Shown: positions 1 through 64,000 of the stretch, piece by piece | Position numbering within the stretch: position 1 is the stretch's first letter | Layout of the letters: each line of letters opens with the position of its first letter | Assembly: GCA_963701075.1 (NCBI GenBank) | Contig: OY969559.1 | Coordinates: forward strand, 320,001-384,000 | Length of the DNA stretch: 64,000 bases | DNA from: an uncultured Nitrososphaerota archaeon | Lineage (GTDB): Archaea; Thermoproteota; Nitrososphaeria; Nitrososphaerales; Nitrosopumilaceae | Direction of reading: 5' to 3' | Translations under genes and position numbers: made by a program | Notes under the pieces: model-generated | Told to the model about the DNA's origin: nothing | Databases searched by the model: none | Seen by the model: the letters and a program-made list of their open reading frames with translations, nothing else

Positions 1-62
1 TCTGCTCTATCTATCGTAATTTGGACAATGTCATTCTCTTTTTCTACCTTGAGATACTGCAT
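1..62 (-). CDS. Enoyl-CoA hydratase/crotonase-family protein, N-terminal fragment (runs off window)
   Basis: Hand translation MQYLKVEKENDIVQITIDRA resembles the crotonase N-terminus; only 20 codons visible. Confidence 0.5.
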   Translation of the reverse strand, partial: MQYLKVEKENDIVQITIDRA

Positions 63-151
63 ATCAAAACATCATGAATCTCCAAATTAAACTTTAGAAC
101 TGAAAGAAAATAGAAACTGAGTTATACCTCACTTCGTACAATTGAGCTGCT

Positions 152-979
152 TTGAATTCGTTGGGCTTACTATCTGCTGTTGGTGCAGCCATATGTTGGG
201 GAAGTTTTTTTGTTCCCATTAGAAAAGTTAGAGTTACAGACATCTGGCAATTGCAGGGTGCTACTGGCATAGGTGTCATCCTATTTGCTATTCCAATTGG
301 CTTTTTATGGGGGTTCCAAGTTTTGCCAGCAGGATTACTAAGTGGGGCAATATGGACAGCTGGAAATGTACTTGCTCTTTATTCTGTTAGATTGATTGGT
401 CTTTCTAGGACATCTCCATTTCTTGCAGGTTTTAGCATTCTCGTATCATTCTTGTGGGGGATTTTGTATTTTGATGAGAAATTCAACTACATGGTTCTTG
501 CCATTATTGCAGTGGGATTGTTGCTTGGCGGATTGATTTTTATCTCAAATACATCAAAGAACCAACCCGTACGGAAGAAGGGATATCTCATTGCAGTGGC
601 TTCAGGATTGGTAGGAGGCTCTTACGTTATTCCTCTTCAAGCTACTCATTCACTTCAAGCCGGATTCTTTTCATCTAGCCTTTCCATCTTTGCAATTGGC
701 ATACCATTGTTATTACTTTCAAGAAAATTTGCAAAAAGAGAAATGATGGCAGGAGTTCTTTCTGGAGGTTTATTCAACATAGGAAGCTTATCGGTCTTGA
801 TAGCCGTTGGATTGATTGGAATTACTGTAGCCTATCCCATATCACAGACAGCTACGCTATTTGCAATCTCTTGGGGAGTTTTGTATTTTAGGGAAATTGT
901 TCATAGAGAGAGCATATTCAGAGTCATTACTGGCGCTGGCCTAATATTGTGTGGAGCTGCATTGATCACAATTGCCTAG
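152..979 (+). CDS. DMT-superfamily (GRP/EamA-like) membrane transporter
   Basis: 275 aa, about 10 hydrophobic helices in two repeats; WGSFFVP and WGVLYFRE motifs typical of the GRP family. Confidence 0.8.
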   Translation: MNSLGLLSAVGAAICWGSFFVPIRKVRVTDIWQLQGATGIGVILFAIPIGFLWGFQVLPAGLLSGAIWTAGNVLALYSVRLIGLSRTSPFLAGFSILVSFLWGILYFDEKFNYMVLAIIAVGLLLGGLIFISNTSKNQPVRKKGYLIAVASGLVGGSYVIPLQATHSLQAGFFSSSLSIFAIGIPLLLLSRKFAKREMMAGVLSGGLFNIGSLSVLIAVGLIGITVAYPISQTATLFAISWGVLYFREIVHRESIFRVITGAGLILCGAALITIA

Positions 980-1017
980 TCAAGCATTTTATTTGGTCAA
1001 AAATTACCGTATTCAAA

Positions 1018-1692
1018 TTGAAAGCAATTGTAGTATTTAGTGGTGGAATAGACTCTGTATGCACTGCCATCTATTTGCGTAAACGTTATGACATTTACGG
1101 GATCACTTTTTCATATGGTCAAAAGGCTGATCAGGAAATAAGTGCGGCAAAGCATTTTTCTAAAGTACTGAAATTTCGGGAGCATAAGATAATTGATATA
1201 GAATTCATGAAAGGATTGTATGAAAAGACAAATGCCTTGACATATTCAAAAATGAACATACCATCCAAGTTCGACTATTCGATAGTTGTTCCAATAAGAA
1301 ATGCTGTCTTTCTTTCCATAGCATCTGCTTGGGCGTTTTCAAAAAATGCTAATCTAGTGGCCTATGGAGCTCACAAAGACAATCAGCTGTATCCAGATTG
1401 TAGACCCAAATTTTCCAGATTACTTGCAGATGCACTTAATGAAGGAGAGATTGATGGCATAAGAAAAGGTTTGAGAAAGAAGATTAGAATATGGAGCCCG
1501 TTTATCGGAGGCCTTTCTAAGAGTAATCTTCTCAAGATAGGTCATGGTTTGCTTGGGGATGACATATTCAAAACTTGGAGTTGCTATTCTCAATCAAAAA
1601 TACACTGTGGAAAATGTGAATCCTGCAATAATAGAAAGATGGCTTTTCGTCAGGCAAACATGATAGATAGAACTAGATACAAAATCAACTAG
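1018..1692 (+). CDS. queC: 7-cyano-7-deazaguanine (preQ0) synthase
   Basis: SGGIDS PP-loop, VPIRN, YPDCR and C-terminal CY..CGKCESC zinc motif; probable TTG start at 1018. Confidence 0.95.
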   Translation: MKAIVVFSGGIDSVCTAIYLRKRYDIYGITFSYGQKADQEISAAKHFSKVLKFREHKIIDIEFMKGLYEKTNALTYSKMNIPSKFDYSIVVPIRNAVFLSIASAWAFSKNANLVAYGAHKDNQLYPDCRPKFSRLLADALNEGEIDGIRKGLRKKIRIWSPFIGGLSKSNLLKIGHGLLGDDIFKTWSCYSQSKIHCGKCESCNNRKMAFRQANMIDRTRYKIN

Positions 1693-1693
1693 T

Positions 1694-1945
1694 CTAGATT
1701 TTTAGTGCTGGTCTTTTTAAAAGGAGCGGACGCACGATAAGGTAGTATAATGGATATGGTACGCCGACAAGACCCCAAAAGATCCAATTAGTCATGGATT
1801 CATCAAAACCTAATTTTTTAAAATAATCCATTGAATTTGCTGCAAGTAGCATTCCAACTGCCATTATGATGAAGAACTCTACTGCATACCATGCAAAGGC
1901 TGGCCAAGAGTCTTTTGGAATAAAGATATTGTTATGTACAACCAC
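1694..1945 (-). CDS. Small membrane protein (2 TM)
   Basis: 83 aa with two hydrophobic segments, co-oriented downstream of folE. Confidence 0.7.
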   Translation of the reverse strand: MVVHNNIFIPKDSWPAFAWYAVEFFIIMAVGMLLAANSMDYFKKLGFDESMTNWIFWGLVGVPYPLYYLIVRPLLLKRPALKI

Positions 1946-1984
1946 GTTTGTTGTGAATTAGATGTTATTATTTAGTTTTTCAGA

Positions 1985-2548
1985 TTAGACGATATTTGGT
2001 CTGGATCTACCGCTATAAATTAAACTTAGAACATCAGTTCTTGCTTCTTTTGTATCATAAACGCCTCTTGAGGCAATAGTTGTAACCGTAGAGTCATTTC
2101 GTACGCCACGCATTTTCATGCAAAGGTGTTCTCCTTCTGCTATCACTAATACCCCCTTTACTCCTTCAGAATGCAATTCATCTGCGATATTTTTTGTAAT
2201 TCTCTCTTGGATTTGCAGTCTAGCTGAGTATTTTTCTACAAGACGAACTAACTTTGATATGCCAAATACCTTACCGTTTGGAGCATATGCTATTGTAATC
2301 TTACCAAAGAATGGCAACATGTGGTGTTCACACATTGAGTAAAATTGTATATCTTTTGCTATAACCACGTCAGAATCTTCGGAGAATTTAACTGAGAGTT
2401 CTGACTCTGCATCATATCCTTTGAAGATCTCTTCATACATGTCTGCGATTCTGCTTGGAGTGTCCACTAGACCCTCTCTTGTCGGATCTTCGCCTATCTC
2501 GGCAATCAATTCTCGAATTAGTTTTTTTACTCTCTCTTTGTTCATCAT
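1985..2548 (-). CDS. folE: GTP cyclohydrolase I
   Basis: GEDPTREGLVDTP, SMCEHH, LQIQER, HLCMKMRG motifs. Confidence 0.96.
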   Translation of the reverse strand: MMNKERVKKLIRELIAEIGEDPTREGLVDTPSRIADMYEEIFKGYDAESELSVKFSEDSDVVIAKDIQFYSMCEHHMLPFFGKITIAYAPNGKVFGISKLVRLVEKYSARLQIQERITKNIADELHSEGVKGVLVIAEGEHLCMKMRGVRNDSTVTTIASRGVYDTKEARTDVLSLIYSGRSRPNIV

Positions 2549-3258
2549 GGCGCTCCTATGAATTTGTGTAACTGAGGTATGATACGTACTTCTTCATAAT
2601 AAACGTGAACCGCGTCATAGAAGTCTAGAAGTTGCTTCAAATCTGGCTCTTCCATACCATACGTGGGCTGTATTATAAATCCTGCAACTTTGGACTTTGA
2701 TGTGATATCAAAAATGTTCTTGAGAAGCTGTCTGAAGTGTTCGATCTTGGTTCTTGAGCTCACAACTATTTTGATGTAAGTCACTTTACCAGAATCGATG
2801 GCAAGTTTCAAACATTGTAATTCATTTTCTAAAAGTTTAGAATAATGATCTTCATCTACAAATTCAGAATCAAGAGTTTTGAACTCAATTTTGATGTAGT
2901 CAAAGTAGGGTAAAACTTGGCCAAATCTCACAGAATCAAAACAAGATGACTCTAGGTAGGTTGGAATTTTCTTTTGTTGTACAAATTTTGCCAATTCAGA
3001 TACCGCTTCAGATTGGATAAGCGGATCTCCCCCAGTAAAATTTACTTTGTATGTATTTTTTGCCAGACTGTTTTCAATTAGCTTTTTTGCCTCATCCAAC
3101 GAATATTCTCTTCCTGATGTCATAGGTAATGCTTCTTTTGTATCACAGTAGAAACATTTGAAAGGGCACCCTGCTAGCCTAACAAAAAGCGTCTTGGTAC
3201 CATAGAGAATTCCTTCTCCTTCCACTGATGTGAATATTTCGTACAGTCTTACCTTCAA
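2545..3258 (-). CDS. queE: 7-carboxy-7-deazaguanine synthase (radical SAM)
   Basis: EIFTSVEGEG, FVRLAGCPFKCFYCDT, TGGDP, PQLHK. Confidence 0.93.
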   Translation of the reverse strand: MKVRLYEIFTSVEGEGILYGTKTLFVRLAGCPFKCFYCDTKEALPMTSGREYSLDEAKKLIENSLAKNTYKVNFTGGDPLIQSEAVSELAKFVQQKKIPTYLESSCFDSVRFGQVLPYFDYIKIEFKTLDSEFVDEDHYSKLLENELQCLKLAIDSGKVTYIKIVVSSRTKIEHFRQLLKNIFDITSKSKVAGFIIQPTYGMEEPDLKQLLDFYDAVHVYYEEVRIIPQLHKFIGAP

Positions 3259-3356
3259 GTATTCGATCTCTGTTTGTTCAGTATTTATTTAATTGGATTC
3301 CATAATGAACAATTTTTACCAAAATGATTTATTTGATTAGAGAGAGGGATCACACA

Positions 3357-5811
3357 GTGAGAAAAATAATTCTCCTGTTCATATTTGCAATTTCAATAAT
3401 TTTTATCACTTACCAACAGGCAAGTGCCATAACCATCACTACAACTCCCATAAATATCACTGCAACTCCCCGGACTCCTGTTTTTGGTCCAAATGACCCG
3501 ATATTTGTGAATCTTAAAATTCAAGGATATAATGGAGGTCCAGTAGCTCTGGATAGCCCATAGGCCAAATAATTCCACAATATCAGGTAATCTTACCCAG
3601 ATAAGAGGAGATGGATCTGCTGTACATGAAATAGTAAGAAATGCTTTTGACAATTATTTTGGAAATTGGTCGATTGATTACACATACGACGGCGTAAATC
3701 AAACAGCTAGTTTCAAGGTAAATCCAATCGTGTTAACTGTTTTCACTGGAAAGGATCTCTATTATGAACCAGATATGATGAACATTAACATCACCACTTC
3801 ATATTACGTACCAGCTGTACAGCAAGCAGAATTTTTCTATCTAAATTTTTATGACCAAAAGGGAAATATTGTAAAGGACATACCTCAGATCGAAATAAGA
3901 GCAACTCAGCCTAGCATAATTTACAATTTTCATATGACAGAACTTGCAGATTACCATCCACCTGGACTGTACAAGCTAAATATTCAGTATTATAACACGG
4001 TGGTCCAAGTACCATTTCTTTTGGGTAAATATTCTGATCTCATGAAAGTATCCGCACAGACAGACAAGAGTACCTATCAAGTAGGTGATGTTGTTAATAT
4101 GGAATTATTATTCACTAGGGTTACACAGTCTGGAGGCACAATAACAATAACAGGTCCTTCTGGAGATGTCACTACTCACAAGTTTCGTGTATATTCTGTA
4201 CACACCCCTCTAGTTTTAGATAATGTAACAAAGAATATTGGAACATACAATTATGTAGTCCAGTACGGAGGCGTTAGTCAATCAGGCTCGTTCAGTGTCA
4301 TTGCAAATCCAGCACCGCTACCAAATATAGAATTTGATGTATTTCTTGACAAGTTAAACTACAGGCCAGGGGATATTATTCATGTAAAGATTCACACCTC
4401 TCAGGTCATCACAAATTCGACAAGCCTTTGGGTTATAGATCCGTACTCTATAGAATATCCAAGATTATCTTTGCCAATAACTGCAATTGATACAATATTG
4501 TCACATAAGATAGGTAAGAATGCTATTTCTGGTCAATGGGAACTTTACATAGATTATGATGGAATAGTCAGATCTACTCCTTATTTTGTTAGTGGTCCCT
4601 CAGTGGATAATATAGAAATGCTCAATGCAAATCATTCTGGTGTACCTGTTTTTGTATCAAACTTTGCAACAAACTTTACTGCTCCAACCGGAATAGCTAT
4701 TGATTCTAATGGTGACATTTATGTTGTAGATTCTGGAAGCTCCCAAGTAAAAAAATTCGATTCTAATGGAAAATTGTTGTTATCATGGGGAAGTCTAGGA
4801 TCAGGGAATGGTCAACTATTACATCCACATGGAATATTTGTTGGAACAAAATACGTCTTTGTTGCCGATACAGGAAACGCAAGAATAGATGTGTTTGATA
4901 AAGATAATGGAGATTTTATTTATTCTTGGGGGAGTTATGGCGATAACAGAGGAATGTTTCATACTCCAGTTGGGCTTGCTGCAGACAGTCAAGGAGATCT
5001 TCTCGTTGCAGATTCAGGAAGAAACACGATTCAAGAATTTAATAAAAATTTTACTTTCATGAATGAATTCAAGCCTTTACGTACAGACTATGGTAATTTT
5101 ACAGCAACTAATGGAATAGCGCTTGATTCCAAAGGCAATATCTATGTATCTTCGCCAGATGACAAGATTCTAGAATTCTCAAGCATTGGTAATTTCATGA
5201 ACTTCTTTGGTTCTCAAGGCTCAGAAGAGGGGAGATTCAACAACCCTACAGCAATAGCAATAGACTCGAATGGTAACTTTTACGTTGCGGATACTTTGAA
5301 CCACCGCATTCAAAAATTTGATCCTTATGGAAATTTTGTTTTGAGTTGGGGATTGGTAGGAACTTCAGCAGGTCAATTTGGGGACCCTGTTGGACTTGCA
5401 ATAGACCAGTCAAATAGTATCTATGTGGTAGACGAGAAAAACAATAACATTCAGAAATTTTGGTTATATGGAATGGCTTCCCCGGCAATACCTGCACCAA
5501 CACCATCAACTCAGCCTACACCAACACCTCCATCTCCACCTACAAACTCAACTGTACCCATTACACCACCCACACCAGCTGTCAACTCAACTGTACCCAT
5601 TACACCATCAACTCAGCCTACACCAACACCTCCATCTCCACCTACAAACTCAACTGTACCCATTACACCATCAACTCAACCTACACCAACACCACAACCA
5701 ATCCCGCAGACATCAGAAGAAACCAAAGGTTCAAACGAATATGTCGATCCAAAAGAAAGGAGTTTGGTGCTTGGAATGATCAGTCAATGGGAGAAGAACA
5801 ATTTACATTAA
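3357..5811 (+). CDS. Secreted/surface protein with Ig-like domains, NHL-repeat beta-propeller and Pro/Thr linker; apparent +1 frameshift near 3547
   Basis: Signal peptide in 3357-3545; open frame from 3550 (WIAHRPNNS...) runs into ORF 3730-5811; repeated PxGIAIDSxGxIYVxD NHL motifs. Confidence 0.8.
5500..5670 (+). repeat. Perfect 69-bp direct repeat (5500-5568, 5602-5670) encoding the Pro/Thr linker
   Basis: acaccatcaactcagcctaca...cccattacacca occurs twice 102 bp apart, with partial extra copies. Confidence 0.9.
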
Positions 5812-5912
5812 AAGGAAAACCAATATGCACAGTGATTGGTTTATAGACAAACTCCAGATTCGATAGAACTCGGAATCTTATTAAATATCGACTTTATAGG
5901 TTGATGTAGGTA

Positions 5913-6656
5913 ATGAGTAGCTCAAATTTTGAGGAAACTGGCAGTGCGTTATTGTCATCAAAAGAATTAAGAAAAATATCAGATGATATGAAAAATGATC
6001 TGGAAGTTATAACCAAATTTATGGAAGATACAATAAAATACTCTGTAGAAGAAAAAACCAAGGCAGCTGCGCTCAAATCCATGGTAATTGAAAAGGAAGA
6101 CGAGGTAAGAAAAATATCAGAAGAAATTGCTTCTGGAGAAAAGAGAATAACCAATAACGAAAATATTATTGCTATGCTTGAAAAAGAATTGAATAACCTT
6201 AAAACCGCAATGGAAGGAATCAAAGCTATAACATCCGATCTCGATTCACTAGATGCGGAAAAGGCTGTTGGATCATTAAAAGGAACTCTGATAAAGAAAC
6301 AGACAGATCTTGAGAAAGCCAGAGGCGAGCTTAATTCATCAAGGAAACTCAAAGACCTTGCCACTAGAAGGCTTTCCGAGGCAGAAACATCACTTCAAGA
6401 TACAAAAAAACATTATTCAGAAAAAATGTCAAGTGCAGATCTACTTGCAGAGAATGTTGAAAAGTCCATTTCCCACATAGTACAAACATACGGTGATGTG
6501 ATGACTGTGGCAAAGGAGTTATTGATGGAAAATTTAGGATCACGATATTCAACTCAACCGGAAGTTGGCCTGAAACAACAAACAGTTGCTGGAACAACAG
6601 GAAGTGGATTCCAATCTAAAGACTCAGGAAAGGACAGAGAACCCCTTGCCATATAA
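5913..6656 (+). CDS. Coiled-coil protein of unknown function
   Basis: 247 aa, E/K/L-rich heptad pattern, no TM. Confidence 0.75.
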   Translation: MSSSNFEETGSALLSSKELRKISDDMKNDLEVITKFMEDTIKYSVEEKTKAAALKSMVIEKEDEVRKISEEIASGEKRITNNENIIAMLEKELNNLKTAMEGIKAITSDLDSLDAEKAVGSLKGTLIKKQTDLEKARGELNSSRKLKDLATRRLSEAETSLQDTKKHYSEKMSSADLLAENVEKSISHIVQTYGDVMTVAKELLMENLGSRYSTQPEVGLKQQTVAGTTGSGFQSKDSGKDREPLAI

Positions 6657-6713
6657 AAAACAGTCCAAGTTTTTTAAGTCAACAAAACACACCTTGTGTA
6701 AAAGATAAGACCT

Positions 6714-7184
6714 ATGTTAAATGATAATGATGCACATCAGCTGAGAATCAGGAAATTGCAGGAAAGACTTTCCAGCATCTCAAGTGGACTCAGGAAGGAC
6801 ATAACAACTGAAATACAAAACCGGAAACAGAATGAGATTAGTACTGTTTATTCCCCTACTATATCTTCCTCAGAGCAGATACAACAAAAACAACCTTACG
6901 ACAAAGCAAAAAAGGAATCATCTGTCGAGGAAATATTGCAACAGCTTAAACATATAGTAGAACACGAACGATTAGAAACAAGAACCATGGAAACTCAACA
7001 AAAACAAATACCCCATGATAAAGAGCCAGACAGAGGTTTGAAAACACAGGAATCGAATCAATCTCTTCCTGAACAAAACGTTGTACAGGATAGTAAACAG
7101 TGGCAACCTTGGAAATTTATTCCAAGGGAAAAATTAAGTTATCTGGAGAAAAAAACACTAAACAAATTCTTTAAAAAACACTGA
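6714..7184 (+). CDS. Hypothetical Q/E/K-rich protein
   Basis: 156 aa ORF, low complexity, partly helical. Confidence 0.6.
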   Translation: MLNDNDAHQLRIRKLQERLSSISSGLRKDITTEIQNRKQNEISTVYSPTISSSEQIQQKQPYDKAKKESSVEEILQQLKHIVEHERLETRTMETQQKQIPHDKEPDRGLKTQESNQSLPEQNVVQDSKQWQPWKFIPREKLSYLEKKTLNKFFKKH

Positions 7185-7366
7185 TCGTACAATTTATTTT
7201 GGAACTTACTGTTGTGCCAGAAAATATGAAATTCTGTTCTTGAAAATGACAATCCTAGATTTCACATTTGCTAACATCCAGGTTTACTTTGCCTTGAGTT
7301 AAGCCATAAAATTCTTTAAGAACTGATTTAAGAGAGATAGATTTTAGAAAAGGAAGGTAAAATGAC

Positions 7367-8362
7367 ATGACAAAAATAATTTTGGCTGCGATTATTGTGG
7401 CAATCTCGGTAGCTTTCATAGGTTTTCCACATTCCTTTTCCGATCCGCTCGCTAATACAACTGTATCAGTTAAAACAGATAAAACCTCATACAACATTGG
7501 AGACACTATAGAGATAAGCGGATCTACGACAAATGCTACATCTGATAAATTGGTTTTAAAAATATTCAATAGTAAGGCAGAATTAGTCTGGCTGTTTCAG
7601 GTAGATTTGGGTAGAAACAATACATTCGAAACAGCCTTGCCACTATCAGACCCAGCTTGGAAAGAATCAGTATTTTATGTTTTGACTGCAAAAACAGGTG
7701 AAACAATAGGCGCAACGTCATTTGAAATAAACCAGGCTCCTAGTTCCCAAGAAACAACAACCTCAATAGTATCAAAAACATTTGATAAATTTCTTCAAAA
7801 CATATTCTTTCTTCCAATTGTTGGAATCTTCATAATAGGAATAACGGTCTATGTTCTATATTCAAGAAGAGTCCAAAAAAACGTTGGAAGCTTAAAGCAA
7901 GAATCCCTACCATTAATAACATTTGATACTCCTTCTCCTGCTAAAGTATACCTGAGCCGTGGCACAAGCATGAGTTACGAAGGATGGAATAAAATTCCAG
8001 AAGATCAGAGACCAGAAATTAATTCCGTTGAGTTCTGGATTGCAATTAAAAATATTGGAGGAAATACCGCTAAAAATATTACAGCTTTGTTTCTTCAAAA
8101 AGACGAAATGTTTTCAAGGCAGGACATGGAAAAAGAAAAAAATGCGGATAAACAGGTATCGCTCCCAGAATTAACTCTAGGCGAATTTTATTATTGGAAT
8201 TTTAAAATTTCTTGGGATAGATTTGTTAGACTGGAAAAGAGTAATCTTTTTGTTGGATTGTTAATATCTTATGATAAACACAAGACTAGGGATCATTCTG
8301 GCATAATTTTTGGGATTGGGAAAGGTGGTGGTTATACGATGGATGAATGGTTTACACATTAG
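7367..8362 (+). CDS. Single-pass membrane protein with extracellular Ig-like domain and cytoplasmic beta domain
   Basis: Signal peptide, VKTDKTSYNIGDTIEISG Ig-like start, TM at IFFLPIVGIFIIGITVYVLY. Confidence 0.75.
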   Translation: MTKIILAAIIVAISVAFIGFPHSFSDPLANTTVSVKTDKTSYNIGDTIEISGSTTNATSDKLVLKIFNSKAELVWLFQVDLGRNNTFETALPLSDPAWKESVFYVLTAKTGETIGATSFEINQAPSSQETTTSIVSKTFDKFLQNIFFLPIVGIFIIGITVYVLYSRRVQKNVGSLKQESLPLITFDTPSPAKVYLSRGTSMSYEGWNKIPEDQRPEINSVEFWIAIKNIGGNTAKNITALFLQKDEMFSRQDMEKEKNADKQVSLPELTLGEFYYWNFKISWDRFVRLEKSNLFVGLLISYDKHKTRDHSGIIFGIGKGGGYTMDEWFTH

Positions 8363-8504
8363 TGTTCAAACCTACAACTATCGCGAACCCATTATCTCTG
8401 TGGAATCACATACATTGACTTCTTTTTTTCGGCAGGTTTTAGAGCTCTGAATCCTTTGCAATAAATTGTCAATTTTCCTTCATTTCTGTTGGAATTTTGA
8501 AAGT

Positions 8505-8702
8505 TTAAGATACAATTTGCTTGGTCTTTCTTGCAAACAGTCCTGCAATGAATATCAGAGCACCAAGAATTCCGATAAGACTTCCAACAAACTCTATGGT
8601 ATCACTAAGATTGAATTGCATTGGAGCAAGAAATACGGCAAGTATTGCACCTATTACAATCATTGGTATCCCAATACCTATTGAGATTTGTTTTGAAACC
8701 AT
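8505..8702 (-). CDS. Small membrane protein (2 TM)
   Basis: 65 aa, two hydrophobic helices. Confidence 0.7.
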   Translation of the reverse strand: MVSKQISIGIGIPMIVIGAILAVFLAPMQFNLSDTIEFVGSLIGILGALIFIAGLFARKTKQIVS

Positions 8703-8835
8703 CAGCTATGCTCCAATCAAAAATCTATATGAATTTTATGAAATGCATCCTGTGTAGAAAACAATAGTTTTAGTCTAAATAAAGACCATATACAGGATCA
8801 AGATTTTTTATTAATTTTGATGGTGATTTTGGATT

Positions 8836-9816
8836 TCAGGTTTTTTTGTGATAGTTGTGTCCTGCACCTTGCCCTGACGCCGTAATGTTTGTAGGTGAAG
8901 ATGGGTATGTTGGAATAGGCGGGGGTGTATTGTGTACAGTCGAGTTCGTATGTGAAGATATCTCTACAGATTTCTCAGTTAACTGGGCTTTTTGATAAGC
9001 TTGAATTATCTTTATCAGATTTATTGCTTGGTCTACTTTACCCTCAGATACTAACTGCTTGAGTTCTGTAACCATATCTTTGGGATTGTTTTCTGCAGTA
9101 ATGTTAGAATTGTTTGTAATAGATGCAGCACGAGACGAATTCATGGGTATGAGGTTTTGTGTGGCATTAAGTTGACTAGTATTATTGAGTTGCACAATTT
9201 GGTTTTCAGCAAAATTTTTCTCCCTTTCAGAAATTCTCTCTTGTGCGATATTAGTTAGAGAGTTATGTGTTTCAATAACAAAGTCGTTAGCATTTTGTAA
9301 TTGTTTTGATGCGTCATCAGAATTTCCAGAATCAAGATCTTGGGTGGCGCTCTGAATCATTTCATCAAAGTTTGTAAAATTAATATCTATATTATTTTCT
9401 GATGTGATTGACTTTAGAAGGCTTTCTATATTCTCTAGTCTAGATATCTCTCCTCTCAGTTGTATTATCTTCGTTTTTTGCTGATCATTTGATGATGTTG
9501 TATTAAGTGAGTTTATCTGATCATTTGTTTCTTGAAAGAATTTCATAGCAGCAAGAAAATGTTGTTTAGCTGAATTAGTATCATTTTGGTTTATTGCCTC
9601 TGCTAATGCATCAGTTTCATTGGAACCTTGACTGTAGAGCTGGTTAATTTCATCGGTCACATTACTAATTTGTGATATTGTTATGCTGAGATTATCTCTG
9701 GCTTGAGTAGCAATATTGAGCAAAGTGTCTAACTGCGGATCAGCATAAGATTGGATTGGCATACCAAACATCATGCTTCCAACCAATATCAAAAGAAATG
9801 GTGATAGTGTTTTCAT
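8836..9816 (-). CDS. Secreted alpha-helical protein of unknown function
   Basis: Signal peptide, N/Q-rich helical body; start overlaps upstream stop (ATGA). Confidence 0.75.
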   Translation of the reverse strand: MKTLSPFLLILVGSMMFGMPIQSYADPQLDTLLNIATQARDNLSITISQISNVTDEINQLYSQGSNETDALAEAINQNDTNSAKQHFLAAMKFFQETNDQINSLNTTSSNDQQKTKIIQLRGEISRLENIESLLKSITSENNIDINFTNFDEMIQSATQDLDSGNSDDASKQLQNANDFVIETHNSLTNIAQERISEREKNFAENQIVQLNNTSQLNATQNLIPMNSSRAASITNNSNITAENNPKDMVTELKQLVSEGKVDQAINLIKIIQAYQKAQLTEKSVEISSHTNSTVHNTPPPIPTYPSSPTNITASGQGAGHNYHKKT

Positions 9817-10953
9817 TCTTGGCTCTCCTCAACTTTTCGCAATTTTATGAGATTCTGCTGATCTACTTTTTCTATTTCAACAATTCCTTCTCGTTCTAAT
9901 CGTTTTACTGCTCGCCATGTTGTAGTACGTGGTAGAAGGAATTTCTTGCGAAGTTCACTTTCAAAAACTCTTCCGCCCTTTTCATAGATAAACACTACAA
10001 TGTCTTTGTCTTCCTGACGTAGTTCTGGTTTGAGTCTAAATATTGTTTCTTTATCTGGAGGTGCATAGTTGCTCTGTGGAATCTGAGGTACAGGTATTTC
10101 CTTTGTTATTCTAGATCTTTTCAATATAATAAACATGGCAGCTACTGCTGCTGCAGCACCACCTACAGCTAAAATTGGAATAGTATCATTATTGTTTCCA
10201 GTTGAAATTGGACCAGTGTTGTTGTTTCCAGTTTGTTTTGTAGAAAGAGTTGTTTGTTGTTCCTGAATGGCTGAGTTCTTGGCATCATCGGCGAATGCTT
10301 CTGCATCAGAATATCTTCCTTCATTAAAAGTCTGTATTTGCTTCAGCAAGTTTTTCAGAAGCAAGAGGAGTGCTTATGCCTTCAGAATTTACGGTATTTA
10401 TGAAATCTTGAGCATGTTGAATTGCCAAAGTTGCTGTCTGGCTTGTGCCTAATACACCAAATATGTAACTAATATCTACAGAACCACTTGGAAATGAAAT
10501 GAGTGATTGGCCATTCACAACCTGCAAGTCTGATGGAGTCGTGCTCATGCCTACAATTACAGTATTTGCAGGTAAGAGTATAGAATAACCAACAGGAGAA
10601 TTTACATGAAATGTCCAAGTCTTTCCGCTCTTAGATACAAGATCGGGAGTGTCGTAGTCAACTTTGATTGCAGATGCTCCGAGAGTTTCGACATCTACAT
10701 TATTTGTGTTCATTTTGCTTGAAAGTAATGTTCCATTTTGATCTTGTACAACAAAGTTATCGGTGGTGTTGCCATACAAGCCTAGTATGAAATCAGGGGA
10801 TTGTGGGTCAACGTCGGTTTGATAAAAGATGTGTGTGGTACCATCAGTGTAAATAGTAAATTCGAGCACCTTGGCCGAGCTTAGTGCATACTGAATACAA
10901 GAAGAAAAAGCAAGCAAAAAAAGGCAGACAGCAATTAGCGGGGCCCTTACCAT
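9813..10953 (-). CDS. Membrane-anchored HTH protein (COG2512-like: extracellular domain, TM, C-terminal wHTH); split by one extra base near 10327
   Basis: ORF 10324-11037 ends ...EANTDF and ORF 9813-10364 continues NEGRYSDA after removing one T from a T4 run; C-terminal GGRVFESELRKKFLLPRTTTWRAVKRLEREG HTH. Confidence 0.8.
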
Positions 10954-11041
10954 CGTTGTCAAGATATATGTGATCCTTACAAAAAGCATTGCTTCCGCTT
11001 GCACTTCTGTTGCGATCACCAAAGTTTTCTGGTACATTCTT

Positions 11042-11335
11042 CTAGTACCTTAGGTTAAGTCCCTGAGCTACACCTTGGAATCTCTGGAATTCCTGAAAGA
11101 ATTTGATGCCCTTCTCTGTAATCCTAAATAGTCGGTTCCTGCCAGCTTTTATTGATTCTACCAAGCCTGCATCTATTAGCTTCTGGCACTTTTCCAATAC
11201 TGCGTAGTGAGAGAGATTTGCTCTTCTGGAAATAGCAGAGACTATTACTCCTTGTATTCCACCATCCATGGTTACACCTAAGATATCAGCAATGATACCC
11301 ATTTCTGACCTGTATTGTTGTTTTGACATGGACAT
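11042..11335 (-). CDS. Winged-helix transcriptional regulator (archaeal HTH_45-like)
   Basis: YRSEMGIIADIL...ISRRANLS...LIDAGLV...FRITEKG pattern. Confidence 0.85.
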   Translation of the reverse strand: MSMSKQQYRSEMGIIADILGVTMDGGIQGVIVSAISRRANLSHYAVLEKCQKLIDAGLVESIKAGRNRLFRITEKGIKFFQEFQRFQGVAQGLNLRY

Positions 11336-11377
11336 CTTATAGTATGGATGTTTTATCAGGGACAGCATGAAACATCA

Positions 11378-11397
11378 TAGCGGAACACCTAGCGGAA
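11378..11397. promoter_or_regulatory. Tandem TAGCGGAA repeat (12-bp period), candidate operator
   Basis: TAGCGGAA-cacc-TAGCGGAA upstream of the wHTH gene; related TTCCGCT/TTCTGTT pair with the same spacing at 10993-11011. Confidence 0.4.
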
Positions 11398-11539
11398 TAG
11401 ATATTTTATGCTCTGAAATGGCCTAAAATTATGCATTTACGAAGCGGGGGAGAGTATCATCAACAGTACATTTTAGCAATTATTTGAACAGATTTTATAT
11501 TGTACTATTGTAGGTTTGATAACAAAAGGAGGTGCAACA

Positions 11540-11866
11540 GTGAGCTTTAACGACTCTGGTTTTGGCGAGAGCCCAAGACAAGGATATAGTGGAAATAGAG
11601 GATACGGCGGAGGTCGAAGATTCGGAGGCGGCGGACGACGTTTTGATGATAGACCTAAGCCAGTAGAAATTGGCAAAGAATATGATGTATCCATAACAGA
11701 AATCAGTAGAAAAGGAGACGGTATTGCAAGAGTAGAAGGTTTTGTCATATTCGTCAAAGGTGGGCAAGTAGGCCAGAACGCAAAAATAAAGATTACGCAG
11801 GTCGGCGAACGCTTTGCTACTGCTGATTTAGTAGAAGAAGGAACCCCACAGACAGAAACAGAATAA
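11540..11866 (+). CDS. TRAM-domain RNA-binding protein with RG-rich N-terminus
   Basis: PKPVEIGKEYDVSITEISRKGDGIARVEGFVIFV; AGGAGGTG SD-like site before the GTG start. Confidence 0.9.
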   Translation: MSFNDSGFGESPRQGYSGNRGYGGGRRFGGGGRRFDDRPKPVEIGKEYDVSITEISRKGDGIARVEGFVIFVKGGQVGQNAKIKITQVGERFATADLVEEGTPQTETE

Positions 11867-11897
11867 GACTGGTTGTCTAGACGGCGTTTCTAATTTC

Positions 11898-12281
11898 TTA
11901 CAAATTACTAGTTTTCTTTTTTATATTTTCTATAATTTCCAATTTTCTTGTGATATCCATGTTTGGTTCCATGGTAACATAGACTGTTCTGTGTTTTGGA
12001 TAGACAACTATCTGCGTAACCTTTTGGCGTTCTATATGTACATAGTTGACAGAACCTAAACTCCTGTCAAATTGCTTTCGGATCTTTCTTCTTATGGCTA
12101 CCTGTTTACAAAAATGTTCTTCCTCTTTTTGTGACTTGAGGGATGTTTTACCTTCTTTCATTATGGCTTCTGATATGTTCCCTTTAAGATCTATAATTGC
12201 AGCAAACCGCATCATTGGATCTAGTTCTAAGATATCCTCTACTATGGGAAGTAGGTTTATCTTGTGATTATTCTTTTTCAA
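11898..12281 (-). CDS. Thaumarchaeal roadblock/profilin-like (DUF6659-type) protein
   Basis: ILELDPMMRFAAIIDLKG...FDRSLGSVNYVHIERQKV pattern. Confidence 0.65.
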   Translation of the reverse strand: MKKNNHKINLLPIVEDILELDPMMRFAAIIDLKGNISEAIMKEGKTSLKSQKEEEHFCKQVAIRRKIRKQFDRSLGSVNYVHIERQKVTQIVVYPKHRTVYVTMEPNMDITRKLEIIENIKKKTSNL

Positions 12282-12448
12282 TTAACGAAGAGCAAAAGAA
12301 CTTGATTCTAAATATATCTTGGTTTAAACTGACCTGATCGCTAAATCATGCCTAAAAGAGGGTCTTTCTCCACTTTAGTAAATAATCCGAGTAATTCTGT
12401 AATCTATTAACTTTTTATATATTACACATTACAGTAGTTATAAGCAAT

Positions 12449-13039
12449 ATGTTTGAAAAGTTTCGAAAGAAAAAGGATGAATTTGAACCAGATTCCACTA
12501 AAAAGGAAGAAGAAGGTGTCATAGCTGAAACCACGCAACATAAACCCCAAGAAATAGAACCAGAGAAAACCCCTAATGTTGTTGAACAACCTAATCCTAA
12601 GCCTTCTGAACAGGTAAAAATACCGGAACCTATACAGCAAAGAACAATGAGCACTTCAGGAGAAGATATAGGAATTGGAGCCCTCATGGATAAGCGAAAC
12701 AAGCTTGAGGAGACAATCGATTATGTGGGTTTAATGATCAAGAATTTGAAAGATAAGAGGACAAATTTAGAAAAGAGCATAGAAGACGAATCTGTAGATA
12801 TTAAGAATCTCAAGGAGAAATTGGTTAAGGTAGGTCAGTATATAGAAGAAGAAAAACAGGGAATAAGGACCCTGCAACAAAAGAGAAGTAATGTTGAAAG
12901 AGAGGCAGATGATGTTGCTGCAATTATCAACAATCTGCGCGAAAAATTATTGAGTATAGATAGAGTAGTAAACGAAGAAGGTAGTAAGATAGAGAAATTT
13001 AAAGATGCTCGACCTAAGTCAGAATCTTCCTTCAGCTAG
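12449..13039 (+). CDS. Coiled-coil protein with disordered N-terminus
   Basis: Long heptad-repeat C-terminal two thirds. Confidence 0.75.
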   Translation: MFEKFRKKKDEFEPDSTKKEEEGVIAETTQHKPQEIEPEKTPNVVEQPNPKPSEQVKIPEPIQQRTMSTSGEDIGIGALMDKRNKLEETIDYVGLMIKNLKDKRTNLEKSIEDESVDIKNLKEKLVKVGQYIEEEKQGIRTLQQKRSNVEREADDVAAIINNLREKLLSIDRVVNEEGSKIEKFKDARPKSESSFS

Positions 13040-13410
13040 AAGGTAAAACCTTCTTTCAGCATACTATTCAGATTTTCCTTTATTTCTTCTTCGGATGACA
13101 ATGAGTCAAGGTCTCTGATTAGTACCTCTGTTGCAAGACATTGGTTCTTTGAGAACTGATAATAACAGTCTAGTTTTTCCTGGTAGGTTTTTGCATTATA
13201 ATAGATAGTCCAAAAATTTTCTGTGGAATGTTGTACATAAAGTAAAAACTTTCGAATGACTATCTCAATTTTATGAGAGGGATTGTCTTTCATTAGTCCA
13301 ATTAAAATCTGCTCTAGTTTACTGTCCAGATTAGATTCGTAAATGAGTTGGTAAATATCCCCGTCTTTTGCCACAACCGCTTTACGCGACTGTATCATAA
13401 AAGCTTTCAT
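13036..13410 (-). CDS. Hypothetical protein
   Basis: 124 aa ORF with normal globular composition. Confidence 0.65.
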   Translation of the reverse strand: MKAFMIQSRKAVVAKDGDIYQLIYESNLDSKLEQILIGLMKDNPSHKIEIVIRKFLLYVQHSTENFWTIYYNAKTYQEKLDCYYQFSKNQCLATEVLIRDLDSLSSEEEIKENLNSMLKEGFTF

Positions 13411-13527
13411 CGATAATTTTCAAAAAATTCGCCATTTGTATGTAACAATTTGAGTTATCTTAAAAAAATTAAGATTTCAACTATAAAATTATTCACAATA
13501 CTTAAATAATTTGCATGCGTATTAATT

Positions 13528-13720
13528 ATCCCTGCCAAAGGAAATCCTCCCAAGACAGGCATCATGCAGCAGACATGTGATACGGTCAGGGTCAAATCCC
13601 TCCGCAGAAGTTCCAAGGAGAAATTCCGAGGATGTGGCGACAATGGTCGTCATCTCTTTGAATGCCACGGCATTCTCACATGACGTGTGAATCACACACG
13701 TCTGCATGATAGAATTTTTT
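13528..13720 (+). ncRNA. Candidate structured non-coding RNA (about 190 nt)
   Basis: Nested stems 13561-69/13702-10 and 13574-80/13676-82 plus five internal hairpins; CTTAAATA box at 13501; T6 at 13715-20. Confidence 0.55.
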
Positions 13721-13774
13721 CCAATCACAACAAACCAAATTATAATTTTTTATAATGATAAAAGTTTGCGTCGG

Positions 13775-14016
13775 TGAACGCTATCAATTATTTTATCAAA
13801 TCCTAGTTACTGGATTTTCTATTTTTAGCATCAAGTTCGGTCATCTTTTTCAAAAGTATACTACAAGGTCTTGAAGGAAAATATCTGAAAGTTAACAGTG
13901 TTATGATTGGAATAATGTTTTTGTAGGTTCGCTTGTAACTGATGAACTCACAAAGTTATTTGATTACTTGATACTATTCTTTTACAATATTGGTTGTTTT
14001 CCTAGTTCTGTTCAAG
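13775..14016 (+). pseudogene. Possible decayed membrane-protein gene interrupted by the IS
   Basis: Hydrophobic fragments in shifting frames (LLDFLFLASSSVIFFKSIL..., YSFTILVVFLVLFK) ending at the IS target site. Confidence 0.25.
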
Positions 14017-14890
14017 CAACTCATCCTAAAACTGATCATTTAGTAAATTTTTGACGATCACTGGATCTATCAGATGGAATAATCACACTGATTCCATGAA
14101 ATTCCAAGAAATCTCAGACAAACAATGGGAAACAATACAAAAACACCTTCCATCGCCTGCCAGAACAGGCAGACCAAGGTGTGATGACCGTACCACAATA
14201 AATGGAATCATGTTTATTCTGGTTACCGGCTGCAGGTGGGAGGAGATGCCAAAAAGATACGGCTCAAAATCAACTGCTCATCTCAGATTGCAGAAATGGC
14301 AGCAAAAAGGAATCTGGCAAAATATCTTATCTGATGCAATAAAATCAGCACACCATTCAGGGAAGATACAGCTGCAAAAGGTATCGGTTGATTCGTCAAC
14401 TGTTGCAGCCAAAAAAGGGGAGATGTGACAGGATACGACGGATTCAAAAGAATATCAGGCACGAAAATACATGTTGCAGTAGATTGCAATTCACTTCCAG
14501 TATCAATAATTATTGGTCCTGCAAATGAGCATGATTCAACAAAGCTCATCGATGTGATGGAAAACATCTCTGAATATCTTGATGATGATTCCATAGAACA
14601 GATCGTAGCTGTATATGCAGACAAGGGTTATGATGCAAAAAAGATTAGAGAGTATCTAAAGAATAGAAACATCAGGGACTGCATTCCATCCAGAAATTTC
14701 AAAAATAACAACAATAAGAAAAGTCAGAGTAATTACAACAGGACAAGATACGTGGTGGAGAGATTCTTTGCATGGCTCAAATGTGGATTCCACAGAATTA
14801 GAATCAGATATGAGAGAATTGCAGAAAATTATCTGGCATTTCTTAACATTACTGGAATAATGATGTATTGGAGGGTTTTAGGATGAGTTG
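14017..14890 (+). mobile_element. IS5-family insertion sequence, 874 bp
   Basis: 16-bp perfect TIR CAACTCATCCTAAAAC (14017-32 / 14875-90); AAG on both flanks (14014-16, 14891-93) as a 3-bp target duplication. Confidence 0.93.
14096..14886 (+). CDS. IS5-family DDE transposase in two ORFs joined at an A6G4 slippery site
   Basis: orfA TGRPR..GCRW..MP..YG..ST; orfB in the -1 frame GTKIHVAVD, ADKGYD, RYVVERFFAWLK; AAAAAAGGGG at 14411-20. Confidence 0.9.
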
Positions 14891-14927
14891 AAGATATATT
14901 TCTGCACAGACTATCTCACAAGACTGC

Positions 14928-15563
14928 CTAGATAAAGCTGGAAGATGATTGACTGCCGGCAGGCGTTGAAGGCAACTTGTCATTGACAGCCGCCTCTGCA
15001 ACTGCTGCAGCCTCTTGAATGATCTTCTCTGATTCCTCGTCTGAAACTCCGGAATCTATTCCAAATTCTCCGCCATGGAATGTATCCGTCATTAATCCTC
15101 CGAGCATATCAGTCATTCCTGATAACTCACGATCTGCTTCTGGCATGAACTGTACCAGAGATGATCTTAGACTCTTCATCAAGCCGATTGTTGGCATGAT
15201 TGTAGTGACCATATCGCCTAGATCGTGGAAGGTATTTAGTCTAAGCTCGATTTGCTCAAGTGCAATCCTGGCATTTCCTAGGAGCTTGGTAACTTTCCTG
15301 ACCTCAGCTAACTCTTTTGATAAAACTCTGCTAGCCGTAGTATCGTGCTGTTGAGTAGCAATTACAATTCTTTTGAATAACTTTTCATCTCTTTGTTTTA
15401 ATTTTGTAAGCATTCCGTCAAGTTTTCCAGTTTGGGCCTGAAGTCTTTTTACTGCTTGTTCCATTCTTGGCTTCAGAGGACCTTTTGGTCTTATTGTATC
15501 ATTAATTCTTTCATTAATACTTGGTGTCTGTGGTCTTTGCCAACTCTTATCAAACGTTGTCAT
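14928..15563 (-). CDS. ESCRT-III / CdvB paralog (Snf7 family)
   Basis: Helical Snf7 core: KLKQRDEKLFKRIV...ELAEVRKV...ALEQIELRL...EKIIQEAAAVAE. Confidence 0.88.
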   Translation of the reverse strand: MTTFDKSWQRPQTPSINERINDTIRPKGPLKPRMEQAVKRLQAQTGKLDGMLTKLKQRDEKLFKRIVIATQQHDTTASRVLSKELAEVRKVTKLLGNARIALEQIELRLNTFHDLGDMVTTIMPTIGLMKSLRSSLVQFMPEADRELSGMTDMLGGLMTDTFHGGEFGIDSGVSDEESEKIIQEAAAVAEAAVNDKLPSTPAGSQSSSSFI

Positions 15564-15744
15564 GGATACGACTGATAAAATCTGTTATTAATTTCAGGTG
15601 TAAAATGTGATTCACAGTATGCTAAATTTAGCTAACAAAACTTTGTATAAACATGGGCAATGCTGGTCTTCGATATAATTAAAAAATCAAAATTTTTGGA
15701 TAACCTATATTGGACATATCCTACGTTAACCCCACTGCAGAAAC

Positions 15745-15855
15745 CTATTGCATTACTTGAATTGCAATACTTCTCTGCGGGTGGATCTTCTGTATGTGAA
15801 TCGCGAGCGCGTTGCTTGATGGCTGTGATTCACAGCAAAGTGGACATTTTTCCAT
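15745..15855 (-). CDS. C2H2 zinc-finger microprotein (36 aa), not in ORF track
   Basis: MEKCPLCCESQPSSNALAIHIQKIHPQRSIAIQVMQ has C-x2-C-x12-H-x4-H; CTTAAATA box about 30-38 nt upstream on the minus strand. Confidence 0.7.
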   Translation of the reverse strand: MEKCPLCCESQPSSNALAIHIQKIHPQRSIAIQVMQ

Positions 15856-16249
15856 TTTATTTATTGCCTGTCATCCAAAACTAACGTATTTAAGGTTTTG
15901 GTTGAATCACTCTGACAACAAGAAAATTACCAAATTTTTGAAAGTTTTTTCTGTCTCTAAAAAAAGACGAGATGAAAACATTTTTTGAAAAATAAAGCAG
16001 TCAAAAAAATGTTTTCCAAAAATAAAAAATCATTTTCAAAAATTTAAGTTACAAAAAAAATTGATAATGATGATCCAGATCAGATTCTTGCTTTATGATA
16101 TTGGGGCATTGTGATTCAAGTTTTTACAATTAATTCAATATTATAATATAGAATATATAATTTTATTAGAAAACTCTTCTAATTTTACTAATTTCACTTA
16201 TAGTTAAACCTTTTTATTTATGTTAACCGAAATTCTTATAAGATATTAT

Positions 16250-17164
16250 ATGACTCGCGAATCCTTCGGTTCTGGTGGACGTTGCCCTCGTTGTGGAAAA
16301 GGTCCAATGGTTACAGACAGCACTACAGGTGAAATGTTTTGTGGTGGCTGTGGATTTGTTATGACAGAACGTGTCGAGGAATCTGGCCCAGAATGGAGAT
16401 CGTTTTCCAAAGAAGAACATGAAGATCGAAGCAGAACAGGAACCCCAACATCGCTTGCAATGCATGACATGGGACTAGCAACAATAATTGGTCCAGCCGA
16501 TAAAGATGCGTCAGGAAAACCGCTTTCTGCATCAATGAAGAGTACCATTGAACGACTCAGAACTTGGGACAGTCGAAGTCAAGTTCATGAACCAGTAGAT
16601 AGAAACTTTAGACAAGCTTTCAGTGAACTCGATAGACTAAAAGACAAACTTGCATTATCAGATGCAGTAATAGAAAAGACTGCATACATCTATCGAAAGG
16701 CACTTGATAAAGGCCTTGTCAGAGGAAGATCAATTCCTGGACTTGTAGCTGCTGCACTTTATGCAGCATGTAGAGATACCGAGACACCAAGAACTTTAAC
16801 TGACGTCGCAAGTGGAATCAACATTAAGAGAAAGGATGTTGCACGATGCTACAGACTTTTGCTCAGAGAACTGGATCTCAAGATGCCGGTGGTTGATCCA
16901 ATAAAATGTGTAGCAAGAATTGCAAGTAAAGCTGGATTAAGTGAAAAGACAAAAAGAAAGGCTCTGCAAATTCTAAAAGATGCGGCAGAGATTGAAATTT
17001 CTGCCGGTAAAGATCCAATGGGACTTGCGGCTGCAGCACTGTATCTCTCTTGTGTAATGAATGGAGAGAATAAAACGCAAAAAGATGTGGCACAAGCTGC
17101 TGGAGTAACCGAAGTAACAATCCGAAATAGATACAAGGGATTAAAAGAATCCCTAAAACTCTAA
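16250..17164 (+). CDS. tfb: Transcription initiation factor IIB
   Basis: CPRC..CGGCG zinc ribbon, GPEWRSF B-reader, two cyclin repeats, GVTEVTIRNRYK. Confidence 0.97.
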   Translation: MTRESFGSGGRCPRCGKGPMVTDSTTGEMFCGGCGFVMTERVEESGPEWRSFSKEEHEDRSRTGTPTSLAMHDMGLATIIGPADKDASGKPLSASMKSTIERLRTWDSRSQVHEPVDRNFRQAFSELDRLKDKLALSDAVIEKTAYIYRKALDKGLVRGRSIPGLVAAALYAACRDTETPRTLTDVASGINIKRKDVARCYRLLLRELDLKMPVVDPIKCVARIASKAGLSEKTKRKALQILKDAAEIEISAGKDPMGLAAAALYLSCVMNGENKTQKDVAQAAGVTEVTIRNRYKGLKESLKL

Positions 17165-17289
17165 ATTTTTCAAAATTAATTCTAGTTTCTTGATTGCAAC
17201 TTGTTTGATCTTGAAAAATAATCTCATGATAATTAGTTGCACCATCAATTACAATTGAAAATTTATCGAGAAGGCAAACACCAAATCAT

Positions 17290-17440
17290 CTAAGAATCTA
17301 CTGTTCACCATAAAATTATTGTAAAACAATGGGGCGTGGCCATTACCGCAGACTTACAGAGATTACCTCTTACAATCCACAAAGTGGATTCATGCTAAGG
17401 TCTGCGAAGCCACGCTCTCTAGGCAGTAGATTTTACATCC
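17290..17440 (+). ncRNA. Candidate structured non-coding RNA (about 150 nt)
   Basis: Three nested long-range stems and three hairpins in a GC-richer island inside AT-rich intergenic DNA; strand chosen from G-U pairs. Confidence 0.5.
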
Positions 17441-17685
17441 TTCTGCATTAATTTCTATAGAAGTTCAAAGTATTTATCATTTTATATATATTTTTTAATA
17501 TTTTTGATTACAATTATGAAAATTATTTGAAAAAGAAGTCAGAACAATACACAATTGCATAAACTACTTGTACAATATTTACAAGAATTTAGAAACAGCC
17601 CAACAACTCAAATTATGATTTAGTGGTATGATGAATCAAAAAAAGATTTAGCATTTATTAATGCACATAAGATTGAAGAGCTTCA

Positions 17686-18114
17686 ATGACAATAGGCGAA
17701 CATGATGAGTCTGGTAGAGTTTCGCTTTTTGCTAAACATGCATTCAAGTATTATGTAGTTGGAATAAGTGGAGTACTAGTAAATCTTGGAATTTTGTATG
17801 TTCTAAAAGAGTATATTGGGTTGTGGTATCTTGTTTCTTCTGCAATTGCAATCTACATATCCATGACAACAAACTTCTTTCTGAATAAAGCTTGGACCTT
17901 CAATGATACAATGGTGAAACAGTCAGCAGTTTTTATGTATGTCAAGTTCATTGGAATAAGCATTATTGGTATGTTAATTCAACTTGGATTCAACTATCTG
18001 TTTGTGGATAAAATACATTTGTACTATCTTCTGGCAGCGCTTATTTCAATAGTGATTGCATCAGGTGTGAATTTTGTTCTAAATAGACACATAACATTTG
18101 GAATAAAACTCTGA
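17686..18114 (+). CDS. GtrA-family membrane protein
   Basis: FKYYVVGISGVLVNLG...NFFLNKAWTF...NFVLNRHITF. Confidence 0.9.
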   Translation: MTIGEHDESGRVSLFAKHAFKYYVVGISGVLVNLGILYVLKEYIGLWYLVSSAIAIYISMTTNFFLNKAWTFNDTMVKQSAVFMYVKFIGISIIGMLIQLGFNYLFVDKIHLYYLLAALISIVIASGVNFVLNRHITFGIKL

Positions 18115-18126
18115 GATGTAAAACAG

Positions 18127-18867
18127 ATGAAATTTTCTGGAAAAGTTGTAATCATTACAGGAGGTAGCAGGGGCATAGGAAAAGCGGCAGCCAACCTTTT
18201 TGCAAAAGAGGGAGCAAATGTTGTGATCACAGCAAAAAACAATACAAGGCTTCAGTCAACAGCCAAAGAACTAGGAGTAATTGGTATTTTAGGAGATATT
18301 AGGAGAAAGGATGATGTTAATGGTGTTGTAAAAAAAACTCTGGACAAATTTGGCAAGATAGACATATTGGTAAACAATGCAGGAATATTTCCAGATGTAA
18401 AGCCGTTACATGAAACCTCTGAAGAAGAATGGAATGAGATAATTGATACAAACCTGACAGGACAATTTCGTTTTACAAAGGCAGTCATCCCACACATGAT
18501 GAAAAATGGAGGATGTATCATAAATATCTCATCAGATGCTGGGCTCAAATCATTTGAAAATTTTGAAGCTGATTCGTATTCAGCCACAAAGGCTGCCTTA
18601 ATACACCTAACAAAGGCCTGGGCAATAGAATATGCCAAGTACAAGATTCGAGTGAATTGTATCTGTCCTGGCATAGTTGAGACAGATATGACAGAACCCT
18701 ATCTTAGAACAGAAACAGATAGAGCCATGGCAATAGCTGAACACCCAATAGGAAGGATTGGCAATCCAGAAGACGTTGCAAGGGCTATACTATACTTTGC
18801 ATCTGAGGATTCATCATGGATTACAGGGGCAATTCTATCAGTAGATGGCGGAGTAGCAACAAAGTGA
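18127..18867 (+). CDS. Short-chain dehydrogenase/reductase
   Basis: TGGSRGIG, NNAG, YSATK. Confidence 0.93.
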   Translation: MKFSGKVVIITGGSRGIGKAAANLFAKEGANVVITAKNNTRLQSTAKELGVIGILGDIRRKDDVNGVVKKTLDKFGKIDILVNNAGIFPDVKPLHETSEEEWNEIIDTNLTGQFRFTKAVIPHMMKNGGCIINISSDAGLKSFENFEADSYSATKAALIHLTKAWAIEYAKYKIRVNCICPGIVETDMTEPYLRTETDRAMAIAEHPIGRIGNPEDVARAILYFASEDSSWITGAILSVDGGVATK

Positions 18868-18909
18868 ATCAGCCATATCAAATTAATAGAACTACCCCTT
18901 ACTTATGGC

Positions 18910-19134
18910 ATGGACGCCAAGAGGAAACAATCGCTTAAGATAATCATTACATTAGCTATAGTCTGGTTTGCTGCCGCTTTACCAGTACCATTTCTGTGGT
19001 CAAATCCCGATCCTCAACACCCAGAACAGTACAAAGTGTACCTAGAGATTGCAGCAATAGTTTCAGTTCCCTTCATAGCGATGGGGATTGTCTGGACCTT
19101 AAAACCTGAGCTTGCCACAAGAGGATCTAGATAA
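18910..19134 (+). CDS. Small membrane protein (2 TM)
   Basis: 74 aa, two hydrophobic helices. Confidence 0.7.
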   Translation: MDAKRKQSLKIIITLAIVWFAAALPVPFLWSNPDPQHPEQYKVYLEIAAIVSVPFIAMGIVWTLKPELATRGSR

Positions 19135-19870
19135 GAAATTCGACTGCGCCATTTCCTTCCGGCGTAATCTTTATCCAACGAGTTCTCCCTATCCTCTCAA
19201 TCTCAACAAACTTCCATTCATTTAAGAGTGGTTGTATTATGTTTTTATCGAGGCTTGCAAACCTGGCTTGCTGAAAGTTTTCCTCTTTTGCATTTATCAC
19301 AATTAGCTTTTTTTCTTCCGCAAGCCTTGCCATTTCCTTTTTTGTTATTTTACCACCATTTTGTTTTATTATTTTTAGTGCTTGAACCAATACTGGTTTT
19401 GGTGTATGAATTTCATATGCAGGTAGCTTTACCACCGTCTTTAATCCTGAAGAAAGTTGTTCTCCCTTCACACTAGCATAGCTTTCTGGCTCTGCATAGT
19501 ATGGAGTAAGCTTTGTCTTTCCTTGAAACATCATACATGCCATCATACATGCAATTGCCTGAATTTTTGAACCGGAAGAACAATTTACAAATATGTCATT
19601 GTCTTTTTCTTTCTCTACAATCTCTCTAACTGATTTGAGTATCTTGAAGAGATCAAATCTATCAGAATATTCTACGCGAACTTCGATCTTTTCTTTTCTT
19701 AATTGTGCCCTTATCTTTTCCATGTAACCTTGGGCCCTATCTTTTGTCGGCTCGCCATGCATCAAAAGCCAGACTCTGTCTGCCTTCATCTGCTTTGCAG
19801 TAATCGCAATTCTGTCAATCTCAAAGCCTACTGGAGCAATGTGCACTCGAAGATTTACAATGGTACTCAT
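19127..19870 (-). CDS. HFX_2341/DUF6293-type regulator (CARF-like Rossmann domain plus wHTH)
   Basis: RVHIAPVGFEIDRI, ADRVWL, VNCSSGSK motifs; C-terminal wHTH ending GRTRWIKITPEG. Confidence 0.8.
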   Translation of the reverse strand: MSTIVNLRVHIAPVGFEIDRIAITAKQMKADRVWLLMHGEPTKDRAQGYMEKIRAQLRKEKIEVRVEYSDRFDLFKILKSVREIVEKEKDNDIFVNCSSGSKIQAIACMMACMMFQGKTKLTPYYAEPESYASVKGEQLSSGLKTVVKLPAYEIHTPKPVLVQALKIIKQNGGKITKKEMARLAEEKKLIVINAKEENFQQARFASLDKNIIQPLLNEWKFVEIERIGRTRWIKITPEGNGAVEFLI

Positions 19871-20009
19871 GATATTATGTATAGTTTGCATACTAAGGTG
19901 ATGATATATAATAATTGTGAATTCATACCTAAATCATGCAACAAAAATACGAACTGGAACAATGCAAAGTTTCATTTTATCCAAAAGTAAAGTCTGTCTT
20001 TGAAGATTA

Positions 20010-20552
20010 CTAATTTTTCATCCAGTAAGTTTGTTCCAGATAATCTAATGACTTGATCATCTCATCAAGTTTTGCCACAACGGCATTAACTGCACGAAAT
20101 TCTTCATACATCATTTTTTCCTCTTCAGGCGACAAGATTTGTTTTTCTGCAGTATCAAAAAACTTGTCTTCCTTTGTCATGTGATCATTTAGATAAACTG
20201 CATAAGTTTTAAGAAATCTTGCAACTGGTTCCCTTTCACTTTCTCCCTCTTTCCATTTCTTCAAATATACCGAGATGTTACTTGCAATACGACGACTAAA
20301 CTCATGCTCGATCATAAATGCTTGTATCTCTTCTTTTAGGGATCCGTAGCTTCCAACGCAGGCAAAGTACGCATCCTCCTCTCTAGAATAATGAATGGCA
20401 TCAAGAAATTCAGACATGATTATGACTATTTTTTCCAGATCTGAAAATGGAATGTCTTGTCCAACATAGAGTTTTGTATAGCATTGAATAATTATCTTTT
20501 CAAGTCGGCGCATCTGTTTGTGGTCGTTTCTTAGTATTTCGGTGGCACTCAT
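20010..20552 (-). CDS. Hemerythrin (HHE) domain protein
   Basis: LRNDH, HYSREE, IEHE, HMTKED iron-ligand motifs. Confidence 0.88.
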   Translation of the reverse strand: MSATEILRNDHKQMRRLEKIIIQCYTKLYVGQDIPFSDLEKIVIIMSEFLDAIHYSREEDAYFACVGSYGSLKEEIQAFMIEHEFSRRIASNISVYLKKWKEGESEREPVARFLKTYAVYLNDHMTKEDKFFDTAEKQILSPEEEKMMYEEFRAVNAVVAKLDEMIKSLDYLEQTYWMKN

Positions 20553-20570
20553 AGTTTATCCATCCTAGTC

Positions 20571-21410
20571 TCAGGTATATACTGTAAACAAAATTACTCT
20601 CTTTGGGTCATATTGAATAATCGCAAAATGAGGAACCTCGGAATCTTTTACATAGTGACCTTCAGGCCCACCAATGCCCAATCTGATAAGATAGTTGTTA
20701 GAAGAGTTAATTTCGATTTCCTTACTCTCAAGAATGCGACCGGAAATCTTTTCCTTTATGGACTTCAAGGCTGGATAAATACTATGAATGTGGCTATCCT
20801 GCATTATTATCTCCTCTCTATGTTGATGGCCACACAAAATGATATGGTTTCTCACATGTTTTTTGGCCTCATCAAAAGCAGAAGAGGCCTTGTAATGATA
20901 CCCAGAATAAGTGAAGAACTCAAAATCTTCTTCTGTTAGCCTCTGCCAAGACCTTTGATATAGCCAGGCTTCTTCGTTTTGGATGGTTTTTGGCTTTATT
21001 TTTTCTGGATCAAGTGGACCTCCATGGACGCAAAAAAGACCATGTTTTTTATCGATAAATTCCTGGTTTCCAAATGTTCCATCACCATTTTCTTTGAAAA
21101 ACGAGATATCTTCTGAATTTAGCTTTGCATGTTCATCCATGCTCTCAATCGAGCTTCCACCTACCAATCTATTATACAAAAATGCTTCATCATGGTTTCC
21201 CATTACAGAAAAAAGCTGATAACTCGTTTCAATTGACTTTAATCTGGAAAGGACTTCTTTTGGATGGGTTCCCCTTTCAAGAACATCTCCCAGATTTATT
21301 ATTCTTGAAAAAGTACCATACTTTTTTGTAAACTCTAGACTTGACGCCATGCCAAATATAGCATCCAGAGCATAAATGTCTGCATGAATATCAGAAAATA
21401 CTAGATCCAA
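20571..21410 (-). CDS. Calcineurin-like metallophosphoesterase
   Basis: SDIH, LGD, GNHD, VHGG, GHQH. Confidence 0.9.
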   Translation of the reverse strand: MDLVFSDIHADIYALDAIFGMASSLEFTKKYGTFSRIINLGDVLERGTHPKEVLSRLKSIETSYQLFSVMGNHDEAFLYNRLVGGSSIESMDEHAKLNSEDISFFKENGDGTFGNQEFIDKKHGLFCVHGGPLDPEKIKPKTIQNEEAWLYQRSWQRLTEEDFEFFTYSGYHYKASSAFDEAKKHVRNHIILCGHQHREEIIMQDSHIHSIYPALKSIKEKISGRILESKEIEINSSNNYLIRLGIGGPEGHYVKDSEVPHFAIIQYDPKRVILFTVYT

Positions 21411-21680
21411 TGACCTATCTGATATATCTCCTAATTTGTAATTTTTCGTTATCTGTTTGAATACAAATGTACCCCAACTATTACAGCCATATCACCAATT
21501 GATAACTAATTTGAGAAAAATTCATCAGAGAGATTCAATAGGCTTGCGATATTCTCGAATCTTAGAATAAGAAAGTAAAAGGTTGACTCAAGATAAATAA
21601 AAGATAGGGCAAGTAAATGCTACCAAGCATTTGGAGTCACTTACATCCTCAATCTACCCAATGAGGATGTCAGGACATTT

Positions 21681-22607
21681 TTACAATTCAGAGTCTATTT
21701 TCTGGATAGAATTCTTTGGAACCTGCAAATCTTTGAACGTGTCAGGATTGATTATCTTTGCCAAGATCTCAAGTCCTATTACAGTTCTTGGCCCTGGTTT
21801 GCTAAAGTATTCGTTTGCATTCACTGCATAAACTTGGCCTTGTTTTACTGCTTTCAATGATCTCCATTTTTCCTTGTCTGCAAGTTTTTCATACTCTTGC
21901 ATGGTTCGGTTTACATCAAAGCCACATGGCATAAGCACGATTATGTCTGGGTCAAACTTGACAATCTCATCTAGATCCATTCTTCTTGACTGATCTCCTG
22001 TTGCACTAATTCCATTTATTCCTCCTGCTAGTTCCACCATCTGTGGAACCCAGTGGCCCGCAGTAAACAGCGGGTCAAGCCATTCAATACAGATAACTCG
22101 GGGCTGTACAATTTTCTGTCGGTACTGTATAATTTTGATTCTAGTCCTCAAGTTATGAACAAAAGCTTGTGATTCATTGAGTTTTCCTACTTTTTTGCCA
22201 ACCTCAATTATATTATCAAGTATGTCACCGAGGCTTCTTGGGTCTAGAATTAGAACTTCTGGCTTTACTACAAGTATGGCTACTGCCTTGTTGATTTCTT
22301 TGGTAAAGGGTGAACAGACCTCACAAATACCTTGAGCCACAATAAGATTTGGATTTGCATTTTTTAGTACTTGTTCATCCAGTACATAGATGTCCTTGCC
22401 TGCTTTCATAAGATCTACTACTTTTCTGTCAATTTCTTGGCTTGTCATCTTTTCAGGATCAAAGACAGAATGAATCACTTTTGGCTTGGCCTTTACCTCT
22501 GAGGGATAATTGCACTCGTGTGTTACTGCAAGTACTTGGTCTCCCACCCCAAGTTCATACAATATCTCAGTTGCACTTGGGAGAAAGGAAACTATCCTGT
22601 TTTTCAT
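21681..22607 (-). CDS. BtuF-like cobalamin/Fe-siderophore binding protein
   Basis: RIVSFLPSATEIL, THEC, EWLDPLFTAGHWVP, YFSKPGPR. Confidence 0.85.
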   Translation of the reverse strand: MKNRIVSFLPSATEILYELGVGDQVLAVTHECNYPSEVKAKPKVIHSVFDPEKMTSQEIDRKVVDLMKAGKDIYVLDEQVLKNANPNLIVAQGICEVCSPFTKEINKAVAILVVKPEVLILDPRSLGDILDNIIEVGKKVGKLNESQAFVHNLRTRIKIIQYRQKIVQPRVICIEWLDPLFTAGHWVPQMVELAGGINGISATGDQSRRMDLDEIVKFDPDIIVLMPCGFDVNRTMQEYEKLADKEKWRSLKAVKQGQVYAVNANEYFSKPGPRTVIGLEILAKIINPDTFKDLQVPKNSIQKIDSEL

Positions 22608-22694
22608 TCATCTTATTTTGTAAACGTCTTCTTTAAACATACTTGGTATTGTCATACTAAAATTCCTCAAAACTTAAGAATAGCCCTTTGCTCG

Positions 22695-23579
22695 ATGAGT
22701 CTGTTGGCTAGCTTTACTGTTCTAGGAGGACCTTCGTCTGAGCAGCTTGCTAGAAAAATAGCATCAAGGCTAAAATCAAGATATATCCCCTCCGAGTTGC
22801 GAATTTTTCCAGACGGTGAAAGTAAGGTAACTCTGAAGGGAAGACCAAGCGGAAAGATAATCGTGGTCCAGTCCATCTATCCCCCCGTTGATTCAAATCT
22901 TATTCGTGCCCTGGCTCTTGTCTCGCAGGCAAGAAGATATTCATCTCAAGTCTATACAGTAATTCCCTACTTAGGATATGCAAGACAAGATAGGGAATTT
23001 CTCCCAGGCGAGATTGTCACAATATCACTTGTAGCAAAGATGTTCAAGTCAGTTGGAGCAACAAGAATAATCATAGTTGATATTCACAGCTTGGTAGCGC
23101 TCAATCTATTTCAAATTCCTACAAAGAATGTATCCGCAATAGAAGAGCTTGTAAAATATTTCAAGAGATTAAAGCTAAAAAATCCACTCGTGGTCTCTCC
23201 AGATATTGGTGGAATACAGAGAGCAAAAAACTTTGCACGTTTGCTTGGAACAGACTTTATCGCATTAGAGAAACAAAGAGACAGAAGGACAGGAGAGGTG
23301 GCAATAAAACAAGGAGATTATCATGATGTAAAAGGAAGAGACCTAATTCTAGTTGATGATATGATAAGCACTGGTGGCAGTATAGTAAAGGCTGCAGAGT
23401 ATTTGAAGAAGCAAAAGTGTGGGAAGATATACGCAACATGCACTCATGCTCTTTTGATGGGAGATGCAGAAAAGAAGATCAAACGAGCCGGAGTGACAAA
23501 GATTGTCAGTACCAATACCATACCTGGCAAGACAGGCATTGTTGATGTCTCTTCCGTAATTGTAAAGGCAATTAGTTGA
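22695..23579 (+). CDS. prs: Ribose-phosphate pyrophosphokinase
   Basis: FPDGE, PYLGYARQDR, VDIHS, SPDIGG, VDDMISTGGS. Confidence 0.96.
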   Translation: MSLLASFTVLGGPSSEQLARKIASRLKSRYIPSELRIFPDGESKVTLKGRPSGKIIVVQSIYPPVDSNLIRALALVSQARRYSSQVYTVIPYLGYARQDREFLPGEIVTISLVAKMFKSVGATRIIIVDIHSLVALNLFQIPTKNVSAIEELVKYFKRLKLKNPLVVSPDIGGIQRAKNFARLLGTDFIALEKQRDRRTGEVAIKQGDYHDVKGRDLILVDDMISTGGSIVKAAEYLKKQKCGKIYATCTHALLMGDAEKKIKRAGVTKIVSTNTIPGKTGIVDVSSVIVKAIS

Positions 23580-24515
23580 ATGCCGCAAAGTCTTTTCATT
23601 CTATCTGGTGAACAACCAGAACTTGCAAAAGACGAACTAGTTTCCATATCGAAGAGCTACGATCCCAAAACAACGCTGACAGGAGAATCAAGGCTTGCAA
23701 TAATCAAGTCTGCTGTACCATGGGAAAAAATTGCCAAAAGAGCCACGTTTGTCAGAGCTGGTGGCACTATAGTAAGCACTTTGGACGACCTATTAGAGAC
23801 TAGATCGCATCTGTCAAAACCAAAAACATTTGCTTGCAGGGTCATCAACCTATCTTCGAAAAAAATCAACAAAATACAGATGGAAGGTGAGACAGGAGCG
23901 GTACTCAGGGAAAGGTGGAACTCCAAGGTATCGCTCTCAAACCCTTCGGTTACTGTATATCTCATTATTACTAATAACAAAAGGTACCTTGGCTATGCAG
24001 AAAGCATGGTAGAACAAGTGCGGCCCAGAAAGACAATCAAGTACCCAACTGAGCTTGACTGGAAGCTTGCACGATGTATGATTAACTTGTCGCAGCTAAA
24101 GGAAGGAAAAACTATCTGCGATCCTTTTTGTGGAACTGGAACAATATTACTGGAGGCTGAATCTATGGGGATTCATTCCATAGGAATTGATTTTGATGCA
24201 AAGATGTGCAATATTGCAGAAAAGAATCTTGCAGAGAACGGATATGATTCCAAGGTGGTAAACTCTACCTATCATGATATACAAAAAATCAAAGACAAAA
24301 TAGATGCCATAGTAACCGATCTTCCTTATGGAATTGCATCAAAATCATCCCTGTCACCCAAAAGAATACTCCAAGATTTTCTATCCATAGTACCAAAGAG
24401 AATGAAACTCGTTATCGTATACAAGAAAGGTCTTGATGTTGATGAGCTAGACAAAGCAAAAAAATACGAAATCTTTAGACACAGGAGTTTGACTAGAGTG
24501 ATTGCTGTAAAATGA
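23580..24515 (+). CDS. Trm11/TrmG10-like tRNA methyltransferase
   Basis: THUMP-like N-terminus, [20 protein letters not shown]. Confidence 0.85.
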
Positions 24516-25411
24516 AATTGGTATTCTTGGGTACATCAGCTGCACAGCCAACAATAGAGCGTGGCATGACATGCATCTGCCTAATTCTAGACAAGGAGAT
24601 CCTGATGTTTGATGCAGGAGAAGGCGCCCAGATTGCATTCCAAAAGGCAAAACTTGGATGGAACAAAAAGATGAAGATCTTTGTTACACATTTACATGGG
24701 GACCATTGCGTTGGGATTCTTGGCCTACTGCAAACAATGTCACTACAAAACAGAACAGAATCACTTGACATCTTTGGCCCGCCAGGAATTGACGAATTTC
24801 TTGCAGCTAACCTGAAGATACTAAACTTTGGACTTACGTTTCCTGTCAGAATCACCAGAATAAAGGAAGGCCCTGTTTTTGATGATCCAGCATATACAGT
24901 TCATGTTTGTGAGGCAGAACACTCCATTCCAGCCTATTCATACCTCTTTGCAGAGAAGGATAGGCCAGGCAAGTTCTATCCTGAAAAGGCCAAACAATTA
25001 GGGGTTCCCGAGGGGGATCTTTGGCATGAGCTTCAAAGTGGCAAGGAGGTAAAGGCGGGTGAGAAGACGATTAGGCCGTCGGATGTAATGGGCGAGAAAA
25101 GATCTGGTAGAAAAATAGGCATATCAGGCGATACAAGACCTACAAAGAAGCTGGAGGAATTTTTCAAGGACTGCGACTATATCACATTTGATTCTACATA
25201 TTCTGATACATTACGTGACAAGGCAAAAGAGAACTATCATTCAACATCAGTCGAAGCTGCTGAGCTTGCAAAAAGAGCTGGAGTTTCAAATCTTATCCTG
25301 ACACATTTCTCTGCAAGATATGATGATGCCGAAGAGCTAGTAAAGGAGGCAAAGGTAGTTCATGATTCCGTGATTGCAGCAAAAGACCTCATGGAAATTG
25401 AGATCAAGTGA
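24512..25411 (+). CDS. rnz: Ribonuclease Z
   Basis: [30 protein letters not shown]. Confidence 0.96.
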
Positions 25412-25412
25412 C

Positions 25413-26126
25413 ATGTTGGAACAAATATCTGACAAGCTAAAGCAGGCAGAAAAGATAATCTTTGTTACCGGTGCAGGAATTTCTCAGGAATCTGGTATTC
25501 CAACCTTTAGGGGTAAAGATGGATTGTGGCGAAAATATGATCCCATGAAGCTTGCTACAATAGATGCCTTTTACGAAGACCCAAAGCTTGTCTGGGAATG
25601 GTATGAGGAAAGGAGAAAGAACATACTTGCTGCCAAGCCAAATCCGGGACATCTTGCAATAGTACAGCTTGAAAAGAAAAAACCAGTTCATGTATTGACA
25701 CAAAATATTGATGGCTTGCATCAGAGAGCTGGGAGTAAAAGTGTCTACGAGCTTCATGGAAGTATTATTACAATCAAATGTACAGTATGTGACTTTAAGG
25801 ATAAGATATCAACAAGTTTTTCTGAACTTCCTCCTCTATGCAAATGCGGAAATATTCTAAGGCCAGATGTGGTGTGGTTTGGGGAATCTCTACCGCAGGA
25901 TGTCTGGCAGGATGCCATTTCTCAGGCAATCTCATGTGATGCCATGATAGTAGTTGGAACGTCACTTGCAGTATCGCCTGCGAATTTATTGCCAATTTAT
26001 GCCAAGCAAAATGGCGCGATATTAATTGAGGTCAATCCAGAAGAGACTCCCATGTCTGGAACCATGGATATTTCGATCCGCTCATCAGCTGCAAAAGCAT
26101 TGCCTGAGCTTGTCGCTGTATTTTAG
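25413..26126 (+). CDS. cobB: NAD-dependent protein deacylase (Sir2 family)
   Basis: TGAGISQESGIPTFRG, TQNIDGLH, RPDVVWFGE, VGTS. Confidence 0.95.
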   Translation: MLEQISDKLKQAEKIIFVTGAGISQESGIPTFRGKDGLWRKYDPMKLATIDAFYEDPKLVWEWYEERRKNILAAKPNPGHLAIVQLEKKKPVHVLTQNIDGLHQRAGSKSVYELHGSIITIKCTVCDFKDKISTSFSELPPLCKCGNILRPDVVWFGESLPQDVWQDAISQAISCDAMIVVGTSLAVSPANLLPIYAKQNGAILIEVNPEETPMSGTMDISIRSSAAKALPELVAVF

Positions 26127-26280
26127 AGATAAGTTATAAAAAATTATTCAAAAAAAGGAGCTGTCTCTTCATTGAATTGTTATTATAGATCAAAGAATTA
26201 TTGAAAAACCTATACTTAGTTGTGATAATTATGACTAATTGTTAAATATCATGAAGACGTATAGTAATTAATGAGAAAAT

Positions 26281-26535
26281 ACGCAAATTCTATCGACTGA
26301 ATTTGCGTGGTCCTGTGAAAAACAGTACATAGTAGAGTGCACAAAGGTGCGCGAGTGGCAAGAGAATGCTTTTGCCTATACAGGATCACGCCCTTACATT
26401 TTCCAAATTATTCTGCAAACAATTCTAGTCTGTTTTATCAGGTTGCAATTTTTCGTAAATTGTGTTCTGTGCAATTGTTTCTACGCGATACAAGTTATGG
26501 GATTAAACCTATTTTGGTGCAAAATTGCAAGGGGA
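26281..26535 (+). ncRNA. Candidate structured non-coding RNA (about 110-250 nt)
   Basis: 12-bp closing stem 26305-16/26380-91 with two internal hairpins, competing 10-bp hairpin 26281-26308, second domain 26443-52/26521-30. Confidence 0.5.
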
Positions 26536-26551
26536 GTAAATTAGTAAAACT

Positions 26552-26965
26552 CTAGCCCACAGACTCGGGAGCAAGCCAGTCAACTAGTTTTTCCAGATCT
26601 TTGCAGTGTATGATTACCTTGATTGGTCCCATTGGAGACTCTTCGGCCTCATCACAAATAGCAATGACATCAACATATGCTGCCTGCTTGTTAAGATAAA
26701 ACCAAGTGGTATCGCCTTTTGTATTGTATCGCATCTGTCTTCGGTATACTCTGTTTACTCTACGCTTCTGTATTGTTTCCTGAATCTTTGACAGAGAATG
26801 CAGATCTCTAGAGATTGCCTTTATGCTTCCATCTTTGTATTCATAATCAGTATCCAACATTACATTAGATACGGCAGCCTTGATCTTCTCTGGATCTTCT
26901 GATGGATTGACTGCGGCGTATGTTTCTATCTTACATGCAATATTAGGAACTTTCACTTTATCCAA
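26552..26965 (-). CDS. DUF54/UPF0201-type putative RNA-binding protein
   Basis: NPSEDPEKIKAAV, FYLNKQAA, ESPMGPI, LVDWL. Confidence 0.85.
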   Translation of the reverse strand: MDKVKVPNIACKIETYAAVNPSEDPEKIKAAVSNVMLDTDYEYKDGSIKAISRDLHSLSKIQETIQKRRVNRVYRRQMRYNTKGDTTWFYLNKQAAYVDVIAICDEAEESPMGPIKVIIHCKDLEKLVDWLAPESVG

Positions 26966-27501
26966 CCTTTGATGATATCGTATGCGGTATTCACAAGATG
27001 TTCTATTGTTAGATTGTTATTAGAGATTGTTTCATCGGCAAGGGCAATTGATTCACTCATGCCAACCCCAATTTCCCTAGAGTCCCTTTTTGTAAAATCT
27101 TCCTTATCAGATGGAGCGTCTGATCTACCTCGTCCTGTCAAGAACTTGAATCTGGTATCACCGGATGCATGTATTGCAAGAACTTTCACGGTACCAATTT
27201 TTTTTAATACCTCAACTTCTGCAAGTGATCTTACTCCATCAACTAGCACAACATCTGAACTTGAATTTAGTATCTGATCTTTGATCAACTCTGCTACTGC
27301 ACCGGGTCCGTTCTTTTCTCTAAGATCAAGCATAAGTTTGCCCAAGTTTGCACCGGTAGGTTCAATTTTTCTTCTTGTTGCCTCTGCTCTTACAGCATCT
27401 CCCATTGTTATCTTGTCAAATCCCTTTGAACTTAGGGCCTCAGCTATGGTAGTCTTGCCAGCACCTGGCATTCCCGTCAAACAGACAATAAGCTTTGCCA
27501 C
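26953..27501 (-). CDS. P-loop kinase, UPF0200/dephospho-CoA kinase-like
   Basis: TGMPGAGKT, MGDAVR, DGVRS, RGRSD. Confidence 0.85.
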   Translation of the reverse strand: MAKLIVCLTGMPGAGKTTIAEALSSKGFDKITMGDAVRAEATRRKIEPTGANLGKLMLDLREKNGPGAVAELIKDQILNSSSDVVLVDGVRSLAEVEVLKKIGTVKVLAIHASGDTRFKFLTGRGRSDAPSDKEDFTKRDSREIGVGMSESIALADETISNNNLTIEHLVNTAYDIIKGWIK

Positions 27502-27572
27502 ATTCGCAAATTCAACCCTCCAGTCTATGAAGCTACCGAAAAATCATTATAGACTCTGGATTCTGAATTTCT

Positions 27573-28115
27573 ATGATGCGTACATTTGTAGCAGTAGAAG
27601 TTCACAGTAAAGATGTACTAGATGCAATAGCTAATCTACAAACAGATTTTGACATAAAGGCAAGTCCTGTTAGTAGACAAAACATGCACTTTACACTGCT
27701 TTTCCTCGGAGAGGTAACTGATGATACCGCAGAAGACGTAAAAAAATCACTTTCGAGTATTGTCTTTAGACCAATTGAATTGAGTTTTACTCATCTTGGT
27801 GCATTTCCAAATCCAAAATTTCCTCGAGTGATTTGGATTGGTGTGGATAAAGTTGCTTCTGAACAGCTTGTGGGACTTGCTGCTCAAGTCGAGAAAAAAC
27901 TTGCGCCCCTTGGATTCAAGTCAGACAAGCCATTCAAGCCCCATCTTACCATATTTAGAGTAAAGAACAAGATAGATGATATTTCAAAAAAGATAGAAAA
28001 ACACATGCAGGTAAGCCTTGGAAAAGATGTCATTTGTGAGCTAAAGTTCAAGAAAAGTGTCTTAACTTCAAATGGGCCAATATATTCTGATTTACAGGTG
28101 ATAAAGGTACAATGA
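27573..28115 (+). CDS. thpR: RNA 2',3'-cyclic phosphodiesterase (2H family)
   Basis: MRTFVAV, HFTL and HLTI motifs. Confidence 0.93.
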   Translation: MMRTFVAVEVHSKDVLDAIANLQTDFDIKASPVSRQNMHFTLLFLGEVTDDTAEDVKKSLSSIVFRPIELSFTHLGAFPNPKFPRVIWIGVDKVASEQLVGLAAQVEKKLAPLGFKSDKPFKPHLTIFRVKNKIDDISKKIEKHMQVSLGKDVICELKFKKSVLTSNGPIYSDLQVIKVQ

Positions 28116-29447
28116 CTCGCATCTTAGAGCAGGCAAGAAAGATCTCTGTTCCTACAAAAAAGGAAGAGGAAAAGATGAAGAAGCTAGCCGATTCCCTAGT
28201 AAAGCAGGTAAGAGATGAGGCCTCAAAATATTCTCAGGTCGTAACAGTGGAACTTGGAGGTTCTTATGCAAAGGGAACTTGGCTCAAGGGACAGATGGAC
28301 CTAGACATATTTGTCAAGCTAAAAACCGATACTGATGAAAAAACATTTGAGGATATTGGAAAGAAAATTGGCTTCAATTCCATGAAAAAACACAAGCCGT
28401 TTGTAAGATATTCTGAGCATCCATATGTAGAAGCAAAAGCGGAGGGGACTCGAGTAAACGTGGTACCGTGCTATGATGTAGAAAAGGGACAATGGAAGAG
28501 TGCAGCTGATAGATCTTCATTTCACACAAGATTCATTTTAGAAACATTTGATGAAAATAAAAAAAATGAGGTACGTCTTTTAAAAAAATTCCTAAGAGGT
28601 GCAGGAATTTATGGTGCAGAAATTGCTACAGAGGGCTTTGGTGGATATGTGGCAGAGGTTCTGGTATATCACTATGGAACATTTATGGGAGCTTTAGAGG
28701 CCGCATCAAACTTTGTTCAAGGTCAGATAGTAGGAAACCCGGCAAAGAAATTTGAGACAGCACTTGTACTAATTGACCCAGTTGACAGCAATCGAAATCT
28801 TGGTACGGCAATCTCTGGTCAAAATGTTGCAAAGTTTATTCTAGCTGCTAGATCATTTCTCAAAAAACCTTCAATTGCATTCTTTTCTGGCAAGAAAAGA
28901 AATCCTAATGCAAAGAATCTGAAAAATACAATAATTATAAAATTCAACTACAAAAGGCGAAGCCCAGATATAATTTGGGGACAGATAAAACGTAGCACAA
29001 CAGCATTAGCAGGCCAGCTTGAGCTTGGAGGGTTTGACGTTCTGCGTAAGAGTGCAATAACTGATGAAGAATCAGAAGCAGCTGATGATCTTCCTTCTTG
29101 ATTCACCTGTAATTGAAAAATTCATGGTCAAAAATGGTCCTGAGGTATACAGAAAGTCAGACTCGGAGCATTTCATTGCAAAAAATTCAAAGAACGTTAT
29201 GACCTGGGTTGATGACAGCGGAAAGGTCTTGTCCATGCAAGAAAGGGAATTCCATGATGCCAGAAAGTTCCTAGAGTCTCTCTTGAGAAAGAACTTGGCA
29301 AACTCTGGTGTGCCAAGCGGCATCATACCAGACATCAGGCGTGGCTTTAGGGTACTTTACGGAGACCAGCCAGTAAGCAAATCCATTAAAAAGGCATTGG
29401 CTGTGCTTACCTCTACCGATGGACTCGTCTTTAGTACCAACAAGTAA
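28112..29447 (+). CDS. cca: CCA-adding enzyme (class I); split by one extra base near 29084
   Basis: GSYAKGTWL..DLDIF, EHPY, AADRS, GIYGAE, DPVDSNRN; C-terminus continues in ORF 29064-29447. Confidence 0.92.
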
Positions 29448-30186
29448 GCTTGGAAAGGAACCATATTCTCTTGTTTTAGGATATCCAAGAGCTACAAAAA
29501 AAGAACTTGAAAGAAGGGTTGCTGAGCTTAAAAAACTTGGAATTAAGAGTGTGTTATTTGAGGGTCCCACCATTCTAAATAACGTCCCTGTCTTAGGCAA
29601 GGGCTACGTCGGTGTTGTAGTAGTTGCCAACCAAGGCAAAAAAAAGGTGGCCCTCAAAATACGTCGAATAGATTCAAGTAGGGAAGAGATGCAAAGCGAA
29701 GCAAGATTTCTAAAGCTGGCAAACAAAGTAAATGTGGGTCCAAGAGTAATAGATAGCAGTAAAAATTTCATAGTAATGGAATACGTGGAAGGAAAAAAAA
29801 TAATTGATTGGGTAAGGGAGTTAAAGGGCAGGGGTAGCGCTGCAAAACTCAAAACTACAATACGAAAAGTATTGGAAGATTGCCATAATTTAGACAAGAC
29901 TCATCTTGATCATGGTGAGCTCAGTTACTTGCACAAGCATGTCATTGTAGGAAGATCTCCGTGCATAATCGATTTTGAAAGTGCAAGTGTAAACAGGAGA
30001 ACATCCAATGTAACCTCTGCAACTCAAGGCATCTTCATTGGATCGGGTCTTTCAAATATTGTTAAAAAAATCATAAAGGTTCCGAGCACAAAACACATGA
30101 TTGAATCTTTGAAAAAATACAAACATGCCCAGTCCCGCGAAAACTTTGATGATGTGCTAAGAGTATTGGGGTTACACAAAGTTTGA
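29419..30186 (+). CDS. RIO-like Ser/Thr protein kinase (COG2112)
   Basis: LGKGYVGVV, VALKIRR, DHGELS, IIDFESAS. Confidence 0.88.
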   Translation: MDSSLVPTSKLGKEPYSLVLGYPRATKKELERRVAELKKLGIKSVLFEGPTILNNVPVLGKGYVGVVVVANQGKKKVALKIRRIDSSREEMQSEARFLKLANKVNVGPRVIDSSKNFIVMEYVEGKKIIDWVRELKGRGSAAKLKTTIRKVLEDCHNLDKTHLDHGELSYLHKHVIVGRSPCIIDFESASVNRRTSNVTSATQGIFIGSGLSNIVKKIIKVPSTKHMIESLKKYKHAQSRENFDDVLRVLGLHKV

Positions 30187-31538
30187 GCTTGCAAAATATC
30201 AAAACAAATGCATTGAGACTCTCTTTGTGCATAATACTATCTGCCTTTGTGATAGAGATTCTTATTGGAATTTTATCAAACAGTCTTGCACTAGTCACCG
30301 ATAGTATTCATGCAGTACTTGATTCCGTGGTTACTGCGATACTGCTTGTAACAGCAAGATGGGCTGCAAAGCCACCTGACCGTGAACACACGTATGGTCA
30401 TGGAAAGATAGAGACCATGGGAAGTTTCATCGGCGGTATCATCATACTTATCATAGCTTGCTTTTTCATCTTTGAGTCAATCTCAAGATTGCAAGAGCCG
30501 CGGCCTGCTGTATTGCCAGGTATACTTGCAGTGGGTGCTGCTGTTTATACCCTATGTTCAGATTTTGCCAGAATTGCTATTTTATCCAAGGCATTGAAAA
30601 AAACAGAAGGCTCAGCACTGAGGGTTGATTTTTACCATGCCTTTATGGACATAGGTTCTACCTCAGTAGCTCTTGTAGGTATCGTGCTTGTCATGATGGG
30701 ATTCTATCAAGGCGACTTTGTTGCCGCATTGATACTAGGAGCTTTACTTGCTGCATTGAGCCTGAAACTCATCTACAAAAATGCAATGGAGCTTACCGAT
30801 GCCGTACCTGAAAGCATGGTAAAAACAGTTCATGACATAGTAGATGACACCGAAGGAGTCATGAAAACAGAGTCTGTACAGATACGAAGATCGGGAAGTG
30901 ATATTTTTGCCGAAGTTACAATATCTTTGAAGGGCACCTCAAGTTTTGAAGAAGCTCACAAGATAAGTGCAAATGTAGAAAAAAACATCAGAGACAACAT
31001 TGCAAACAGTAAGGTTACGGTGCATTTTGAGCCCACTTGGAAAGACGTACCAATTGATTATATCATAAATAATGCAGCTTCTTCGGTCAAGGGAGTGGAG
31101 GGTATTCACAACATAAGCTACACCACAAAGGACGGAATTTTTATCAGCTTACATGTATTGGTTGACCGAAACATGTCTCTTGAAGACGCTCATAAAGTCT
31201 CAGATGAGATTGAAGTCCAGATAAAAAAATCAGTTGAAAATGTAAACCATATTACAGTTCATCTTGAACCTTATGTATCGATTCCAAAAAGTGTTCCTGT
31301 AGAGGATCTGACAATTGAGGAACAGGTAGCGAACATCACCAAAGAATATCCAAGTGTTAAAAAAATTGGGCGAGTCATTACATTTCAGCTGCAAGATATT
31401 TTCAAGGTAGACATTGATTGTTCCTTTGATGGTAACCTTACAATAGAAGAAGTCCATGGCATTATCTCTGAAATAGAGTACAAGATAAAAAATCAAATTA
31501 AAAATGCCATAGTAACAATACATCCTGAACCAAGCTGA
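30183..31538 (+). CDS. Cation diffusion facilitator with three C-terminal dimerisation domains
   Basis: SLALVTDSIH, PPDREHTYGHGKIE, three VH.EP-terminated domains. Confidence 0.92.
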   Translation: MSLQNIKTNALRLSLCIILSAFVIEILIGILSNSLALVTDSIHAVLDSVVTAILLVTARWAAKPPDREHTYGHGKIETMGSFIGGIIILIIACFFIFESISRLQEPRPAVLPGILAVGAAVYTLCSDFARIAILSKALKKTEGSALRVDFYHAFMDIGSTSVALVGIVLVMMGFYQGDFVAALILGALLAALSLKLIYKNAMELTDAVPESMVKTVHDIVDDTEGVMKTESVQIRRSGSDIFAEVTISLKGTSSFEEAHKISANVEKNIRDNIANSKVTVHFEPTWKDVPIDYIINNAASSVKGVEGIHNISYTTKDGIFISLHVLVDRNMSLEDAHKVSDEIEVQIKKSVENVNHITVHLEPYVSIPKSVPVEDLTIEEQVANITKEYPSVKKIGRVITFQLQDIFKVDIDCSFDGNLTIEEVHGIISEIEYKIKNQIKNAIVTIHPEPS

Positions 31539-31539
31539 T

Positions 31540-32148
31540 ATGGTATTACATGATGGGGTGAGGTTTCTCAAAAAAGACCCTATATTAGGAAAGATCATTG
31601 GTTCTGTGGGAGATTATTCGCTAAAGAAGAGAAATCATCACTTTGCAGTCTTGGTAGAATCCATAGTATCACAGCAACTTGCAACAAGGGCTGCTGAGGC
31701 AATCTTTTCTAGGTTCAAGGACATTTATCCAAAGTTTCCAACTGCGGCTGATATTCTTGCTACAAAAAAGTCTAAACTTCGCTCGGTGGGGCTTTCAAGC
31801 ATGAAGATAGAATACATCAAGGATTTGGCAAAAAAGGTAGACCAAGGAGAGATCAAGATGAGGACGTTGTCGAAGATGAGCGATGAGGAGGTGGTCTCAC
31901 ATTTAACACAAGTGAAAGGAATTGGAAGGTGGACTGCCGAGATGTTTCTCATATTCTCGCTTGGAAGACAAGACGTTCTGCCAGTTCATGATCTCGGGCT
32001 GCGAAAAGGTGTGCAGATGGCATTTTCACTCTCAGAGTTACCAGAGCCAGGCGAGGTAGAAAATCTTGGCAAGAGATGGAGACCATACAGAAGTATAGCT
32101 ACTTGGTATCTCTGGAAAAGCCTACAAAAATTTGACAAGATCGGATGA
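31540..32148 (+). CDS. DNA-3-methyladenine glycosylase (AlkA/HhH-GPD)
   Basis: IVSQQL, VKGIGRWTAEM, DLGL, WRPYRS. Confidence 0.92.
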   Translation: MVLHDGVRFLKKDPILGKIIGSVGDYSLKKRNHHFAVLVESIVSQQLATRAAEAIFSRFKDIYPKFPTAADILATKKSKLRSVGLSSMKIEYIKDLAKKVDQGEIKMRTLSKMSDEEVVSHLTQVKGIGRWTAEMFLIFSLGRQDVLPVHDLGLRKGVQMAFSLSELPEPGEVENLGKRWRPYRSIATWYLWKSLQKFDKIG

Positions 32149-32454
32149 TCTTATTAGGAAGGGTGACCAAAGTAGGCCACGACCTCTATCAATCCTGATA
32201 CAGAGGAAGCCATACGACAGAGAGCGGAATTCTACAATAGTGAGAGTGTAGACAATTTTATCAAAAAGCATGGTGTGCCAAAAACTCGACAGTCACTACG
32301 AGGCTTGGTGGAACTAAAAATGAATAAAAAAGATGATGCGGAGATGGAGAAAGCGGTTGAGCTCCTGGGGCATGTATATTTTCAGGTTCATCCACAACAG
32401 GTCAATATAAGAGACAAGGCAAACGGGAAACTAATTGTTTCCATCCGAAAATAA
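32145..32454 (+). CDS. Hypothetical protein of about 100 aa; one extra base near 32175; not in ORF track
   Basis: Removing one G gives VTKVATTSINPDTEEAIRQRAEFYN...GKLIVSIRK filling the gap between alkA and the helicase. Confidence 0.55.
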
Positions 32455-32520
32455 ATCAAGATCCATTCCAATGAATTAAGTAGTGCCAGCCTAGCAGGAT
32501 TCTATCAAACTGAAAAAAAG

Positions 32521-34218
32521 ATGACTGCGGTTGTAGAATATTTCCCAGAGGAATTTGAGCCAAGACGGATACAGAAGGACATATTGCGTGGCATAGAGCA
32601 GCAGCTCAAGTCAGGATACAAGATTGTTGTTCTTTCTGCACCTACAGGAGTTGGCAAGTCACTCATTGCCGCTACACTTGCACGATACTATGGTAAATCG
32701 TTCATAATTACTGCCTCAAAACAACTCCAGGATCAGTATTCAAAAGATCTCAAGTTTCTCAATCCTGTCAAGGGAAAATCCAACTTTGCATGTCTTAAAT
32801 TAATGGAACACCAGGGAATAGAAAAATTAGATGTAAAGCAAGCCATACAGAGAGGACTGACATGTGAGAAGGGATTATGTGAAGAGACAGTCAAGGTAAA
32901 AGGAAAGGAGGTCAAGGAGAGCTGCAAATTCAAACCTAAAATTGGTGAATTGCAACCCGACTCGAAGAATCCACAGTGCATTTACTATGAACAAAAATAT
33001 CGTGCCCTAATTTCTGATCATTCTATTTGGAATTATGCATCTTATTTTCAGCTTATGAGATTTGGCAGAAAGGCATATGCAGATTACATCAGTAAACCAG
33101 TTGCAATCTTTGATGAGGCCCACAAGATAGAAGACCAGATAATTCAGTTCATTGGTGTGGATATTTACAATGGGCAGATACAGGAATGCGAAATTGACAT
33201 CAAGAGTTATTCCCTCAACGACATGGAACATGTCATTTTATTGCTTGACGATCTTGCAAGATCATATTCAAAGCAAATCAAGGGTCTTCAGGAAAGTAGG
33301 TCGTTTCAGACAAATCCAGATTACATGCTGCTCGCAAAACTTGAATCTCGATATGAAAAGATGGCAAATGCCCGAGTCGAACTTGAATCAAACAAGGAGA
33401 ATTTTGTCCTAAATGACCCTTACTTTGATGAGAGGGGAAATTTTAGATCGCTTTCAATAAAACCACTTGATATTTCAAAATATGTCAAGGCGTTCTTTGA
33501 CATTGAGACGCAGATCTTCATGTCAGCTACCATAGACAAGGCAAGTTTTTGTGAAAATACGGGTCTTGAGCCCTCAGATGTTGCTTTTGTAGATACGCCC
33601 AAGTCGCCTTTCTTGCCTGACAAAAGAAGAATCAATTTTCTAAACATTAGAAAGCTCAGCTATTCATCAAGTAAGGATGACGAGCTTGCAGTGATATCCA
33701 AGATTGATGAGATATTATCACAGCATGCCAATGAGCGAGGCCTTATACTTACTTCCTCTGAGAAAAAATGCTTTGATATACGAAATCATCTCTCAGAGAA
33801 GAACAAAAGTAGAATTAGAATTTGTCACAGCAGAAATGAAAATGGCATGACCCAAGATGAAGTGATTCAAGAACACGCCATGGATGAAAATGGTGTGCTA
33901 CTTTCATCTTCATTATGGGAAGGCGTTGATTTGAAGGATGATTTGTCAAGATTTCAGATAATAGCAAAGGTACCATATCCTAACCTGAGCGAAAAAAGAA
34001 CGAAAAACAAGATGCAGAAATTTCCCTTGTGGTATAAATCGCAGACGCTTGTAAAACTATTGCAGGGCTTTGGAAGGTCAATTAGAAGCGAGCAGGACTG
34101 GGCCGTGACATATGTGCTCGATACTGCAGCATATGACCTGTTGCTTCAATGCAAATCAATGGTACCAAAATCATACCACGATGTATTGGGATTTCCAAGT
34201 TATCCAGGATCTACCTGA
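32521..34218 (+). CDS. XPD/Rad3/DinG-family SF2 DNA helicase
   Basis: APTGVGKS, Cys cluster after motif Ia, FDEAH, MSAT, WEGVD, QGFGRSIRS. Confidence 0.9.
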   Translation: MTAVVEYFPEEFEPRRIQKDILRGIEQQLKSGYKIVVLSAPTGVGKSLIAATLARYYGKSFIITASKQLQDQYSKDLKFLNPVKGKSNFACLKLMEHQGIEKLDVKQAIQRGLTCEKGLCEETVKVKGKEVKESCKFKPKIGELQPDSKNPQCIYYEQKYRALISDHSIWNYASYFQLMRFGRKAYADYISKPVAIFDEAHKIEDQIIQFIGVDIYNGQIQECEIDIKSYSLNDMEHVILLLDDLARSYSKQIKGLQESRSFQTNPDYMLLAKLESRYEKMANARVELESNKENFVLNDPYFDERGNFRSLSIKPLDISKYVKAFFDIETQIFMSATIDKASFCENTGLEPSDVAFVDTPKSPFLPDKRRINFLNIRKLSYSSSKDDELAVISKIDEILSQHANERGLILTSSEKKCFDIRNHLSEKNKSRIRICHSRNENGMTQDEVIQEHAMDENGVLLSSSLWEGVDLKDDLSRFQIIAKVPYPNLSEKRTKNKMQKFPLWYKSQTLVKLLQGFGRSIRSEQDWAVTYVLDTAAYDLLLQCKSMVPKSYHDVLGFPSYPGST

Positions 34219-34267
34219 AAAATTTCAGAATTAGACTAGATACATTGCTTTTAGCTGAAAATAAAAT

Positions 34268-34573
34268 TTAGCACGCAATCTCGTGTATTGGGTTTTCAAG
34301 TTCTGCAAGCGTAAATACAAACCTGGAACCCTCAAATTCTGTTGTGCCTTCTCGTTCCCAGTTTACCTTGTATGTCTTTGTCACATGCCCCCCGACAATT
34401 GAGATTGTCTGTGGTACTGCCTCATACAGTTTTTCCACCTTATCTTTATCTCGTGTCATCAGCAAGGATCTACGCCTTTTCATGAGATATTTGATGGCTA
34501 CGTTTTTGTGTTGATGGCCCTCGACTTCTATCTTCTCACTACCAAGGTCTATGACAAATTTTCTTTTTACCAT
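34268..34573 (-). CDS. Hypothetical protein
   Basis: About 101 aa basic ORF with GGAG upstream of the ATG. Confidence 0.7.
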   Translation of the reverse strand: MVKRKFVIDLGSEKIEVEGHQHKNVAIKYLMKRRRSLLMTRDKDKVEKLYEAVPQTISIVGGHVTKTYKVNWEREGTTEFEGSRFVFTLAELENPIHEIAC

Positions 34574-34678
34574 GCCTCTAAATGGAGATTTTCTACAAAA
34601 GATGGAATGACAAATCAGAGCTAGCATCTACATTAAAAATTATGACAAAATCTCATGAGACAGATGGTTTGTGAAAAT

Positions 34679-35362
34679 TTAAGGGGAATAAGTATTAGGC
34701 CCATAGCCATTGGACGGAAGGTCTAGGTGATATCCCTGGCATACGAAATTTGTAACTTCCCTGTATTCTGATTGATCCTCAGAGGCCATTCTGTAATCTT
34801 GTTTGTTACTATCATCATACACCCAGTATGCATTTACTTGACATTGATCATACTCAAGTGTGTACAGTAGCGTCCCATCACCTGTAATCAAATCAATCTT
34901 GGTATCAAAAACTGGGTTTATTTCTTGGTTGTTGTTATTGGTTCCAAGAATCTGAATTGATGTAGATACCAACTGATAAAATTGAGTTTTATCTTTACTT
35001 GGCAAATCTACAAGTTGAAATTGAGACTCTACATTACTGGAGATACGTGGTGTGGTTCTATAGTTTTGAACTGTTTGAGAAAACCCAACCAGTCTTTGAA
35101 ATGAGTTTATTGTTATTTGTGAGTCCACTCCAATTGGGTTATTTTGAATATTAACAAAGTGTACCACTATTGATGTAACACGATCATCATCGCTTGGAGT
35201 ATTGTCCGTTGCGGTAACCTGTGAGATTGGAACTTGATCTAATCGTTGTTGTGTCATATACTGTACTCCCTTTAGAAAATCAGCATGAACAGTTAATGTA
35301 AACATGACAGCAGTCAAGGAAAAAGATACGATTATCACTATCAAAAGCAGCTTAATTTTCAT
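34679..35362 (-). CDS. Secreted beta-rich protein of unknown function
   Basis: Signal peptide; C-terminal FDTKIDLITGDG..YDQCQV..YREVTNFVCQGY. Confidence 0.75.
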   Translation of the reverse strand: MKIKLLLIVIIVSFSLTAVMFTLTVHADFLKGVQYMTQQRLDQVPISQVTATDNTPSDDDRVTSIVVHFVNIQNNPIGVDSQITINSFQRLVGFSQTVQNYRTTPRISSNVESQFQLVDLPSKDKTQFYQLVSTSIQILGTNNNNQEINPVFDTKIDLITGDGTLLYTLEYDQCQVNAYWVYDDSNKQDYRMASEDQSEYREVTNFVCQGYHLDLPSNGYGPNTYSP

Positions 35363-35418
35363 GAAATATTTATGGCAACTTTACTATTAAGCTCTTCATA
35401 TTTTAGATCCCCTAGAAA

Positions 35419-35495
35419 TGGTGGGACCGGCCGGACTTGAACCGGCGACCTCTAGCACCCCAGGCTAGCATCATACCAAGCTAGACTACGGTCCC
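35419..35495 (-). tRNA. tRNA-Pro(GGG), intronless, CCA encoded
   Basis: GGGACCG acceptor stem, CTAGC-CTGGGGT-GCTAG anticodon arm, GGTTCAAGTCC T-arm, ends ACCA. Confidence 0.97.
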
Positions 35496-35566
35496 TCAAG
35501 TTGCTGGGAATTGTTGAAATTATTAAATGGTAGGATTAACTTTTGTACAAAAATTTGGCCTGATTG

Positions 35567-36715
35567 CTACAGCCACTTGTCAAGTCGTTCTTTTTCAAAC
35601 TTTTCCTTTTCTATAAAATAATCAGGTGATGAGGCATCTAGCTCAGTTATAGGAGCTGGAGTTGCATACATATCAACTCGAATGTACCCTGCAGTCTTTT
35701 TTCCTGTTTCCAAGAAACAACCTCCCTTGCCATCAAATATAGCAGCTTCCTGTTCTTTCTTGATTTTAGATATGATGTTTCTTGCAACAGTTATTCCTTC
35801 GTTCTCTGCAAATATTCCTGCCTTTGGAACTGCTATCTTGTCTGTTACCATTATCTGATTTACGTCACCTATCGCGTATACATTTTCAAATTTTGTCTTG
35901 CATGCTCTGTTCACTTCGATAAACTTGCCTGGCTGCGCAAGCCCGCAATCAACTGCAACAAGAGGCACCTTATGAGGAGGGACTGTAATTAGTAAGTCAA
36001 AGTCTGCTTCTCCAGATTCAAATTTGAGTTTGTTTTGTTCTACTGATATCGTCTTGTGGTTTCCGTGAAACTCTATATTTTTTGATTTTAAAATCTGCAA
36101 GATTTCCTCGCTTACCTTAGGGCCTCCAGCTGGAAGGGTGATGGGAGTAGGGCTGTAAAAGTCCATTTGAGTGGAATTGCTGGCCCCGGTCTCTTCAAGA
36201 ACTGATCTTATCAAAAGTGCTGCTTCAAATGGCGCTGGAGGACATTTGTATGGCAGGCCCGTAATTGCAATAGATATCTTGCCTGATTTTATATGACGTA
36301 TTGCATCTCGAATCTTTGGAACGTCATTTAGGTCATATAATACCAAACTGTTTTCCTTTAGTCCTGGAATCTGCTCTGGTGCTAGCTCAACACCCAGTGC
36401 AATTATCAGATAATCATAATGTAGTCTTCGATAGCTTGTTCTTACGATTTTGTTCTCAAGGTCTATCTTGACTGCTTCTTCATTGATAAATTCAATTCCC
36501 TTTTTTGTAACAGTTTCAAGTTGTCTCTTTGAGGTCTCAAATTCTCTCAAACCTGTAATTATCCAGAGCTTGACTAGGTCCATCATGAACCAGTCCTTTT
36601 TGTCAACTATTGTAATTCGGGTATCCTGAGTAAGGCCCTCACGAAGCTCGTTAGCAGCGGCAAGCCCGCCAAATCCTCCACCCAAAATTACTATGTTCGT
36701 TGGTCTTATGCCAAA
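35567..36715 (-). CDS. Sulfide:quinone oxidoreductase/FCSD-like FAD oxidoreductase (start uncertain)
   Basis: IVILGGGFGG, YKCPPAPFE, VYAIGD, PKAG, GGCFLETG. Confidence 0.85.
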   Translation of the reverse strand, partial: FGIRPTNIVILGGGFGGLAAANELREGLTQDTRITIVDKKDWFMMDLVKLWIITGLREFETSKRQLETVTKKGIEFINEEAVKIDLENKIVRTSYRRLHYDYLIIALGVELAPEQIPGLKENSLVLYDLNDVPKIRDAIRHIKSGKISIAITGLPYKCPPAPFEAALLIRSVLEETGASNSTQMDFYSPTPITLPAGGPKVSEEILQILKSKNIEFHGNHKTISVEQNKLKFESGEADFDLLITVPPHKVPLVAVDCGLAQPGKFIEVNRACKTKFENVYAIGDVNQIMVTDKIAVPKAGIFAENEGITVARNIISKIKKEQEAAIFDGKGGCFLETGKKTAGYIRVDMYATPAPITELDASSPDYFIEKEKFEKERLDKWL

Positions 36716-36725
36716 ACGCCACTCA

Positions 36726-37469
36726 TTATCTTTCTTGGGTTGTTGGCCTTATGGTTATTTCGTTTACGTTCATGTGTGATGGCGATTCTATGGCAAACAG
36801 TATAGAATTTGCAATGTCTTCTGACTTGAGGGCCTGCATTGTCTTTGCAGATTTTACAAATGTTTCAAGCGATTTATCAGTAATAGTATTTGTAAGTTCG
36901 GTATCCACTACTCCAGGCTCTATTGTTGTAACTCGAATATTGTTTCTTGTAGAAAGCTCTTGTCGCAACCCTTCACTAAATGCCCTGACTGCATATTTTG
37001 TTGCACAATATACACTTCCTGCAGGGAAGACCACTTTTCCTGCAACTGATGAAATATTTACAATGTGACCAGAATTTTGCTTTAGCATGTGAGGGAGTGC
37101 AGCAGCTGTACAATACAAGACGCCCTTGATGTTTACATCGACCATTTGTTCCCATTCATCAACTTTGAGATTCTTCACAAAGCTCAATGGCATAAGACCT
37201 GCATTGTTGACAAGAATGTCCACTCTGTTCCATTTTTTTATTGCAGCATCAATTAGATTATCACAATCACCGCGTTTTGTAACATCACATGATATCGCAG
37301 TGCATTCACCCCCAACTTTTTCAATTTCTTTTTGCAGTTGTTCTAGCTTGTCTTTTCTTCGTGCACCAACAACAACCTTGGCACCAGCCTTTGCTATTGA
37401 TAACGCAGTGGCATAACCAATCCCACTGCTTGCACCGGTCACTACAGCAACTTGACCTTTTATTGTCAT
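36726..37469 (-). CDS. Short-chain dehydrogenase/reductase
   Basis: TGASSGIG, NNAG, YCATK. Confidence 0.93.
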   Translation of the reverse strand: MTIKGQVAVVTGASSGIGYATALSIAKAGAKVVVGARRKDKLEQLQKEIEKVGGECTAISCDVTKRGDCDNLIDAAIKKWNRVDILVNNAGLMPLSFVKNLKVDEWEQMVDVNIKGVLYCTAAALPHMLKQNSGHIVNISSVAGKVVFPAGSVYCATKYAVRAFSEGLRQELSTRNNIRVTTIEPGVVDTELTNTITDKSLETFVKSAKTMQALKSEDIANSILFAIESPSHMNVNEITIRPTTQER

Positions 37470-37589
37470 GCTAAAAATCATTTTTCATCAGTGTGCATTG
37501 CGTAAATAAGTCTTGTCAATTAATTCCAATAATTATAGAAATTAACTTTGTTTCTTAACACTAAATTAGGATCAGATGTGATTTAAACC

Positions 37590-37817
37590 ATGGAGCAATT
37601 TGACTGTGCATATTGCGGAGAAAAGCAGGACCTTCCGTTTCAATGCAATTACTGTAACGACAAGTTTTGTGCAGAACACAGATTGCCAGAAGATCACAGG
37701 TGTGTCAAGCTACACCAGATAAGAACAAGAAGATTTGGAGAAAACAAGGTTCAGAGAAGAAAGGGGATTGGAAGACAGGGCTTCATAAAACGAGTATTTG
37801 GCAAGTTTGGTCAGTAG
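37590..37817 (+). CDS. AN1-type zinc-finger protein
   Basis: CAYC..LPFQCNYC..FCAEHRLPEDHRC. Confidence 0.9.
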   Translation: MEQFDCAYCGEKQDLPFQCNYCNDKFCAEHRLPEDHRCVKLHQIRTRRFGENKVQRRKGIGRQGFIKRVFGKFGQ

Positions 37818-38083
37818 AGAGCTTTTTGTGGATTAAATTTTGATAGTTTTGCTTGATAAAACAGGGCAATTGCCAAAGCTAACAACACGCCTGCAGTCAA
37901 CCAGTTAGACACTTGCATGACAAGATAAGCTATTCCAAATCCAACACACATTAGTGCCTGAGTTAGTAGCTTTATCCAGTTTGATATCTTGGCTGTTCTG
38001 CTAATCATTTCTATGACAAGCATGCCTACAACAGGATACAGTATGATTTCAAAGTAAACATAAAGGTCTGTCTCATTAGGCAT
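37811..38083 (-). CDS. Small membrane protein (3 TM)
   Basis: 90 aa, three hydrophobic helices. Confidence 0.7.
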   Translation of the reverse strand: MPNETDLYVYFEIILYPVVGMLVIEMISRTAKISNWIKLLTQALMCVGFGIAYLVMQVSNWLTAGVLLALAIALFYQAKLSKFNPQKALY

Positions 38084-38110
38084 ACCATGTCACACTGTGT
38101 TGTCTAATTT

Positions 38111-38675
38111 CTAGTCTTCCCAACTTATCTTTACTGCTACCTTTTTGGCAATTAGGGCACGCGCGTTCTCAAACGGTAAGGTTGCAACATCTTCAGCTTC
38201 AAATGGACCATATGTCTGAAGATCCGTTCCCACAATCTGGTCTATTGACTTGAGAAATCTCACAACAATAGTTCTAGACCTATGATTTTTTGCTACTGTC
38301 TCAAGAAGCTTTAATCTTCCATTTAATGTTGCAGAGAGAATGGTCTCCTTTCTCTGCCTTCAGCTCATCTTCAGAATCTAGAATGAATCTTTCTTCATCA
38401 AGAAGATTTGAGTAATCAATCTCTTCCAAGCCCGTTGCTTTCTCAATTCTTATTTTTAGAAGAAGTGATGTCATTTCGGTTATCATTTTTACAAGCGAGT
38501 CTTTGATCTTTGATTCAGCTCCGTCATAGTCTTGGTTTTTTAAATTTCCAAGAAATTCTGCAATGTTGTTATACAGTTTAGAATCTAGCTCTTGTACTGA
38601 ATCGTTTTCTACTTCTCTAACAAGCAAGGCATACAATGAATTTGCATCAATTTTTTTTATTTCTGACATTTCCAT
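38111..38675 (-). CDS. GINS complex subunit (Gins51/GINS15-like); split by one extra base near 38360
   Basis: After the shift reads RQRKETIL...VVRFLKSIDQIVGTDLQTYGPFEAEDVATLPFENARALI, the GINS B-domain motif. Confidence 0.85.
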
Positions 38676-38728
38676 ACCCAACAATACTTAAATCATAGAC
38701 TCCTTTGTGTTATGATCAAGGTGCAAAA

Positions 38729-40191
38729 TTGCCATATAAAGTGATTGGTGGAGAACCAGTATCAGTTTCTTATTCAGCTGATGAAGTTTTTGCAAAGATA
38801 AAAAACGAACAGATAAAATTCATTGATTTACAATTTACAGGTCTTAGGGGAAGATTTCATCATACAACAATTTCAGCTAACTTGTTTACTCCTCAACAAA
38901 TGCAAGATGGTTTACCAAAGGCTGAGATGGATCTTCAATTGTAGGATTTGCCTCTGTCCAAGACTCGGACATGATACTCAAGCCAGATCCTAGTACATTT
39001 GCGGTAATTCCCTGGATGAAAAATTCCAAGACAGCCAGGTTGATTTGTGACATATATTGGGGGTGGGGAAAAGGCAGGCTAGAATCTGACCCAAGAGGCA
39101 TAACGCAAAAGGCAGAAAAGTATCTCACTACACAGGGTTTTGATACAAGTTATTGGGGTCCAGAGGTAGAGTTCTTTGTTTTTGACAAGATCCAATGGGA
39201 TGTGTTAACGCCATACAAGGGCCAGTCATATTCAATTGAGTCAAAAGAGGCCCCATGGAGCCAAGAGGGAAAAGGATACCCAATGGCACTAAAGAAGGGA
39301 TATTATCCTAGTACCCCTGCCGACACTTTGACAGAATATAGAAATGATTGTGTAGAGTGCTTGAGCGAGTATTTTGGAATTTTATGTGACAATCATCATC
39401 ATGAGGTAGCAACTGCTGGACAATGTGAGATCGACATAAGATATGACACCATGACAAACGCTGCAGACGGCGCACAAACTTACAAGTATGTTGTAAGAAA
39501 CATTGCCACAAAATATGACAAGGTTGCCACCATGATGCCAAAACCGATTTCTATGGATTCGGGCTCTGGAATGCACACCAATGTAAGCTTGTGGAAGAAT
39601 GGCAAGAACATGTTCTATGACAAAGATGACAAACAAGAGATAAGCCAAGTTGCAAGGTATTACTGCGGTGGAATCATGAATCATGCACGAGCGTTGTCTG
39701 CAATTGTTGCACCCACGACAAATTCCTACCACAGATTGGTTCCAGGATATGAGGCTCCTGTGTATATTGCATGGAGTGCAAGCAACAGATCTGCAATAAT
39801 TAGAATTCCTGCTCATTTCAAGGGAGAAAAATATGAAAAGATTAAGAGATTAGAGTTTAGGGCTCCTGATCCATCTTCAAATCCATATCTTGTATTTGCA
39901 GCAGTTCTTGCTGCAGGACTTGATGGAATTAAAAAGAAGACAGACCCAGGAGATCCAGTTAACGAAGACATTTACAAAATGACTAAAGTTCAGCGTGATG
40001 CAAAGGGAATCAAGGACTTGCCTGCCACGTTAGGAGAAGCGCTTGATGAACTTGAAAGTGACAGGGAATTTCTCAGTCCAATATTTTCAAATGATACCAT
40101 TGACAAGATAATCGAGGTAGAAAGGGCAGACGACCATGAGATCTCAATAAGACCTCATCCTCACGAGTTTTATCTCTATTTTGATATCTAG
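38729..40191 (+). CDS. glnA: Glutamine synthetase type I; two extra bases near 38921-38925
   Basis: FIDLQFT, DGSSI.GF across the shift, GPEVEFF, HHEVA, GSGMH, RLVPGYEAP, EFRAPDP. Confidence 0.95.
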
Positions 40192-40436
40192 ATTCGTCCT
40201 ATTGCGGCATATACTAGAAACAGCGCTAGTGCCAGAACAACTAGACCGATGATAAGATAGGCTCTCCTGTGACGTTCGCCAGAACCTGCCTTGTAAAGAG
40301 AGACGGCACCTGCCAGACCTACAAAGAGAATCAATGTTCCCACTATGACGGGGTCCCAAGCACTATGAGTAATGACAGGATAAAAAGTCTCCAGAGAGCA
40401 GCGCAAAGAAAACCGCCAAGTAGACGTATTTTGCAC
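40188..40436 (-). CDS. Small membrane protein (start uncertain)
   Basis: Two hydrophobic helices in the C-terminal 60 aa. Confidence 0.55.
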   Translation of the reverse strand: MQNTSTWRFSLRCSLETFYPVITHSAWDPVIVGTLILFVGLAGAVSLYKAGSGERHRRAYLIIGLVVLALALFLVYAAIGRI

Positions 40437-40520
40437 CAGCCAAGATTTTGTTGCTGCCTAGCTGCATAGGATTGCCTATCTAGATTAGTCAAATAAACCT
40501 TTGAGAAGAAAAAATTCTTT

Positions 40521-42216
40521 TTATTCCATGCCCATAGGTGGCATACCCATACCACCCATGCCGCCCATTCCTTCCATACCGCCCATACCACCCATTCCTC
40601 CCATGCCGCCTGGAGGTCCACCGGAAGTTTTGGTTACTGAAATCACATCATCAATTCTTAGAATCATACATGCGGCCTCTGTTGCAGATGAAATTATCTG
40701 GTTTTTTACTGCCAATGGTTCAAAGATATCTGTGGCGTGCATGCTTGCTACCTGACCTTTCATGACATCAATGCCAGTCCACTTGTTTCCTTTCAATTGT
40801 TTTGATCGCAAGGAAGCAAGGGTATCAATTGGATCCATTCCTGCATTCTCGGCAAGCGTGATTGGAATTACTTCAAGAGAATCGGCAAATTTTTCCACCG
40901 CTAGCTGCTCTCTTCCTTCAAGTGATTTTGCCCATTCTCGAAGCTTTGTTGCAGCATAAGTCTCTGGAGCACCCCCGCCAGCTACTATCATTGGGTTTTC
41001 CATTACATCTTTTACAACCATTAATGCGTCATGAACAGACCTTTCAACTTCATCAACAACTCTTTGAGAGCCTGCTCTTACAAGAAAAGTTACTGCCTTG
41101 GGATGCTTGCATCCTTCAACGAATACCCATCTGTCACTTTCGATCTTTCGCTCTTCTACTAGTTCAGCAGAGCCAAGATCCTTTTCAAATAAATCATCAA
41201 GATTTGTAATCATTCTTGCACCAGTTGCTTTTGCAAGTTTTGCCATATCACTTTCTTTTACTCTCCTAACAGTAAGAACTCCTGCTTTTGCAAGATAGTG
41301 TTGTGCCATGTCATCTATACCCTTTTGACAGAACAGAACATTAGCGCCAGATGCAACTACCTTGTCAACCATGTTCTTGATCATTCTGCCTTCTTCGTCA
41401 AGAAATGACTTCATCTGTTGTGGGTTCTGTATGTTTATCTTGGCATCAAATTCCGTCTTGTCAATCTCAAGTGCGTTGTTTATTATGGCAATCTTTGCCT
41501 TTTCAATCTTCTTTGGCATTCCGCTGTGGACAACTTCTTTGTCAAGTATGATTCCTTTTGTAAGGCTAGAATCTTTTATCGAGCCACCGGCCTTTTTTTC
41601 TACCTTGATATCATCAATGTCTACTCTGTATCCGTCCTCGGTCTTTTCTGCAACTGCTACTACTGCCTTTACTATCATGTCTGCCAAGTTTGCAGAGTCT
41701 CTTCTGACAAGTTTTGTCTGCATTGATGTCCTTGCTATTCTCTCAAGAACATCTTTGTCAGTAGGAGAAACCTTATCTGCTATCTTTTCCAAAAACTCTT
41801 TTGCTTTGTGGGCAGCCTTTCTGTAACCATCAACTATTATTGTTGGATGAACATCCTGCAAAACAAGAATTTCGGCATTTTCTAAAAGTGCACCTGCAAG
41901 TATTACGGCAGAGGTTGTTCCGTCTCCTACCTCATTATCGGTTGCCTTGGAGATCTCAACTAGCATCTTTGCTGCGGGATGCTGGACATCAATTTCCTTT
42001 AAAATAGTAGCACCGTCGTTTGTAATTGTAACATCGCCAAGTGAGTCTACAAGCATCTTGTCCATTCCACGCGGACCAAGGCTAGTATGAACGATCTCTG
42101 CAATCAGACTTGGCTGCCGAGATGTTATTTTTCTGGGCGTCACGGCCCTTGGTCTGCGTTGCACCGTCTTTTAGTATAACAACTGGAATTCCTCCCGATG
42201 AGGCTTGAATCGACAT
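40521..42216 (-). CDS. Thermosome (group II chaperonin) subunit; one extra base near 42108
   Basis: True N-terminus [18 protein letters not shown]...KNNISAAK joins [18 protein letters not shown]; GDGTT; GGM tail. Confidence 0.96.
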
Positions 42217-42336
42217 ATTTTAGCTGAGATCGATTTTCCCTTATTATTTCTTTATGTAGACCAAAACCCATGATCTACCGAATTTTTGATAATGCAGAAC
42301 GATGTTTTTAAATTAGGAAAAGTGAGCGAACAATGC

Positions 42337-43660
42337 ATGTCACGTATATCACCACGTGTTGCTTACAATGAGGTATTATCGCTGCTCAAGACACATAACC
42401 AATGGTTTGCAAATTCGATTCCATTAATTGCAAGTGAGAACATTCCAAGCCCCGCAGTTAGGGAAGCAATTGCTTCTGACTTTGCAAATAGATATGCAGA
42501 AGGTTGGCCGGGTGAACGTGTCTATGCTGGATGCACCTACATAGACAAGGTAGAGTTTAGGTGCATGGAACTTGCCCAGAGGTTATTCAAGGCAGAGTTT
42601 GTTGATGTAAGGCCAATCTCTGGTGTTGTTGCTAACTTGGCAATCTATTCTGCATTTACCAATCCAGGAGATGTAATGCTTGCACCGTCGATTCCATCTG
42701 GCGGCCATATATCACATGGCAAGAAGGAACATGCAGGTACTGCAGGACTTGTCCATGGACTAGATATCGAGTTTTATCCATTTGATGCCGAAGAGATGAC
42801 AATTGATGTGGACAAGACAAAGCAAAAGGTGCAAGAACTTGAAAAGGCAGGCAAGACCCCAAAGCTTGCTATGTTTGGTGGCTCGGTCTTTTTGTTCCCT
42901 CATCCAGTAAAGGAACTAGCAGATTTTCTCAAAAGTTACAAGATGTTCATAAATTATGATGGAGCACATGTTGCAGGACTAATTGCAGGCGGCCAGTTCC
43001 AAGAATCCTCTCAGAGAGGGTGCTGATGCAATGACCATGAGCACCCACAAGACCTTGTTTGGTCCTCAGGGAGGTATGATATGTTCATTTGACAAGTATA
43101 GTGACGAAATCAAAAAGGCAACTTTTCCAGGAATGACAAGCAATCATCATTTGCACCACATGGCTGGAAAGGCCATTGCGTTTGCAGAGATGCTAGAATT
43201 TGGCAAAAAATATGCAGTCCAAGTAGTCAAGAATGCAAAGGCCCTAGCAGAAGCCTTGAGCTCATCTGGTTTTATGGTACTTGGAGAGAAACGAGGATTT
43301 ACAAAATCACATCAAATTGTAGTAAATGTTCTTTCATTTGGAGACGGTGGCACCATTGAAGCTGATCTAGAAAAAGCAAACATCATCATAAACAGACAGC
43401 TTATTCCTGGGGATATCAAGGCAGGACGTAACTACTTCCACCCTGGCGGCATGCGACTTGGGGTTGCCGAACTAACAAGACTTGGCATGAAAGAATCTCA
43501 AATGAGGCAGGTTGCAGAATTTATCAAAAATGTAGTTGTTGATAAAAAAGACAAAAAGAAGATTGCACTAGAGGTCAAGCAGTTTAGAAAAAAATTCCAG
43601 AAGGTTCACTATTGCTTTGAGAGCAAGATTGGCGGATACGACTATGTCAAGATTCGTTAG
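42337..43660 (+). CDS. glyA: Serine hydroxymethyltransferase; one extra base near 43003
   Basis: LIASEN, RYAEG, GGHISH, YDGAHVAGLIAG, STHKT. Confidence 0.95.
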
Positions 43661-46600
43661 GCGTAATCTGTAAGCAAGGCCTGGCTACCATCTTCTTTAC
43701 CAAATACAAGTTCAAGCTCGTCAAGTAAAGAGAGGACCCTGCCTCTCAGGTATGGCTCAATTCTATACTTGCCAAGCATTCTTTTTGCAAGCTTGAGATA
43801 TTTTTGAACAGACGGCCTTGTCATTGTTTGAATGAGTTTGTTTTCACACTCTAGACATTTTCCTGCAAGAGGAATTCTTCTATAACTTGCACCGCATGAC
43901 GTACACCTAAATGATTGGCCTGAATATGCCCTAAGGTTTCCCATGATGTCAGGCAAAAGGTGGGTGGTCATTACCATAGAGACCACCTCGCTTGGGTCTA
44001 CCGCATTGATAATATCTGCAGTCCTAATTTGCATGTCTAGTTTTTCAAGAAGTGATCCTAGCGTAGAATATGCGCTGCGCGATTTTGATGTGGTAAGGGT
44101 GCTGGTACTGTGCGTGAATCCATAGCCATAGAATTGTCTTTCAGTCTCCAGCCTTGATTTTAGAATTTCAACGCCTTTTATCTCACTTGCTTTTTCTTTT
44201 TGTAGCGTCGCCTCAAAAAATGACAGAGGGTAGCTGTTTGCTATCTCAAAGTTGTGAGCTTGTCTTTGGACTTCTTGCGGTATAACGATTGGCTGCACAA
44301 GCAGTGGTGCATCCATCAGCCCTCCAATTCTGTCAGACAGAAACAATCTTGAAAAGTTAAGCAGGCTGTCCATCAATAGCATGATCGAGTCTGCGTCACC
44401 ATCGGCATCCCTTCTTTTTGCCGAGTGCCACACGGCAGTACCAAGACAGACTTGGGTATTGGTATAGCCAATGATTCTTCCCACAATTCCAACAGATGTG
44501 TGCGGCGCAAGCCCAATTATCAGGTGACCGACCAAGTCATCGGTCTTTTTTGCATTATAGTATGTAGGATGGGCAAATAATTTTACAAGTTCCCTGTCCA
44601 AATATTGGCAAACTAGAACCAAGATTTCTCCACACTCTCTTGGAATTATGACATCCTGAGTTTTCAACTCAATTAGCTGGTCTTGGTTTACAAGCGGTTT
44701 GCCTTCAGTATCATGTGTATATCCAAGCTCTACAAGTTTCTCAGGTGTTGTGCCAATCCATGACGGCTTGAAGTGTGAGAGGGGTGCGTTTGTTGCATCG
44801 AATCTGATTGTGCCGTCCTTGAATACATTAAGATTCAAGCTCTGTCGTATGAGCCCTTTTTCCAGTGGCTCTGGCACGCGGTCTTGGTTGATAAGTTCCC
44901 TTACTCCCTTGAATGGTTCCTGAGCCCTAACGCCTGTTCTTTCCTGTGCAGAATACAACAGTTCCTTGAGGGGAAATGCGCGATATGAGTGAGCTGACGC
45001 CCTAACCTTACACTTGGGGCAGCGAGCCTCTTCTAGCTCATCGCGACATTTTGGACAGACAAATGTTACAACAGTCTTGGTCTTGCATCGCTGGCATATT
45101 ATACTAATTGAAGGCAGATTGCAGTTTTTGCACATTCTGTTATTGATGTTGCAGTAAAAGTTGGGTTGTTTTATTGCCTTGAGAAGATCGCGTGATGCAC
45201 CACCCTTACTTCCAACCGGAAAGAGTGTATGCACTGGAGGCTTCATCTTTCTAAGTGATGCCTTTTCAGGCCTGCCGACCCTTACACCTACTGCCGTTGA
45301 GAACTTGGGCCTTATCTTGATTCCTGATGAGATGGAGATTATTTCTGGAACTGACAGTGTCTTGTCCAATTGAATTGGCTTTCTAAAAAGCAAGTAAGAG
45401 AAAATTTTTGCCTCGTCGTCTTTTAGCATGATTGTGTCGCCTGCCAATTCGTGAGGCACGCCAAGTTTTTCCAAGATCTCTTTTATGTCTTTTTGATAAA
45501 CTATTAGATCTGATTCTATCTTGTCTGGATTGAGGATCTTTTCTAGTTCTTCAACTGTAATCTGGTCCCAATAATACAGATAGTGGGGGTGGAGTCCGAT
45601 TCCAAAGTTAAGTGATATTCTAAATGCCTCTTCAAGATCTGGAATCTTGTGTATGTTACTTAATAGATCAGGGTCGTCTGGTTCATACTTTGCAACCTTT
45701 TCTTTTAGTTCCTCAATCCAGAACTCCTCAACATATCCTGTTGGGACAAGCTCTGCGTTGTTCTCAAGAAAGTCGCCATAGCTTATGAGAATGTCTCCAA
45801 GATGTAGAATTTTTTCAATGTGAGGCTTTAACTGAATCCCGTGGGAGGTGTCCCTTATCTTGACTACATTTCCATTGTCTAGCCTGACAACTGGAGTATC
45901 AATTGAATCGACAAATGCAATAGTTGAGGCTTTTCCTGGGATGTCAAGTTTTATCTGGGTGCCAACTGCAATAACGTGATCTAAAATTTCTGCAACGACT
46001 GGATGAACCCCAACTGATGCAAAGCCTGTGTTGCATGCCCGTCCATATCGTAACCTAAACCCGCCAAGTTTTTTTGGCATCGAAAGAACAGACCTGCCAG
46101 TAATTACCTCTCTCATTCTATGTGCTGCTGCATCCTCGTCTCCAGTCTGGATGGCGCCCTTTAGGTCCTTGAGCCACTCCCAGCCATCTAACTTGAATAA
46201 ATCAATGAGTTTTAGCAGCTTGCGAGACCTGCCAATGAGCCCATCGTTGAGTACACGAAGTGCCCCTCCCCTAACTCTGTTGGTGTTTATTCTTACCATG
46301 TTTCTGTGACTTACAATCTCTACTGGATCGGTATCTATGCCGTTAAGCTCCACAGGAAGGTTGGAAATGGTAGTTATCACATCTTCATCAGGAACATGGA
46401 ACTGAAAGCTTCCTACTTCTCTCTCATAGAGACGTAATTCCTCTACAAATCGGCCCGTCTCATCATCGTAGGAGTTGGCTTTGTACTTGCCAAGTCCGGC
46501 AATTTTGCGTACATGGTCTGCAATAAGTATGGTAGATGCTGCTTCCGTACCCCCTGCAGAACGTATGGGTCCTGCAAATGATACTGACAGATAGTCAGAG

Positions 46601-47031
46601 CCATCGGCGTTCTTCTTTATCTTAACCTCACTTATTCCCTGAAGAGGGGCTATTGTCACGCCTTCAGTCACTATTGCAAGTCCCACACGCACCGCCAAGT
46701 CAAGCTTCTCTTGCAGCTCTGTCTCAGGACCGGAATACTTGCCCTGGGCTATCTCTTCTGCAAGTTTGAGTGCCGCTAGCTCCTTTGTTGTTGTCTGGAT
46801 GAGGTTTCGGAGATTTTCCGTGACGTCAATGTCGTGCATTTTGGATACTCGATCAGCCAAGTCAAACGCTATCTTGGGCTCCACCATTCCAGAGGAATCT
46901 GCCAGTGTAGCCTTTGCAGCGGCAGCTTTTTCAAAAATAGAAAAGACCTCATTTGATAGATTACTGTAATATTCAAAATATGACTCTGGCATTGGGACTT
47001 CCTTGAGTCTCAATGCAATATTTTCAGACAT
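43657..47031 (-). CDS. polC: DNA polymerase D large subunit DP2
   Basis: AGPIRSAGGT, GGFRLRYGR, GRPEKA, KDGTIRFD, AKRRDADGDAD, C-terminal zinc fingers; no intein. Confidence 0.97.
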   Translation of the reverse strand: MSENIALRLKEVPMPESYFEYYSNLSNEVFSIFEKAAAAKATLADSSGMVEPKIAFDLADRVSKMHDIDVTENLRNLIQTTTKELAALKLAEEIAQGKYSGPETELQEKLDLAVRVGLAIVTEGVTIAPLQGISEVKIKKNADGSDYLSVSFAGPIRSAGGTEAASTILIADHVRKIAGLGKYKANSYDDETGRFVEELRLYEREVGSFQFHVPDEDVITTISNLPVELNGIDTDPVEIVSHRNMVRINTNRVRGGALRVLNDGLIGRSRKLLKLIDLFKLDGWEWLKDLKGAIQTGDEDAAAHRMREVITGRSVLSMPKKLGGFRLRYGRACNTGFASVGVHPVVAEILDHVIAVGTQIKLDIPGKASTIAFVDSIDTPVVRLDNGNVVKIRDTSHGIQLKPHIEKILHLGDILISYGDFLENNAELVPTGYVEEFWIEELKEKVAKYEPDDPDLLSNIHKIPDLEEAFRISLNFGIGLHPHYLYYWDQITVEELEKILNPDKIESDLIVYQKDIKEILEKLGVPHELAGDTIMLKDDEAKIFSYLLFRKPIQLDKTLSVPEIISISSGIKIRPKFSTAVGVRVGRPEKASLRKMKPPVHTLFPVGSKGGASRDLLKAIKQPNFYCNINNRMCKNCNLPSISIICQRCKTKTVVTFVCPKCRDELEEARCPKCKVRASAHSYRAFPLKELLYSAQERTGVRAQEPFKGVRELINQDRVPEPLEKGLIRQSLNLNVFKDGTIRFDATNAPLSHFKPSWIGTTPEKLVELGYTHDTEGKPLVNQDQLIELKTQDVIIPRECGEILVLVCQYLDRELVKLFAHPTYYNAKKTDDLVGHLIIGLAPHTSVGIVGRIIGYTNTQVCLGTAVWHSAKRRDADGDADSIMLLMDSLLNFSRLFLSDRIGGLMDAPLLVQPIVIPQEVQRQAHNFEIANSYPLSFFEATLQKEKASEIKGVEILKSRLETERQFYGYGFTHSTSTLTTSKSRSAYSTLGSLLEKLDMQIRTADIINAVDPSEVVSMVMTTHLLPDIMGNLRAYSGQSFRCTSCGASYRRIPLAGKCLECENKLIQTMTRPSVQKYLKLAKRMLGKYRIEPYLRGRVLSLLDELELVFGKEDGSQALLTDYA

Positions 47032-47032
47032 G

Positions 47033-47782
47033 CTATTTCCTTACGGACTGGATGGTTTTTACTATATCTGCTATTGTTTTGAAACTTCCGCCTTTTTCAA
47101 TAAATGTGCCAATGACTATGGCGTCAGCACCTGCCTTTACGATCTCGCCAGCAGTATGGGTATTTCGAATTCCTCCACCAACTATGAGAAATCCCTTGAA
47201 GAGTTTTCTAACAGCTGCTACCATCTCTGGCCTGACGTTTGATTTTGCGCCAGAACCTGCTTCAAGATATACAAATCTCATACCCATGAATTGCGCGGAC
47301 AGGGCATACATGGCTGCCAAGCTTGGTTTGTCAAACGGGATGGTTCTTGCAGAACCGACATGCCATACTGTTGTGCCCTCACCGATTATGATATAGGCTG
47401 TTGGCAGAGGCTCGAGGCCAAATCTAAGTACATTTGGAGCCCCCAATGCCTGAGCTTGAGAGATAAAGTATGGGTTATCAGAGTTCAATAGAGAGCTGAA
47501 CAATATGGCATCTGCTCCAGGAACAACGCCCGTAACATTTCCTGGAAATAGTATCACGGGAATCTTGACAGATCTTTTGATGTTTTTGACGGTTTCTGTC
47601 ATGGCTATCTGGTCAGTTGCAGATGAACCTCCAACCAGAATGATTGAGGCGCCACTTTTTTCTGCATCCTTGGCAAGCTGTGATGCAGAATTTTTTCCGT
47701 CATTTTCAGAGTCAATTAATACGAAGAGTAAAGCCCCTTTCTTCTTTCTGGAGGCGTTTAGGTATCTTTCTACATTTTGCAT
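47033..47782 (-). CDS. Geranylgeranylglyceryl phosphate synthase
   Basis: ILVGGS, PVILFPG, YLEAGSGA, VGGGIR, GADAIVIG. Confidence 0.93.
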   Translation of the reverse strand: MQNVERYLNASRKKKGALLFVLIDSENDGKNSASQLAKDAEKSGASIILVGGSSATDQIAMTETVKNIKRSVKIPVILFPGNVTGVVPGADAILFSSLLNSDNPYFISQAQALGAPNVLRFGLEPLPTAYIIIGEGTTVWHVGSARTIPFDKPSLAAMYALSAQFMGMRFVYLEAGSGAKSNVRPEMVAAVRKLFKGFLIVGGGIRNTHTAGEIVKAGADAIVIGTFIEKGGSFKTIADIVKTIQSVRK

Positions 47783-47816
47783 ATGACTGGTTGATAACTA
47801 TTCGTTAAAAGTTTAA

Positions 47817-48209
47817 TTGAATAAAGTTATACAGATATGTATAGCTTTGAGCACACTTCCAGACGATAATTTGAATAATATAATAAAACAAATTATAAAA
47901 AAATCATCGTTTACAGAGCGCCAAATTGAAATTATTTTAAAAAGGCGGAACCTATCAGACTCGCAGTTTACCATAACTAAGGGGGCTTTCTACAGGCAGG
48001 TTGGGCAGTCTCAGGAGAAGTTCCAGGCGTTATGCTATTCTTGGATACTGCTCAAATCGCTAGGCATTCTTCGTGAAGAGGATATGGATGTGATAAATCG
48101 CCTCTCAGAGCAGGTTTCTGTGATAAAAAATAGTGATGTTTTTCCTGAACGTGAGGAACAAGTCATCACTGTGATACAAGAGTTACTAGCACGAATGTGT
48201 AAACTGTGA
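47817..48209 (+). CDS. Hypothetical origin-adjacent protein, possible HTH
   Basis: SSFTERQIEII...ITKGAFYRQVGQ resembles an HTH; start uncertain. Confidence 0.65.
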   Translation: MNKVIQICIALSTLPDDNLNNIIKQIIKKSSFTERQIEIILKRRNLSDSQFTITKGAFYRQVGQSQEKFQALCYSWILLKSLGILREEDMDVINRLSEQVSVIKNSDVFPEREEQVITVIQELLARMCKL

Positions 48210-48330
48210 TTTTTTATGCGTGTGAACATGTTTGCACGAATAATTTGTGATAAATGTATTTATGATTGATGTGCATTGTGTAAAATTATTTTACTCGAAC
48301 ATGATAAATCACATTAGCTTATGATATGTA

Positions 48331-48891
48331 GTGATGTTAGTAGACATAGACGTAGAAACGATTTTGGGCGTGATAGTCTCGTTTGTGATTGGTGTTGTAT
48401 GCATAGCAGTATACAACAAAGTTAAACCACGTCTAGGTTCACAGAGTAACGATCTAAAAATTTTGGTAGAACGACTGCAATATTATGAAAATTTACTAAT
48501 AGATATGAAAATAAAGTTAGATTCATTAGAACTGGCCAAAGAACCTGAAGAACTTGTGCAGGCACAGATTCCAAAGCCAAAGGAGCAGAAGCAAGAGCCG
48601 GCCATAGTCATGGAGGTAAAAGAGGAGAAACCAAAGGAAAGAGTACACAATATGAGTTTTGGAAGCGCGATAGAGTATGTACTGCGATTAATCACAGAAA
48701 AACCCATGACATCACGTGACATCCAGGTCACAATAGGAAGGACCCGGGAACATACATCACGCATGATGAAGAAGCTCTTTGAGGAGGGTTTGGTTGAACG
48801 AGACATGCGGACAAAGCCCTTTACTTACAAGATAACTGAAAAAGGGCTCATTAGGATAGGGTCGCTAAAGGCTCCAACAGTAGAAAGCTAG
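48331..48891 (+). CDS. Membrane-anchored winged-helix (MarR-like) protein
   Basis: N-terminal TM, short coiled coil, then MTSRDIQVTIGRTREHTSRMMKKLFEEGLVERD..PFTYKIT. Confidence 0.8.
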   Translation: MMLVDIDVETILGVIVSFVIGVVCIAVYNKVKPRLGSQSNDLKILVERLQYYENLLIDMKIKLDSLELAKEPEELVQAQIPKPKEQKQEPAIVMEVKEEKPKERVHNMSFGSAIEYVLRLITEKPMTSRDIQVTIGRTREHTSRMMKKLFEEGLVERDMRTKPFTYKITEKGLIRIGSLKAPTVES

Positions 48892-49062
48892 TAGGGTTTT
48901 GATCCTGGTCTGATCAGGTTCTTTGATTCTTGTTTAGAAGTATTTTGATTGCTACAAAACCATCCAAATGGGTTTTTGGGTCAAAAATAGAGAAAAATTA
49001 GCATAAATTATTAATCTTATTTTATTATAAAATCTTAAATTATTGAACTTATAATAAATGGT

Positions 49063-49218
49063 ATGTCAGGCGTGGAACAGCTCATAAAGATTACCTCTGC
49101 AGGCACAATCTCAATCCCGAAGGACTTTAGGAGATATCTTGACCTTCAGAAGGGAGATTATGTTAAGGTAACAGTCGAGGGGGATCGTTTGGTTGTCAAA
49201 AAGGCAACAATTTCCTAA
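49063..49218 (+). CDS. AbrB/MazE/SpoVT-family DNA-binding microprotein (51 aa), not in ORF track
   Basis: MSGVEQLIKITSAGTISIPKDFRRYLDLQKGDYVKVTVEGDRLVVKKATIS. Confidence 0.85.
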   Translation: MSGVEQLIKITSAGTISIPKDFRRYLDLQKGDYVKVTVEGDRLVVKKATIS

Positions 49219-49610
49219 GTCGTAGGCCGTTCTCTTTGGGCTAGTTTGAGTATCTGGTAACTCCATTCCTTTCCGTTTCTCTCTCTTCCAACTCTTCCTT
49301 TAAGAGCAAACCTTGAGAGGTATGTGGATATCACACTTAGTTTAATTGGCTCCTCATACTCGTCCTCATATTTTTCAAGGATCATTGAAGAGGTAAACTT
49401 GCCCATTGGGAAGTGCTTGTCCACAATATTCCATATTTTGGCCCTAATGGTATCAAGGTGTACTGATTCCTCTGGCTCCTCTATATTCATCAAATCCATT
49501 AACTCGAATATCTTTAGCATCTTTTCACGGGTAACATTGCCCTCTAGGCTAAGGTTGTACTTGGCGCCTTCTGCATCTTCTAGGTCTATTCGTATTCGTT
49601 TTCGGGCCAT
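49215..49610 (-). CDS. Origin-adjacent protein with probable C-terminal winged helix
   Basis: FTSSMILEKYEDEYEEPIKLSVISTYLSRF...RERNGKEWSY. Confidence 0.75.
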   Translation of the reverse strand: MARKRIRIDLEDAEGAKYNLSLEGNVTREKMLKIFELMDLMNIEEPEESVHLDTIRAKIWNIVDKHFPMGKFTSSMILEKYEDEYEEPIKLSVISTYLSRFALKGRVGRERNGKEWSYQILKLAQRERPTT

Positions 49611-49619
49611 TGTGATCGA

Positions 49620-50040
49620 TCAGGTTAACACCTTAACACTTGAACAGATCATAGAAGAATTGTTAACAATCAAGTTTGTTAACATTCACTGCGTAACCCA
49701 GGCGTGGGCACTTTTCCCATCTTAACAGGCTTCCCCTTGCTTTTATCCAAAGGTAGGCCAAAACCATGCCTAGAGTGGAAATAAAGGGGTCCATTTAGGC
49801 ATATTAACAATGTTAAGGACCATCTTCATGCCTAGAGTGGAAATAAAGGGGTTATTTTGGGCTTTTCGTGGCTCTATCTTAACACCAACTTCACTGATTG
49901 TTAACCAGTTCTAGGAATACCCACACACCTATTCTTCCACTCTAGCTTTATTAAAAATAATTTTTTTAAGAAAATAAAAATAATTAATGATATACTAAAT
50001 TTGAATTAGTTATTCTGTTCTAATCTAATTAGTATGGTAG
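49620..50040. other. Chromosomal replication origin (oriC) with ORB elements
   Basis: Identical 26-mers CATGCCTAGAGTGGAAATAAAGGGGT at 49765-90 and 49827-52, inverted variant at about 49926-45, very AT-rich tract 49947-50030, immediately upstream of cdc6. Confidence 0.88.
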
Positions 50041-50049
50041 AGTCCATAT

Positions 50050-51291
50050 GTGGACAGAGAAGAAACGATGGTGTGTGGGTTGATGACACGAGATCCAATT
50101 GATAAATTACTTGATGATGCAGCAAGCGGCAAATCATTATTCAAGAATAGAGAGGTATTGCATTTTACATTCATACCAGACATGGTACTGCATAGAGATG
50201 ACGAACAAAAAAAAGTTACCCAGTCACTTATTCCATTATTGAAAAAAGCTAGGCCATCAAACCTATTGATATATGGAAAGCCAGGCACGGGCAAGACACT
50301 GGTTGTAAAAAAAGTACTAGACAAGATCCAAGAGCGGGTCAAGGACGGCTCATTTCCAATACAACTACTATATGCAAATGCAAAAGAAGAGACCACACTA
50401 TACGGCCTTTTGGTAAAATTTGGCCGCCAGTTGGGGCTTGCATCACAAAAGGAGCTACCGACAACCGGACTATCAATCAGTGAAGTCTTCAATAGGCTAA
50501 TAACAGTAATCGAAAAGAATGCCCTCAATACAGTCTTCGTAGTAGATGAGATTGATTATCTGGCAGAACTAGTATCAAAGACAGGAAAGGATGTCTTTTA
50601 TTCATTAACACGAGCAAATGAGAGACTGAAAAAGGGCTCACTTACCTTGATTGGCATATCAAACGACCTGACATTCAAAGAAAGGCTAGACCCACGAGTT
50701 CTAAGCAGCCTAAGTGAGGAAGAGGTTGTCTTTACCAACTATACAGTTAACCAGATCAAAGAGATATTGATAGACAGAATCAAGGAAGCCTTTATTCCAA
50801 ATATAGTGGACCCGGCAGCCCTGAATCTGTGCGCTGCAATGTCAGGCCAGGAACATGGCGATGCCAGGCGGGCAATAGACCTACTTCGTGTGGCAGGCGA
50901 GATAGCAGAACGAGAGCAGTCTGATATTGTAAAAGAAGACCACATTCGCAGAGCATCATTGAAGATGGAAGAGGATAAGGAGACAACAGCACTCAACTCA
51001 TATCCCCTCCATGAAAAATTACTCATACTTGCAGTAATGAAGGCAAACGGCAACAGTACAGGTGAGATATACCAGTCCTACAAGAATCTCTGCAAGGTTA
51101 CTAGACAGAAGGAGCTCACACAGCGCAGAATAACCCAAATGCTAAGTGAGATTGAGATGACAGGGCTAATCTCAGGCAAGATAATCCACCAGGGCATGCA
51201 TGGAAGAACAAAGAAATTTGCTTTGACACTAAATCCAGATACTGTAAAAAAGGCATTCAAGGAAGACTTGGCCCTAGAAGATCTTCTGTAA
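50050..51291 (+). CDS. cdc6: Orc1/Cdc6 replication initiator
   Basis: YGKPGTGKT, VDEID, LDPRVLSSL, HGDARRAIDLLR, C-terminal wHTH; start may be slightly downstream. Confidence 0.97.
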   Translation: MDREETMVCGLMTRDPIDKLLDDAASGKSLFKNREVLHFTFIPDMVLHRDDEQKKVTQSLIPLLKKARPSNLLIYGKPGTGKTLVVKKVLDKIQERVKDGSFPIQLLYANAKEETTLYGLLVKFGRQLGLASQKELPTTGLSISEVFNRLITVIEKNALNTVFVVDEIDYLAELVSKTGKDVFYSLTRANERLKKGSLTLIGISNDLTFKERLDPRVLSSLSEEEVVFTNYTVNQIKEILIDRIKEAFIPNIVDPAALNLCAAMSGQEHGDARRAIDLLRVAGEIAEREQSDIVKEDHIRRASLKMEEDKETTALNSYPLHEKLLILAVMKANGNSTGEIYQSYKNLCKVTRQKELTQRRITQMLSEIEMTGLISGKIIHQGMHGRTKKFALTLNPDTVKKAFKEDLALEDLL

Positions 51292-52722
51292 CTAATCTTC
51301 TTTCTCGGTAAAGTCTTTTGTAAAGACCTTCATTGTGGCCAAGTTGATAATTATAGCTATTCCAGGTGTTGGCACTATGCCGCCACTTGCTTGATAGTCA
51401 GTCTGGCTCTGCCAGGCCCCGGAATTGACTATCAACGTTCCCTTGTACATGTCAAGGTCGACAACATGAACATGACCGGAATGAAAGATATCTGGAACTT
51501 CATTTATCACCATAAAATCTTCAAGCTCAGGTGCAATTGGAGTACGCTTCCCATAAATCGGGCTGAGATGCCTTGTCCTCAACAATGCCCGCATTGCCCT
51601 TGCTGGCTGTGCATAGCTTAGGCCCGGAGTAGTTCCTACTACATCATCAAGGCTCTGACCGTGAAACATCAACACCTTTACGCCATTGAGATCCAAAAAG
51701 GCAGGATTTCCTAACATGAAAAAGTTCTCTCTATTCCACAAACTCATATTGTGTTTTTCCGGTATGGCAGGCTGGGGAAGAGCCCTTCTACCTGGATCGT
51801 GGTTGCCAGGAATTATGAATGTCTTGATGTGTTTTGGAATCTTGTCTAGCATTTGGGCAGCCTTTGCCATCTGCTCGTCCATATCCATGATAAGCAACTC
51901 CTTGTCTTGATTTGGAAAGATTCCAATCCCATCAATTATGTCCCCACCTATCAAGAGAAACCTGACCTTTCTTGCTACTGGATCGGGGCTTGAAAGCCAG
52001 GAAATAAAATCTGTAAACTCCTTTTCCATAAAGTACTTGCTACCTATGTGAATATCTGATATCAGGACAGCATACGTCTCAGTCTTTGAGCGATTTGCTA
52101 TATGATCTGGGACGTCTGGGACTAGAAGCTCCTTTGCGATAAATCCGCCATTTTTGCCATTTGTAACGCCCACCATTACAAACTGGTCCATTAAAAGCGA
52201 GTTTGCAGTCTCCTGCAATTCTTGATTCCACACTAGAATCTCTACAGAACCGGTAGGATCATCTACTACTATCTTGGTTACATCTCGCTCGATCTTTCTG
52301 TCCATCAGAAGGCCTGCAACAAACGTCTCCTCGCCAAGCTTACCATCTGTCACATTTTTAATTGGCGTAAGTTTCTTTGCCTGTGATCTCTGCATCATTA
52401 TTTTAAGTAGTTTTGAGTATCTGTCAGAAAAAAGCGCTGTAAAACCATCTATTCCCTCTGCCGACGTGATCTTTTTTGTAGGATCAAACAATATCTCATG
52501 CCTATCCTCAACACTACCATCAACTTCTGACTCTACAAACATTTTGAGGTCGCTCTGATTTATCAAAAACAAGTTTTGCTTTGCCTTTTCACGAACAACC
52601 TGTTTAATTATATTCTGGAGTTCCTTCACATCTATCTTTTCTAATATCTTAAAAGCATCAGGATGAATCTGAAATCCTCTACTTAGGGCATATGTTACTG
52701 CTGAGGACACCTCTTCTTTCAC
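51292..52722 (-). CDS. polB: DNA polymerase D small subunit DP1
   Basis: OB fold, SDIHIGS, GDIIDG, PGNHD, RHLSPIYG, GHVH. Confidence 0.95.
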   Translation of the reverse strand: MKEEVSSAVTYALSRGFQIHPDAFKILEKIDVKELQNIIKQVVREKAKQNLFLINQSDLKMFVESEVDGSVEDRHEILFDPTKKITSAEGIDGFTALFSDRYSKLLKIMMQRSQAKKLTPIKNVTDGKLGEETFVAGLLMDRKIERDVTKIVVDDPTGSVEILVWNQELQETANSLLMDQFVMVGVTNGKNGGFIAKELLVPDVPDHIANRSKTETYAVLISDIHIGSKYFMEKEFTDFISWLSSPDPVARKVRFLLIGGDIIDGIGIFPNQDKELLIMDMDEQMAKAAQMLDKIPKHIKTFIIPGNHDPGRRALPQPAIPEKHNMSLWNRENFFMLGNPAFLDLNGVKVLMFHGQSLDDVVGTTPGLSYAQPARAMRALLRTRHLSPIYGKRTPIAPELEDFMVINEVPDIFHSGHVHVVDLDMYKGTLIVNSGAWQSQTDYQASGGIVPTPGIAIIINLATMKVFTKDFTEKED

Positions 52723-52798
52723 AAACTGTCATAATACAACTTTTAATTAAATCTGTTCGAGCTGTCAACCCTCAAATAACTCCCTTAAAACAAACTCG

Positions 52799-53338
52799 TT
52801 GTTGGTAAAAAGACGAATCTTAATTTTTCTGATCTTCATTGCAATATTTTCAGTTTCATATTCTATTGGCAGTGAAAGCAACATATCCGAAGAAGATTCC
52901 AAGTCATTTGTTAAAGACTTTCAACATACTGTAGAGGGAATCGACGCAATAGGGATTTTTACTCATAACACAACTGTTGCATTGCCCATGTTCCTGCCAG
53001 GCTTTGGAATAGCTTGGGGTTCCTTTGCTGCGTGGTCAACTGGGCTGGCCTTTAAGGCATTGGTATCTACCACACCAGCACTTGCAAAACTTCCACCACT
53101 TGCAATAATCTACCTCTCACCTTTTGGCGTAATGGAGCTAATTGCCTATTCCATTGGAATGTCAAGAAGCTTCATTCTCATCAATACAATACTGAGGAGG
53201 GGAAACCTCAGAGAAATGCTGCGTCCAACAGCAATTGAAATAGGAATTGTGGTTGCATTGTTACTGGCCGCAGCATTCATTGAATATGCCATGATTCAAG
53301 AATTTGGATCGGCATTGGTTCATCCCAAAACGCACTAG
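52799..53338 (+). CDS. SpoIIM/DUF95-like membrane protein
   Basis: IFTHN, PFGVMELIAY, LLLAAAFIE. Confidence 0.8.
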   Translation: MLVKRRILIFLIFIAIFSVSYSIGSESNISEEDSKSFVKDFQHTVEGIDAIGIFTHNTTVALPMFLPGFGIAWGSFAAWSTGLAFKALVSTTPALAKLPPLAIIYLSPFGVMELIAYSIGMSRSFILINTILRRGNLREMLRPTAIEIGIVVALLLAAAFIEYAMIQEFGSALVHPKTH

Positions 53339-53373
53339 ATTCATTTTTATTTTAAAACAAAACAGTCAAGGTA

Positions 53374-54108
53374 ATGCTCGGTCTTAAAATTCACACACTT
53401 CCAAAACTAAACAAGCCCATAATGATAACTGCACTTCCAGACATGGGAAACGTTGCTGGAATTGGAATGGATTTTCTTGTAAAAAAACTAAAAGCAAAAC
53501 TATTTGCAGAGATCTATGCGTTCTGGCCGCCAGCAGTCTCATATGAACAAGGGCTGATAAAATATGATCAATCAAGCTACAAATTTCATTATTCACAAAA
53601 GGAAAACATTGTGTTCTTTTCAGGAGAGTTTAATCCCTCTGATCCCCGACGTCTTTACGAACTGTGCTATGAGGTAGTTGGCATGGCAAAAAAACTCAAA
53701 GTAAGTACGCTTTATTCCATTGGAGCTATCTTGAGGCAACCAAGTCCTGCCGAACCAAAATTATTTGCTGCCGCAACAACACCAAAATACCTAAACTTGT
53801 TAAAGAAGAAAAATTTAGAACTGCTCAATACGCAAGGCCAGATAACTGGCTTCAATGGGTTGGTATTAGGAATTGCAAAGGAAAAGCAGCTTGACAGCAT
53901 TTGCATTCTGGGAGAAATAGACAATCCAAACGTCATTCAACCAAGGTCAGCTAAACTAATACTTGCAAAACTTTTGCAAGTTCTAGAGCTTGGACCGCTG
54001 GACATGAAAGAACTAGACGAGGAGGAAAAGAGAAAACAGTTCATGGAACAACAAATGAGCTACATGAATGGACTAGCGAAAAGAGATAATCAACCGGGAA
54101 TTGCCTAA
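53374..54108 (+). CDS. PAC2-family proteasome assembly chaperone
   Basis: LPDMGNVAGI, LYSIG, ITGFNGLVLG, ICILGE. Confidence 0.88.
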   Translation: MLGLKIHTLPKLNKPIMITALPDMGNVAGIGMDFLVKKLKAKLFAEIYAFWPPAVSYEQGLIKYDQSSYKFHYSQKENIVFFSGEFNPSDPRRLYELCYEVVGMAKKLKVSTLYSIGAILRQPSPAEPKLFAAATTPKYLNLLKKKNLELLNTQGQITGFNGLVLGIAKEKQLDSICILGEIDNPNVIQPRSAKLILAKLLQVLELGPLDMKELDEEEKRKQFMEQQMSYMNGLAKRDNQPGIA

Positions 54109-54165
54109 TTGTTTGAAGAAATTATACCCAGCCATTAAATACGAGTTTTGAGTTTAGCTAATCAA

Positions 54166-55869
54166 ATGAGGTCCAGTGTACTATCGCTAATTGCAATTAC
54201 GGGATTTCTAGTCATACTCTGCTTTCCTTCTAACGCATATTCTGATTTTGTATCTAGCGATGCATATCTGATCCAGGCCACAGGTTTTGTAGCCGGGACA
54301 CAAAACATTCTTGATTCCACATTTGACATACAACTAACTGCGGGCACTCAAAGTGGAAGCAGCATACTTTCTACACTAGATAATGGCATTGTTACAATTA
54401 ATGGCGATAACTATCTCAATTCTGGTAATTGGACAACCACCCTGTTACGAGATGGAAAATTTTTGCTTCTTAAAGGAAATGCACAGGACCAGAACGGCAA
54501 TACCATACAGATCAATCTCTTTGGAAGACAGATACAAAGCAATCAAAACGGTGTTGTTTACAGCATTACTGGCAAGATAATAGGTTCAGAGACATTCAGA
54601 GTTATTTACAGCGCAAAAATAATCGCTGCTGGAACATACACCCCGCCTGTCACTTCGCCAACCTCACAAACAACACCCACGCCACAACAGAATCAAACAC
54701 AATCAAATGTTGTGAGAATAAGTATAGTTTCTGGCGCATCCAATCCAACTAACCAGCTCTTCTTCTCTCCCTCAGTTACCACAGTAACTCCCGGCACTAC
54801 AATAATTTGGACCAACAATGACAACGTACCTCATACAATAATGAGCGGGGTGGCATCTGTTAATGGTGGGAATGCTTCCGCGCCAACATTTACTTCTGAC
54901 GGAATGATAAACAGTGGCACCATAGCTCCTGGCAAATCTTTTCAATACACCATAACCAGTTTTAATCCCAAAGCCTATCTTAGTGCATCAGCAGCACAAT
55001 ACCTGAATTTACCGGCAGATCAAACTACTGGCGATATCACATTCTTTGATCCTAACTATACATGGATGATAGGAGTGATAAGCCCCATGTCAGTCTCAAC
55101 TCAAACACAAACAGTCCAGATCAACATATTGCCGGGGGCATCAACTGCCACAACTAATCAATACATATCTCCATCTTCTGTACAAGTTACACCAGGCTCT
55201 ACAATTGTTTGGGTAAATCAAGACTCTGTTGCACACAGAATCTTGAGCGGTCAACAACAATCTACAACATTTGGTACTACTGGAAAGCCGATCCTCACAG
55301 CGCCAGCATTTAATCCTGATGGACATATTGACACTGGCACCATAGCTCCGGGCCAAAGCGTCAAGATCACAGTATCAGGAACAGGCCAATTTGCTTTTTA
55401 CGATCCATCAAATACATGGCTAAATGGTAACATTCTTTCGGTTTCACAAATACCCTCATCGTCAATACCGCCAGTGCAAGTAAGCATTTTACCGGGATCA
55501 TCAACAGCCCAAGGATCTTCCTCCCAACAAAATCAAAACTATGTTAATGGATATTATTCTCCTGACCAAATCCAGATTGTACCAGGCACTACAATAATTT
55601 GGACAAACAATGACTCTATTGCTCATTCAATATGGAGCGGTACCGCCACCTACAGACCAATTAATCCATACGTTCCAGACGGCAAGATAAAGAGTGGCTC
55701 AATAGCTCCGGGCCAAACCTTCCAGGTCACCATTAATGATACTGGAATCACTAGGTTCTATGATCCGTCATATACATGGATGAATGGTATGATTGTCTCA
55801 CTCCCATCCACGCAAACTCATACCCTCAACTCTGCAACATATACGGGCCCAACGCCAGTCCTTCACTAG
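54166..55869 (+). CDS. Secreted protein with three cupredoxin/plastocyanin-like domains
   Basis: Signal peptide; three copies of SP..V.PG.TI.W.N.D...H.I.SG...G.I.PG..F...F.DP...W..G. Confidence 0.85.
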   Translation: MRSSVLSLIAITGFLVILCFPSNAYSDFVSSDAYLIQATGFVAGTQNILDSTFDIQLTAGTQSGSSILSTLDNGIVTINGDNYLNSGNWTTTLLRDGKFLLLKGNAQDQNGNTIQINLFGRQIQSNQNGVVYSITGKIIGSETFRVIYSAKIIAAGTYTPPVTSPTSQTTPTPQQNQTQSNVVRISIVSGASNPTNQLFFSPSVTTVTPGTTIIWTNNDNVPHTIMSGVASVNGGNASAPTFTSDGMINSGTIAPGKSFQYTITSFNPKAYLSASAAQYLNLPADQTTGDITFFDPNYTWMIGVISPMSVSTQTQTVQINILPGASTATTNQYISPSSVQVTPGSTIVWVNQDSVAHRILSGQQQSTTFGTTGKPILTAPAFNPDGHIDTGTIAPGQSVKITVSGTGQFAFYDPSNTWLNGNILSVSQIPSSSIPPVQVSILPGSSTAQGSSSQQNQNYVNGYYSPDQIQIVPGTTIIWTNNDSIAHSIWSGTATYRPINPYVPDGKIKSGSIAPGQTFQVTINDTGITRFYDPSYTWMNGMIVSLPSTQTHTLNSATYTGPTPVLH

Positions 55870-55880
55870 ATGGTATAGTG

Positions 55881-56582
55881 CTACTTGAAGTTGATATATG
55901 ATTCCAGCCTTGTCTGATCAAATACCATTACGGAAAGATCAGAGAACTGCTTTCCTTCCAAATCTTTTACGGTTCCAACAAAACAAGTCTCCTTCTCGGT
56001 TGTGAGAAATTCAAAAACATGCACCTTCATACTTGAGGTGTCAAACCCGTGATTTTTCAGGTAAACTGCAATTTCTGACTGCATAAAGTGCTTGGATGGT
56101 TCCTTAGGCCATGGGCGTGGTACCAGCACCACGCTCAATCCATCTATTAGCGCTTTTTGGAGTTCAAGTTTCTTCTCTTCAATGCTTGTTGATATGTGCA
56201 TAGTTATGACTCTGCTTTTGTCCAGTGGCACTTTTGCCTTTGATGCAGCTACCTGCACTGAGCTTATACCTGGAATCACCTGCACATCCCCAAAAATCTC
56301 AATTAATCTGTCAACAACCTCTGATTCGGAAAAGTTCACATCTCCTGTAAATGGCACAACACAAGTCTTGGTTCCAAGCGATTTTGAGACCTTTTGATAC
56401 ACATCTTCTTGGTCTTGCATCGTGATCTCATGTACTTCTTTATTTTTTGTTAGCTCTTCAATTGTTTTGAGCGTGTACTTGTAACCTATTATGATATCGG
56501 AATTTGTTACAATCTCCTTTACTACATCTGTAACATATTTTGGTGAGCCGGGCCCCACTCCCACTGCAAAAACCTTTCCCAT
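55881..56582 (-). CDS. cbiE: Precorrin-6Y C5-methyltransferase (CbiE-like tetrapyrrole methylase)
   Basis: VGVGPGSP, TGD, VIPGISSVQVAA, FSDLSVMV. Confidence 0.8.
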   Translation of the reverse strand: MGKVFAVGVGPGSPKYVTDVVKEIVTNSDIIIGYKYTLKTIEELTKNKEVHEITMQDQEDVYQKVSKSLGTKTCVVPFTGDVNFSESEVVDRLIEIFGDVQVIPGISSVQVAASKAKVPLDKSRVITMHISTSIEEKKLELQKALIDGLSVVLVPRPWPKEPSKHFMQSEIAVYLKNHGFDTSSMKVHVFEFLTTEKETCFVGTVKDLEGKQFSDLSVMVFDQTRLESYINFK

Positions 56583-56666
56583 TGTGACATCTTTTGCAAC
56601 GTTCAATATAATTCACAATTTGAGAATCACAGTTAGCTTTTATTTGCCGGTCCAAAATATTTATCA

Positions 56667-57342
56667 TTGAATGCCAGAATAATCTCAGCCGTTTTCTTTT
56701 TACTCCTAGTTCAGCTTTGTTCCAGATTCCTTTGCTGCATCACAAAACTCTACACTAGACTCTGAGGGAAACTATGCAAATCCATCCCTTGGTATAACAT
56801 TTCAGGCTCCCGGCGGCTGGACAGTAGAGGAGCCGAAAAAATCCCAACCCAATGCGCCAGACATTGCAGTGATAACTCCTTATTCAAATGGATTTCCATC
56901 CTCGATCTCATTTAATGTTGAGAAGGCAAATGGAACGTCACTTGATGATTATGTCCAAGATAAAATTAATCAATTGACCAGTGGCAACCAATCAAACAAC
57001 ATTGCAGTTCTGTCAGAGCAAAATGGAACCATAGACGGGTTTGCTGCCAAGACATCAATGCTCCAAGAAAATTTTACTCTACAAAATGGCAGCAATGTTA
57101 TAAAATTCAAGCAAGTAATTGTGCTGGCAAATGATGAATTTTATACAATAACCTATGCAAATGAGGCAAAAAACTTTGACAGCGATCTGGCAAGCTATGA
57201 CCAGCTATTAGGCTCCATCCAGTTTGTAAACAATGACACGTCTTCCTGGCTTGACTATGTTTCTATTGGCATAGCAGCTGGCGCGCTAATTGTGGGCCTG
57301 GTCTTGATTAAAAGAAAAAGAAAACAATTGCAAAAAAACTAG
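56667..57342 (+). CDS. PsbP-like domain membrane protein; one extra base near 56709
   Basis: Signal peptide from TTG 56667, then YANPSLGITFQAPGGW.. in frame with ORF 56869-57342; C-terminal TM plus KRKRK. Confidence 0.7.
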
Positions 57343-57517
57343 GCAACCTGCATTTATAAAAACCCCTGAAAAATCCATTTTTTCATTGTAATAAAAGATC
57401 GGGCGCGCTAGATTTGGGCCAATAAACGGGTCTTCTAAAAAGGCCTTGTATCTACAATCATTCCAATCCTCTGTAAATGAGCGAAAGATAAAATACCGTA
57501 TTGTGGAGAAATAGAGT

Positions 57518-57838
57518 ATGAAGAAAGAGTACATTGTAGTAAGGATCGAGGGTTCTACCGACGGTGCGCCGTATGTAGTGATCTCACTGTCCTCATCTAA
57601 AGAATTCAAAGAGCAAAACAGTACTCCAATGTCCCCCTTTGGCTCTGGTGTTATGGGGTTTACCAACATGGATGACATGATAAAAGGCCTCAACAAAATG
57701 ATGGCAGGAGGAATGGGAGCCATGGGTGGCGGAATTACCTCTATTAAACTAGATATGCACGAATACAAGGAACTAAACCTATCAGTAGGAGACAAGGTGT
57801 ATCTGGAAATAACAAGAGCAGAGTCTCTTGGAATCTAG
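57518..57838 (+). CDS. Hypothetical protein
   Basis: 106 aa ORF, Gly/Met-rich central loop, YKELNLSVGDKVYLEI. Confidence 0.75.
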   Translation: MKKEYIVVRIEGSTDGAPYVVISLSSSKEFKEQNSTPMSPFGSGVMGFTNMDDMIKGLNKMMAGGMGAMGGGITSIKLDMHEYKELNLSVGDKVYLEITRAESLGI

Positions 57839-57854
57839 GAATCGGCACTAGTTT

Positions 57855-58517
57855 TTATCTGGAGATCTCTCCGCGCAAGATCTCATATGCCTTTGCAGCG
57901 TCCTTTTCATGCAATACCAGAATGATATCGTCCTGGCCAAAAAAGGCATTAACAAGTTCAATTCCGTTATCATGAAGAATTTCTGATACGTACGATACTA
58001 CGTCTGATTCATTTCCAGACTGAGGGATGTGAATGCTTATCTTTGCAAGCCCGGTTTGGAAGAAATTCTTGTGTGAAGAAAAGGATTCAAGCAATTTTCT
58101 GACATCACTAATGTCTTCAGTTAAGAACCTAAACGAGTCTGTAAATCTGAAAAATTCGTAATCTGGATCAATTCGAGTAAATCCATCCATTAACGCCACT
58201 GCGTCCTCCATCGCAAAATCCTGTGAGGAGAATTTGATATCTAGTATTCCATCTGTAAGCGAGAGCCTGGCATTTTTTAGCGCAGACTCGCTTTGTACGT
58301 CGTCCTTTTTCTCAAAGGAATCTGCATATCTTTTGATTGCCACAACAATCGTGTTGAGGTTTACAGGGCCGCCCATCTGGGCTTCCACTTCTTTTTGGAT
58401 TTTGACAGCAAGTGCTGTATAATTTACCAGGTCCATCTTGACACAATCGTAAATTGATCTATTTTTTGTGATTATTTCTCGTACCGTATCGGGAACCGAA
58501 AGACTAGCTGTACGCAT
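57855..58517 (-). CDS. ACT-domain-containing protein
   Basis: LVNYTALA N-terminal motif; C-terminal ACT-like domain. Confidence 0.8.
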   Translation of the reverse strand: MRTASLSVPDTVREIITKNRSIYDCVKMDLVNYTALAVKIQKEVEAQMGGPVNLNTIVVAIKRYADSFEKKDDVQSESALKNARLSLTDGILDIKFSSQDFAMEDAVALMDGFTRIDPDYEFFRFTDSFRFLTEDISDVRKLLESFSSHKNFFQTGLAKISIHIPQSGNESDVVSYVSEILHDNGIELVNAFFGQDDIILVLHEKDAAKAYEILRGEISR

Positions 58518-58592
58518 ACAATGAGATTTATTACTGTCAGCTATATTAGTTTATGTAATAATTGGGCATAGAAATCTCATAAACTTTATATA

Positions 58593-59129
58593 ATGTCAGA
58601 GGTATTACATACCATGGGAAATTATGACATGATAGAATCAGACGAGTTCGACAACCTCTTCCAAAGAATGATGCGACCTTTCAAAGAACTAGACGATGTA
58701 TGGAACGAGATGCAAGATTCTTCAAACATGCAGACATTTGGTCCGTATTACTATGGTTACTCTGTAACAGTAGGGCCTGATGGCAAACCTGTAGTAAAAG
58801 AGTACGGAAACGCAAGACCAAGTCTTCTTCCAACCGCAGAGACAAGAGAACCTCTTGCCGATGTAATTGTAGATGACAAAGAAAAGGCCCTGAAAATTGT
58901 GGCCGAGATGCCAGGCGTTGAAAAGAAAGACATCAAGATCGAAGTAGTAGGACGCACGATCTTAATCGATGCAGAACACGAAGAAAGAAAATACCATACC
59001 AAGATACCCATCAAACACAAGGTCGATGAAAATTCTGTCAAGGCAACTTATGCCAACGGAATTCTTGAAGTAAAATTCCAGCTAAAGGAAGAGGAACGAC
59101 CAAAAGGAAAAACTGTGGAGGTTGAATAA
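58593..59129 (+). CDS. Small heat-shock protein Hsp20
   Basis: YYGYSVTVGPDGKP, AEMPGVEK, KATYANGILEV. Confidence 0.93.
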   Translation: MSEVLHTMGNYDMIESDEFDNLFQRMMRPFKELDDVWNEMQDSSNMQTFGPYYYGYSVTVGPDGKPVVKEYGNARPSLLPTAETREPLADVIVDDKEKALKIVAEMPGVEKKDIKIEVVGRTILIDAEHEERKYHTKIPIKHKVDENSVKATYANGILEVKFQLKEEERPKGKTVEVE

Positions 59130-59159
59130 ACTTCCTTTATTTTTTATGGTGATTAAATT

Positions 59160-61301
59160 ATGAGCGAAATAACATTAAGAATAGCAGAGGCGTCACAGAG
59201 ACATGTAGGTAAAGGCATTGCCGTAGTTGATCCTAAAGTTGTTGAAGACAACAACTGGGAACCCGGCAATATCTTGGAACTGGTGGGAAATAGGAAAAGT
59301 CATACAAAACTATGGCCTGGCTCTTCTGAACAATATGGGACTGGAATAATAAAGATAGATGGAACTACAAGACAAAACATTGGTGCAGGAATTGGCGAAA
59401 AAATTTCTGTAAAAAAAGTTGACGTGCAGCAAGCAAAACAAGTAACAGTATCTCCAATTGAAAAACTCAGTGCAGAAGGCTTGCAAGAATACATGCAGGC
59501 AAACTACATCGGCCATGTACTAACTATTGGTGACACCCTTATAGTGACAACACAACTTGGTGGAAAAACCCAGCTTGTGATAACAAGTGCTACACCATCT
59601 GGAAAACCTGTTGTGGTCACAGAGGAGACTGAATTCAAACTGGGCTCTATGACTAAAGCCATTGACAACTCTGTACCTAGGATTACATATGATGACTTGG
59701 GAGGCCTCAAAAATGAGGTGCAAAAGATACGTGAAATGATAGAACTTCCCATGCGACATCCGGAATTATTTGAGAAAATTGGAGTTGAGGCGCCAAAGGG
59801 AGTTTTACTTTATGGACCACCAGGAACAGGAAAGACGCTCATTGCAAAAGCCGTTGCAGGCGAGACCAATTCTCACTTTATCTCAATTAGCGGTCCTGAA
59901 ATAATAGGTAAATTTTATGGTGAGAGCGAGGAAAGACTGCGTGAATTATTCAAGCAGGCAGAAGAAAATACGCCAAGCATAATTTTCATAGATGAAGTTG
60001 ACTCGATTGCTCCAAAACGAGAGGAAGTAACAGGCGAGGTAGAAAAAAGAGTGGTATCTCAGTTATTGACATTAATGGACGGAATGAAATCACGAGGAAA
60101 AGTTGTAGTAATTGCCGCCACCAACAGGCCTGACTCAATTGATCCTGCGCTTAGAAGGCCCGGAAGATTTGATCGTGAAATTGAGATAGGAATACCAGAT
60201 GCAGCTGGAAGAAAAGAGATACTTGATATCCATACACGAGGAATGCCGCTTGAAAAGAAAGTCAACTTGGAACAAATTGCCAGGGTGACTCATGGATTTG
60301 TCGGAGCAGACCTTGAGATTCTTGCAAAAGAAGCTGCAATGAGATCCCTGCGAAGAATATTGCCTGACATTGATTTAGAAGAAGAAAAGATTCCCGCCGA
60401 AGTTTTACAAAAGATTGTGATTACTGAGAGCGACTTTAAGGATGCACTAAAAGAGGTAAGGCCATCTGCACTAAGGGAAGTTCTAGTCCAAGTCCCCAAT
60501 GTTACATGGGAAGATGTTGGCGGGCTGGAATCACTGAAGGATGAACTTCACGAGGCAGTAGAGTGGCCTCTAAAACACAAGGAGGCATTTGAATATACAG
60601 ATCTAAAAGCACCAAAGGGAGTTTTACTTTATGGACCGCCAGGAACAGGAAAGACGCTAATTGCAAAGGCAGTAGCACATACAACAGAATCTAATTTCAT
60701 AAGCATCAAGGGACCCGAACTATTATCAAAGTGGGTTGGGGAATCAGAAAAAGGCATACGTGAAGTCTTCAGGAAAGCACGCCAGGCTGCCCCATGCATA
60801 ATATTTCTCGATGAGATGGATTCTCTTGCCCCAAGCAGAAGCTCTGGCGGCTCTGACTCGCATGTTACAGAAAGAATAGTATCTCAACTCTTGACAGAGA
60901 TTGACGGTCTTGAGGAATTGCACAATGTGTTGGTGATTGGAGTGACTAACAGAGTAGACTTGATAGACAGTGCATTGCTAAGGCCTGGAAGATTTGACAG
61001 GATATTGGAAGTACCATTACCAGACTCTAAAGGCCGTGAGAATATCTTTAAGATACACACCAAAAACAAGCCGCTTGCAAATGGTATAGACATTGCAAAA
61101 CTTGTAGAACTTGCTGATGGGTTCAGCGGTGCAGAAATTGAGGGCGTATGCAACAGAGCTGCGATGAGTGCAATAAGGAGATACGTCAACAAGGCAGAAA
61201 AATCTGTCAAGTCGATCAAGATAACTCAGGAAGACCTTGAAAACGCAATTGAAAAATTACGACCAGGAAAGGTCACGCCGCGCCAAGCTGTTACATTATA
61301 G
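59160..61301 (+). CDS. cdc48: Cdc48/VCP-family AAA+ ATPase
   Basis: N domain plus two AAA modules (GPPGTGKT twice, RPGRFDR twice). Confidence 0.96.
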
Positions 61302-61320
61302 CTTATATGATTAAATCGAG

Positions 61321-62391
61321 TTGATACAAGCAACGGCAAAAGAAGCAGTCCTTTATCAGAAACTACCTGATGATAAGGTAAGATGTACAGCTTGCGCTAG
61401 GTATTGTGAAATTGGAAAAAACCAGATAGGTCTTTGCGGTATAAGGGCAAACAACAACGGCAGACTTGATCTTTTGGCATACGGCAAAGTAATAACTGGT
61501 CATGTTGATCCAATCGAGAAAAAACCTGTAACTCACTACAGGCCGGGGTCTAGCATATTTTCAATTGCAACCACTGGCTGCAATTGGCTTTGCAAATATT
61601 GCCAGAATTATGATATCAGTCAGCGAAGAAAAATCGAGGGAGTTGACATGACCCCCGAAGAGGTAGTAAATCTTGCCGTAAGCTCAGGCTCTCAAGGAAT
61701 TGCCTACACATACAACCAACCATCAATATTCATCGAGTTTGCAAGAGACTGTGGAGTCATTGCAAGAAAAAATGGGTTATTCAATATCTTTGTATCAAAT
61801 GGCTATGACACTCCAGACACCGTAAAGATGATGGATGAGTTCCTTGACTGCATAACGGTAGACTTTAAGGGAAATGCAGAACCGCAATTTACTCGAAAAT
61901 ACATTGGTGTTCCAGATCCACAACCAATCTTTGATACTCTCAAGGAAATAAGGAACAAGACCAAGATTCATGTGGAGATAACTGACTTGGTGGTTCCCCA
62001 AGTAGGTGATAACCTGGAATATGCAGCTAAACTTTGCAAATTTATCTACAATGAATTTGGACCTGACATGCCAATTCACTTTCTAAGATTTCATCCAGAT
62101 TACAAGATGATGGAATTTGAATCAACACCGATTAAGACACTTGAAAAACACCATGAAATAGCAAAAAAAGAGGGTCTCAACTATGCGTATCTGGGAAATG
62201 TTCCAGGACACCATCTTGAGCATACATACTGCCCAGAATGCAAAAAAATTGTGGTAAAAAGATATGGCTTTGATATTCAAGAGTACAATCTTGACGATAA
62301 CAATAACTGCAAATTCTGTGGCAATAAAATAGCAATAGAAGGAAAGCTGGCAGAAAATTACAAGCAAAATAGATTTCAGTTTGTACTCTAG
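61321..62391 (+). CDS. AmmeMemoRadiSam-system radical SAM enzyme
   Basis: VDPIEKKP, GCNWLCKYCQN, AYTYNQP, RFHPDY, YLGNVPG. Confidence 0.9.
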   Translation: MIQATAKEAVLYQKLPDDKVRCTACARYCEIGKNQIGLCGIRANNNGRLDLLAYGKVITGHVDPIEKKPVTHYRPGSSIFSIATTGCNWLCKYCQNYDISQRRKIEGVDMTPEEVVNLAVSSGSQGIAYTYNQPSIFIEFARDCGVIARKNGLFNIFVSNGYDTPDTVKMMDEFLDCITVDFKGNAEPQFTRKYIGVPDPQPIFDTLKEIRNKTKIHVEITDLVVPQVGDNLEYAAKLCKFIYNEFGPDMPIHFLRFHPDYKMMEFESTPIKTLEKHHEIAKKEGLNYAYLGNVPGHHLEHTYCPECKKIVVKRYGFDIQEYNLDDNNNCKFCGNKIAIEGKLAENYKQNRFQFVL

Positions 62392-63077
62392 ATTGCAACT
62401 GCCCTAACAGGAGATCCTGTGGCATCCTTTAGCTTGAGGGGCAACACTATCAACATAAAACTGGTTCTTTGAATTTTGTCAAGATTGCAGAGATTCTCCA
62501 AAATCAAGATTCCACTCTTCAATAAGACATGATGGGCAGAAAATTTTGAATCCTTACCCATGTCAATGCTAGGTGCGTCAATGCCTATCAGGCTAACCCT
62601 CTTTTTTGACAGGTACTTTGCTGCACCTGCTGAAAGCCCTGGGTTTTTGGTGAAATAGTCCTTTCTTGCTAGATTTTTTGACCAGCCGGTCCCAAAGATT
62701 ACGGCTGAACTAGGCGGTATCTTGCCATTTCTTGCTTCAAAGCTGACTATATCATTTTGAGTGATTGGCGTGTTGGGGCCCTTTCTTATATTGCATAAAA
62801 TTGCACTTGTGATCAATCTGTTGAGAGGAATCCTGTCTATTTTGATCCCTTTTTCTATGAAATGATACGGTGCATCAAGGTGGGTTCCAGTATGCGAGCT
62901 TAGGAAAATCAGCTCAAGATTGTATCCATCAGATTTTTTGTCTGCCCATGAAATGAATTGGGGACGTGGAGAGCCTGGAAAACTTGGAAGCTTGTTTGAA
63001 ATCTCAAGTGTCAGGTCAATTGGTTCCACAAAGTTAGTTGGAATCGGTAATAAATCAATTTTGATGTTCATAACCAA
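62388..63077 (-). CDS. Cyclase/kynurenine formamidase-family protein
   Basis: IDLT, HTGTHLDAP, GIDAPS, ENL, GSPVRA. Confidence 0.9.
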   Translation of the reverse strand: MVMNIKIDLLPIPTNFVEPIDLTLEISNKLPSFPGSPRPQFISWADKKSDGYNLELIFLSSHTGTHLDAPYHFIEKGIKIDRIPLNRLITSAILCNIRKGPNTPITQNDIVSFEARNGKIPPSSAVIFGTGWSKNLARKDYFTKNPGLSAGAAKYLSKKRVSLIGIDAPSIDMGKDSKFSAHHVLLKSGILILENLCNLDKIQRTSFMLIVLPLKLKDATGSPVRAVAI

Positions 63078-63087
63078 AAGTTAAATA

Positions 63088-63366
63088 TTGTCAACAGAAA
63101 ATTATCTCATGCCAACTACTTACATACTGATAAACTCTGATCTAGGCTCTGACGTCGAGATAATTCAGAAAATCAAGGAAATACTGAACAAAGAAAGCGG
63201 CATAAAATACGAAGTTCAAGGGGTCTATGGTGTTTATGATATTATAGTCAAGATCACCGCTGATTCAATGGATCATCTAAGGAGCATCATTACCAATAAC
63301 ATACGAAAGATAGACAAGGTCTATTCCACCCTGACAATGATGGTAATAGAAGAGCAGGAAAAGTAG
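63088..63366 (+). CDS. Stand-alone Lrp/AsnC ligand-binding (RAM) domain
   Basis: YILIN, VYGVYDIIVKI, IRKIDKVYSTLT. Confidence 0.88.
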   Translation: MSTENYLMPTTYILINSDLGSDVEIIQKIKEILNKESGIKYEVQGVYGVYDIIVKITADSMDHLRSIITNNIRKIDKVYSTLTMMVIEEQEK

Positions 63367-64000
63367 CTAATTTCTTCTCAATGCGTCAATTACCCGCAAA
63401 ATCTCTGATTCTGTGTTAAAAAAGTGCGGCGAAGCCCTGATTATTTTCTTGGAAAATATCTCTCGCACGGCAAGTATCATGTTTTCCTTCTCTAGCCTTT
63501 TGACTATAAACTCGGGATTCTGGTCTTTAATGGCAAACGAGACTATGCTTGTTCTTTTTCTCTCTTCTTGGGGGCCAAACAGGACTATGCCAGGTATCTT
63601 TGCTAGCTCTTCGCGCATCAAGTTTGCAAGTTTGACATTTTGATTCCTTATCTTTTCGATTCCTGTCTTGAGAAGAAAATTGATGGATGCCTCAAGCCCG
63701 GCTGCTCCTGCCCAATTGCGAAACCCTGCCTGAAATCTCGCAGGCATTTCCTTGTGAATTATTTTATTATCGTGTAAAATTGCAGACTCGCCACCTATCT
63801 GCAGCGGCTCTATCAATTCGCTTGATTCTTTTTTACAGAAAAATACCCCGATGCCCATTGGACCGCAAAGCCACTTTGATCCGTTAAAGGACATGAAATT
63901 ACATTTTATCTTGTTTACATCGACATCGCTGATGCATCCAACTGTTTGTGCAGCATCAATAAAGTAAGGTATGCTCTTTTCTGCAAGGTACTCACCTATC
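63367..64000 (-). CDS. Class V PLP aminotransferase / cysteine desulfurase-like protein (5' end outside window)
   Basis: Frame stays open to the window edge: IDAAQTVG...SFNGSKWLCGPMGIG...RASPHFFN. Confidence 0.88.
   Translation of the reverse strand, partial: IGEYLAEKSIPYFIDAAQTVGCISDVDVNKIKCNFMSFNGSKWLCGPMGIGVFFCKKESSELIEPLQIGGESAILHDNKIIHKEMPARFQAGFRNWAGAAGLEASINFLLKTGIEKIRNQNVKLANLMREELAKIPGIVLFGPQEERKRTSIVSFAIKDQNPEFIVKRLEKENMILAVREIFSKKIIRASPHFFNTESEILRVIDALRRN

Follow-up and report, generated by a model that had tools for sequence, protein, structure and literature searches.

The window, by which we mean the whole stretch of 64,000 nucleotides that was analyzed, contains an intergenic island with a GC content of 50-53% (13550-13700) in AT-rich surroundings of about 21-38%. 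On the + strand this island falls inside a predicted RNA of about 193 nt (13528-13720), the 5' end of which is placed from the spacing to a TATA box and the 3' end within a T-tract. The TATA box CTTAAATA was read in the sequence at 13501-13508 (+), as was a T6 tract, a likely archaeal terminator, at 13715-13720 (+). A TGCGTA element (13516-13521, +) stands some 8 nt past the TATA box and 7-8 nt ahead of the RNA; it reads CACGTA in most relatives and may be either a promoter-proximal element or the first transcribed bases. Further downstream the window holds a frameshifted C-terminal remnant of an MFS transporter gene (about 13819-13979); a C-terminal remnant is also kept at locus L043. The candidate RNA is a single copy in the 1.92-Mb genome, and covariance model R1, which was built from 43 distinct homologous sequences and has 194 positions and 45 pairs, matches it over its full length (G000:C1:333528-333720, 184.3 bits).

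Predicted fold of the RNA

A first-pass annotation had described a multi-branch RNA at this site. All its elements are present in the letters of the window, at the coordinates detailed here, and the minimum-energy structure obtained with RNAfold (ViennaRNA) is the same multi-branch fold. The + strand elements start with a conserved 5' hairpin that the annotation had missed, P0, formed by 13531-36/13554-59 with one C.A mismatch plus GGA/UCC at 13540-42/13548-50. The two internal loops of P0, CAAAGG and CCCAAGA, hardly vary, and the hairpin probably belongs to the transcript. The 9-bp closing stem P1, ATCATGCAG/CTGCATGAT (13561-69/13702-10), meets P2 and P7 in a three-way junction. P2 is a 7-bp stem, CATGTGA/TCACATG (13574-80/13676-82), and closes a four-way junction from which P3, P4/P5 and P6 emerge.

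Within the inner junction, hairpin P3 (13583-13604) consists of CGG/CCG plus AGGG/CCCU and is followed by P4a (13617-13627), a small hairpin GGA-GAAAU-UCC with a 5-nt loop. In the closest relatives P4a reads GGA-GAAA-UCC with a GNRA-type loop; it varies between subgroups, and conservation of the GNRA-like loop was judged by eye. Hairpin P5 extends over 13628-13659 and contains the hairpin read at 13634-53; its outer pairs covary. In the P5 tip, GACAAUGGUC (13639-48), only the middle W of GACAAWGGUC changes: the G, A, C, A, A, G, G and U are the same in 44 of 44 aligned sequences, distant genera included. The CAAAGG of the P0 internal loop is a second occurrence of this motif besides the P5 tip. 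P6 (13660-13675) pairs GAAUGC with GCAUUC. Hairpin P7, ACGUGUG/CACACGU (13683-89/13695-701), separates the 3' strand of P2 from that of P1. This hairpin had been proposed as a perfect 8-bp element spanning 13682-13702; the hairpin is there, but only 7 bp coexist with P1 and P2 because G13682 is shared with P2 and C13702 with P1.

The folding energy of 13535-13720 on the + strand was -62.4 kcal/mol, against a mean of -46.4 for dinucleotide shuffles (z = -3.68), and none of 200 shuffles was as good, so that the fold passed the z-score comparison suggested with the original description. For the minus strand z was -2.57, with 1 of 200 shuffles as good. With P0 included (13528-13720) the minimum free energy was -67.0 kcal/mol.

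A competing helix can be drawn in which the 5' strand of P2 pairs with the 3' strand of P7, extending P1 into a rod. The pairing of 13571-79 with 13695-703 proposed in the first-pass annotation forms 8 of its 9 pairs in the window (-8.7 kcal/mol), the ninth position being an A.C mismatch. Over 60 sequences the alternative helix had a mean energy of -5.6 kcal/mol versus -2.3 when shuffled, and 24 of the 60 reached -7 or better. It is weak throughout subgroup C1 (about -3.1 kcal/mol), and in subgroups A, B and C2 the complementarity is kept despite differing sequences, which would follow from the resemblance of the P2 and P7 strands alone. A conformational switch between the junction form and the extended-P1 rod is possible on the basis of these complementarities.

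Covariation, promoter and strand

Homologs were compared in three alignments, and no alignment or covariation count rests on genomes flagged as unpublished. In the sequence-only MAFFT alignment A2 (43 sequences) 94.9% of the cells were paired, against 32-45% with slid partners. Double changes occurred in 17 of the 45 pairs (97 cells), and 0 of 500 column shuffles reached the double-change pair count, the cell count or the covariation score. The other two alignments lean towards model R1 because they were fitted to it: A3 (CM-aligned, 60 distinct sequences) gave 95.5% paired cells against 34-44% with slid partners and double changes in 27 of 45 pairs, and A8, a separately aligned set of 40 distinct sequences from metagenome contigs that may share species with those used to build R1, gave 95.6% against 34-46% and double changes in 21 of 45 pairs. 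Compensatory double changes were thus found in 17-27 of the 45 pairs over the three alignments, in support of the fold. The shuffle control overstates significance because the sequences are related; more weight is carried by the control with slid partners and by the variety of distinct pair types.

The individual helices differ in how they vary. In P0 one pair (columns 8/32) changes from G-C to A-U in 16 of 43 sequences. P1 is near-invariant within the Nitrosotalea clade and fully compensated in distant homologs, where it reads AUGCAGUAG/CUACUGCAU and UGCAACAG/CUGUUGCA; in a shorter MAFFT alignment, A7, the distant homologs are misregistered at P1. P2 is absent from the R1 model because MAFFT misaligns it. 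By subgroup its pair sets are CAUGUGA/UCACAUG, CGCGUGA/UCACGCG, GUGUGA/UCACAC, AAAGC/GCUUU and UGAGC/GCUCA, and P2 duplexes with their own partners had a mean energy of -7.3 kcal/mol versus -5.2 with the partners of other sequences. In the CM alignment double changes affect 6/6 modeled pairs of P3 (helices 4 and 5) and 5/5 modeled pairs of P6 (helix 11), and in P7 94-96% of the cells are paired. The fold is maintained by compensatory change beyond the controls and more than expected by chance.

The flanking signals are conserved as well. All 21 homologs that reach far enough upstream have [CT]TTAAAT in one column of the alignment (3 of the 21 come from unpublished genomes), and the spacing between TATA box and RNA is the same in distant genera. 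The CACGTA-like element likewise holds a constant position between the two, in the distant genera as well. At the other end, a T-tract of T5 or more is found in 40 of 43 distinct Nitrosotalea-clade homologs and T4 in the remaining 3/43, and T6 is retained in distant homologs. The RNA's own TATA box and T-tract, both part of the original description, are therefore present and conserved in position. In archaea the distance from TATA box to transcription start follows a rule, which was used here to place the RNA start; because of this usual spacing transcription would start near 13528. Tracts of T5-6, and of T4, may permit archaeal read-through. A stand-alone archaeal non-coding RNA gene would be expected to have a TATA promoter at the normal distance and to end in an oligo-T terminator, and the locus has both. 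We infer promoter use, transcript ends and strand from these signals.

Both promoter and T-tract have the orientation of a + strand gene. The first-pass annotation had also argued for this strand from G-U pairs. The direction holds, at 106 G.U/U.G cells versus 58 A.C/C.A cells over 43 homologs, and favors the + strand only modestly. Antisense ORFs of 62 and 68 aa are present in the window, and codon-level conservation of an antisense ORF had been named as an observation that would speak against an RNA. Among the 43 homologs the antisense frame is not conserved: it is broken or shifted among relatives, close relatives have it in different frames, and the region lengths fall into the three classes modulo 3 as 19/16/8 of 43. 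A 15-codon + strand ORF starting from an AUG in the P5 loop was rejected, the AUG being missing wherever the loop is CAAAGG.

A pattern scan of metagenomes matched 48 contigs, all of at least 1.4 kb. None has the predicted size of about 190 nt, so there is no sign of transcript-derived assembly among them. In the soil library X1, which is labeled transcriptomic and flagged as probably DNA (word share 0.10), two contigs cover 13300-13559 and 13562-13734. They come from a relative that is 90-95% alike and are uninformative on transcript ends, strand and level.

Distribution and gene neighborhood

Of the 24 sampled genomes of the genus, Nitrosotalea, 21 gave homologs by BLASTN. The three genomes missed (54-78% complete) gave full-length covariance-model matches of 163-169 bits, bringing the count to 24/24. 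Elsewhere in the order BLASTN was run on 16 genomes, each from a different family, and matched none. A pattern scan with one genome per species matched 43 records. When R1 was run over 151 family genomes, the matches per genus were 9/9 in g1, 10/10 in g22, 5/5 in g25, 9/9 in g42, 2/2 in g27, 1/2 in g37 and 1/9 in g29, and there was no match in the searched genomes of 20 other genera of the family. Three sister genera have the RNA in all their sampled genomes, and four further genera of the family have it sporadically. The distant full-length homologs in g27, g37, g29 and g39 score lower, at 17-58 bits. Outside the family only 3 of 127 genomes of the order gave matches, which were marginal (64-75 nt, E 0.002-0.01) and were taken as noise. 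The pattern GAYGACAAWGGTYRTC, applied to 401 family genomes, proved too strict, missing the genome of the window itself and giving a few off-target matches, among them L111, L122, L123 and L129, which are without an R1 match. The BLASTN, R1 and 401-genome pattern tallies include the unpublished genomes G011, G012, G019, G130, G131 and G239. In Nitrosotalea and three sister genera the RNA is core, whereas in other Nitrosopumilaceae it is accessory.

In the Nitrosotalea clade the RNA is typically flanked by two genes. At 35 of 44 clade loci a gene of the Pfam family MFS_1 begins about 85-120 nt beyond the T-tract, on the same strand as the RNA, and the same synteny was found at 8/8 sampled g22/g25/g42 loci. 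The stretch from the T-tract to the MFS start contains a conserved block, which could be a promoter belonging to the transporter itself. Divergently upstream of the RNA the clade loci have a gene for a protein of 124 aa, UP124, which is without a Pfam family and for which Foldseek against the PDB returned nothing at E up to 0.001; its AlphaFold model is a helical bundle with a pLDDT of 70.3. In distant genera UP124 is unlinked to the RNA.

The transporter gene is gone or reduced to a remnant at 7 of the 44 clade loci, in five of them without a trace. Mean identity among these seven genomes was 0.906 over the RNA, 0.863 over the promoter region and 0.669 over the 200 nt that follow. When L071, identical to L055, was added to the seven, 32 of 80 unpaired columns were variable versus 16 of 118 paired columns. 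The RNA is under structural constraint where the transporter has been lost.

Different neighbors were found in the distant genera. The g37 and g29 copies sit between a plastocyanin-like gene (Pfam Copper-bind) and an unrelated gene of 422-466 aa, in g39 the RNA has neither the MFS nor the 124-aa neighbor, and in g27 an RtcA gene is upstream and convergent genes are downstream. In three other g29 genomes the plastocyanin-like and 422-aa genes are adjacent and the RNA is absent. With filters off, R1 had no match in RNA-less g29 genomes over 9 loci (31.6 kb). The spacer of RNA-less g29 genomes resembles the G117 sequence past the RNA's T-tract, and promoter, RNA and terminator therefore behave as a single unit that can be inserted or deleted. 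In a BLASTN search only 2 of 41 g29 genomes held this variant, one of them twice. The RNA is independent of any one neighboring gene.

Known RNA families and interpretation

The first-pass annotation had recognized no tRNA, SRP RNA, RNase P RNA or known riboswitch here, and the family searches agree. With the 4227 models of Rfam 15 at gathering thresholds, the only match in the whole window was a tRNA-Pro at 35422-35495. A permissive scan of 13350-13900 (E up to 10) returned three noise rows with a best E of 2.1, and eight homolog loci had no Rfam match at E up to 0.1. ARAGORN found no tRNA at the locus, its sole tRNA in the window being tRNA-Pro at 35419-35495. A tRNA-like identity was also rejected on the grounds that the T-loop-like GGGUCAAAUCCC of P3 is unconserved, subgroup B having a GCAA loop there. 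Bona fide RNase P RNA (RF00373, 175.3 bits, G000:C1:1009229-1009504) and SRP RNA (RF01857, 108.2 bits, 621605-621917) sit at other loci of the genome, which rules out both identities for the candidate. It resembles these two as a structured RNA that stands alone and has a promoter of its own, and probably also in being protein-bound; it differs in not being universal in the family and in matching neither model.

Guide RNAs were rejected on their sequence signatures. A box C/D sRNA has a C box RUGAUGA and a D box CUGA joined by terminal pairing. A C-box-like AUGAUGA is present in the P5 5' strand of many relatives (GUGGCGA in the window, UUGUUGA in others) and has no conserved CUGA partner. The H/ACA class, which has an ACA box 3' of a hairpin with a pseudouridylation pocket, was dismissed as well, the 3' tail being AUAGAAUUUUUU, or UGAUUUUUU in distant homologs, without ACA. 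More of the architecture is shared with the Ro60-associated Y RNA/YrlA: a long stem of the 5' and 3' ends encloses a branched module, the 3' tail is U-rich, and the inner P2 junction is cloverleaf-like, with P2 of 7 bp, a linker of 2 nt and P6 directly against the P2 3' strand. An upstream RtcA gene is a single case, in one distant genus (L101). Against this identity, there was no Rfam Y_RNA or tRNA match, and the genome is without a TROVE/Ro60 gene: PF05731 (TROVE) had 0 matches in this 95%-complete genome, whereas control genomes were positive.

In its complexity and in how it was detected, the candidate is like the orphan large structured RNAs known from comparative genomics, such as the raiA-motif, OLE and ROOL/GOLLD. 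These are likewise GC-enriched intergenic islands in AT-rich genomes, with a covarying multi-helix junction, invariant loop and junction nucleotides, a lineage-restricted distribution and a function that cannot be deduced from sequence. They are bacterial, whereas the candidate is archaeal, has a TATA promoter and an oligo-T terminator and is without an Rfam 15 match; OLE, ROOL and GOLLD are also larger. Covarying RNAs of about 190 nt with nested junctions have elsewhere proved to be a ribozyme, a riboswitch or the core of a ribonucleoprotein.

We consider the most likely explanation, with a probability of about 0.6, to be a stand-alone, trans-acting structured non-coding RNA gene at 13528-13720 (+), most likely the RNA part of a ribonucleoprotein. 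The RNA, about 193 nt long, would be made from an archaeal TATA promoter of its own and would end at the oligo-T tract. Its action would be in trans and depend on the three-dimensional fold; it would not be the leader of a neighbor, and most likely would be part of a ribonucleoprotein in which the GACAAWGGUC tip of P5, the CAAAGG motif of P0 and the 3' U-tail are putative protein-contact sites. U-tails bind Sm-like proteins. The divergent UP124 is uninformative as to a protein partner. The stand-alone structured RNA proposed in the first-pass annotation is supported by the lack of matches to known families, the covariation, the lack of a conserved antisense ORF, the conserved promoter and T-tract, the persistence without the downstream gene and the occurrence in other contexts.

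The MFS gene that follows the RNA on the same strand at most clade loci and at all the sampled g22/g25/g42 loci speaks against a stand-alone gene in that it would fit a leader too. The RNA could then be a riboswitch-like or condition-sensing cis leader that sets read-through of the T-tract into the transporter gene, and the window copy would be a leftover after deletion of the transporter. A multi-junction fold with invariant loop and junction bases does resemble large aptamers, and as in riboswitch aptamers with terminator platforms a folded domain, a hairpin and a U-tract precede a transporter gene in most species. The T-tracts are short, and the P2 5' strand can pair with the P7 3' strand more stably, on average, than shuffled sequences, providing a possible competing helix. 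We nevertheless regard a cis leader as unlikely. The RNA is not consistently 5' of one gene: structural constraint persists in the seven sampled genomes without the transporter, the copies in g27, g29, g37 and g39 have other neighbors and no adjoining MFS gene, and in g29 the RNA is an insertion or a deletion ahead of a gene whose own upstream region is retained. The block between T-tract and MFS start may serve as the transporter's own promoter, the alternative pairing is weak in subgroup C1, and no known riboswitch class matches. We also know of no established terminator-hairpin riboswitch control for archaeal RNA polymerase.

An RNA acting in trans on its own, with no dedicated protein, either as a small ribozyme or as a free ligand or condition sensor toggling between the three-way junction and the extended-P1 rod, would account for a fold whose complexity equals that of known ribozymes and riboswitches. 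The GNRA-type loops of P4a (GAAA, in the closest relatives) and P3 (GCAA, in subgroup B) and the alternative-helix complementarity kept in A, B and C2 are in keeping with it. This seems doubtful to us, however: among the Rfam models for self-cleaving ribozymes and riboswitches there was no similarity, the RNA has no recognizable conserved processing-site signature, and the alternative helix may merely reflect the similar sequences of P2 and P7. That the locus makes no functional RNA at all, being instead an intergenic relic rich in GC, a small antisense ORF or an element acting at the level of DNA, such as a set of protein-binding palindromes, could draw on the good folding of both strands and on the existence of the two antisense ORFs. 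It is largely refuted, and we give it hardly any weight, as compensatory changes retain pairs in all helices, the antisense frame is broken or shifted with lengths spread over the three classes, G.U cells exceed A.C cells, and promoter and T-tract point along the + strand.

With the stand-alone RNA gene as the preferred reading, the case for a real, previously uncatalogued archaeal RNA family, the fold of which has been kept across acid-loving ammonia-oxidizing archaea, is well supported by the comparison of homologs. More tentatively, at somewhat less than even odds, it may represent a new class of archaeal structured RNA that is core to the acidophilic ammonia-oxidizer lineage, travels as a portable promoter-RNA-terminator cassette elsewhere in Nitrosopumilaceae and has a task of its own, biochemical or regulatory, as a ribonucleoprotein or as a trans sensor that switches from junction to extended-P1 rod and back. 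To our knowledge very few archaeal structured RNA families are known beyond rRNA, tRNA, RNase P, SRP and guide sRNAs, and we know of no such family described from ammonia-oxidizing Nitrososphaerota. Literature searches for Nitrosotalea non-coding RNA found no description in print, and broader ones gave none among their top-ranked papers. Passages of a report on another ammonia oxidizer mention only SRP and RNase P RNAs (PMC13475601), and those of a second report name no thaumarchaeal non-coding RNA; its supplementary transcription-start tables might bear on marine relatives (PMC5069720).

The locus thus offers a concrete, testable candidate RNA in culturable organisms, with an invariant hairpin tip, core in ecologically important acid-soil nitrifiers and variably present elsewhere. 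Its covariance model can annotate the gene in genomes and metagenome contigs that together number well over 100.

A conserved divergent neighbour

The gene that diverges from the RNA (13036-13410, minus strand) encodes a conserved 124-aa protein with a core of about 108 residues that is 65-94% identical across four genera. The protein matched no Pfam family. Its AlphaFold model is a helical bundle with a pLDDT of 70.3, for which Foldseek found no PDB match at E-values up to 0.001. Because many relatives have stop codons within the first 10 codons of this gene, the true start of the protein is probably near residue 13-15.

Transporter decay and an insertion sequence 3' of the RNA

In most relatives the gene located 3' of the RNA encodes an MFS transporter. 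In the window only a decayed C-terminal remnant is present (13819-13979, plus strand), which matches residues 342-395 of the transporter encoded at the homologous locus L014 in two pieces with a 1-base overlap, i.e. a frameshift. The first 341 codons are missing. Further downstream an insertion sequence of the IS4/IS5 family (14051-14886, plus strand), carrying two overlapping ORFs with DUF4096 followed by DDE_Tnp_1, separates the RNA from the Snf7/CdvB-like gene (14928-15563, minus strand). Since a close relative (L002/L029) lacks both the insertion sequence and the transporter, deletion of the transporter is not tied to the element found in the window. In a Nitrosotalea-clade MAG (L038) the MFS gene 3' of the RNA appears to be split across several frames, and this may be a second, independent case of transporter decay.

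Upstream motifs and neighbourhoods of the distant homologs

A repeated, partly palindromic motif pair, CTATATAG / ACTATAGA, was observed at six loci of distant RNA homologs (L103, positions 2010-2050; L107; L138; L139; L102; L101). It is located 5' of the TATA box, at a distance of about 70 nt from the RNA, and may be a regulator site. The pair was not seen in this form in Nitrosotalea. One genome of genus g29 (G407) carries the locus with the plastocyanin-like gene and the RNA twice, on contigs C73 (L138) and C59 (L139). The two RNAs are 81% and 76% identical, respectively, to that of G117, also from g29, and the two copies could represent a duplication or two strains that were binned together.

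In genome G051 of genus g27 the RNA homolog (L101) lies about 300 nt 3' of a gene for RNA 3'-phosphate cyclase (RtcA; L101:2-610, plus strand). An RtcA-type neighbourhood is typical of Ro/Y-RNA loci in bacteria, and the likeness to such loci consists of this single case of RtcA near an RNA homolog. No TROVE gene was found in the window's own genome. The window also contains a gene for a DUF6659 protein (11898-12281, minus strand). In a g29 genome (L149) a homolog of this protein is encoded after the plastocyanin-like gene, which hints that synteny of the RNA region is shared more widely across genera.
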